DNA of 64,000 bases, taken from assembly GCF_947568905.1 (NCBI RefSeq), contig NC_079170.1, positions 14,136,001 through 14,200,000 on the forward strand, in the 5' to 3' direction. Below are positions 1 to 64,000 of the stretch, piece by piece; position 1 is the stretch's first letter, and the number at the start of each line of letters is the position of its first letter. Source of the stretch: Ostrea edulis (Eukaryota). Below the pieces are notes generated by a model that saw nothing but the letters and a program-made list of their open reading frames with translations, searched no databases and was not told where the DNA came from. Made by a program: the position numbers and the translations under genes.

Positions 1-220
1 AAACTTTCTTATTTTTGACATTATAAGAATTAACCGAACTAATTGAGAAAAAGATATTAACAGCAAATGCTAAGAACTATTAAATAGATTTTCCTACAAA
101 ATGACGCGTTTACGTAACTCGTGTTTCCACGGCCTACAGCCTCCCTTGGATATTATAGATATCCAGCATTCTAGATTATGTGTACGAACACTGTACACAT
201 GTTTTGAGATTTATAACATT

Positions 221-263
221 ATGCATCTGGTGCATCAAAATTGATATCGTATAAGTTTTACAT
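221..263 (+). repeat. 3' fragment of the hammerhead/retrozyme repeat (no catalytic core)
   Basis: atgcatctggtgcatcaaaattgatatcgtataagttttacat matches the sequence following the cleavage site in the 23233-23763 copies. Confidence 0.7.
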
Positions 264-1211
264 ATTATGGTTTAAATAGGCCCAGTGGTTGGAGAATTAG
301 ATTTACGTTTTCTAAGACAGAAAATTAACAGGGGAGGGGGGTTACATGGAGACTTAGGACTGTTATTTAAAAAATGATAAAAATATAAGGGATTTTTCAT
401 TTGTATTCTATTTTTACTTGTATAATTCTAAACATATTTTCACTTTGCCCTGTGTCCGGTTATATCTGAGAAGTCTTTGTTCCCATCGTCTGTTATTACT
501 GATGCTAAAGCGCGTGATGTATTCCGGAATCAGAAACGAACATAGTCTCTCTTTAGATACTACATGAATATAAACCGTGTGATGCCTTGCAATCACTGCC
601 TTAAGCATAAACAAATTCAAAACTCCTCGTTACACACGAATAATCAATTATATGTTTCAAAATATTGAATCCAAACGATAACTATTTCATGAAATTGTTA
701 TGAATACGTTTATATCGTTATAACCAAGGTTTTATAATATTGTTTAAGGAAAATTGCAATTTTCTGATATTGATGTATGATTCTCCTTATGCATGTCTCG
801 CATCTTAAAAAGTGCAATGACGTATATATTTATTATATTACTTATTAGTTATAACTTTAACAAATGGAAATGAATACATTTTTGATACTTTTGTCAGATT
901 GATTGACTGATTGATTGTATCTTGCTGAATGTCTCTCTCGAGATTTTTTACCCATATGGAGACTTTTATCAGATAATAATGCGAGTGTTGTTACCTTAAA
1001 ACAACAAATCAGTGATATACAACGACGAACTGCAGCTCACATAATGATATTTGTAAATGATAGTCTTCTCACTTTAGAAATGAGCCATGATTGTTTAAAG
1101 AATAGTCCATCCGTTGCTCCTGGAACCTTGTAAAAGAATATGAAGATGCGATGGTCCAAAGTCACTTATCATGAGTCAAATGTACATGTGTAACCTTTTA
1201 ACAAGTTCAGG

Positions 1212-1367
1212 TGAGATAAATAGAGGATATATATATTGTGTGTTTTGATATTTAGTTGACATGGTGTACTTATTCGCAAGGCTTGTCGAGCGAATAAATA
1301 CACAATATCAACGAGTTGGATAAACCAAATATCAAAATACGCTATTATAGATGCTCTATTTATCTCA
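1212..1367. repeat. Imperfect long inverted repeat (hairpin element)
   Basis: Outer arms tgagataaatagag / ctctatttatctca; inner ttttgatattt / aaatatcaaaa and ttattcgc / gcgaataa. Confidence 0.6.
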
Positions 1368-1373
1368 TGCATG

Positions 1374-3120
1374 GTGAAGATAACGAACAGCGATCAATCT
1401 CACAATCCTATCAGCAATACAAAATAGATAGTTGGGCAAACACGGACCCCTGGATACACCAGAGGTGGGATCAGGCGCCCAGGAGGAGGAAGCATCCCCT
1501 GTCGACCGGTCACACCCGCCGTGAGCCCTATATCCCGATCAGGCAAACGGAGCCATCCGCAGTCAAAATCAGTGTGCCAAGAACAGCTTAACAATCGGTA
1601 TGAAACACGCCAGACAGCACCTGACCCAATGCGAGGTTGCATTGACGAAGTAGATCGCCACAACGACCAGAGAATTTGCGAAACGCAGACCCCAATTGGA
1701 GACCGTTGAAATTCCTGTACCATCAACTTGTTTGTCAGTAGCTTACCTCGATTTAAAAACTGACCATACGCAGAACAAGCTCTTGCATATCGAATCAGTT
1801 GAGATATATAGACACCATATGCAGGTGATAATTGAATATTGCTACATAAATATGGGAAGTTGACGATGGAGAAGCTGAAATCATCCCGTTTGTCACACAG
1901 CCGAGCTGCCAGTCCGCCGTCAATGTCCACCTTCAATAAAATATCTAAGTATGAAGCAGAAGTGGACGACTCTGTGGTGTCCCTCATTTCGAGCTCACAG
2001 GGATATATCAAATCGACATATGAATGAAAGCTATCATTGTTTATAGGCAAAACGTCATCGATATATCTTAAAGTCGAACCGAAGGCCACAGCGAGGTATT
2101 TTTTCTTCTCACGTAGAAGTTTTTGAATAAATTCTGCTTCATATGAATATAAAAACAGGTCAGCTAACAAAGGAGCACAATTCTTTCCCATGGGAATTCC
2201 AACAGACTGTTGGAAGACCTGATCACCAAAGACCACGAAAATATTGTCAATGAGGAACTCTAGCATATTTTTTTAATTTCAACTTCAGAGTACTTGTGCG
2301 TGGAATCAAAGTGGTGTTTAACAAAGTAAGTTTTTGAATGACTGATCACTAGATATGAATATTTCCGTTTTCCGTTTTTGTTGAAGAAGGAACTGTCTAT
2401 GATGGCAAAAAGTCTAGTCTTTAATTTATCGTGAGCAATGGTCGTGTGTAGTGTTGAAAAGTAATAGGTTTTAATGTTATTGATTTGGGAAAAATTCTGC
2501 AATTTCAAGTTTACTAAAAGTTCTTTAGAATTTTTTAGAATCCACATTTGATTAACACCACTTCTGGCATATGTAGTCGCACAGTAAGTTTGAAGTTTCT
2601 CCTTCACAGCTGTTAACATTTTCGTGAGGAGCAAAGATGGGGGCTTAGTAGAGCACTTACTGGATCCAGCAATGTATCTTTGTTTCTAAGGATTTTTATG
2701 TAGTTTTGGAATCCAATATAGGCACGGTAACTCATATTCATTCGACCCATTGACTGGAATATTAAATGTGTCAAGAACTGAAGCATGGATTTGAAGAATT
2801 CCATCTTTTGAAAGGGCTGTTGGAGTATAAGTATGATTACCAAAAGTGGAATTAATGCCAAGTTCGTTTAAAATACAGTTGTAATAATGAGCCTTACAAA
2901 GAAAGACAATGTTATTAATAGCTTTGTCAGCTGGAACCAAAACATATTCCTCATGTAACCTATCTAATTCTTTTATCACTTCTGGTTTACTAAACACAGA
3001 AGGATAGATGTTACGTACTTTTGTTTTCATGTGTCTAATGCGGGATTTTAATATCCCTCTTATGCTTTTAACCCATTCTGACAATGTATCAAGTTCAAGC
3101 TCATACATCTTCTTTTCACT
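1374..3120 (-). mobile_element. Penelope-like retroelement remnant (Naiad/Chlamys-type RT), 5'-truncated, inactive
   Basis: Joined ORFs 3120-1400 give LVPADKA..NN, LYWIPKLHKNP, GIPMG.NCAPLLADLFLYSYE, RYIDD, DKRDDFSF.IVNFP and YISQLIRYARAC, with no C-terminal GIY-YIG. Nonsense codon after KLHKNP, frameshifts near 2265 and 1700, and YDFSTLY decayed to YYFSTLH. Ends in the family 3' terminus (cgttatcttcacc). Confidence 0.85.
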
Positions 3121-5069
3121 TAATTTTGAGATGATCCCCAGTATGGCAGAAACAGCTGATTGAATTGTTTTGAATCCGTGGGTCAGACGTCGTGCTGAAT
3201 CTGTCTTCCTTACGCAAAAAAAAAATAGTGCGCTTATAATCCATTGATATACAGTACAAAAGAGCATTTTTTATAAAAGAAACCAAGGATGAAAATTGTT
3301 TTAGAAGGGATTATAGTTTATGATTAATAATGATTTTGCCATTCCAACAAAGTAACAACTATTGACCGAGTATTTATTTTTTGACGTAGGCCTGACTTTC
3401 TGATAAAAGTTTGATGTCGTCGTCTTTTTGAAATAAACAAGTTTAACAACGATCTATGAATGTAATATTTTAATGCAGCATTATTAGAATATTCAACAGC
3501 TTACAATGAAAAATAGAAGTGTTTGTGCATTTGGATTTAATTTACGTAGTTTCTTTGGATCTGAGGGCGAGAGAAAATCCTAGTAAGTAAAGCTATTGAG
3601 ATTTGTTACATTCAATATGCTCCAGAGAAAAGAGACTGTGTATGTGAATACTTTGCACCACAGCATGTCGAGGTACTTTCGTTTATGCTTGTCTAGTATG
3701 CGGTCGATTCCTTGTTGATGATAATAGTGTGCACATACTTTTTTTGTTTTTTGATCGTAATTTTTGGGTAGTTATTGACCGCGTTGGCATTTTTATTGGC
3801 CGGTAACTTGCATTATATGTCAGTGGGGGCAACATCTTTTTAATTTTGCTATAAATAAATTCTAAATAAATACAGACTAACAAGTTTTACGCTTTGTTTC
3901 ATGCATCGATATGCATAAACACAGAAAATATGTCATCCAAGCGGGGACAGTGTCAGAAGTAGTTCGGACCGGAAGCTAATGCTTTATCTCACTTGCACAC
4001 TTATGAAATAAAGCGAGGTATCCCATCCTAGCATGGAATATCGTAAGATCACATTTCTCTAAGTGCTATTGAAGTAGAAAAATCGGAATATTTTATTCCA
4101 ATGACATCTACCTTTCACTTGTAAAGCAGTAGAAACTAATATATTCTGATGGAAGAAAGTATTCTCCAAAGAATAGTATTTAATATCAAATACAAGCTAT
4201 GGGATAAAAACCTTGGTTGTTAGGAGAGTACCCTCCCAGTGAGTTCATTAAAACATACAGTGTATAATTATGTAGTATTAAAACATTTTCGAATGTAATA
4301 TAGCTATCTATGTGTATGAAAAATACATACGGTCAGAAATGATTTAAGGGGGGGGGGGCTAAAATTTTCAAATTTAAGGTAAATTTGTGGTATGTTGTTT
4401 AGAAAAATGCATACGATAAAAGTAGCAATAATTTCTTCCACTCTCAGGGCAATAAATAACAAAATCTGTCTGATTTATTGAATTACGTTTATTAGGAGAA
4501 CTTACATTTATCTCAAAACTCCTTAAAGTTTGCGTAATTTTATTGATTTCACTCTATCAATAATGACAGAAGATAGTACCAAAACCCCTGCCTCATAAAG
4601 TTGCGCCCCCTAAACGCAGTTCATGGATCCGCCTCTGTAAAGATGTATGGCGAAAAAAGATAATCGGAACTGAGTCACAAGTGTGTTGTGGGTTACCCAA
4701 TGTGAAATCCCATAGGGAATAACGATTCAATACCAAAGCCAACTATGAAGGATGTGCGAAATCCAAAGCTGTTTTTTGAGCTTTTTTTTTTTTTTTTTAC
4801 AAGTTACGCATATATTTTTCGATGTATTTTCTTTGATGTGTAACCTCCGATCGGAAAATATTTTGCTCATTTTGGGACATTATAAGCTAAAACTAAAATC
4901 ATTGCATTGGTTTTGGTAAAAGAGAATATTTCTTAAAACTTTCGCTTTATATTTTGATGAATTAAACATCAATTTAGCGCTGAGAAAACTGATATCACGC
5001 ACCATTTTCCAGTGATAGTATACAGATCTTTATGTTTATGTTTGCTTCCAATAAAAAAGATTACGGAAA

Positions 5070-5240
5070 ATATAAACCCCTGGACACGTCAGATGAGGGA
5101 TCAAGTACATGGGAGTAAGTATCCTTTGTTGACCGGCCACATCTACTGTGTCTCAATCACATGAAGGAGTGATTTGTAGTCAAAATTAATGTGTAAAGAA
5201 CGGCCTAACAATTGTTATGGAACAGATTTGGCCTAATGCG
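5070..5240 (-). mobile_element. Degenerate Naiad-type PLE 3' fragment
   Basis: acccctggacac...gagtaagtatcc...gaccggccacat...gtagtcaaaat matches the terminal repeat at 1374-1620. Confidence 0.6.
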
Positions 5241-5522
5241 ATATTTATTTTCTTTTTACTTGACAATACGCCTACACATGTCAAGTTCCAATTTCGGAAC
5301 ATTTTTACATGTGTATCAATATGTTTATTTTTGTCATTTTGGAGACAATGACCTTGTTTCGTGCAGTTTAATATGATTGTTTACCATGTAATCTTATTGT
5401 AGTCCCTGAACTTGATATTGTTCTTTCGATAATTAAGAGTTGTCTTTCTTGCTACATTTTGTATCCTTATCATAAACTGTACATAGATAATTTATTCAAT
5501 ATGTAACGATACATCAATGAAT

Positions 5523-5791
5523 ACTTCATTACTAGCTTGAAAATACGGATGCATATTTAATTGCTATGATAGAAATTCATTTCAAAATTAAGGATTATTT
5601 CCCTCATGCATAGCTCTTATCCTTAGACGAATTTGACTTCACATTTTGGCACTCTGTTTTTCACTAAAGTAACTCTAACAAGTGGTGTTATTTCGGATTT
5701 CATACATTTCGATTGAGCATCACTGAAGAGACATTATTTGTCGAAATGCGCATCTGGTGTATCAAAATTGGTACCGTATAAGATTTTACAT
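5523..5791 (+). ncRNA. Retrozyme-family repeat, partial monomer with an intact type I hammerhead core (about 5716-5760)
   Basis: gcatca-CTGAAGA-gac attattt gtc-GAAA-tgcgca-TC-tggtgt; stems I and II pair; predicted cleavage after 5754. Confidence 0.8.
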
Positions 5792-6399
5792 CATTGAGAT
5801 ATAGCTGCTTTTGTGATACCTTAGATATATTACATTGTATCATTGCGATTCATAATTCACCGCGAGGCTCAATTTGATTTTTGTTATTCGAATGAACGAT
5901 CAGATCAGTGTCACTGATATTAGTGCTATCAAGTTTGACACTTAAAAGTTTTATGCATTTTGAATGAAATTGTTTTAATCTTAAGTCAGAATTAATAATT
6001 ATTTTCTATCATTATTCAGTTAAACCACCTTGATATCTCACTCTTATCACCTCGATCACCGGGCTCGTTGTGAAGACTTGACGACGATCTTCTTGTACTT
6101 GCCATGTCGTTCTGTTGATAGCTGTCATGAGGAGATTTTAGTACACTCCTCAACGTTGTCTGACGAATTTTTCCTCTGTCATCTGCGTCCTACCTCTACA
6201 GATATTGCTTGACATGTAATGGTCAGTTGGTTGGTTGTTTGATATCTAATGATCAGTTGGCTGGAAGTTTGTTTTACGTCTCATCGAGAATTTGTCACTC
6301 ATATTGAGACATCACCAGTTGCAGATGAAGTACCACAGGATTAGACTGATATCTAGCGCTTAAAGCCTTATCAGTGAGGGTTTTATAACCTGTTACTGC

Positions 6400-6590
6400 T
6401 TGCATGAAAGGTGAAGTTGACAAACAGTGATCAATCACATAACTCTTATAAGCACTACAAAATAGATAGTCGTGCAAAAACGGACCCCTGGACACACCAG
6501 AGGTGTGATCAAGTGCCTAGGAGGAGCAAGCATCTTTTATCAACATGTCACACCCTCCGTGAACCCTATATCTTGATCAGGTAAACATTT
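6400..6590 (-). mobile_element. Naiad-type PLE 3' terminal fragment
   Basis: gaaaggtgaag...cagtgatcaatc...cggacccctggacacaccagaggtg...tcttgatcaggtaaac. Confidence 0.75.
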
Positions 6591-6619
6591 TAAAGTTCAT
6601 ATCGGTTTCGAATTGCGTT

Positions 6620-6730
6620 TGGCGAAGGAGCAATCACTGCCTATATTAACATCGTAGGTTTGACGTGACCATGGCGCGAGCGATGCTCAAACTCACGGCC
6701 TCCCAGTTGCGAAGTCCAATTGGCTATAAT
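6620..6730 (-). mobile_element. Degenerate tRNA-derived SINE 5' part
   Basis: Reverse complement of gcgtttggcgaaggagcaatcactgcctat...taggtttgacg...ctcaaactcacggcctccc resembles the head and body of the 35521 SINE. Confidence 0.5.
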
Positions 6731-7516
6731 ACACTTGACATGCATATACTGTGAAATACATGTTATAATAGAATAATTTATGGTTTAATCTTTACAGAAT
6801 TGTGCTCAATACTATCATGACAATTAAGTATTGAATTATTAGAACGGCTTTTCCAGAGACTCTAAGAAACGAAATTACTTGAAACATTTTCTTGAAACAT
6901 AAATTTGTGGAGAGCATAACGGTGTCTGTTGTACTTGAGAATGCAAATGCAAGGTGGTATATTTAGGAATCACAGTTTTTGGAAATGAAATGCCGTGTAT
7001 ACGACTTAATATCTCGTACGCACGACATAGCATATCGTGAGAAAAACAACATCACTTTTCATGAGCACGACCGATAATTTCATGCATGCGATATAAATCT
7101 CGTTTACGCGATATAATACACTGTATCCAGTGTGCATGACTTATCATATCCAGGCTGGCTGATATTTGGCTCAAATATCGAATTAGCTAGCAAAATTTGC
7201 CAAACCATTGTTGAATTTACTGGACTTGTTATTAGAACGACAAAAGGTGGATTTATTCTTAACAATGGAAAGTAGATGCTTTTGTTGAATAAAAAAGATG
7301 ACTCATCACCTGTTAATTTGTTCAAAGCTATACTTAACATTTTTCTTGTCATCTTTACGACGAAAAAAAAGAATAAAATCCTGCATAACAGTGATCATGA
7401 AATAATCATGTGTAAACGAGGGATTGTACTGACGTTATATTGGGAGAGTTAAATAATTTCTAATCACTTCGTCGATAATATGGAAAGAAAAGGCTTTTAA
7501 AGTTCCTATCAATACT

Positions 7517-7708
7517 AACTCGTTATCACGAGATACCTAACTCATTATAACGAGACATTAACTCGTTCTAACGAGATATCGACTCGTTGTAACATGATGC
7601 TAACTCGTTGTAACGATATTATGTACTCGTTATAACGAGATAATAGCTGGTTATAACGAGATAATAACTCGTGGTTATGAGATACAGACTCGTTACAACA
7701 AGATGTTT
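7517..7708. repeat. About 21-bp minisatellite (about 10 units), each unit a palindrome (ctcgttataacgag)
   Basis: aactcgttatcacgagatacct / aactcattataacgagacatt / aactcgttctaacgagatatc ... contiguous units without unique spacers. Confidence 0.8.
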
Positions 7709-7810
7709 AACTCGTTACAACGAGTTAGATGTTTTTTTTTTACCTTTTCAAATATCAGCCTATCCGGTTTTCATGATAAATCATTTAGATACTTCTACTA
7801 ATTACGAGGT

Positions 7811-9124
7811 AACAAGAGGCCCGGTATGCCACTTAAGCAATACAAGAACTGGAACATAGGCCACCTTGGCCCTACCATTGTTCAGTTGTTGGAGCTTTAG
7901 AATAGTTTGCATTTAATCTAATTAAAATTAGATCGTATGACCCGCTCATCTACTATCGCTACACCAGTAGATGAGCGGATCATAGGATCTTTTATTCCCA
8001 CGAAAAATGTTGACCCCATATTGTGACCCCCTACTTAGCCCCAACAGCCACAACATAACTGAACATGAATTCACATAACACAGAATGCCTCAAAAACAAT
8101 TTGACTTGCATGATTTTGCTGTTCTGGATAATACAAAAGTCACAAGGTCATATATCACGGTATGATACGAAATGCGTTGCCATAAGAATTATGTAAAAAG
8201 TGTATGGAAGTTCTATTTTGAATAGTTGAGGAAATTTTGAATAGGTAAGATCTTTTATCAAACCTAGGTCAAACTTCTAGATAACGACCACAAGGTAAAG
8301 CATTGAAGTAAATCAAAGTCTTGTCATAAATGTATATACATACAAAATATAAAAGTTCTTCCTTAAATAGTCTAGGGAATATTGATTACGCCAGGGTTTT
8401 CATAGAAAGTAGGTCAAAGTTACTAGATCAAAAATGTTTTTGTCAAAAGGTCGTCTTGTGATAAAGTATTTAGATGCAAAATATAAAAGCCCTACCTTGG
8501 ATACTTCTGAAAATGTTTAATAGAATACACTTTCTTAAAAGTAGGTCAAATGCCAATCTACTAGGTCTAAGGTTATAATATGAAATAAAAGGTATTGTCA
8601 TAAGATTTTTATGAAACAAATCTACTCTATTCCAGAAAGGTTTCATGTAAATGTAAACTTTTTTGGGTCAGTAATCCAAAGGAAGGATTTTAAAGACGTT
8701 TTCATATAAATGTATATTACCATGTGAAACGTCGATCCCCTTTCGTTGCTCCACGCTACCCCCGGGGAGCATAATTGTAACAAACTTGAATTTGCATTAT
8801 GTCAGAAAACTTTCATGTACATGTAAACTTTTCTGGTCTATTGGTTCTTGAGATAATTTTTGAAAGACCCCACAAAAAGACAAAAATATTTTAGTGATTA
8901 TCTCCCCTTTGAAGGGGACATGCTCCTTCATTTGAACAAGTCTGAACCCACTTCACCCAAGAATGCTTTTCGCCAAGTGTGGTGAAAACTGGTCCAATGG
9001 TTCTGGAGAAGAAGTCGAAAATGTGAAAAGTTTACAGACAGATAGATAGATAGATGACCAGAAGACGGACAACTGGTGATAAGAAGAAAAGCTCACTCGG
9101 GCTTTCAGCTCAGGTAAACTAAAA
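7811..9124 (+). mobile_element. Non-autonomous Helentron-associated (HINE/pearl-like) element
   Basis: Starts aacaagaggccc, has satellite-like internal sequence, a gacagatagataga microsatellite near the 3' end and a terminal agctcac..gctttcagctcaggt.a.ctaaaa hairpin followed by an A run. This architecture is typical of oyster HINEs (recognised from memory, not searched). Confidence 0.65.
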
Positions 9125-9700
9125 TATGTTCAGTCATATTTCACATAGGCAATACAAAAACACACTGGACAAAAAGTCACAGGACAAAACATCAAAGAAA
9201 AAACTGACCATTGACAAAAATGTTACAGTTATAAATTTCATAAAAGTGGGACAAAGAATAAAAGGACAGACAGTCATAATTGATAAGAAAATATTGATTT
9301 TGATTCATCAAACTCAAACTTTAAATTTTAGTAATGATAATTTGATGATCAAATTTTTATTCCTTTTATCATGTTTATTATAGAATAAGAATTAGATTTT
9401 GAAAAAGGAGTGAGAAAAAACAAGTAGCAAGTGAAGTCATATAATAATTGTTAAAGAAACAAGTTCACGTTTCTTTTTTCAATATTGAAAGTGCTAAGTG
9501 TGGCATAAAGAAAGCCCTGCAACATTTTGTTCTTTTTTTTTCTTTTACCAAGCAATACTATCTCTAGAGGTAGAATAATATTTCAGAGAATTCAAATTGG
9601 ATTTCAATAATTCATTTAATAGCCAGGTTTAATCAAACACCGTATCAGAGTTTCAACTTTGTAGGTTTCTCAATAGGTAAATTTCTTAAATTTGTTAAAT

Positions 9701-11389
9701 TTAGCACGAAATACACCAGCCGGAGAATGCCACTCTCATATTGACGGAGCTACAAATAGATCCAACAGGGGTATAATTAGGTCTGGTTCTGATCCCAACT
9801 GAGTCTCCCTGATTCACATCAACGACGACGACACCGGTGACGGCGTTATACGTATTCGATCCTTGGTTATAAGTCACCCCAAATGGACTGCTATTGACAG
9901 TCATTTCGATGGGAAAGTATGAATTACCGCACGCAAAAGTTGTCCACGTGAAGACGTAAACTCCAGACACAGGGGGAGTGAAGAAACCCGTGTGCTTGTT
10001 GTAGCCATTTCCCAAATTAGTGACAACATGATCATAGACAAGAATATGATGTGCTCCGGGGTCGGTTTCTGTATGAGACATATAGGCATAAAATGCTATC
10101 GTTCCTTCTACAGCTCTTCCAATAGCTGGTAAACCTAGAAAAACACTATTTAGTGAGGATTGCGTTACTGCAATAACCGATAGCAGAATAAAAACACTAG
10201 CTGTTTTAAGTTACAGGGCCAATCATTACTGGTTGCAAAATACTACTACTTCCTTATCAATCCATAGTAGATGTAATAAGGTTTCTTGTATGCTAGAAAC
10301 AAATGACAAAACATCAAAGAAACGCACAGCAATGTTTTTTTGTTTTTTTTTTTTTTTTTTTAGATTGTACGCTGACACTTGTACTACTCAGACACAGACA
10401 AGTACTGACCTTAATCTTAAATGATTATGTTACCTTTAAGGAGACCCGATACGCTAACCCGATATAATTTGGGTATATAAAACCACGCCTGTCATGTCAC
10501 TCAAATGGTAATGAAACGGTACTGAAGATGATATATCGTTGCTGGTTTTTGATATGAAATCTTACAAAATTTTAGATTTTGCAGAAAAGACAATAATAGA
10601 AACGTAATCGTTTACATTTGAACCCATCCTTACGAGTTGATATTTTCACTCATACAATCTCTGATTAGCATTACCTCTTGAGTACACAAATGTGTACCCA
10701 CAGGACATTTAGAAATAAATGCTATAATATGTAAACCAGGGTCAGATAATTGAAACTCTTCTGTATTTACCGGTGTGCAGTGTATCGGGATTCCTTAAAA
10801 TGAAACATATATGACAAATTAAGCATTGGATTTCCTAATCACCTACCGGTAACAAAATCAAATAATCTTGCAGTGAATATGACTTGTTGATAATTCAAGA
10901 AATCTAATTCGAATAATTCACTTTCAAAGGAATAAGGATATACAATTATGCATTTACTCAGTGTGGAATAGTACCCACCAAAAGCTGTACATATGACTTA
11001 CGAATATTTCATACATAAAACATGCAAATATGAATAGAAAAAAAATATACTTGAAGGGTCAATTCTAAAGTTTGAGTTGTGTTCTTACCCAAAATATTTC
11101 TTTTTTCCAGTGTTGACACATAAGGTGGCGTGGTTTTATTTTCGCCTTTTGCATTCATGTCCTTCCAATCCAAAAGAGTTTTCTTTAAATGATCAATTTC
11201 GGTTCCTTGTTTGTGAACTAGTTCCTCCAAATTCTTCATCATTTTCCCCTGCCTATTCACAATCGTGTTAAGTGTTTCTTCATGTCTCTGACGGCGTACT
11301 CCAACAACCGTAACCATGTCACAAGTTGTCAGAATGAGTGAGTTGATGAAAATTATACCAATAAGTGAAACTTGTGAACAGACGACCAT
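9701..11389 (-). CDS. C1q domain-containing protein (signal peptide, coiled coil, gC1q), about 244 aa; exons 11389-11089 and 10134-9701
   Basis: Phase-1 donor TGG|GTAAGA at 11089/11088 joins phase-1 acceptor TTCTAG|GT at 10134, giving ...KRNILGLPAIGRAVEGTIAFYAYMSH...YDHVVTNLGNGYNKHTGFFTPPVSGVYVFTWT...VVVDVNQGDSV...AFSGW; these are gC1q hallmarks. Confidence 0.88.
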
Positions 11390-12887
11390 GACGATGTGTT
11401 TTAATAATCTTCCAAGTTATCTGCAATATTTATACGTATTTGCAGACTGGTCTTAAAATTCTGCACCTGCTATGACGATAAATTAAAAGATTATTTCTTG
11501 AACTCCTTCGATTATCACAGAGCGGCCTACCTACCAATCTGATGCACCTGCATGCGAACCCTTTGTTTAACTTTTCAGTTTTCCCAGCCTCTCTTCACTC
11601 GTATGCCAACCTTTTGATGAGGCGACTGGAACGTCATCATATGAAAAATTCTGGATGCACTGACTAAAGTCATCTCATTTTCAACGTCTCAACAAATTTC
11701 ATAAACTTCTCCAAGATGATTATAGCCTGATCATTCTCCAGATTATTTTAAAACAATATTTATCAAATAAACAATATTAGTTTATGGGATTGGGCATCAG
11801 ACTTAGCCTATATTTTTCATGTTATGAATTCCAGACGTTCGTTTGATAATTTCGTCTCTCCTACAGCTGTATTTTTTTTTCATAGTAATTGTACCTTTAA
11901 ACCTTACTCACTAGTTTCACAGGCTATTTTATAAGATAACATACCGGCTCACAGGACAGATTGCTAATTAATTTTCCCTACGTATCCCCTGTATAGTAGT
12001 ATTAGCTGCTATAATTGATTTCTGTACAATAGTACAAACTTATTACCTACTATAAGTGGTCCCTGGACAGCAGCATTAACTGATACAATTGTTTTCTGTA
12101 TAGCAGTAGTAACTATCATAAGTGATCACTGTACAACGGCATTAACTACTATAGGTGAACATATCAAATATCAATTATGTCTTACACGGCGAATTGTGCG
12201 GCGTGGAATATTTCGGTTGACACAGGATAATTAACACTTTAATTAATCACTTGACACTCTTCATTTTTATTTCCGGAACATGCTTTCTGACAAAAACTTG
12301 TCGGTTTGTTGTGCCAGATCATTTATCATTCCTCCTACAACTTACCTGGATTAAAACAGACGAGGCTGTTTTTAGACACAATACAACACGTAACTAATGA
12401 GATAATCCACGAACACAATCCTAAACTATCTGATCGGGTTGATTTATTTGTCTCTTTACAAATACTACATAACAATCACCTGCACGTGAAATCGTCCAAC
12501 ATTTGTCCATTGATCGAGTTTCTCACAGTAATAACGCATGCGTGCGTACCTTAGAATTGTACGTATACAAACAGCATTGTATTCACCATTATTGATAGGC
12601 CGTTTGAATACAGGAACTTTGTCTGACTCAGTCTGATAAATGATAATTTTTTGCCATTTTAACCGCAAATGGAAGAGAAAGCCAGTGTCTAACGGACTGC
12701 AACTTATAACAGTAGGTGTGAAATCACTATGCATGATGTGTGTAGGCACGTCCAGCAATGCTATAAAGACTCTTTAAGACTGGGTTAAAATCAGAGCTTG
12801 TGATATAATTCTTAGAGTTTTCATAATTTTATTTTGGAGGGTTGTCTCAAAATATATCTACTAGTAAACGCATAGGGAGTCTTAACA

Positions 12888-14692
12888 ATGGGAAAACTAT
12901 CAACAGTATTTAATATCTTAGCTATATTTACCAACGTTGCTTTCTCACAATCAAAATGCGCAAAAAGACCATTTTATATGAAGTCTTACTTATTTCACTC
13001 CGAAGACTGTTCCATGTACTATATCTGTTTTAATGGACGAGGATTTCTGATGAAGTGCGACAACGAAGAAGTTTTCGATATCGAGTCCACGTCATGTGTT
13101 CGAAGAGGATCGGAAATGGACAAGTGTAAGTATTTAATTTCAAATTAATTTCATCATGATACATGTGTTGTTTATTGATTACGCTGTGACTGTTAGACGT
13201 TGACGACCCAAGTAACTTATACATCCAGATATTTAGATTCTCGTACCACGGTTTGAATTCAAGTTATCATCGTTACATGCATATACTTGTGAGTTAAAGT
13301 AACAATTGGTTTTAGTTCTGCTTGACCATGATAGCTAGGAGGAAATGTATACATACCAGGTATTATACGGTAAAAAATATGGAGTTGAAACATTGTGAAG
13401 TATTGTGTAGTTGTAATGCGATACGTGCATGCAACTGTTTACAATCATGTAATTATTTGTTGCGAAAAATTAACATAATTACCACGGTTCAGAGATAAAT
13501 TTCCTTACTTGTTACTCTACACTTATAGGAATGACCTACTGTTATTCAGAACTTTTTATCGACAATCAATTGCTGCTGTACAACAGTAATAGTCTGTATA
13601 TTTAACAGCCAATCATCTTAACTATTCATTATTTTCAAAAATCTGCAGGTCTATGCCAGCAAAATACCTCTAATCATGACGACATTACTTTGCATCAACA
13701 GGTTCTTCACATTTCGATAAAGAATCCCTTCGTTGTTCAGCGTACGACACCGGATTACTTCCTGATACTGAGAGTTGTGCCAAGTATTTTGATTGTTCCG
13801 GCAAGTCACGTGGTAAACCTACCCCACGTGAATGCCCATATCCGTATCTGTTTGATTCCAAGTTGAAGTCATGTCGATATTTTACAGAAGTGACTTGTGG
13901 AGATAGACCAGAACCTAAGAATCCATGTACGTGAGACATTACTACTCTTCATAACCTCCATTCCTTCAAATTATTAATATCATCTAATCTCAATTATATT
14001 GTAAATAAAACAATTCTATTTACTTTCGATTCATTTAACTATCTACTCGAAACGTAAATTGACGTCTCAACAGAACGAAATTATGCCAATATGTAGACTG
14101 AAAGTTACTGTAATATCTTGAAAGGTGACTGAATGGAATACCATTGTTTAACCCTGCGCTCTGTGTACAGAAAGATTGCTAGAAGTCTGTTTACTACATT
14201 AAGGTACCATGTCGATATATCATCATTGATCGACAGGGGATGCTTACTCCTCTTAGACACCTGATACCATGTTTGCCGAGCTTTTTATTTTGAATTCCTT
14301 GCGGGGTGTATGAGATTCATCACTGTTCGTTACATTCGCCTTTCATCATCATTTATGTATATTCCAGAAATGCTTTATCAAAGTAGACTGTTACATCGTG
14401 ATGCTTATCAATTAGTGAAGCGATGATGAATTGTCATAATATGTTCTACTTTCCAGGTGACTATGATTTGAAACCTTGTAAGGACAACGACTGTTCTGCC
14501 TGTCATTCAAACTATCCCAGTTGTGTCGATTTCCCTGATGGTTTGAACCCTTGGAGGGGTCGGGAGTGGACACCACATTTCATATTGTGTTCAGGGGAGA
14601 GAGTTCTCTTCCACGGTGTGTGCTCCGATTCGCAGATTTTCCACCCAGACCAATTAAAATGTGTAGAATCGAATGTACACAATCTTAGTTAA
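12888..14692 (+). CDS. Secreted chitin-binding protein with three peritrophin-A/CBM14-like domains, about 233 aa; exons 12888-13125, 13702-13926, 14457-14692
   Basis: Signal peptide; C..DCSMYYIC..KC..SC..KC; CSAYDTGLLPDTESCAKYFDC..ECPYPYLFD..C..TCGDRPEPKNPC; CDY..C..C..CH..YPSC..PDGLNPWRGRE. All introns GT-AG, phase 1-1. Confidence 0.9.
14230..14347 (+). mobile_element. Naiad-type PLE 3' fragment in intron 2 of the chitin-binding gene
   Basis: atcgacaggggatgcttactcctc...tatgagattcatcactgttcgttac..cctttcat. Confidence 0.7.
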
Positions 14693-15518
14693 AACCTTTA
14701 AAATACATGGTTTATTGTATATGTTGCATAAATTATTTCTATTTATTACCATTGTCCTATTGTACATGTTTAATGAATTTGGATCTCAAGTTTATATAAT
14801 ATATTCCTTAGTTTATTGTACAATCAATGTATTGTTATATGAATGTTCAAGTCACGAGAATTCCAATTTAGTGTTTGTATATTTTGTGTGTTTTGTGTTC
14901 TTGATATGTGGCATAATTCATGGTTTGATTCTTTGTATATTTTAATGTCTATGACTCATTAGTTACATATTTGTGGACCTACTCAATATCAACTATTACA
15001 TGTGTGTATGCTTATTAGGATGCTTACCCGTTGTTAATTAAAACCTTCAAAAGAAGGATTTCTAATGCATCTCTTAATTTATTTCCATTTAAGAATAGTC
15101 ATCGTATAGTATTCATTTAATGCATTTAGATAACAAGTGTTTCTATTCGTCTCTTATCTAATTTTAGCATTTACTCCATTTTCATGTATTATTGATATAA
15201 TAGGAATGTTCCAGTTTTGAGAATTTCAATATTGATATAGATAGTTTAAAAATGCGTCATTGCTATACTTGACTCTACAATGTAATTATATTTATTTGAC
15301 TGCTTTGAATGTTACATGTTTGATTCATATCTGATGTACAAATAGACTCACAATCAATATCTGCTAACACAAAATCTTGATAAAAAATGTAAAATAAAGA
15401 ATAATGATTTATTTGATAAATACAAAGTTTAGTTTATTTTCTCCACAATGACTTTATTTTTAGTCCTTTTCAAATATTTTCTTGAATTATAATCATATAA
15501 AATGACAAGTAATATATG

Positions 15519-15878
15519 AAAGGTGACGATAACGAACAGTGATCAATCTCATAATTCCTACAAGCAATACAGAATAGAGAGTGGGGGAACACAGACTCCT
15601 GGACAAACCAGAGGTGGGATTAGGTGTCTAGGAGGAGTAAGCACCCCCTGTCGACCGGTCACACACGCCGTGAGCCGTTTATCTTGATCAGGTAAAAGGA
15701 GTTATCCTTAGTCTAAATCAGTGTGCCAATAACGGCCTAACATCGGTATAAAACACGTCAGGCAACGGTTGACCCAATGAGAGGTTGTATTGGCAAACTA
15801 GATCATTATAAAGACCATTGCATTTGCGAAAAGGTGATTCTAACAAGGCTGTTCTAACCCCTGCACCATCAATTTGTT

Positions 15879-15880
<2 letters not shown>
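15519..15880 (-). mobile_element. Naiad-type PLE 3' fragment abutting a (TA)n run
   Basis: gaaaggtgacgataacgaacagtgatcaatctc...; ORF tail [25 protein letters not shown] is the RT C-terminus. Confidence 0.8.
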
Positions 15881-15919
<39 letters not shown>

Positions 15920-15949
15920 TTGTTCGTGTCGTTGGTCATTTTGGTGCTT

Positions 15950-16007
<58 letters not shown>
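15881..16007. repeat. Two (TA)n microsatellites (about 15881-15917 and 15953-16007)
   Basis: Direct reading. Confidence 0.95.
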
Positions 16008-16009
<2 letters not shown>

Positions 16010-16545
16010 CACGAAAACTCTACCTTATTAAAGTGTCGGATCTGAGAAGATATAAGGCCAGTAAAGAAATTCATAAAAACACCGAAAAGGCCACGACACT
16101 GTTGGTAAATATAGCTATGTCCATAATCTCAACTCAAATGTTGGGCATTTTTCACGTTCACATCCAAATCGTATCTAAACGAGCCCAATATTGTTTTGAA
16201 CTTAATCACTGCATATCATTATCTTCCTACTATTTTATTTCATAATCACATTGTTTTGGAAGTTTTCACTCTAAATTTATCTGATTTTTGTAATTTCAAG
16301 AATAATTTCATTTTCATCCCGACCCGACCATGGTACAGACTCTCTAAACCATCTGACGTCAGTAAACATGCTTTACAACAAAACCAACATTTTTGTCACC
16401 CAGTACAACAGTGTATTATTCTTGTTACCATTGTAGTTTATTGATACTTGTCGTTTTTCGTGGTGTGTGTTATTGGTTGATGTAATATATGTCTCTTGAT
16501 AAAGACACGGGTTGCGTCGAAAATTTGAGTATTAAATAACCAACA

Positions 16546-16600
<55 letters not shown>

Positions 16601-16602
16601 GT
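16546..16602. repeat. Compound (TG)n(TA)n microsatellite
   Basis: Direct reading. Confidence 0.95.
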
Positions 16603-17347
16603 ATATATAGTTTGTGGACAAAATACTGTAAAGTAATCTTTGTATTACTTTGTGACCTTGAAATCGCCCCCGATTTGTATTTTCATTTGAAATAAAGAAA
16701 ACCAATGCATGTACATATCGACTCGGCACAGGTGAAAGATGATATGTTATTTCGATCAAGGCATATTCTTAAAGCTAATTAGTTGCAGATTTAGGATTTT
16801 GATATAGAAGATAGGATATTTGGCTCGTTTATATACGATTTGGATGTGAATGTGCAAAATGCTCAACATTTGAGTTGAGATTATGGACATTACTATATTT
16901 GAGAGGATATTGTACCGATCCGTATCACTTTTGAAATTTAGCACATCGATGTCGACATATTAAGCCCAAACTGCAAATGATTTGAGTGCATGTTTCACCT
17001 GTGCCAAGGTAAACAGCGGATAAAAATAGCTCTACGTCACTTGTATGACGACGTAATAGTTAAGCGAAGGATTTCCTCACGTGCTACGATGTTTGTTTAT
17101 GTATTGACGAACGATTTTTACTAAAAATATGCGACGCTTGCAAGAATTTTACTTTAACATGAATATGCTGTTATTACTTGTTATTTTACTCGGGACGCAT
17201 TCACCACGCTGTGTAATTATTAAAGACAAAAATGGTCCTTTGTCTTTACTCCGAATGGTACATAAGTATCAATGTTTTTCTTCCATACATTTTCTCTAAA
17301 GCGACGATAGATGTCATCGTTGGAAAGGTTTTTTTTTTCAATTCCTA

Positions 17348-18530
17348 TATAAGGAATGACTTTAATTCTGGGGCAAGTTATACGAGTATAACCTGGTTTG
17401 GGTCAGGTTACGCTTTATAATCCGCGAAGCGGAATATAAAAAAGCGTAAACTAACTCAAACCAGGTTATACTCGTATAACTTGCCCCAGAATTAAAGTCA
17501 TTCCTTATAATTTAATGCAAGAGACAAATATGTTATCCTTCGTTTATCAAAATGTACATACACTCGGAAAAATACAAGTCAACCAAGCCGCGCAATGATT
17601 TACTTAGCAACAGCGACACGAAGCGTCTAGATCTAGCTTCGAAGCCAAAGGTCGCCATCTTTAATCTTAGTTTTACGGAGCCTAGCCATTTATCAAAATA
17701 TTGTATCGAAAGTGAAGTTGATCATGATAGAAAATATGCGTAGACTATCCATGTAGTGCGTATTTCGCTGCCCTTTAGAGATAGAGATCGACTTTGAAGT
17801 CGCTCATCTCCGACAGATTGAGAAAATACGGGAAATTGCATTGTTTAGGCCTACCCAAAATAAATCTTCAAATATCAGAAAATGCAATAATTTACAGCTT
17901 TCAACTCTGTGAAAACTTCTACTAAATGAAAACTTACCCTTGTCTGCAATGTTGTCGCTAATAGTAAATCCGACACAAGAAAATATGTAAGCAAGTAACA
18001 AATAGCATCCACATGTCAATGTGTCTGACGTCATGTGATAAAATGTAACGTACGAATTTTTGCTTGCTTTGTTGAAAGACGGATCAAGGAATGAAACAAC
18101 GCACCCCCTTCTTTTCCCCAGTGAGAAATGTATTTCAAAATGAACAGGGTAATGCTTACTTGGCAAATCATTAATTCGAATATAATATATTTGTTTTAAT
18201 CTATCAATAGTATTATTCGACCATACATACAGAGAAAGATGTTTAACAAAAGTGATTTGCGTACAAGTGGACCTAGATGCTAATATTGACAACGAGAAAA
18301 CAACATGTGTATCAAACCGAAGCATCTTATTGTGCACGTTGACTTTCTATTCCATAGAAGTTTAGAGAGAGAGAGAGAGAGAAAGAAAAATAGTTCCGAT
18401 ATCTGGTTGTCAAGGGGGTGTGTACCCATACCAAACCAGCTAACCAAACCAGGTTATACAAAAATAACCTGTGTTCCTCAATTGGAATTTGACCAATCAG
18501 AGACAAGGATACAATAAGAATTAAATTATT
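17348..18530. mobile_element. Non-coding element with a 162-bp terminal hairpin (17348-17509) and a distal partial arm copy plus gaccaatcag; Crypton-like architecture
   Basis: 53-bp perfect arms 17348-17400 / 17457-17509; ctaaccaaaccaggttatac recurs at about 18440 and gaccaatcaga at about 18491. The same layout is seen at 38967-39455. Class assignment is inference. Confidence 0.5.
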
Positions 18531-18551
18531 ATAGAATAATCGTCAATATTA

Positions 18552-18730
18552 TGATAATGATCAGGATATAGGGCTCACGGCGAGTGTGATCGGTCAACAG
18601 GGGATGTTTACTCCTCCTAGGCACCTGATCCCACCTGTGCTGTGTCCAGGGGTCCGTGTTTGCCCAACTATCTAATTTGTATTGCTTGTAGGAGTTATGA
18701 GATTGATCACTGTTCGTTATCTTCACCTTA
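18552..18730 (+). mobile_element. Naiad-type PLE 3' terminal fragment
   Basis: gatcaggatatagggctcacggcg...tgttcgttatcttcacctt. Confidence 0.85.
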
Positions 18731-18910
18731 CATAGAGATGAATAGCAACAGGGTCATCAGTTTCTCGTCTGATAAATGACAAATTCAAAACATGCCTTTG
18801 GTATAAAGTTACCCCAGTTCGTAAATATGCAACTTTGCAGCATGAATGGTATATTGTTAAGATCGGAACGTAAACAAGAACACAATTAAGAGTCAGCATT
18901 TATATGTTAT

Positions 18911-21900
18911 CTATATGGAACAAACAACACATGACACAAGATTATGCTGTCTGTATGGCGGACACGGCAGAGATCCACATATGGTTCTTACGGGGTAAAA
19001 TAACCTTCCATTATCATCATTTTCAGAACCTTCTATGGCATCTGGGTTGTCATCTAGGCACAAGTATTCCGAGACATGATATTTATACCTATCTGCTGTC
19101 AGAATACCTGAATACTGTTTTCGCCAATGCACCGGACACGACCTTTTCCCAGGGATCATGATGGTGGAAGAAAGTTTGACTTGGCAGACAGTGCATGGGA
19201 CGTCCTCTTGTATTCGAACATGGCCTACGTTTAATTGATACTCGCCACCATAAAGATAGGCATAGTCGTCATCTACTGGCACAGAAACACCATACGGTAG
19301 GCTTTCTGGATCATGAGGCATACAGAGTGTGTTAGCGCCGTTCCCACTGTTTCCATAATCACTTCCGGCAGTAAACCCTGTGTAAATATTGTATTCGTAT
19401 AAACGTAGCAGCGAATACCCAGTTTCTGAGTAAGGTTTAATGATGTATGAATAAAAGATAAATTCTCATATTTAAGATTAATGCTCTGTTGTTTACATTG
19501 TGAGTTTTCGAAACGATGCGTCTCATATGTATCAAACACATTATGGCTACATGCTCCTTTAGCAATGCTTAATTTCAAAACATATTTGCTATTCGAATTC
19601 GATACTACGTGTTTAAAAACACAGTTGCACTTAATTTTCCTTCCGGTGCTAAATAATTATATATATTTGCATTGATCATTCATATAATTGAATTCTGGGG
19701 ATGAGTTAGTGGTTTATGTAAAACAGTGGTATATTGCCTTATTGATTTGATTGACCTCTTTTAAATATTTCATGCGCGGACCTCGGGGTAAATATGAAAA
19801 AAAAAATAAATAAAAAGAAATTAAACGTTACCATTATATACCATCTGTGTTTCACTCACGTTTGGACAGTTGTTCTTTCCCCAAATTGTAAAAGTTGACC
19901 CTGTTGAAAACAGAACGTTAATTATTCTTTTAGAAGAATATTATAAAATACATCATTCCTGAAACACCAGCATTAGGTGCAATTCATTTTTGTCATTTAT
20001 TGTTGTATGTAAGCAATATTTTATTGAAACAAAGGATATGATTAAGAATGAGTATTAAAGCAAATGTAATCCTTTCATTCAACGTAATTTGTTTCTTGAT
20101 TTGTCTTTTCACTTCACTTCAATGATCCTTCATGCATTTAGATTTGCCTCCAGTTGCAACTGGATGTCAATAAATGTATGAATTGGGGCTGTGGGGTGAT
20201 TTTTTTATCCTGACAATAACCGCGAGACGGAATGGAACCACAGTTCTTAAGGTCTCATTCACAAGACCTGCGAATCTTATCAACGCTAAGCTTTGGACAA
20301 AATAGCAGTCATTACATGTTTTTACGTCTTAGGTGAAACAGGGAAGTTAACGCATCCATGGTACGAACGGGATTTTAATCCACGACCTTCAATACACAAA
20401 TATGCAGAACTCAAATTAGATTATCTAACATTTTGACAAATATAACGCGTGACACCATGGGGAAACGTTTGCATTAGCAACCCTCTAGAATTTCTTAGGA
20501 CGATATTTCTTTAAATATTTCGTCGATAATTCTTTGTTGTATACAAACAGTTTCAGGTTCGCTGAGATTTCATTCTTCTGAGGTGCTCCATGTCTCTCTG
20601 CCTCTCGTGAGATAACCACAATCCCAGACATTACGAGAAAGACATATCATTCCTGGAAAAATCTTTGTCATAAGAAAATTCATCAGCGGACTTTGATGAG
20701 GAATTGGGTACCATTGTTATTTATAATGCGACCGTAAAGAACAAACAAAACACAAAATTTCTCCGAGACAAAGTAAATCAATCAACCTCAGAAAGCAGTA
20801 GATCTTCCAGTAAGTCTTATAACTCACGACAAATTGCGAAGAAACGTAGCTCCAGACGTTGTAGCCATGACTCAAGATCCGCAGACAACGCATGGGATCC
20901 GTCCAATTTTTAATGCCTCGATTGTCACTTTCGCAAATCCTGGAACAACACAGCTTTTCAAGGCTTTAAACGTTCGTCCTACCCAACCAGAAGTAGATGA
21001 CAAAGCAGTCAGAGATAAAGCTTTGAGAATTTTCCGGAAGATTGAGACTAAAGGAGCACTTCTCTAGGAATGACAAGGATTATACTGACATTCCCTCCAA
21101 TCTTACAAAACGATCTAAGCTAGAAAAACTCTACAAACTTAAGCGTCCCTGATATCCTCCATCTGGAAAATATGGGGCCTTGGAATCTTATGTCGACGCA
21201 GCTAAATTTGATATTAAAGATATCTTGTCTAAAAGATCATGTATTTCAGACTTCAACAAAGATGAAAGAGCTACTCTTGAAAAGCTTAATCCACATACAG
21301 CTAGGTGACAAGCGATTTTACGAAAAGCTGGATTCAGATCCTACAGGGGAATGTTCAGCCTTCATAACTGAAACTGAACACTACGTTTACGAAGCAGCTC
21401 TGTCCTGCTTACTGCATATCGGGACAATTCTACTTTCTCCCAAAAATCCACAAGGAAGGCACGCCACGTAAGTGTCATCTGACATTCCACGAAGATAATT
21501 TCTGAATTCCTCGACTTACGTATCCGTCCTCATGTAGAAGATTGACCGTCATATCTCAGACATCCTTGATTACATTAAAAAGCACTCCCTCTGAACTTCC
21601 CGACAGCACAGTATTGATGACTGTGAACGTCACATCCTTGTATACATAAATTCCACACGAGGAGAGCATTGAAGCTTGAGAGGAAATCTTTAACATGAAG
21701 TCTATTCAGAGACTTCTGAATCGGTAGTCAAGCTCCTGGGACATGTTCACAAGTTGAATAGCTTCATGGTGAACGGCAAGAATTGCCTACAATAAATTAG
21801 TGAAACGGCAAAAGACACTACTTGTTCTACGTATGATGAGTTTTTAAAGGCCACTGACAAACAAATTGAAGGCGCAATGGTTTCAACAATCTCGTTCATA

Positions 21901-24900
21901 GTCAGCATTTCGCAAATTTTATGGTCGTCATCACAATCTAGTGTGCCAATACAACCTATCTTTAGGTCAACTGCTGTCTGATGTTTTTCATATCAATTTC
22001 TTGGCACACTGATTTTAAATACGGTCGAAAAGGGATGCTTACTCCTCCTAGACACCTGATCACATCTTTCGAATACCCAGGGGTCTTTGTTTTCCCAACT
22101 CTCTACTTTGTATTGCTGATAGGAGTTATGATATTGATCACTGTTGGTTATTTTCACTTTTCAAATTTATTCAAAAACTTCTACGTGAGTAGAAAAATAT
22201 ATTGCTGTGGCCTTCGATTCGACATTTAGATATATCGACGACGTATTATTTATTAACTTTAAGACATTTCATTGATATGTCGATTCGATATATCCCGGTG
22301 AACTCGAAATAAAAGACACCACAGAGTCGTCAAATTCTGCTTCATACTTAGATATCTACTATTGAAAGTAAATATTAATAGCAAACTAACAACTCAGCTT
22401 TATGACAAACGGAATTACTTCAGCTTCTCCATCGTCAACTTCCCATATTTATGTAGCAATATTTCATTATCACCTGCATATGGTGCTTATATATCTCAAC
22501 CGATTCAATACACAAGAGCTTCTTCTGCTTATGGTAAGTTTTAAAATCGAAGCAGGCTACTGACAGACAAGTTGATGGTACAGGGATTCTAACAGTCTCG
22601 TTTAAAATCAGTATTTTTCAAATTCTATGATCGTTATAATGATTTAGTTTGCCAATACAACATAGCATTGGGTCAAATGTTGTCTGACGTGTTTCATACC
22701 GATTGTTAAGCTGTTTTTGACACACTGATTTTGACTACAAACAACTCCGTATACCTGACCAAGATATAAGGCTCACGGCGGGTGTGACCTTTCGAAAGAG
22801 GATGCTTAATTATTCTTCTGGTATGTCCAGGGGTCTGTGTTTGCCCAACTATTGATTTTGTATTGCTTATTGGAGTTATGAGATTGATCTCTGATTGTTA
22901 TTGTCTAGTCATTGAATAAACGGTTTAGTCTTAAATCGATAACTATTCAACTGTTGGTTTAAAGCTTGCAAATAGGAGAAAACTGAAGAGTGTACGTAAT
23001 CTTTTTTTTACATTTTAAGAAAAATACATTTCATGATTTGCAGTATACACTGAGGTGATATAGCCACATGGTTATTTCTATCACGTTTATTGAATCGCAC
23101 AGCATTTTGCATGCACGAATAATCCCGAGCATCACGTCACTCATTTCTTCATCCTGTTCACTGCTACATGTCGACTGTATTAGAACAGCAAGTTTTTTTT
23201 TCAGATACAAATTCCTCTGACAGTTAACGGCGTACATCCTTGGACGAATTTGGCTCCACTTGTTTGGCATGCTGTTTTGGCTATATTTAGATCTAAAACT
23301 TCATAGTTATTTCGGATTTCAAACATTTCGGTTGAGCATCACTGAAGAGACATTATTTGTCGAAATGCGCATCTGGTGCATCAAAATTGGTACCGTATAA
23401 GTTTTACATTATGACCCCTGGGTCGAGGCCTCTGCTGGTGGACTGTTAGTCCCCGAGGGTCTCTACAGCCCAGTAGCTAAGTACTTCGTTACTAGCTTGA
23501 AAATACGGATGTATATTTAATTGTTGTTATAAAATTTAGAAATTCATTTCAAAATTAAGGATTATCTCCCTCATGCATAGCTCTTATCCTTGGACGAATT
23601 TGGCTCCACTTGTTTGGCACGCTGTTTTTGGCTATATTTAGCTCTAAAACTTCATAGTTATTTCGGATTTCAAACATTTGGGTTGAGCATCACTGAAGAG
23701 ACATCATTTGTCGAAATGCGCATCTGGTGCATCAAAATTGGTACCGTATAAGTTTTACATCCTAGAGGTACAGTCGTTCTTAATGAATTAGAATGAAATT
23801 CCACTAAGCCAATGTTTTATACATACTTTTCTCAACTTTAGAAATGATGTTCATTCCAAAGGGCTTATCTGTGGATCATTTGTCTTTAGCCGGTTTTGGT
23901 CCTCGACCAAAAGTGCAAAGATGCATCAAAAAGTAGGTGTCACAAAAAGAATAGTGTTCTTTTATATCTTCCGAAAAGGTAGTAGTATTTTCTACTTGGA
24001 ACTGATTTAAAACTCTGTTGGAACCCATTTCCAACTTTTTATCAGGTATATCACTACCAGGTGAAAGGTCAAAGTTTAATTTGCTTAAGACAATGCACGT
24101 TCATTTTTCTCATATTGTAAATTCCAAAATAACATTGCTAAGGACATTATTTATATCCTTAACCTCGCTAACTTCTTTTGATTTAATTTATGTCAGAAAA
24201 ATTCATCAACTGAATCCATTACCCTTCTTTCATGAAATAAATTAAAGTTTATTCGGTATATACAAATATACATACATATATATTAAGGATAAGCTTATTT
24301 CCAATGGGGTCCTTTGATGTACGGATATTTGCGCTAGGGGGTCATTGATGTGGAAGGAAACCTGGGTACCCGAAGGAAACCCATGTGTCCGAGCGGGCGA
24401 CCACCATACCCTCTCACATACAACCACTGCCGATCAAGGGGATTGGACTCGGATCGCAGCAGTGAGAAACGAGAGCGCTATCTCTGTGCTACCCGGACAT
24501 GTGATGAAAAAACCTGTGTAAGAGCCCTTTTTATAGACAATACTACTGTTGAATAGGTGAATGGTTACATGTAACAGACCATATCTGTCACCTGACTTTA
24601 TTACGAGCACTCTCATTTTATTTCAGCAAGTGAATATTTGAATGGTTTCTATCAGCAGGGGCTAGATTAAGGGATAAATAAGTCGATGGTGTTGAATAGT
24701 TCAGAGAAAACATCCCCACCTCTGGACTTCAGCCCTCGGTGACATTGATTTCTCTGAACTATTTAACACCATCGACTTATTTATCCATAACATATATATG
24801 TACACAGAATTCTTCACTCCCATAATTAGCCGAGTAGAAAAACAACATAGTCATTATATCCGTTGATGAAATTTTCATGCTTGGCAATCGTTGTTTATAA

Positions 24901-37280: not shown

Positions 37281-37311
<31 letters not shown>
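37281..37311. repeat. (AAT)n microsatellite
   Basis: Direct reading. Confidence 0.95.
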
Positions 37312-38162
37312 TTATCTAAACAAGAAAGCTCGATTGGCACAGGACTTGAGATATTAGCGTAAACATGCGTGATGGCCAATAACAGAGATATGACCACCAC
37401 CCCCCACCCCCCCCCCCCCGCCCGCACTCGGGCCCTGGAAAGGGTATTACATGTATAACATATTCTGAATAGGTCGGAAGGGAGAGTTGTATCCTATCGT
37501 TTTTCTGCAATTAACAAAGGCTCGGTTTTATTCCGTCCAATTTTATACGTAGATGAGTTTCGTGAAAGCATTCTCCAGACTTACACATCCTTTAAAATTA
37601 AACCGATTTTGCCTAGTTGGAAAACCCACACAATCCATGCGTCAAAAGGAAGAGAAAGCTCATTAGAAGGTACCAAAACAAAAGGAAGGAAGAAAGGTGG
37701 AAAATACACCCTATAAGCGAAAAAAGATAAATACTTATTGTTGGAGTGACCCCTGCACCATGGCCTTTGGACCATAAAGGACCGATCCCGATGCTCATTT
37801 TGTAGGATATCAAAAATAATTTTCATTGATGCATAACATGTATTCCATCTATGGTTCATGTTTTGAAAGGATTGTTTTCGTACCATCCCCTTCAGCTGAA
37901 ATGTCCGGTTGTTGAAAGGATATGCTGATTAGATATATATCCCAGTAAATAAAAGACACCATAGAATCATCCATACTGACCAAAGATTTCATTAGCAAAT
38001 TAACTAGACACCTTAATGATAAACGGGATGACTTCCGCTTCTCCACTTACAACTCTTCGTCGTTGTATGGTATTCTTTACAAATATGACTTCACGCTGTA
38101 TTTCATTTTTTTCTGTAAGTTGTTTTACTATTCCCATATAATAGATAATTACTGGATGTACC

Positions 38163-40051
38163 TTACAGTACCGACCATTCACTGTCTTGTTCATATTCAA
38201 CACACATATTGTGTACAGGATGAATTATTCTTGGTTTATCGTCCACTGCAGATGGACATCTTCCTTGGAATACCACTCTCTCATCCTGAGAGACGACGAA
38301 ATACGGTGACCTTTCTCGACCTTTCCAGGGGTTGGCCTTAACCCCTGGAAAGGTCGAAAGGTCTGGTGATCCTTTACAGCTCGGGGAAGCGGACGTGACA
38401 TGGAATACAGTGAGCAGATTTACAGTGGTTGTCTTCATAGTCACCTGTAATAAAAACAACGTTTTATCTAGCTGAATTTCATGTATATTCTGATAGATTC
38501 AAGTCAGGTTGCGTTGCCCTCCGGGAATATGATTTTTCTTGGTTGAATAGATATCCATACCTCCCTCACTAGCATGCAATGAAACGTTTATTATATCGAA
38601 ACAAAGCAAGACTACAAAAGTGCATTTGAAATTGGAGTCACGGCATGTAGCTGAGATCGCCCTAACGGTAACACCGCGCCGTTAACGCATTACGGTAGAA
38701 GGTACAAACAACGAAACACACTGATAATCAGATATGATAACCAGTTTTTGTATTTCCATTCTCCTTGAATGTTGATTCACATGCTTGTTTTTGTATCAAC
38801 CAAAACCAGGCGATTTAACTGTATATCAGAGACCCGCATATTTCATACCTTATGAACTATGAAAGTACAATGAGTCAGAGTTATTGTGACGTCACAATAA
38901 ACTGTGTCTACCTTGCCGTAAAATATATGAAAAATGCACAAGGTTGCCCTAAAGGTAAATATTTATAGGTTATAGACTTTGTATGGGAAAATATGACTAC
39001 CGAGTTTTTTGGCGTTACACGGACCGAGCTTGGGAAGTCCGTCCGCGACACAAGAACGAGGTTGTCATATTTTCCCATACAAAGTTTATAACCTTCTTAT
39101 TATATACTTTCAATTTCATTTAGAAACTAACACTGATTTAGTTTTAACAATTTCTTTATTGGTTTAACTGAGTAAAAGATGAAAAACACGAAAAAAAATG
39201 AAAATTAACGACGTAGTAATTTGCTTGGTATTGATTGTGACGTATTGTTTGCGGGCCGGAATGTTTCCGGGCATATATCGTGTGATATATGCCCGCGAAC
39301 TTTTAAAGAAAACAGAACAGATGAAATTGAAAGTATATAATAAGGTGGGGATATATGACGTTTGAGAGGGAGATATGAAGTGTTGTCATCCCTAGTACGC
39401 GACTGTCTAGACCAATCAGAGTACGTGTTGCATAGAATTATCATACTGAGGTATAATGATATAACTTACAAGCAATATTTGGTTCATATCGAGTTCCACT
39501 CTGCACCATGCTGAAATGATCACATCTCTGGGATTCGACATCAAACAATAGTGGAAAGGGACATTCTTTGACTTGGTTGATCAGAAGATATCTCATCACC
39601 ACAGTCGTACTATTTTGCACAGTTTCCTGTATATTCTAACTTCTTGTCGGGTGTCAATTTACACATTCCTTCGGCAGGTTTGAGCATATTTACGCTACTC
39701 AAATTACCACAATTATTGAAAGCGCGATTCAGCCATTATATCAAATTACACCTTTCTAAATGGAATAGTCATTGAAATTAGTATACAATCTATATATGTA
39801 CATGTTATAAGTTGAATAAACAATGTAATTTCTTTAATTACATAGATCATTTTGTGAACCTTTGGGAACACACGGTCGGGTAGCTGTGTTTACTATTTGG
39901 TCATCCGGGCACTTGGAGGATAATTCTTTGTCATCTTTAAGAATGTAAAACTTGGAACAGTCTTCTGTGTTCACCCGGTTTTATATAACACAGAGGATTC
40001 TGCGATCTAGTATAACGTAGAACAAATGCTGGGTATAAATACGACTTTCAT
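38163..40051 (-). pseudogene. Pseudogene of the tandem chitin-binding family; exon remnants 40051-39842, about 39695-39470, 38444-38163
   Basis: Exon 1 has a TAG and a deletion; exon 2 has CAK* and a 1-nt deletion; exon 3 has a +1 frameshift (ttccccgag ctg taa), a 21-nt net insertion and a Cys-to-Ser change. Confidence 0.85.
38967..39455. mobile_element. Hairpin-terminated non-coding element (31-bp arms 38967-39094; gaccaatcaga near 39410) in pseudogene intron 2
   Basis: aggttatagactttgtatgggaaaatatgac / gtcatattttcccatacaaagtttataacct; an adjacent segment cttattatatactttc is inverted at aaagtatataataag (about 39330). Confidence 0.65.
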
Positions 40052-43024
40052 ACTTCTTCTGAAATTAAAGAAAGTTGAGAGTAAGGTGCGAAGTAAGTTG
40101 GTTTGTACCGTATATTTAGCTTAGATTGTGTCTGTATTTATAAAGTATTCCATCCTACGTCTAAAGTCGGTTTACATAGTAGGTGTTTTATCAGCAAACT
40201 TTTGACCAGTTTAGAGAGCGTGTCGGAAGAGAACTTTCTAGGACATGGTGAAACGCTCGAGTAACTTTCTCCGTCTCATACTTTCAGTCATGACCTCTTA
40301 ATGTTCAGGACGGTGCCGGGTGACAAATGCCTTGATTATCATGTTGGGAATTTGGGCGTTTTCTTATTATCGTCATGTTGATAGCGTTCCATTTACAGAC
40401 TTTATATGTTTCAATAACTATGGAGGTAGATATATAGAGAGTGAATAGATCCCTTCACTAATTATTTACTTTGCATTTTGTTTCTGTTTCACCCCTTCTG
40501 TTCTAAATATATTTCGCAATTACTAGAATACTTTACCATTGGAAGTATGTCAAACACGATCAGCAGGGTTATGGACATAGCGGTATTGTCATAGAATTCA
40601 AAACAGCCAGCTTCATGATTTTGATGTTTTATTTTGTTTACTTACTTGAATGTGATTAGTTAATGTTGTGGGGGAATAACAAGGCAGTTCCGTACATGTA
40701 ACTGACCTCAATGTTCACTCGTTAATTAATGAGTAATACATGTAGCATGTGTTTCAGGGCTAGTATGGAGAAAACTTTCTCGGGGATCTATATATGTTTT
40801 GTTTTTTTATATTTAGTGAATCTATCGCATATCACCATTTTGATTTGAAGACCCCATATTGGAGATAACGAAGAAAACTTTCTGCATATAACCACATATT
40901 TGACTAGTGAAAGATAAGTGATTTCTGCTATGAATTTGATAAAGAGAATGGGTCAATTGTAGGATTTTTTATACTTTATACTGTGGTTTATCCAGCAGTC
41001 CATGTTTGCCCAAATCTCCCATTGCTTATAAAAGTTATGAGATTGATCATTGTTCGTTATCTTCACCTTCCTTTCACTGTATATGAAAACAAGTAAAGAT
41101 CAATTATTTCAATAACTACATATTATCCCATGAAAAAATTAGGAAAAATAGAATTTATATCAAATTAATGTGTCTAAAAATCAAATTGTGAGGATTTTAA
41201 AATTCATAACAATCTGGCCTTGAAAAATAGGGGGAAAATGAAATCAGTAGATTTGAGCCACTACTTTTAAATGAATGTTTTAATAAGAATCAATGAATAC
41301 TTCAAATGTTAAATCATAGTAATAATTTTAACGTCATAATCATGAATAATTGCTTAACAATATGCTACGCGGTTACTATAAGGCAGATTATGCAAATCTT
41401 TACTCGGTTAAAATCCGCGGAATAACATGACGTCATAATTGAAATAAGTATATCACTAAGTATATATCAAATCCCGATGTTATTTTTATGTAAGTTTTAT
41501 TTATGCATGAAATAAACCATACAACTACTAAGGTCCAAAGAAATATGGAATGTTATGCAGCTGTCGTGTAATCTGTGTCTGATCAATATGAAAGTAAACT
41601 GATGACGTTGTAACTATACATCGAGTGACGTTGACACATGTGAAGAATTCATTAAAGTGTACCGTGTAAATATCAACAAAATGTGGAGTATTTGAAATAT
41701 ATGACATGGGATAAATGGTATATATATGTGAAACGCGGAGAAGTTATTGATATTATGACTTCAGGTATGATGATTTCATTCATTTGACAACTTTGTTTAA
41801 CGGAGAAAACATTCCATTTAGCATGTCGATTCGATTTTCCTCTGCCATACATTGAAATAAGACTGCAAAAGTAGCACACTATTCCGCATACTTTTATAGA
41901 CTTTTTATACACAGTGTGAAAGGTCATAAACTAATGCACATGGTAATTACTGATAGAATTGTCTGTTAAGAAAACTTTTAAAGAAAACTGAATAACATCA
42001 GTGCAAAATGTAAAACATGGACTAGATGGTTTCGTGCTTAAATGTTTAATAATTATTTCTTACTGAAAGTGGTAGGATTCTATCAGTAATTTTGATATAC
42101 TATGGGTGTCTTACCGTCATTATCGCCAGTTAGACCAATAGTTAAATCCTGGGGCAATGTGCTACTTTTCCATTTTCTATTAAGGTACGTTCATGATCTA
42201 TTTATAACAGTCATGCAATGACGTCATACGAAAGTTTGTCATGTTGTTGTGATACAAACTGTTCTAAAGTTAGTAACTCCCCCTCTCTCTCTCTCTGTGT
42301 GTGTGTGTGTGGGACAAAATTTAAAAATAATGCAGTTTACGTACATAAATTGAGCATAACCTGCCTTAACATACCCGCATAGTTTTTCTATACATAGATT
42401 TAAGAATTATATCTCTTCGTCATCGTGACATCGGTAATTTAGATATACTATTACATATGCCATTTTACATACTATACTTCAAAACTGCACAGTTGTTCTA
42501 ATGCGAACAATCTTGGATATCTAAAATGGCACTGGTATATTCTTTATTGCCTGAATGTCTTGCAATAAAAACATGAAAATGCACGCTTCTTATTTTATAT
42601 TCATTAGACAAGAAAATGCAATGCTACACAGCCATACGGTCCGTTTTCTAAGGCTTTTAGTTTTAAAGAGCAAAATTGACAACCGCCGAGCCAGCTCCTT
42701 AGATTTGTGATCAGTACAAAGCCCTAGAAGGAATTTGTAATATGCCAGAAACATTCACCCATGATAAAGTAGGCCCTGGTTCCTCCTTGCCCAGAGCCCA
42801 GTTTCAGCCGAATTTTCCCGTTGTTCTAGCCATTACGTCGCTATTGATCTTGTTATCAATTCCAATGAAAGCCTCTGATGGTATTATTTTTGAAAAAATA
42901 CATATTCATCACATTCAATATACTCCCAACCTAATTGAATGCATAATCATAATGAATAATGAGAAAGAGAGCATAATGTTTATAGTGAAGAAAACACTTT
43001 CATTTATACACGTTTTATATATGC

Positions 43025-43145
43025 ATGTAAAACTTATACGGTACCAATTTCATGCACCAGATGCGCATTTCGATCAATAATGTCTCTTCAGTGATGCTCA
43101 ACCGAAATGTTTGAAATCCGAAATAACAATGAAGTTTTAGAGTTA
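43025..43145 (-). repeat. Retrozyme-family fragment, minus strand; hammerhead with weakened stem II
   Basis: Minus strand: gagcatca-CTGAAGA-gacattattgatc-GAAA-tgcgcatc-tggtgc; stem II gac/atc is mismatched. Confidence 0.8.
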
Positions 43146-43329
43146 CTTAAGGGAAAACATTGCATATAACAGTGCATATAACTATGTTACAATTATTCTA
43201 AATTTGCTCATATTGATTGTCCATAAATGTAACGTAATCAACATGTCGGTACGTGAAGAACACCTAAAATCCGATGACGATAATGAAGAAATGTGCTACC
43301 CGGGATCGCCCTAAACATAAACATTGCAT

Positions 43330-43492
43330 GACTGAAAGTATGAAAGGAAGAAATTTACTCAAGCGTTTCATCATCTACTACAAGATTCACCTCCGCCGCC
43401 CTGTCTGAAATGGCCAACTGCATGTTTGCAAACCTCACACCTACAATGTAAACAGCGTTTAAACATGGATGGAATGTCTTATTTAAATGTAA
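43330..43492 (+). promoter_or_regulatory. Inverted homolog of the conserved upstream block of the chitin-binding genes
   Basis: Reverse complement aligns with 48958-49110 (attccatcc...gtttacattgtag.tgtg.ggtt.gcaaac...gtgaatctt...gatgaaa.gct.gagtaa). Confidence 0.65.
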
Positions 43493-43925
43493 CGACGGAG
43501 CCTTGCCTTGATAACTCGTAATGAACAATTTTAGTTTACTTATTAAAGCAATACTAGCTTTCATTTTGGGGTCGAAAATTTTAGATGCAAAAGTGGGATT
43601 TACATTTTCAGTGAATGAAAAAACCTCGTTTGTTATCAATATATGTGCTAGAAAACCTATCCAGAGTCTCAGAATGAAGTAAAATTCTATTATTGTCATC
43701 CCATACAAATATCAGTTTCTATATAATGTTATGTATTCAATAGAATGGAAATCTTTATTTTGATAAAATATTAAACATAGTTTCAATCTCATCAAAGACT
43801 ATGATTAAAAGTGCATACAAAACACTATTACAATATCTCACTTTTGCAACAACAAAAAAGTAATCGAATTTAGAGTTAATGTCACTTGAAGTTGCATACT
43901 TCATTTCTCTGATTTTATAAGAATC

Positions 43926-44147
43926 ATGAAAGTCGTTGTAATGTCCGGCATTCATGCTACAATATACTGTATCGCAGAATTCCCTGTGTTATGTAAACCA
44001 GACACCGATTTTAGAGTGCACCCAGAAGATCGTACAAGTTTCACCTACTTAAGGATGGGAAAGAATTGTCCTTCAAGTTCCCAGATGATCATGTAGTGAA
44101 CACAGCTAACAGATTCTGTGTTCGCAAAGATACACAAAATGATCTAT
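43926..44147 (+). pseudogene. Solo, frameshifted exon 1 of the chitin-binding family, inverted relative to the array
   Basis: MKVVV..KPDTDFRVHPED.. (frameshift) LKDGKELSFKFPDDHVVNTANRFCVRK..NDL t|gtaagt; no exon 2 or 3 seen downstream. Confidence 0.8.
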
Positions 44148-45261
44148 GTAAGTAAAGAAATACCATATATATTCACCATACCGTATCGCGGGTCTTTCTG
44201 TAATGTGATAAGTTTGGCATATTTCAGGGGTTTGCTAACTTGCCGCCAATTTTAATAGCTTAATTTAAAGAATCGCACCTAGGATTGGGAGCAATACCAA
44301 TTTTTTGGAAGTGTATTTTTCATTTCTATATTGAAGGAGAATTAAAACATTAAAAATAAAAACTGGTGTCGCAATGCTACAAGGTTCTAAACGTGACCTT
44401 TTACCACTTAAGATTGACTCAAGATTTACTTGATATGTCTGTTGGTGTAAACACAACACAAGCAACAAAAATAAATCATTACATGATAAAAATACATACA
44501 TTTAATCATGTCGTCTAGCCATACGGATAAAACATAATTCTAGTAATAGAAATAGATAATGAACCTTTTGCACTTGAGATACGAAAATGATTCATGGTAT
44601 CAAATTTGAGAGTTTACAAGGACATATAAGGAGTAATATCCATTTCTAATATTTCAGTTAATTTTCAAGATTTTGTCTTAAAATTTAAAATCGTACCAAA
44701 AACATGGAGATTAGAGACCAGACTTGTAAATTATTGACTTTTTATACAAAATTTCGAGTGAATTAAAATACGCCTTTTGATAATCGATGTTCTGTTTGGG
44801 AAAATATAGCAACCAAATTAATAAATTACAACAGTTGGACTAGTTCAAAGTCTCAACTACTTCTATTATAAATTACAAATCTGAAATACACGTGTAGGAG
44901 TATAAACAGAGAAGATATATTGGATGAATAGAAACTGTAATACAATGAACATTTAGAACTCTTTGATGAATCAATCCTTTCGCCACAAAATATAGTCCCT
45001 GCCAAACCCATTCAAAATTTGAATGGACATAAATGTTGTTCTCATCAAGCTCAGAAGCTAATTTCCTTAAACCCAAATTTGTCTGCAATCATAATAGGTA
45101 TATTCACCAGAAAGATATATTTGTATAAAAGCTGTTTTGTGTCAAAGGTGCATGCATCGCTATCTAGTTTTGGGAGGTAAAAACCTACCTGTTTTTTATG
45201 TCAGTTGTTTGAGACTTTTACAGAAAAGTAACCACAATAATTCTACTCCATTTATCTGATT

Positions 45262-45427
45262 AAGATATAGGGCTCACGGCGGTCGACAGGGGGTATTGAT
45301 GCTTACTTCCTCCTAGGCACTTGATCCCACCCCTGGTATATCCGTGGACAGTGTCTGTCCAACTCTCTATTTCGTATTGCTTATAGGAGTTGTGAGATTG
45401 ATCACTGTTCGTTATCTTCACATTTCA
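45262..45427 (+). mobile_element. Naiad-type PLE 3' terminal fragment
   Basis: aagatatagggctcacggcg...tgttcgttatcttcac. Confidence 0.8.
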
Positions 45428-46231
45428 CAAAACAATGAGCGGATCGAGGATTGGGGAGGAAGAAATTTAAATTGTACAACATGTTGTGATGGTTGACATT
45501 TAATATATGAGCAAATGTGTATGAATGTTGAATATATGTTATGTATGGTGAACAAGTACCCTATTGCGATGCACTTCATGAATTGTTATGCTTTAATTTA
45601 TACATAGTGTATTCTATTATACTCATATTCTCGGGATCAATGTCATAACATCATTTTTGTACGTGCTTACGTCACAATATGCCACAGCTCGGGGTAACCC
45701 TTCCGTCTATTTCATGTTACATGTAGAATGCTGTGTACGAGAAAAGAGAGAGGGGGACATTGTTGCCGAGAGTGTAAAGTTAGTAGAAATTGAAGAGGTT
45801 GAAATATTCACTGTGTCCAGATTGAGAGTGATAGACAGTCGCATAATCTAGACTATAGTCAATATGTATTTGCCGGTAAACATTGTTTTTATGAATGTAT
45901 GACAACAATAAAACAAGAAAAGATTAAACCTGTCTGTTGTTCTTATATTAGCATCTGTCCAAACAACGGACAGACATGCCCGTTGCAATATGTTATTTAT
46001 TTCACTTGACGAAGTCAAACAATTTGCCTCATTTACTTTAGATGTATACTATGGATTACGATGGGAATATGATTCTTAATGTTGCAGTGCATTGTAAAAA
46101 GCTAAGTATGTTACGTATAATTGATAAGAAATGTACATATACACAAAGGTTTCATGGTCTTTTATAATCTGAAATTCTAATTGAGGTATATAATCCTGAC
46201 CACCTCAATTTTATTATTTTATGAAAAATAC

Positions 46232-46950
46232 TGTCTGACGTGTTTCATACCGATTGTTAGACCGTTCTTGACACATTGATTTTGACTACGGATAACCCCA
46301 TTTACGTGATCGTGATATAGGGCTTTAGGTGGATGTGACCGGTCGACAGGGGATTGTTACTCTTCCTAGGCATCTAATCCCACCTATGGTGTGTCCAGGC
46401 GTCAGTGTGTGACCAGCACTTTATTTTGTATTGCTTATAAGAGCTTCTCCATCGTTAACTTCCCATATTTATGTAGCTATATACCGTTATCACCTGCATA
46501 TGGTTTTGATATATCCAAATTGATTTTATACCCAAGACAGTTTGTTCTACTTCTGGACAGTTTGTTTTTTAAATCCAAGCAGGCTACTGACAAACAAGAT
46601 GATGATGCAGGGGTTCCGACAGTCTCGTTTAAAGTTATAACGATCTAGTTTGCCAATGCAACCTAGCATTGGGTCAAATGCTCTCGTACCAATTGTTAGG
46701 CCGTTCTTGACACACTGATTTTGACTACGGATAACTCCGTTAACCTGATCGAGATATAGGGCTCACGGCGGGTGTGACCGGTCGACAGGGGATTATAAAT
46801 CATCCTAGGCACCTGATCCCAATTCTGGTATATCAAGGGGTCTGTATTTTCTAAACTCTCTATTTTGTATTGCTTGTAGAAGTTATGAGATTGCTTACTG
46901 TTCGTTATCTTCACCTTTCATGATTACTGTTCGTTATCGCTACTTTTCAT
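46232..46950 (+). mobile_element. Partial-tandem Naiad-type PLE pieces with a reiterated 3' end
   Basis: Terminal repeat, RT C-terminal piece (FSIVNFPYLCS), terminal repeat again, then a second tgttcgttatc copy at about 46928. Confidence 0.8.
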
Positions 46951-47460
46951 GATAAATAGTTCTCAATACATTCAGCACAAAACAAATCGAAAGAGTATAC
47001 GTGTGATGACGGTGACTCGTGATTTTGTCGAAAACTTTTGCACTAAACCCAGCAGTGCATGTTTTATCTAATTAGCATAACATGTTTAGAGTCAATAAAC
47101 AGTAACAATCGCATGCTGTATCTATAACTTAAACATACTTATATATTTTCAAGACCACATGGGTTATACTTTACTACTAAACATACTTACATAATGACTG
47201 TCAAAGGTATTACTTAGTCTTTTCGTTTAATTTAAAATAATCACCGAACTTGGCACTTAGAAAGTATTTACGACCTACCAAATACTCTTCGAGCGAGAGA
47301 GGCATTGTGTGTTCCTTTACTGGCAGAAATGTAATACAAATAGTGTATTATTTTATTTAAAATGTGTAAAAACAAATATGTATAACATATGAAATAAAAT
47401 AATAAATAAATAAAACAAATAAATACGGATATTGCATAAAATCATCAGTGGTTCAAAATA

Positions 47461-48854
47461 TTAGTCATCTTGATCATATTCAACACACATATTGTGCACA
47501 GGATGGAATATTCTTGGTTTGTCCTCCCCTGCAGATGGACATCTTCCTTGGAATGCTACTCTTTCATTCTGACAGACGACGAAATACGGTGACCTTTCTT
47601 GACCTCTCCAGGGGTTAAGGCCGTCTGGTGATCCTTTACAGCTCGGGAAGCGAACGTGACATGGAATACAGTGAGCAGATTTACAGTGGTTGTCTTCATA
47701 GTCACCTGTAATGAACAAAATGTTTCCTTTAAGAGTCTTTCATAATATTACATGATTTTCAATATAGGGTGAACAAATGCACCCGATACTGAAATCAACT
47801 AAAACACATGAGTTTCTAAAACGTTGATCATTACGACTAGACTTAATTTGTTTTATGACAATACTTCACAAGATGTTGATTGAAATGTATTGTAAAATTG
47901 TTTATATCAAACGATTTGTCTATCATCGTAATTCAGTGAATGAAGCATCGGTTACACATAAGTTACCCACATATCTCGAGTCCAAACCCACCATAGTCTT
48001 TTTATACATATCCATTGCAATAATATTTTTGAAATCACCTTTTCTATGTAAAATTGCATCGTCGCTGTCATTTGACACATACACTTAACAATTGCCACAC
48101 CTTTCATAATTGAATGACTCCATACTAATTTGATAAACTCATTCAAGATATAGTGGACCACCTCCATGTGACTCTTCATTTTCATGTTTTGTATCGTTAT
48201 TTTACGTAATAATTATTCATCTCAATTGAATTTCCTCATTACATAATATATATTGACTTTGTGACAATAAAAAACTTACAGGCATCTTTTGGTTCATATC
48301 GAGTTCCACATTGTACCATGCTGAAATGATCACATCTCTGGGATTTGACATCAAACAATAGTGGAAATGGACATTCCTTTAACTTCGGTCTTCCTTCGGA
48401 TATTTTGTTTTCACAATCGTAATATCTTGCACAGTTTCCAGCATATTCTAACTTTTTGTCAGATGGAAATGTGCAGTTTCCTTCAATAGATTGGGGTATT
48501 TTTACGCCTGTCAATATATATGAAATTCTATTTATATTAAACTACATAATTGTCCAAAAAAACAATGATAAGAACAAAGAGTCTTCAAAGCCAAACCTAA
48601 ATACATAAAGAACATGATTTATAGAACTTACAAGTGTCAAGAGGTGACCCTTTAGGAACACATAATCGGGCTACTGTATTTACCACGAAGTCATCCGGGC
48701 ACTTAAACGAAAATTCATTCCCCTCTTTCAGAATATAGAACGTGGAACAATCCTCTGGGTCCACCCTGAAATCTGTGTCTGTTTTATATAATACTTTGGA
48801 CTCTACAAAGCAACATAATGAAACACAAAGTGCAGATAGTAAGACGGCGTTCAT
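47461..48854 (-). CDS. Secreted three-domain peritrophin-A/CBM14 protein, tandem copy 1, 231 aa; exons 48854-48632, 48507-48280, 47705-47461
   Basis: Open frame across canonical phase-1 GT-AG junctions (223+228+245 nt); NCARYYDC..KECPFPLLFD..RC..VQCGTRYEPKDAC; PSCKGSPDGLNPW. Confidence 0.92.
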
Positions 48855-48942
48855 GGCTCTTGGTTCTTGGTTCTAAAAATAGCAGTCATAGGAGAAGCTA
48901 GCCTTAGTTGTAACGTTAAGTTATTTCGTACTACTCATTCAG

Positions 48943-49250
48943 CAAAGACTCTGTAACTGCATTTATAAGATATTCCATCCTACGATTCAAGTCAGTTTAC
49001 ATTGTAGATGTGTGGTTAGCAAACAGTTCGCCATTTTTAAACAAGGAGTGAATCAGAAGTGAATCTTCTAGAACATGATGAAATGCTAGAGTAACTTTCC
49101 CATTTTCATTCATCACATCAGAAATCGATATACTGAGGACGGGTAACACACGTCTTCATTACCATTTTTGGAATGCAAGGTGTATTACTTACATCAGCAC
49201 GTTGATATTCAAATGAAGATAACGTTTTCATTAATGAGAAACCCAATGGC
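48943..49250 (-). promoter_or_regulatory. Conserved upstream block with a TATA-like TATAAAT about 110 nt before the ATG
   Basis: catttataag (+) = cttataaatg (-); the block is conserved at about 40130, 43330 (inverted), 55480 and 61630. Confidence 0.6.
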
Positions 49251-50419
49251 AATTGATAAAGGCACACACTTAAAATTGTTAAAAGTTGAATGACACTTTC
49301 TACAAAAGTTTGTTTTCAAAAACGATGCAAATGTAGATTTTTTTATGAGTAACATTAATACATTTTAGCATACGGAATGTAATTTACTCCTAGGTTTTCT
49401 CAATTATTTCCAAATTAGTGGTTCGAATTTGAAAATACGATAGAGAGGGATATAATATATAATTTCTTAATATTGTTTTAGGAATTTTATATTTATCCAT
49501 CCAAATCAATCTAAACGGTATATAGAAAAACTAACAGCTATTTTGTGTACGTCTTCATGAATGATCTCGTATGATAATTTTGAAAATACTTTGGATATGA
49601 ATCAAATGGCGTACCATGATATCATCTCTATCTCTGACATAAGATTGCTCTCCATATATCTAAATTCAATAAAGTCATCCGACGTAAGATGACTTTCCAA
49701 TGACCATTGGTTTTTTTTATTATCTAACATCTTACATCAAAGTTATTTCTCTGTACACGCATATACAATATGTAATATAGCGTAGTACAATGATGGCTGC
49801 AGAAATGTAAAATAGAAAGTTAAGCAAATAAGGACCCTAGATATACCAGAAGTGGGTTAAGTTAAATTGCTCATTCGATTTCTGTAGTAACAATCGAAGC
49901 ATAACTAGGTACTGACGGTTTCAAGCTATGACTGTTAACATAAATATACGACAAAAATAGTCAGAATTGGCACAAAGTCTTTAAAAAAGGGTATCCAACT
50001 CAGAATTAAAGTGAATCTAAAACGGGACAATACGAATATATCTAGAAATTGATATCAGGAAACTGCGCTGAATGATTTTATGATTTGCAATTGCACACTT
50101 TTAATTGATTTCTCCAAGAATTGATTACTCAAAATTGTAAACGTGTTGCGCCAGTTGTGCAATTACTCATGTCTAAGGAAAGAGAAGTATATCGATAAAA
50201 CTAAGCTTGGCAAATAACTTGTCAAACTGCGATTTGTAAAATAAAAGTGATTCATAAACTGGTAATGATATGTATTAAGTTTATACGGATTCAAATCTTC
50301 TGACAGTGCAACAGGAAATGTAATATGGACAATCTAAAGGTAATATGGATATTTTACATACATTGGGTTGTAGGAGGAATACTTAAATATGTAGACCACA
50401 AATAATCATTGCGGTACAA

Positions 50420-50424
<5 letters not shown>

Positions 50425-50468
<44 letters not shown>
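50425..50468. repeat. (TA)n microsatellite
   Basis: Direct reading. Confidence 0.95.
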
Positions 50469-50471
<3 letters not shown>

Positions 50472-50876
50472 AATGTATTCTCCTACATAACACTATTACG
50501 AGCAATACGTATTTATCCCTGCATAAATCCACTACGGGGTCAACAGACTATGCTATGCTTATGAACATTTGTTAAGAGTAGGTAACAGGTACTACTTTTA
50601 CTAAGGCAATACACATCTAGCAATCACTCTCACTTACTACAGAAATCTATCAATAGATGAAATCAACAGCACAAAATGTATTTACGGTTTTATTTGTATT
50701 CCAAGCAGTGGACTTTCATCCATAATTGATACAAGCATTCCTGTAAACAATATTTTACTATTGTATGTCTAAAATTTCATCTGCTACAACTTTACCCTGG
50801 TCATCGGTGATGCGGAATTGTACCTACTGTGAGATGATGACATTAGGCTTTAGCAAAAAGGTCATTCACAGGATGT

Positions 50877-51075
50877 ATGGCCGATAAGTCGTCAAAGTGC
50901 ATTAAGACCTACACACCACACTGCTTCCGTGCCACAGCAGCCATTGGTGATTGATGTCGGCTTCCAAGTTTAGTCGGGACATCGAAGCGAGACGTCGTTA
51001 AAAACCTATTACAGAAATTTATCGAGTCAAAAGAAGCGTTCAGTTAGCTCATCTTTGTCAACAATTACATGTCCA
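50877..51075 (+). mobile_element. Fossil tyrosine recombinase C-terminus (Crypton-like)
   Basis: KTYTPHCFRATA (H-x-x-R), frameshift, DVGFQV*SGHRSETSLKTYYR (H...Y nucleophile), then NLSSQKKRSVSSSLS. Confidence 0.7.
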
Positions 51076-51622
51076 AATCAAAACCGTCCCTTCCTTCGTG
51101 CAGTTCCACATTCTCTGCGATGTTCAGTTCTTTCCGGAGATTCATCTGAGCTGCGTTCTCTGTCCTGCCTATAAATGATTTGCCTACGCCTGGCGACTGT
51201 CGTCCTGTTCTTCATGTTCCTCCATCTCAGTCTTCTGTCAACTCCGTAATATCCACAGAATATCTTTCAAAGTCGGTCTTCAACGTCTTCCCTTTTTAAA
51301 AGTGAAAGCGCATCACAACTGTAAGTGTAGCATTGCGCACCCCTGTTTAAATCATAATTCCCCACCCCCTAAGATTAAACATATGGAATAGTTTTCCATT
51401 ATAAACTCCCGAGTTAATGTACAAGTATATGTTGATATACTTGCTTTCTAGCGTCTTAATAATTAAAACAGTTCTTCATTTTATGGAACTTTGTTTTGTG
51501 TTGTCATCGTTTTGAACATCTATGACGCTTCGTTGTGGACGTCAACAATTTGAAATGTATGGAAACGTGTTGTTAACACAATTTAGCAATGTTACCGACT
51601 AAAAATGTAAATATAAGTAATG

Positions 51623-51735
51623 AGGTATCATTTTAAAATATTTATCGGGATATGAATACGGGTTGGTACATGATCAAATTTTATCACGTGACCAACCCGT
51701 ATTTATATCCCGATAAATATTTTAAAATGATACCT
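51623..51735. repeat. Long hairpin, 45-bp arms (one mismatch), about 550 bp downstream of the recombinase fossil
   Basis: aggtatcattttaaaatatttatcgggatatgaatacgggttggt / accaacccgtatttatatcccgataaatattttaaaatgatacct. Confidence 0.9.
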
Positions 51736-52666
51736 TATTTCTTAAAACTTTCTTTAAACTTTGTCAAAAGCTAGATGGTACCTTGACACCTGACCCACGG
51801 ACTTTAGAGGTTTCGTTAAATGCAAAGAAAGGGTACCTATTGCAATTTACTGGTTCTCGCCCACTGCTGGATATCGGACAATTTGAAATTTAATTGATAT
51901 TGCTAAAATTACGGTCATGATTGTTTACATCAAATGCATACGTAAGTAAATGTACTGTGTGCTCAAATAAAAAAAGTACACACAGGAGCAGAAAAGCTAC
52001 AACATACGAAGAAAATTTAATTTCTACTAATTTTCGAGCAGAACATTTCCTATTATTTAACTCCTATAGAAATGCTACCAGCTTTAAGAAATGTGCAATG
52101 ATGTTTTATTTCTGAATGACTCTCTAGTTGAAGTAATGAGGCTTCATGATCGTGCAAACGCATTCTGTGACACGAATCTTCATTATGAAAGTCATCTCCA
52201 AAAGATATCAGACTTTCATTTATCGTATCAAAGCCGTGTGTAGGTGTGTGTGTCGGATCTTAATTTTGAAGGTCATATCAGAAAGACCTGTGACCTTCAA
52301 CTCTAATCATGGAAACGAACGCGTCACAACCTACGATGAACATTTTATAGTTGATAAATCGCCGCGATCAAGAATCGAACACTCATTTAGCTAGCTGATC
52401 GACATAACCACACGGCTACTGTGAAATGTATTCATTAATGGAATATACATGCACTATATGATATCTGGTGAAGGCTATAATTTAAGAAACCTGAAATGCA
52501 AATGGCATAACAGATTACGTACATTTGTCAACTCCTGTGAGACACTGTTGTATCTTCTTTTCTAGAATTTGACTACCAGTCATTGAAAGCAAATCATCTC
52601 TTTCCTCCAAGAAACACACTTGAATTCACTACATATAAAGATTTACCTAGGGACAAGTCCTAAATG

Positions 52667-53160
52667 AAAGGTGAAGATAACAAACAGTGATCAATCTCAT
52701 AACTCCTATAAGCAATGCAAAATAGAAAGGTGGGCAAACACGGACCCTAGATATACCAGAGGTGGGACCAGGTGTCAAGGAGGAGTAAACATCCCCTTTT
52801 GATCGATCACACCCACCCTGATCCCTATATCTTGATCAGGCAAACATAATCCGTAGTGCCAAAAATTGTCTAACAATCGATATAAAACATGTCAGACAGC
52901 ATTGGACCCAATGATAGATTGTATTGCCAAACAAGATTGTTATAACGACCATATAATTTACGAAATGCTGAATTTAAACGAAACTGTTGAAACCCCTGCA
53001 CAAACAACTTGTTTTAAGTAGTCTGCCTCGATCTAAAAACAGACCATACGCAGAACAAGCTCTTGCGTATCGATTCAGTTCAGAGATATAAACACCATAT
53101 GCAGGTAATAATGGAATATTCCTTTATAAATATGGATGTTGATGATGGACACCCCGTTTG
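52667..53160 (-). mobile_element. Naiad-type PLE 3' portion
   Basis: gaaaggtgaagataacaaacagtg...gcagaacaagctcttgcgtatcg...ccatatgcaggtaataatgg. Confidence 0.85.
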
Positions 53161-54070
53161 TCTTAAGGTTAAGTTGTTAGTTAATAATGATAACTAAGAG
53201 AACTAGGAGTCGGTTCATGTTTGGAAATAGTAAGATTTAAATTGCACATGCTATTTTATTTTATTTGCTTTACTTGACGAATTGACGCAATGTGTTCAAT
53301 TCAGATCGGACGTACATTATGGATTGCGATGATAAGGCATGTTAAATATTAATGCTGTTCTGCGTTGTGCAGAACGATTTAAATGACCTATAGGTCATTA
53401 AATATGAGTATGGACGCAATGGTTTTGGGGTCCGTTATAATCTTAAATTTTAAAAGAAATTCTTAATAACCATGTGAATATTAATTTCAATACCAATATT
53501 GATTGAAATGAGGGAGATTCTGAATACATTCAGTACAAGACATTTCCATCGTAAGCTGCAAACGAAAATAATATTTGTGGAATGGTAGGTATTTCTTTGC
53601 TTCAAACACGGTGCATTAACTCTATACATATACTATCTTACTAGAATAATTTTGTGACAGCCATCCGTCAATTATAATGGGTTGCTTTTCACTTTATTAA
53701 ATATATTCGTTTATCTCCAACAATACATGGGTTATACATTACCATTAGACTTAGTTACTCAAGGACTTTCAATGTCATTGCTTAATATTTTCGTTTCATT
53801 TAGAATCCTTTGCGAAGTTTGTACGTAAAATATATGTACGACTTAGAATATTTATCGTGCACACAATAGAATAATTGATTATTTCTCCATTTGTGAAAAA
53901 TACAATTCAATTTGTGTATGATTTTATTCAAAATGTGTAAAACAATATGTATAACATATGGAATAAAACAATAAACAAATAAATAAAACAAAGAAATACG
54001 GGCATTGTATAAAAAACATTGGTAAAAGGATTGTTAGATTTCATGCAAAGCTGGAAAGACATTCGGAATG

Positions 54071-55385
54071 TTAGTCATTTTCTTCATATTCAACACACAT
54101 ATTGTGCACAGGATGGAATATTCTTGGTTTTTCGTCCACTGCAGATGGACATCTTCCTTGGAATACCACTCTCTCATACTGACAGACGACGAAATACGGT
54201 GACCTTTCTCGACCTCTCCAGGGGTTAAGGCCGTCTGGTGATCCTTTACAGCTCGGGAAGCGGACATGACATGGAATACAGTGAGCAGATTTACAGTGGT
54301 TGTCTTCATAGTCACCTGGAATTAGGAAAAATGCCATGTTCTGAAAGGTAGTTCATTACACCAAGAATTATTTTTTGGAAACACTTCTTCACGAAATGGT
54401 GATGCAAATGATTTATAAAATGGTTTATATCAATAGATTTCTTTAATCTATTATCGTAGCTCGGTAGATACAGCATCGGTAGCATGTGAATGAGCCATAA
54501 ACCCTGAGTTCAAATATGCCAGTTCTTTTGTTTATATCTTTTGAAATCATGTTTCTGAAATTAACTTTTTAATCCAAAATTGGGATATTTCTGTCTGTTG
54601 AAACATATTTGTCATAAATATCATATCTTTCACATTTAGATAATCTTAGGCTGGTTTAATTCAAGGTGTAGTGAACCACCTGCATGTGACTCTTCATTTT
54701 GAAATGCTTTGTATCGTTATTTTAGATAATAATTATTCACTTCAATTGAATTTCCTCATTATATAATGTATATTGACTGTATTACAATATATAACTTACA
54801 GGCATCTTTTGGTTCATATCGAGTTCCACATTGCACCATGCTGAAATGATCACATCTCTGGGATTTGACATCAAACAATAGTGGAAATGGACATTCCGTT
54901 AGCCTTGGTGTTCCTTCGGTGATTTTGTTTTCACAGTCGTAATATCTGGCACAGTTTCCAGCATATTCTAACTTTTTGTCAGATGGAAACGTGCATTTTC
55001 CTTCAGTTGATTGGGATATTTTTACGCCTGTCAATATATATATAATTAGATTTGGATTAAATTACAAACAATTTTAAAAAACATTAATTAAAATATGAGC
55101 ATCTTTTAGGCGTATACAAAGTTAAAAGTAGATATATGAAGAACGTGACTTTTAGAACTTACACGTGTCGAGAGGTGATCCTTTAGGAACACACGATCGG
55201 GAAGCTGTATTCACCACGAAGTCATCCGGGCACTTGAACGAAAATTCTCTGCCATCTCTAAGAATGTAAATAGTGGAACAATTCTCTGGGTCCACCCTGA
55301 AATCTGTGTCTGTTTTATACAATAAAGCGGACTCTGCAAAGCAGCATAAAGAAACACAAAGTGCAAATAGTAAAACGGCGTTCAT
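54071..55385 (-). CDS. Secreted three-domain peritrophin-A/CBM14 protein, tandem copy 2, 231 aa; exons 55385-55163, 55027-54800, 54315-54071
   Basis: Same exon sizes and splice phases as copy 1; open frame. Confidence 0.92.
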
Positions 55386-56639
55386 GGTTCTTGGTTTTTT
55401 AAAATATCGGAGTTGAACCTAATGTAAGTTATAACGTTAAGTTGTTTCGTACTACTTATTAAGTAAAAACTCTGCAAACTGCATTTATAAGATGTTTCAT
55501 CCCACATTTAAAGTCAGTTTACATTGTAGGTGTGTGGTTAGAAATCTGTTGGCCATTTTTAGACAATGAGTGGGTCGGAAGTGAATATTTTAGAACACGA
55601 TGAAACGCTAGAGTGACTTTCCAATTTTCATTCATTAGATAAAGAAATCGATGTGCTTAGGACGATGCCGGGAAACAGGGGTCTTCGTTACCATTTTTGG
55701 AATGTGAGGTGTATTTCTTACATCGGCACGTTGATATCAGAATAAAGATAACGTTCTCATTAATAACCCACTCAGTGCTAATTGATACGTTAAAATTGAC
55801 TTTCACTTAATGTCATTTTCTACTAATAAACCCTTTTCTTAGATATGTAACAAACAAAATGATTTTTTATGAATACAATGAACAAAATTTACCGTATGGA
55901 ATACAATTTCCTCCACCGATTTCTTAATTATTTTCAAAATAGTGAGCGAAATGTTTAAATTAGGAATGGAGGAGCAATATATAATTCCCTATTATTTGTT
56001 TTCGCAATTTTATATTTACATTTTTTACATCCACATGAAACTAAACAATACATAGAAACATTTCCTTCCACTTTCTCCTTAAATGATTTATGTGATGCTT
56101 TGATGATGTTTTGAAAATTACCTTTGCCGATGAATGAATTGGCATACCAAGATATTCTCTCTATTTCTTAAACTAGATTTTCCCCTAGATAAATTCAATA
56201 AGTCATCCGACCTAAGATCAATACACGATGTTAATTATTTTTTCTTATTATCTACCATTTGATAATTATCTTCATCAAAATACTTCCTCTATACACACAT
56301 GTATATGTAACACGGTGTACTGCATTAATATCTTCAGAAATCGTGTGTTTTTAACTTATTTGCTAATCCGATTTTCGCAGTGCCAACCGAAGTATGGCTG
56401 CTCAAGCTATATTTGTTACCATCAATATAAAACCAAACAATTCGGAATCGACATAAAGTATTTTGATGGGGAAACTCAATTCATAATCAAATTAAGTTTA
56501 AAAGAGATTGATATGAATATACAGAAAAATTGATATGAGGAAACTAGTCTGAACAATTTTATGCTTTGCAATTGCACACTATAGAGTTACTAGCCTGGAA
56601 ATACGAATGTATATTTAATTCTTGTGATAATATTGAGAC

Positions 56640-56838
56640 ATTATTTCCAAAATTAAGGATTATCTCCCTCATGCATAGCTCTGATCCTTAAAGAAAATTT
56701 GACTCCAGTCTTTTGCACCTTTTTTTAGTTCTTACAATTCTAATGTTATTCCGGACTGTCAATACTGCGGCTTGAACATAAATGGAGATACATTATTTGT
56801 CGAAATGCATCACAAATGGCACCGTATAAGTTTTGCAT
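56640..56838 (+). repeat. Highly decayed retrozyme-family copy (core destroyed)
   Basis: aaaattaaggattatctccctcatgcatagctc...acattatttgtcgaaatgcatc...gcaccgtataagttttgcat; CTGAAGA is lost. Confidence 0.65.
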
Positions 56839-58725
56839 TCATTAATTTCTCGTAGAATTGAAAACAATCTAGATTATAGACGTAATGTACCAGTTGTGCA
56901 TTAATCCAATCTAAGTAAAGAAACGTACATTAATAAACCTAAGGATAGCAGATAGCTTGTCATACTCCAATTTGTAAACTGAAAGTGATTCATAAACCGG
57001 TAATGCTATTCAATATTAATAAATAGGTCAAGATCCTCTGATAGTTCAGCGAGAAATGTATCGTGAACAATCTAAACGTAATATGGATATTTTACATAAA
57101 ATGAATTGTAGGAGGAGCACACTTAAATATGTACACCACAATTAGCATCACGATATAATTCATCAATACATACATCTAATATACAATTGTATTTCTAACG
57201 TGCTTGATAGTAGATTGTGTTCGTGACAATATTTAAAGTGACAAGCATTTTTGTCTTGACGGAAACATTAAGCAATATTTTAGTGTTTCAAGGAGATAAA
57301 TTAAGAATAAATCAACATTTTGATATGTCTTACATGGAGTGATAAAAAGAAATAAACGAAAGCGGGGGAAGTCCATTAATATATAAAAACCAATATATAT
57401 ATCAATAAGTTTTCATTGATATATATAATATCAGTTTCAAGAACTTTGCGATGTCTATCTTTGTATTTGATATTTCTAAACGTAAATCATTTCCTTGATT
57501 TCTTTAGTCAATTAGCTATAAGATACAGTTGAAATAAATCGTATATTTTTTCTGCAACTTAATACACATTTAATGCCCATTCATACAACGAATATGTACA
57601 TATGTATTAAAATTTCCACATGACTAAATATACTAATATAAGTAAAAGTATTTTGCTACGCGTTAAGTTGAAGTTCAGATAACGTAAATAAATCGTAATA
57701 AAAGTCATTTGTGAAATAGATAGGGATCGACTCAAATCTGTCCGTTTTCATACAAAAACCCTGCATTTCCATATTATCTAAGCGCGGGAACAAGAGGTGT
57801 TCATAGGAAAGATAGTTCTGTCGAATAGTAAAACAATACCATCCTCACAAGCTTTGATGACATTGACTCGTACGAAAACTTTCGTATCAAAATGGACACT
57901 TTAAACTTTTTCAAACACTCCATTTGCTAGCTGATCGACCAAACCACTCGGCTACCTTGAAAGGTATTCATCATTGAAATATACATGTACAGTGTAGTAT
58001 ATCATATCTGGTGAATGAAATAATTTAAGAAACCTGAAATCTAAATCGGATAGGAGAGTACCTATATCTGTCAACTCATTTGAGACATTGACGTATTTGC
58101 CTTTTTTAGATTTTCAATACCGATCATTGAAAGAAAATTACTTCATTCCTCCAGGACACAAATTTGAATTCACTAAAGATAGAAATTTACCAGGCATTAA
58201 GTCAAATAAAGAATTATTAATTGAAAATATTTATGTCACTTTAACACGTGAAAGGCGACAATAACGAACAGCGATCAATCTCATAACTTCTAAAAGTAAT
58301 ATATACATGTATACACCTTCATAAAAGGTATGCTGACGTGAAGCCATTTAATTGAGACCCTGAAAAAAATAAAGTCATTTTTTTATATTTTATAATTACA
58401 TTTTATTCTCATTCTGCACATCCTCCTCCCCCCACCTACACCCGCTCAATTTCGATTGTTAGGGGATCGTTGATGCTTTACATAGACAATACATTTGAAT
58501 ATAAAAATGAAAATATTACCAGAGAATATAATATCATAATCCCAATGTTATTTATTACAATTGTTTTCATTGGACAAAAATAAAACTGAACAAGAGTTTA
58601 TACATCAATAAATCCGAAAACGCGATGTATTCATACACGCCTGAAAACAAATAACATAGTGTGGGGAAACTATTCAAATTTTTGCAATTGTAAATAAAGT
58701 GAATGAATTGGAATTATAAGAATCA

Positions 58726-58870
58726 AACATTCTTTTTGAAGAATTTATCGATGTGTAAACTCCGGACACTTTACTCACAAACTTAACATAAAAGTGCTTC
58801 GCACTTTTATTCAGTTTGTGAGTAAAATGTCCGGAGTTTACACATCGATAAATTCTTCAAAAAGAATGTT
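58726..58870. repeat. Long hairpin, 58-bp arms (one mismatch), with an inner GC-GAA-GC apex
   Basis: Arms 58726-58783 / 58813-58870; inner ataaaagtgc-ttc-gcacttttat. Confidence 0.92.
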
Positions 58871-59204
58871 TAATCCAATAATATTTCTGTCTTTGTTTTT
58901 TAAAAAGACTTATGAAAGGTGAAAATGACAAATAGTGATCGATCTCATAACTCCTATAAGCAATGCAAAATAGATAGTTGGGCACACACATGGACAATAC
59001 ATCTATTAGTTCATGGCCAGAATGAATGAACTTCATAACTTCAAAATCAGAAATACTTGCCAACGACCGTAAAGGTGAAGATTAACTCCACTGATCTATG
59101 ATATTTATAATTTACAGAACGAGGACCTAATCCAGGATTCCGGATGGGAAAATTTAAATAGTAAATGCTATTTTGTTTCTGCTATTCATATTATTCGTCC
59201 TAAG

Positions 59205-59428
59205 TATTCCCTTTCTTGTCGTAAGAGGCGACTAAATGGGGCGATTCTTCCAATAAGACCGCAAAAACTGAGGCCCCATATCACAGCATGTGTGGCATGA
59301 TAAAGATCCCTCCCTGCTCAATGACCATAAGCGCTGAGCCTTGGCCTAAATTTTGCAGCCCTTCACCGGCAATGGTGACGTCAGCATATGAGTGAAATAT
59401 TCTCGAGCGGGACTTTAATCAATCAATC
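59205..59428 (+). mobile_element. 5'-truncated SINE sharing its 3' half with the 35521 family but with a different middle segment
   Basis: cttgtcgtaagaggcgactaaa...tcacagcatgtgtggcatgataaagatccctccctgctcaatg...cccttcaccgg...gagtgaaatattctcgagcgggac, tail aatcaatcaatca. Confidence 0.75.
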
Positions 59429-60140
59429 ACAGTAGACGTAGGGATTCCGATGCACAAATAATGTTTAATGTTGTTCTGCATTGTGCAAAGCGATGTAACT
59501 GGGTTCTAAGTGATTAGAAATATGTATGAACGCAACACATGTGGTCCTTTGTGATCTGAAATTTTAAGAGAAATTTTGATAACCATGAGAATATTAATTT
59601 TAATACCATTATTAATTTACATGAGCGAGTTCTCTCAATACATATAGTAAACGACATTTTCATAGTAAGACGCAAACAGAAATAATATTAGTGGCATGAT
59701 AAAGATTTCTTTGCATTTGCATTAACCCTATACATGCATTATCTTACAGAATAACACGTTCACTGTCATCCATCAATTATAATCTTCAACAATATCGGGG
59801 TTATACACTCCCACTACACTTAGTTACACAATGGCTTTTAATGTCATTGCTTAATAATATTGTTTGCTTTAGACTCATTACCGAATTTAGCACATAAAAT
59901 TTATGTACGACTAATTATATCTATCATATACACGACGGAGGCATTGGCTGTTTCTCCATTGACAAAAATACAATACAATTAATTTATAATTTTATTCAAA
60001 ATATGTATTAAAAAAACAAATATGTATAAAATTTGCAATAAGATAATAAATAAATAAAACAAATAAATACAGGCATTGCAGTAAGTCATCAGTAAAAGGA
60101 TGATGTAATTTCATGCAAAACTGGAAAGACATTCGAAATG

Positions 60141-61537
60141 TTAGTTATCTTGTTCATATTCAACACACATATTGTGCACAGGATGGAATATTCTTGGTTT
60201 GTCGTCCACTGCAGATGGACATCTTCCTTGGAATACCACTCTCTCATCCTGACAGACGACAAAATACGGTGACCTCTCTCGACCTTTCCAGGGGTTAAGG
60301 CCGTCTGGTGATCCTTTACAGCTTGGGAAGCGGACGTGACATGGAATACAGTGAGCAGATATACAGTGGTTGCCTTCATAGTCACCTGTATCGAAAATAA
60401 CGTTTTATTTAGCAGTCCTTCGTTATAATACAATGTGTGTTCATATAGAGTGCACCCGATGCTTATTCTGACTAACAAAACTACCATGTTCAAAAAAGAT
60501 CATTACACCAAGACTTATATTTTTATGACACTACTTCTGAAGATGTTGATTGAAATGTATTGTAATTGTAAGATTGTTCATATTAATGAATTTTTACTAT
60601 CAACGAAGGTAAGAGGATAAAGCATCGGTTACACGTGACTTAACAACATATCTCAATTTCAAACCCGCCGGGGTCTTCTTGTTTATCTCCATTGCAATAT
60701 TTTTTGAACTAAAGATTTTTATCTAACATTGCATCGTTTTTGTCATTTGACACATAACCTTCAAAGATATCATATCTTTCACGCTTGTGTAATTCCATAC
60801 TGACTTGATAAAATCAAGGTGTAGTGGGTAACTTTGATATTATTCTTCATTTTGAATTGCTTTGTATCCTAATTCTAGGTAATAATCATCCACTTCAATT
60901 GAATTTTCTTATTATATAATGTATATTGACTTTGTGACAATAAAAAAACTTACAGGCATCTTTTGGTTCATATCGAGTTCCACATTGCACCATACTGAAA
61001 TGATCACATCTCTGGGATTTGACATCAAATAATAGTGGAAATTGACATTCCGTTAGCTTTGGTGTTCCCTCAGAAGTTTTGTTTTCACAGTCGTAATATC
61101 TGGCACAGTTTTCAGCATATTCTAACTTTTTGTCGGATGGAAATGTGCAGTTTCCTTCAGCAGACTGGAGTATTTTTACGCCTGTCAATGTATATAATTA
61201 TATTTCTATTAATTTACAAATAATTTTAAAAACAATAATAAAGATATAGGCATTTCATCAAGTGTATTCAAAGTGAAAAGTAGATATATGAAGAGCGTGA
61301 CTTTTAGAACTTACATGTGTTGAGAGGTGATCCTTTAGGAACACACGATCGAGCCGCTGCATTTACCACGAACTCATCCGGGCACTTGAACGAAAATTCC
61401 CTCCCCTCGTTAAGAATGTAGACGGTGGAACAATCCTCTGGGTCCACCCTGAAATTTGTGTCTGTTTTATACAATACAGCGGACTCTGCAAAGCAGGATA
61501 AAGAAACACAAAGTGCAGATAGTAAAACGGTGTTCAT
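60141..61537 (-). CDS. Secreted three-domain peritrophin-A/CBM14 protein, tandem copy 3, 231 aa; exons 61537-61315, 61181-60954, 60385-60141
   Basis: Same exon sizes and phases; open frame; exon 3 reads DYEGNHCISAHCIPCHVRFPSC...CVEYEQDN*. Confidence 0.92.
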
Positions 61538-63672
61538 GGTTATTGGTTCTAAAACATCAGTCAGAGCAGAAGATAATGTAAGTCGTAACGTGAAGTTGTT
61601 TCGTATTACTTATTCAGCAAAGACTCTGTAACTCCATTTATAAGATGTTCCATCCTACGATTCAAGTCAGTTTACATTGTAGATGTGTGGTTAGCAAACA
61701 GTTCGCCATTTCTAAACAATGAGTGAATCAGAAGTCAATCTTCTAGAACATGATGAAATGCTAGAGTAACTTTCCCATTTTCATTCATCACATCAGAAAT
61801 CGATATACTGAGGACGGGTAACACACGTCTTCATTACCATTTTTGGAATGCAAGGTGTATTACTTACATTGGCACGTTGATATCCAAATGAAGATAACGT
61901 TTTCATTAATGAGAAACTCAATGGCAATTGATGGAGGCACAAACTAAAAAAATTAAAAATTGTCTATCACTTAACGACACATTCTACAAACAAACTTTTC
62001 TCTTAAAAAAACGTTGCAAATGAAAATTAACATTTGTTTGTTTTTATCAAAAACACGAATACGATTTACGATAAGGAATGTAATTGTATCCTATTATTTC
62101 TCATTATTTCCAAATGAGTGGTTGAAATATGAGAATTATATAGGGAGGGGTATTATATAATTTCTTAATATTTGTTTTAGGAATTTTCTGTTTTTACCAA
62201 TATAATTCAAATTAATTCAAACAGTAAATAGAAGCCTATTTTATATATGTTTTGTAAGTGTCCTTGAATGATTTCGTATAACACTTCAATCAATACTTTG
62301 AAATTGAATCAAATGACGTGCCGTGACATTTTCTTTTTTCCGACATAAAATATTTCCCATGGATAAATTCAATAAAGTCATCCGACTTAAGGTGACTTTC
62401 CAATGTTCATTGCTTTTTATACCTACCATCTTACATCAAAGTTACCGTTTACACATATATATGTAGCAGCATAGTGCAATGATGGCTTCAGAAATTATGT
62501 AATGAAAGGTGATGATAGGGAAGAGTGATAAATCTCATAACTCCTAGAGGGAATATGAAATAGAAAGTTGTGCCAAGAAGGACTCATGTATATACCGGAA
62601 ATGGGTTCAGTTTATTTGCTCATTCAGTTTCTGTAGTGCCAATCGAAGCATTCCAAGGTACTGAATGCTTCAAGCTACGATTGATAAATATACGACAAAA
62701 TAGTCAGAATTGGAAGTGGAAATCCAACTCAGAATGTAATTAAAATCTTAAACAGGACAATACGAATATCTATAAAATTTTATGTAAAGACATTGGTCTC
62801 AATAAGTTTATGGTTTGCATTTGCAACACTTTTAACTAATATCTTTAAGAATTCAATCATCAAAATCATAGACATGTTGTCTCAGCTGTGCAATTACTCA
62901 TGTGTAAGGAAAGAAAAGAATATCGATAAAACTAAGCATGGCAGATAGCTTGTCAAATAGCGATTTGCAAAATAAAAGTGATTCATAAACTGGTAATGAT
63001 ATGTATTAAATTTATATGGGTCAAACTCTTCTGATAGTGCAATAGGAAATGTATTATGAACAATATTTTACATACTTTGGGTTGTAGAAAAAATACTTGA
63101 ATATGAATACCACAATAATAATTGCAATATAATTCATCAATATATAGATCTAATATACAATTGTATTTCTAACGTCTTTGACGGTAAATTGTTTTCATCA
63201 CAAATTTTAAAGAGTCCCATAATTTTTTTTCTCGACGGAAACTTTAAAAATTGATATTTGTATTACAAGGAGATAATTCAAGAATATATTATCCCTTCTA
63301 CATGTCTTAAACGGAGTGGTAAAAAGAAATAAACTAAAGCGGACAAAACCCTTTAATATATCATCATCACTATAAATTAATATACATGTACATAATATCA
63401 GATTCAAGAAATATTCGATATCCTTTTTTTATTTCCTGTTTCTACACGTACATTCTTTTGTTCATTTGGATTTAGTGAATTAGTTAATATACAGTTAAAC
63501 TGTATCGTATGATTTTCCTCCACCCCAATAGACATGTAATTCCTCATTCATACAATGAAAATTTACTCACGTATATAAATTTCCACAAGAGCAAATATAC
63601 TCACATAAGTAAAAAGTATATTTGTTACGAGTTCAGTCTAAGTTTAGATACCCTAATAAACTCACTTGTATG

Positions 63673-63945
63673 CAAGGTGAAGATAACGAACAGTGATCAA
63701 TCTCATAACTCCTACAAGCAATACAAAATAAATAGTTGGGTAAACACGGACCCCTGGACACACCAGAGGTGGGATCAGGTGCCTAGGAGGAGTAAGCATC
63801 CCCTGTTGACCGGTCACACCAGCCGTAAGCCCTATATCCTGACCAGGTAAACGGAGTTATTCGCAGTCAAAATCAATATGCCAAGAAAGGCTTAACAATC
63901 GGTATGAAACACGTCAGACAGCATTTGACCCAATGTGAGGTTGTT
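63673..63945 (-). mobile_element. Well-preserved Naiad-type PLE 3' terminal fragment
   Basis: caaggtgaagataacgaacagtgatcaatctc...gtatgaaacacgtcagacagcatttgacccaatg. Confidence 0.88.
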
Positions 63946-64000
63946 TAATAGACATAAATCGATTCAGAATTTCCAAATCATCAAGGCGCAGGAATTACCA

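What the first reader, a model, noticed from the sequence alone, without database searches (positions are those of the whole stretch)
23233..23763. Hidden ribozyme system: tandem retrozyme with two hammerheads bracketing a 351-nt self-excising unit
Seen: two copies of gcatca-CTGAAGA-gac(N7)gtc-GAAA-tgcgca-TC-tggtgc, with every hammerhead core nucleotide present, stems I and II paired and an AUC cleavage triplet. Predicted cuts after 23373 and 23724 release exactly 351 nt. Stem III is the self-complementary octamer AUGCGCAU, too short to fold stably as a monomer. Established: such minimal type I hammerheads cleave as dimers ('double hammerhead', as in newt satellite 2 and Penelope-associated ribozymes), and animal non-LTR retrozymes, including roughly 350-400-nt units in Mytilus mussels, give abundant circular RNAs. 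Inference: a read-through transcript could pair its two ribozymes, excise the monomer and circularise it. The copy lies antisense in intron 1 of gene B1, so it would not cut the host pre-mRNA. No ORF track reveals this element.
Basis: partly seen in the sequence, partly recalled or inferred. Interest (0 to 1): 0.88.

Follow-up and report, generated by a model that had tools for sequence, protein, structure and literature searches.

The report
Oyster-type hammerhead retrozyme repeat copy
This is one ordinary copy of a very abundant 351-base mobile repeat of a mollusc genome that carries a hammerhead self-cutting RNA motif, a kind of element already described in mussels, corals and salamanders.

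Summary
Two hammerhead-type motifs lie at 23336-23379 and 23687-23730 (+), with predicted cuts after 23373 and 23724, 351 nt apart. Rfam Hammerhead_1 aligns end to end at 31.2 bits (cut-off 34), but only when the motif is searched alone.

The element is not a private system. It is a 1.5-unit insertion (23236-23760) of a young dispersed family. The genome holds about 15,000 near-exact ribozyme motifs, and the window holds six more copies.

All 30 loci examined share one 3' end, 36 nt past the cut site, with a variable 5' truncation and 1-3 full units. That is the partial-tandem-plus-tail architecture of Penelope-like elements, so I file it as a non-LTR retrozyme, a non-autonomous Penelope-like derivative.

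Folding favours a double hammerhead for two isolated motifs but not within the whole 525-nt transcript. A related family in a marine metagenome contig keeps the ribozyme core and stems while the rest has diverged (P = 1.7e-4). A more distant variant shows compensatory stem changes.

RNA libraries of three studies hold the unit, but with family-consensus letters, not this locus's private variants. Cleavage and circles are untested, and no autonomous partner was found.

The scan has already flagged this family elsewhere in this genome: 279 first-reader notes, none followed up.

The parts
23236..23409 (+). 5'-truncated upstream unit (positions 177-351 of the 351-nt unit counted from the insertion boundary); acts as a pseudo-LTR
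23410..23760 (+). full 351-nt unit, ending at the family's fixed 3' terminus ...GTTTTACAT
   Evidence: 100% reference unit; the same 3' end in all 30 genomic loci
23336..23379 (+). hammerhead motif 1 (helix I 6 bp, core CUGAAGA, helix II GACA/UGUC, GAAA, palindromic AUGCGCAU, C17); predicted cut after 23373
   Evidence: Rfam RF00163 31.2 bits, model positions 1-45 of 45
23687..23730 (+). hammerhead motif 2, identical except one loop-2 base; predicted cut after 23724
23374..23724 (+). 351-nt RNA that double cleavage would release (predicted, not shown)
   Evidence: geometry; no reading frame longer than 56 codons and 39% G+C
23725..23760 (+). 36-nt 3' extension past the second cut site, equivalent to the 30-40 bp 'tail' of Penelope-like insertions
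   Evidence: PMC8557442
5522..5791 (+). older 5'-truncated single copy of the family (87% identity) with an intact ribozyme motif at 5717-5760
43025..43145 (-). 5'-truncated single copy (93% identity); helix II weakened
28528..28682 (+). 5'-truncated copy (87% identity) with a decayed ribozyme core
56586..56838 (+). old copy (74% identity) with stem III deleted
223..263 (+). 41-nt 3'-terminal fragment of the family
27504..27588 (+). internal fragment of the family (unit positions 121-205)
26322..26633 (-). context: ORF holding the first exon (signal peptide plus coiled coil) of the host gene; the exon/intron boundary was not determined
   Evidence: 51% identical to the paralog's exon at 31776-32063
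18911..19321 (-). context: ORF holding the last exon (Cys-rich C-terminal domain, no Pfam match) of the host gene

Best explanation
The stretch 23236-23760 is one insertion of a young, very abundant, non-coding retroelement family of a bivalve mollusc. The genome has about 895 Mb on ten large contigs and is probably an oyster; that identification is inference. The family belongs to the animal non-LTR retrozymes, that is, non-autonomous derivatives of Penelope-like elements (PLEs).

Shown here:
- Each 351-nt unit carries a complete type I hammerhead motif.
- Insertions have a fixed 3' end 36 nt past the ribozyme cut site, a variable 5' truncation and often more than one unit.
- The ribozyme core and stems are kept between diverged families.
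- The unit is present in RNA libraries.

Inferred from the mussel, coral and axolotl relatives:
- A transcript spanning two ribozymes pairs their palindromic stem III strands into a double hammerhead and cuts after each AUC.
- A PLE reverse transcriptase/GIY-YIG endonuclease copies the circle, or an uncut multimer, from a fixed priming site, giving more-than-unit copies.

This particular copy is antisense in an intron. It has both ribozymes intact but carries five private mutations, and it is not shown to be expressed.
For: Motif:
- All core nucleotides and three helices are present.
- Rfam Hammerhead_1 aligns over model positions 1-45 of 45 at 31.2 bits, E 9.6e-7 in a 67-nt search.
- The 44-nt motif with up to 3 mismatches occurs 15,075 times genome-wide, against 0 for the reversed control.

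Folding:
- For two isolated 44-mers the double hammerhead is the minimum-energy state (-27.3 against 2 x -7.8 kcal/mol).

Comparative evidence:
- Related family in contig L064: 38-39 of 39 core and stem positions are identical, against 225 of 307 elsewhere (Fisher P = 1.7e-4). Its differences from the window copy fall in loop 2, plus one helix III change in the second L064 motif.
- Variant in L063: 2 compensatory and 3 wobble changes, with 60 of 60 cells paired, against 13-45% in the slid controls.

Retroelement behaviour:
- Full-unit matches listed are 96-100% identical.
- 45 full units differ from their consensus by 2.1% on average.
- All 30 loci end at ...ACAT, start at variable positions and hold 1-3 full units.
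- Six more copies lie in the window, five of them ending at the fixed 3' end.
- There is no poly(A), no long reading frame, and G+C is 39%.
- PLE insertions are described as 5'-truncated partial tandems with a 30-40 bp tail (PMC8557442).
- At least 1,102 GIY-YIG candidate places show that PLEs are abundant in this genome.

RNA:
- Contigs covering the unit occur in RNA libraries of three studies.
- In one run, two contigs together close a 351-word cycle.

Relatives:
- Mussel retrozymes of 350-390 bp give abundant circular RNAs and cleave in vitro (PMC7229834).
- Vertebrate retrozymes are related to PLE pseudo-LTRs (10.64898/2026.07.22.740005).
Against: - The Rfam score is 2.8 bits below the gathering cut-off, and the motif is missed in window-scale and genome-scale searches.
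- In the full 525-nt transcript the minimum-energy fold (-122.8 kcal/mol) uses an alternative hairpin, AUGCGC/GUGCAU, that buries the cut site. The double hammerhead costs 4.9 kcal/mol more.
- The circle is no more stable than shuffled sequence (z = 0.09), unlike the 'highly self-paired' circles reported for relatives.
- Within the family the ribozyme is not clearly better kept than the rest (1.6% against 2.1%).
- Contigs cannot show RNA ends, strand or circularity. Some run into other flanks, which indicates read-through.
- The RNA contigs carry consensus letters, not this copy's private ones.
- The one canonical PLE family I could read has no hammerhead in its 670-nt 3' region and no similarity to the unit, so the mobilising partner is unknown.
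- Minimal hammerheads of PLEs cleave poorly in vitro (PMC4209133).
Confidence: 0.78

Rival explanations
1. The hammerhead motif is a vestige. The family is a SINE-like or pseudo-LTR-derived repeat that spreads as an ordinary linear transcript, and the ribozyme does not cut in vivo. The RNA seen in libraries is read-through from host genes.
For: The active fold is not the minimum-energy state in context. The Rfam score is below the cut-off. There is no extra conservation inside the family. Some RNA contigs continue into foreign flanks. PLE minimal hammerheads have low in vitro activity (PMC4209133). Every insertion includes the uncut junction.
Against: The ribozyme core and stems are kept between families that are 73-79% identical elsewhere, and a distant variant shows compensatory changes. 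The similar mussel element cleaves and forms circles (PMC7229834).
Confidence: 0.14
2. The family is mobilised by a LINE with a specific 3' end rather than by a Penelope-like element.
For: The fixed 3' end and 5' truncation are also the signature of LINE target-primed reverse transcription. No PLE sharing the 3' end was found. The authors of PMC7229834 leave LINEs open as candidates.
Against: More-than-unit partial tandems, a 36-nt extension past the ribozyme site, the absence of poly(A) or a microsatellite tail, and the hammerhead itself are PLE traits (PMC8557442; PMC4209133).
Confidence: 0.06
3. The locus is a local tandem duplication or a satellite fragment made by DNA-level slippage or unequal exchange, not by retrotransposition.
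For: The locus shows head-to-tail repeats with a 351-nt period.
Against: Thousands of dispersed copies lie on all large contigs with the same 3' boundary and different 5' boundaries. One locus (L003) has a 19-nt target duplication.
Confidence: 0.02

Closest known systems
Non-LTR retrozymes of the mussel Mytilus galloprovincialis (Cervera & de la Pena 2020, PMC7229834)
   Same: Both are bivalve elements with a type I hammerhead in a non-coding, AT-rich repeat of about 350 nt. Both have thousands of copies (about 5,000 motifs in the mussel; 8,000-15,000 here), co-exist with PLEs, and lack the classical loop1-loop2 contacts.
   Different: Sequence relatedness could not be tested because no mussel sequences are held. 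The mussel circles are reported as highly self-paired, whereas this unit folds no better than shuffles. Here most copies are dispersed and 5'-truncated rather than long arrays. Cleavage and circles are shown for the mussel only.
Newt satellite 2 / axolotl retrozyme hammerheads (dimer-type)
   Same: Both have a short palindromic helix III that predicts action as a double hammerhead, and a unit of about 330-350 nt.
   Different: The host is a vertebrate and the families are different. Dimer dependence is shown experimentally there (PMC7229834) and only predicted by folding here.
Penelope-like elements and their pseudo-LTR hammerheads (PMC4209133, PMC8557442)
   Same: Shared traits are 5' truncation, a partial tandem forming a pseudo-LTR, a 30-40 bp tail, a hammerhead near the 3' end, a G10.1-C11.1 pair and a palindromic helix III.
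   Different: There is no RT/GIY-YIG reading frame. The hammerhead is of canonical size (helix I 6 bp, helix II 4 bp, no bulge after A9) rather than the 'min-HHR' form. No sequence link to an autonomous PLE has been found yet.
Plant LTR retrozymes
   Same: Both are non-autonomous, have ribozymes that bracket the transcribed unit, and are proposed to use circular RNA intermediates.
   Different: The plant elements have type III hammerheads, real LTRs, a PBS and PPT, 600-1000 nt, high G+C, and are mobilised by Gypsy elements.

Membership tests
Hammerhead ribozyme type I (Rfam RF00163) | Conserved core C3-U4-G5-A6-N7-G8-A9, G12-A13-A14, the A15.1-U16.1 pair, and H17 at the cut site | tested here: met
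   CUGAAGA ... GAAA ... AUC is present in both motifs. All core columns match in the Rfam alignment.
Hammerhead ribozyme type I (Rfam RF00163) | Three helices with type I topology (open helix I, closed II and III) | tested here: met
   Helix I has 6 bp including one G-U. Helix II has 4 bp with G10.1-C11.1. Helix III is palindromic. No non-standard pair is marked, and 60 of 60 cells pair across 5 variants with 2 compensatory changes.
Hammerhead ribozyme type I (Rfam RF00163) | Score at or above the curated gathering cut-off (34 bits) | tested here: not met
   The score is 31.2 bits, E 9.6e-7 in a 67-nt search. There was no hit at window or genome scale. The cut-off is a curation threshold, not a biochemical feature.
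Hammerhead ribozyme type I (Rfam RF00163) | Self-cleavage at the predicted site | not testable with these tools
   This needs in vitro transcription. Contigs cannot show RNA ends.
Animal non-LTR retrozyme (PMC7229834) | Type I hammerhead inside short head-to-tail repeats of 150-450 bp, in multiple copies | tested here: met
   The period is 351 nt and there are 1-3 or more units per locus. Sixteen of the first 100 exact motifs lie in tandem pairs 348-353 nt apart.
Animal non-LTR retrozyme (PMC7229834) | Non-coding, G+C below 45-50%, no LTR/PBS/PPT | tested here: met
   The longest frame in a trimer is 56 codons and G+C is 39%. There is no tRNA-like part.
Animal non-LTR retrozyme (PMC7229834) | Expressed as unit-length linear and circular RNA | tested here: inconclusive
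   The unit is present in RNA libraries of three studies, and in one run the contigs close a 351-word cycle. Tandem transcripts or DNA carry-over would look the same.
Non-autonomous Penelope-like element | Insertion architecture: frequent 5' truncation, partial tandem (pseudo-LTR), 30-40 bp tail | tested here: met
   All 30 loci show a fixed 3' end, 5' starts at unit positions 84-326, and a 36-nt extension past the cut site (PMC8557442).
Non-autonomous Penelope-like element | Terminal sequence shared with an autonomous PLE of the same genome | tested here: inconclusive
   The one canonical C-terminal GIY-YIG family I could read has no hammerhead and no similarity (score 24 against a shuffle mean of 22.4). 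Other PLE families, such as the one with 787-aa frames, could not be fetched.

The most novel reading that the evidence does not exclude
The family's insertion boundaries may be footprints of rolling-circle reverse transcription. cDNA synthesis would always start 36 nt downstream of the ribozyme cut site and always cross the joined cut site. The template would then be a ligated circle (or an uncut multimer), never the cleaved linear monomer. The enigmatic 30-40 bp 'tail' of Penelope-like insertions would be the segment between the hammerhead cut site and the priming site. With about 15,000 young copies, this family could make that long-proposed mechanism directly testable.
Probability: 0.3. 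Interest if true: 0.55.

Novelty: new member of a known kind. Interest (0 to 1): 0.3.

Why it matters
It adds a very young family of about 15,000 copies from another bivalve to the known animal retrozymes. The family has unusually clean insertion boundaries: a fixed 3' end 36 nt past the ribozyme site, and 5' ends that avoid the G+C-rich block. These boundaries could help decide how Penelope-like reverse transcriptases copy circular or multimeric RNA. For annotating this genome, it explains thousands of ORF-less repeats, many of them inside introns. For this one locus nothing special follows.

Tried and rejected
- Rfam at the gathering threshold on the window found only a tRNA. At E up to 10 on 801 nt it gave no hammerhead. 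Genome-wide the best score was 25.6 bits, on a decayed copy of the same family. The motif scores only when searched alone.
- Tandem Repeats Finder reports nothing, because there are only 1.5 copies.
- Target-site duplications: one clear 19-nt case (L003) and no consistent duplication otherwise, none at this locus.
- Conservation of the ribozyme inside the family is uninformative because the copies are too young. Old copies in the window are simply decayed.
- Autonomous partner: 30 GIY-YIG loci were scanned with strict and relaxed hammerhead descriptors. Only an unrelated mini-element in L043 matched. The 3' region of the canonical PLE family shows no similarity.
- tRNA or other known RNA origin of the unit: none.
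- The exact motif was absent from metagenome contigs and the relaxed pattern from viral contigs. The relaxed pattern gave 4 metagenome contigs, of which L066 was rejected because helix I does not pair.
- Literature search for the motif's letters returned only chance matches.
- The supplement of PMC7229834 holds no mussel sequences as text.
- The host-gene exons were searched one by one by reference.

Full report
**What is there.**
On the + strand, 23336-23379 and 23687-23730 read as follows:
- helix I 5' strand GCAUCA;
- core CUGAAGA;
- helix II GACA/UGUC around a 5-nt loop;
- GAAA;
- the self-complementary UGCGCA flanked by A15.1 and U16.1;
- C17;
- helix I 3' strand UGGUGC.

The two motifs differ by one loop base. 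The predicted cuts fall after 23373 and 23724, 351 nt apart. The repeated DNA is 23236-23409 and 23586-23760, 97% identical. So the element spans 23236-23760 and holds 1.5 units. That is why Tandem Repeats Finder is silent. A pattern of core plus stem III gives 4 matches in the window against 0 in 100 shuffles.

**Is it a hammerhead?**
Rfam found nothing at the gathering threshold on the window. It also found nothing at E up to 10 on 801 nt. Genome-wide its best score was 25.6 bits, and that hit is a decayed copy of this same family. Searched alone, however, the motif aligns to Hammerhead_1 over all 45 model positions with no non-standard pair. The score is 31.2 bits against a cut-off of 34, E 9.6e-7. 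The earlier blanks were therefore filter losses. The model's own consensus for stem III is a loop-less palindromic octamer, the same shape as here.

Folding gives a mixed picture:
- Two isolated 44-mers have the double hammerhead as their minimum-energy state: intermolecular 8-bp helix III, helices I formed in trans, -27.3 against 2 x -7.8 kcal/mol.
- In the 525-nt transcript the minimum-energy fold (-122.8) instead uses a hairpin, AUGCGC/GUGCAU, that buries the cut site.
- The enforced double hammerhead costs 4.9 kcal/mol more, and two single hammerheads cost 7.5 more.

The active fold is accessible but not favoured. I read the competing hairpin as a possible off-state; that is inference.

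**Comparative support.**
Inside the family the copies are too young to inform. Forty-five full units differ from their consensus by 2.1% on average, and the ribozyme by 1.6%.

A relaxed pattern found related elements in metagenome contigs:
- L064 carries the same architecture, a partial unit plus a full unit with a 350-nt period. It is 73-79% identical in the body.
- The 39 core and stem positions are identical in 39 of 39 (first motif) or 38 of 39 (second motif), against 225 of 307 elsewhere. Fisher one-sided P = 1.7e-4. The differences from the window copy fall in loop 2, apart from one helix III change in the second motif.
- L063 has a more distant variant. It has two compensatory double changes and three wobble-compatible single changes, and none in the core.
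- Across five variants 60 of 60 cells pair, against 13-45% when the partners are slid.

This is a small sample, and one sequence supplies all the stem variation. Helix I was not part of the search pattern, so it counts as independent evidence. A G+C-rich block at the start of the unit is kept as well, so the ribozyme is not the only constrained part.

**What kind of element.**
- The 351-nt query gave 119 matches out of 866 first-look candidates on all large contigs. The full-unit matches are 96-100% identical.
- A 32-nt ribozyme pattern matches 8,136 times. The 44-nt motif with up to 3 mismatches matches 15,075 times. Both reversed controls give 0.
- Of the first 100 exact motifs, 16 lie in same-strand pairs 348-353 nt apart. 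Loci like this one probably number over a thousand; that figure is an extrapolation.
- In all 30 loci fetched, the element ends at the same ...GTTTTACAT, within 1-2 nt. That is 36 nt past the cut site. The 5' end falls at variable unit positions (84-326), and 1-3 full units are present.
- The window holds six more copies, five of them 5'-truncated and ending at the same 3' end.
- There is no poly(A), no frame longer than 56 codons in a trimer, 39% G+C, and no tRNA-like part.
- Target duplications are inconsistent: one clear 19-nt case and none at this locus.

Frequent 5' truncation, partial tandems that form pseudo-LTRs, and a 30-40 bp tail are the published hallmarks of Penelope-like insertions (PMC8557442). 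Hammerheads sit in their pseudo-LTRs (PMC4209133). Animal tandem repeats with type I hammerheads have been named non-LTR retrozymes; about 5,000 motifs in 350-390 bp repeats give abundant circles in mussel (PMC7229834). A 2026 preprint argues that they derive from PLE pseudo-LTRs (10.64898/2026.07.22.740005). This family fits all of that.

**The partner.**
PLEs are plentiful here, with at least 1,102 GIY-YIG candidate places. Most of the 30 loci I could read belong to one canonical family with a C-terminal endonuclease. Its 670-nt 3' region has no hammerhead and no similarity to the unit. The mobilising element is therefore unknown.

**RNA.**
Runs of 11 studies hold the unit's words. Contigs from RNA libraries of three studies lie on the unit and not on its flanks.

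In one small mollusc RNA run, a 377-nt contig (23384-23760) and a 34-nt contig (23380-23413) together make 351 words of 31 letters that close on themselves. The 31-letter word size of the contig builder is from my own knowledge. A circle would give this pattern, and so would a tandem transcript or DNA carry-over. Other contigs of that run leave the element into foreign flanks, which is read-through at other loci.

At 23680 and 23705, where this copy carries private changes, the RNA contigs show the family consensus. The RNA seen therefore comes from other copies. Contigs cannot show ends, strand or circularity.

**This locus.**
The two units differ at five sites, each a private departure from the family consensus. 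Two of them destroy a CpG. This fits two units that were identical at insertion and have since decayed by about 1.4%. Both ribozymes are intact.

The copy lies between two minus-strand ORFs:
- 26322-26633 encodes a signal peptide plus coiled coil and is 51% identical to the first exon of a neighbouring paralog.
- 18911-19321 encodes a Cys-rich C-terminal domain with no Pfam match.

The gene model rests on paralog homology, not on RNA.

**Mechanism and verdict.**
Shown:
- a complete, comparatively supported hammerhead motif;
- a young, dispersed retroelement family with PLE-type boundaries;
- presence in RNA libraries.

Inferred from relatives:
- double-hammerhead cleavage of transcripts that span two ribozymes;
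- ligation by a host tRNA ligase;
- copying by a PLE enzyme.

Every insertion includes the joined cut site and starts 36 nt beyond it. The template for integration therefore cannot be the cleaved linear monomer. A circle or an uncut multimer fits, as proposed earlier (PMC4209133, PMC7229834).

This is a new member of a known kind. The scan already holds 279 first-reader notes on hammerheads in this genome, none followed up.

Noticed in passing
unit positions 1-72 (window 23410-23481) and loci L001-L032: None of 39 independent insertions has its 5' end inside the G+C-rich (53%) first 72 nt of the unit, where about 8 would be expected (P about 1e-4 if starts were uniform). Six start just 3' of it, at positions 73-109. 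The same block is about 87% conserved in the related family of L064. It may be a structured block that reverse transcriptase either stops before or crosses whole, or an internal promoter.
   Followed up: partly
window 18911-19321, 26322-26633, 30853-31347, 31776-32063 (all minus strand): Two tandem paralogous two-exon genes encode a signal peptide, a coiled coil (weak COMP-like match) and a Cys-rich C-terminal domain of about 135 aa with no Pfam family. The intron of one has grown to about 7 kb through repeats.
   Followed up: partly
window 35520-35593 (+): A tRNA-Ala (anticodon CGC) gene, the only Rfam hit of the window at the gathering threshold (38.5 bits).
   Followed up: no
L043:2700-2900: Two head-to-head copies of a different short hammerhead element lie next to a 5'-truncated PLE reverse-transcriptase fragment. 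One copy has an intact motif: core CUGAAGA, helix II GGC/GCC, stem III A-GCGC-U, cut after UA, and a helix I entirely different from the 351-nt family. The other copy has a decayed core. The pair is flanked by GA and CA/TA microsatellites.
   Followed up: partly
G000:C1:110503255-110516013 and about 20 other places listed: A PLE family with many identical GIY-YIG matches in intact 787-aa frames, often in 3.7-kb tandems or inverted pairs. It is probably active and is a candidate partner of the retrozyme family. It could not be fetched.
   Followed up: no
L035-L062 (oriented positions 1807-2476): A canonical C-terminal GIY-YIG PLE family has a shared 670-nt 3' region that holds no CUGANGA and no GAAA, so no canonical hammerhead, contrary to what is usual for canonical PLEs.
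   Followed up: partly
L065:3638-4022: A 170-nt tandem repeat (3 copies) and LINE-like reverse-transcriptase fragments lie in the metagenome contig that also holds a copy of the related hammerhead element. The contig is probably from another bivalve.
   Followed up: no
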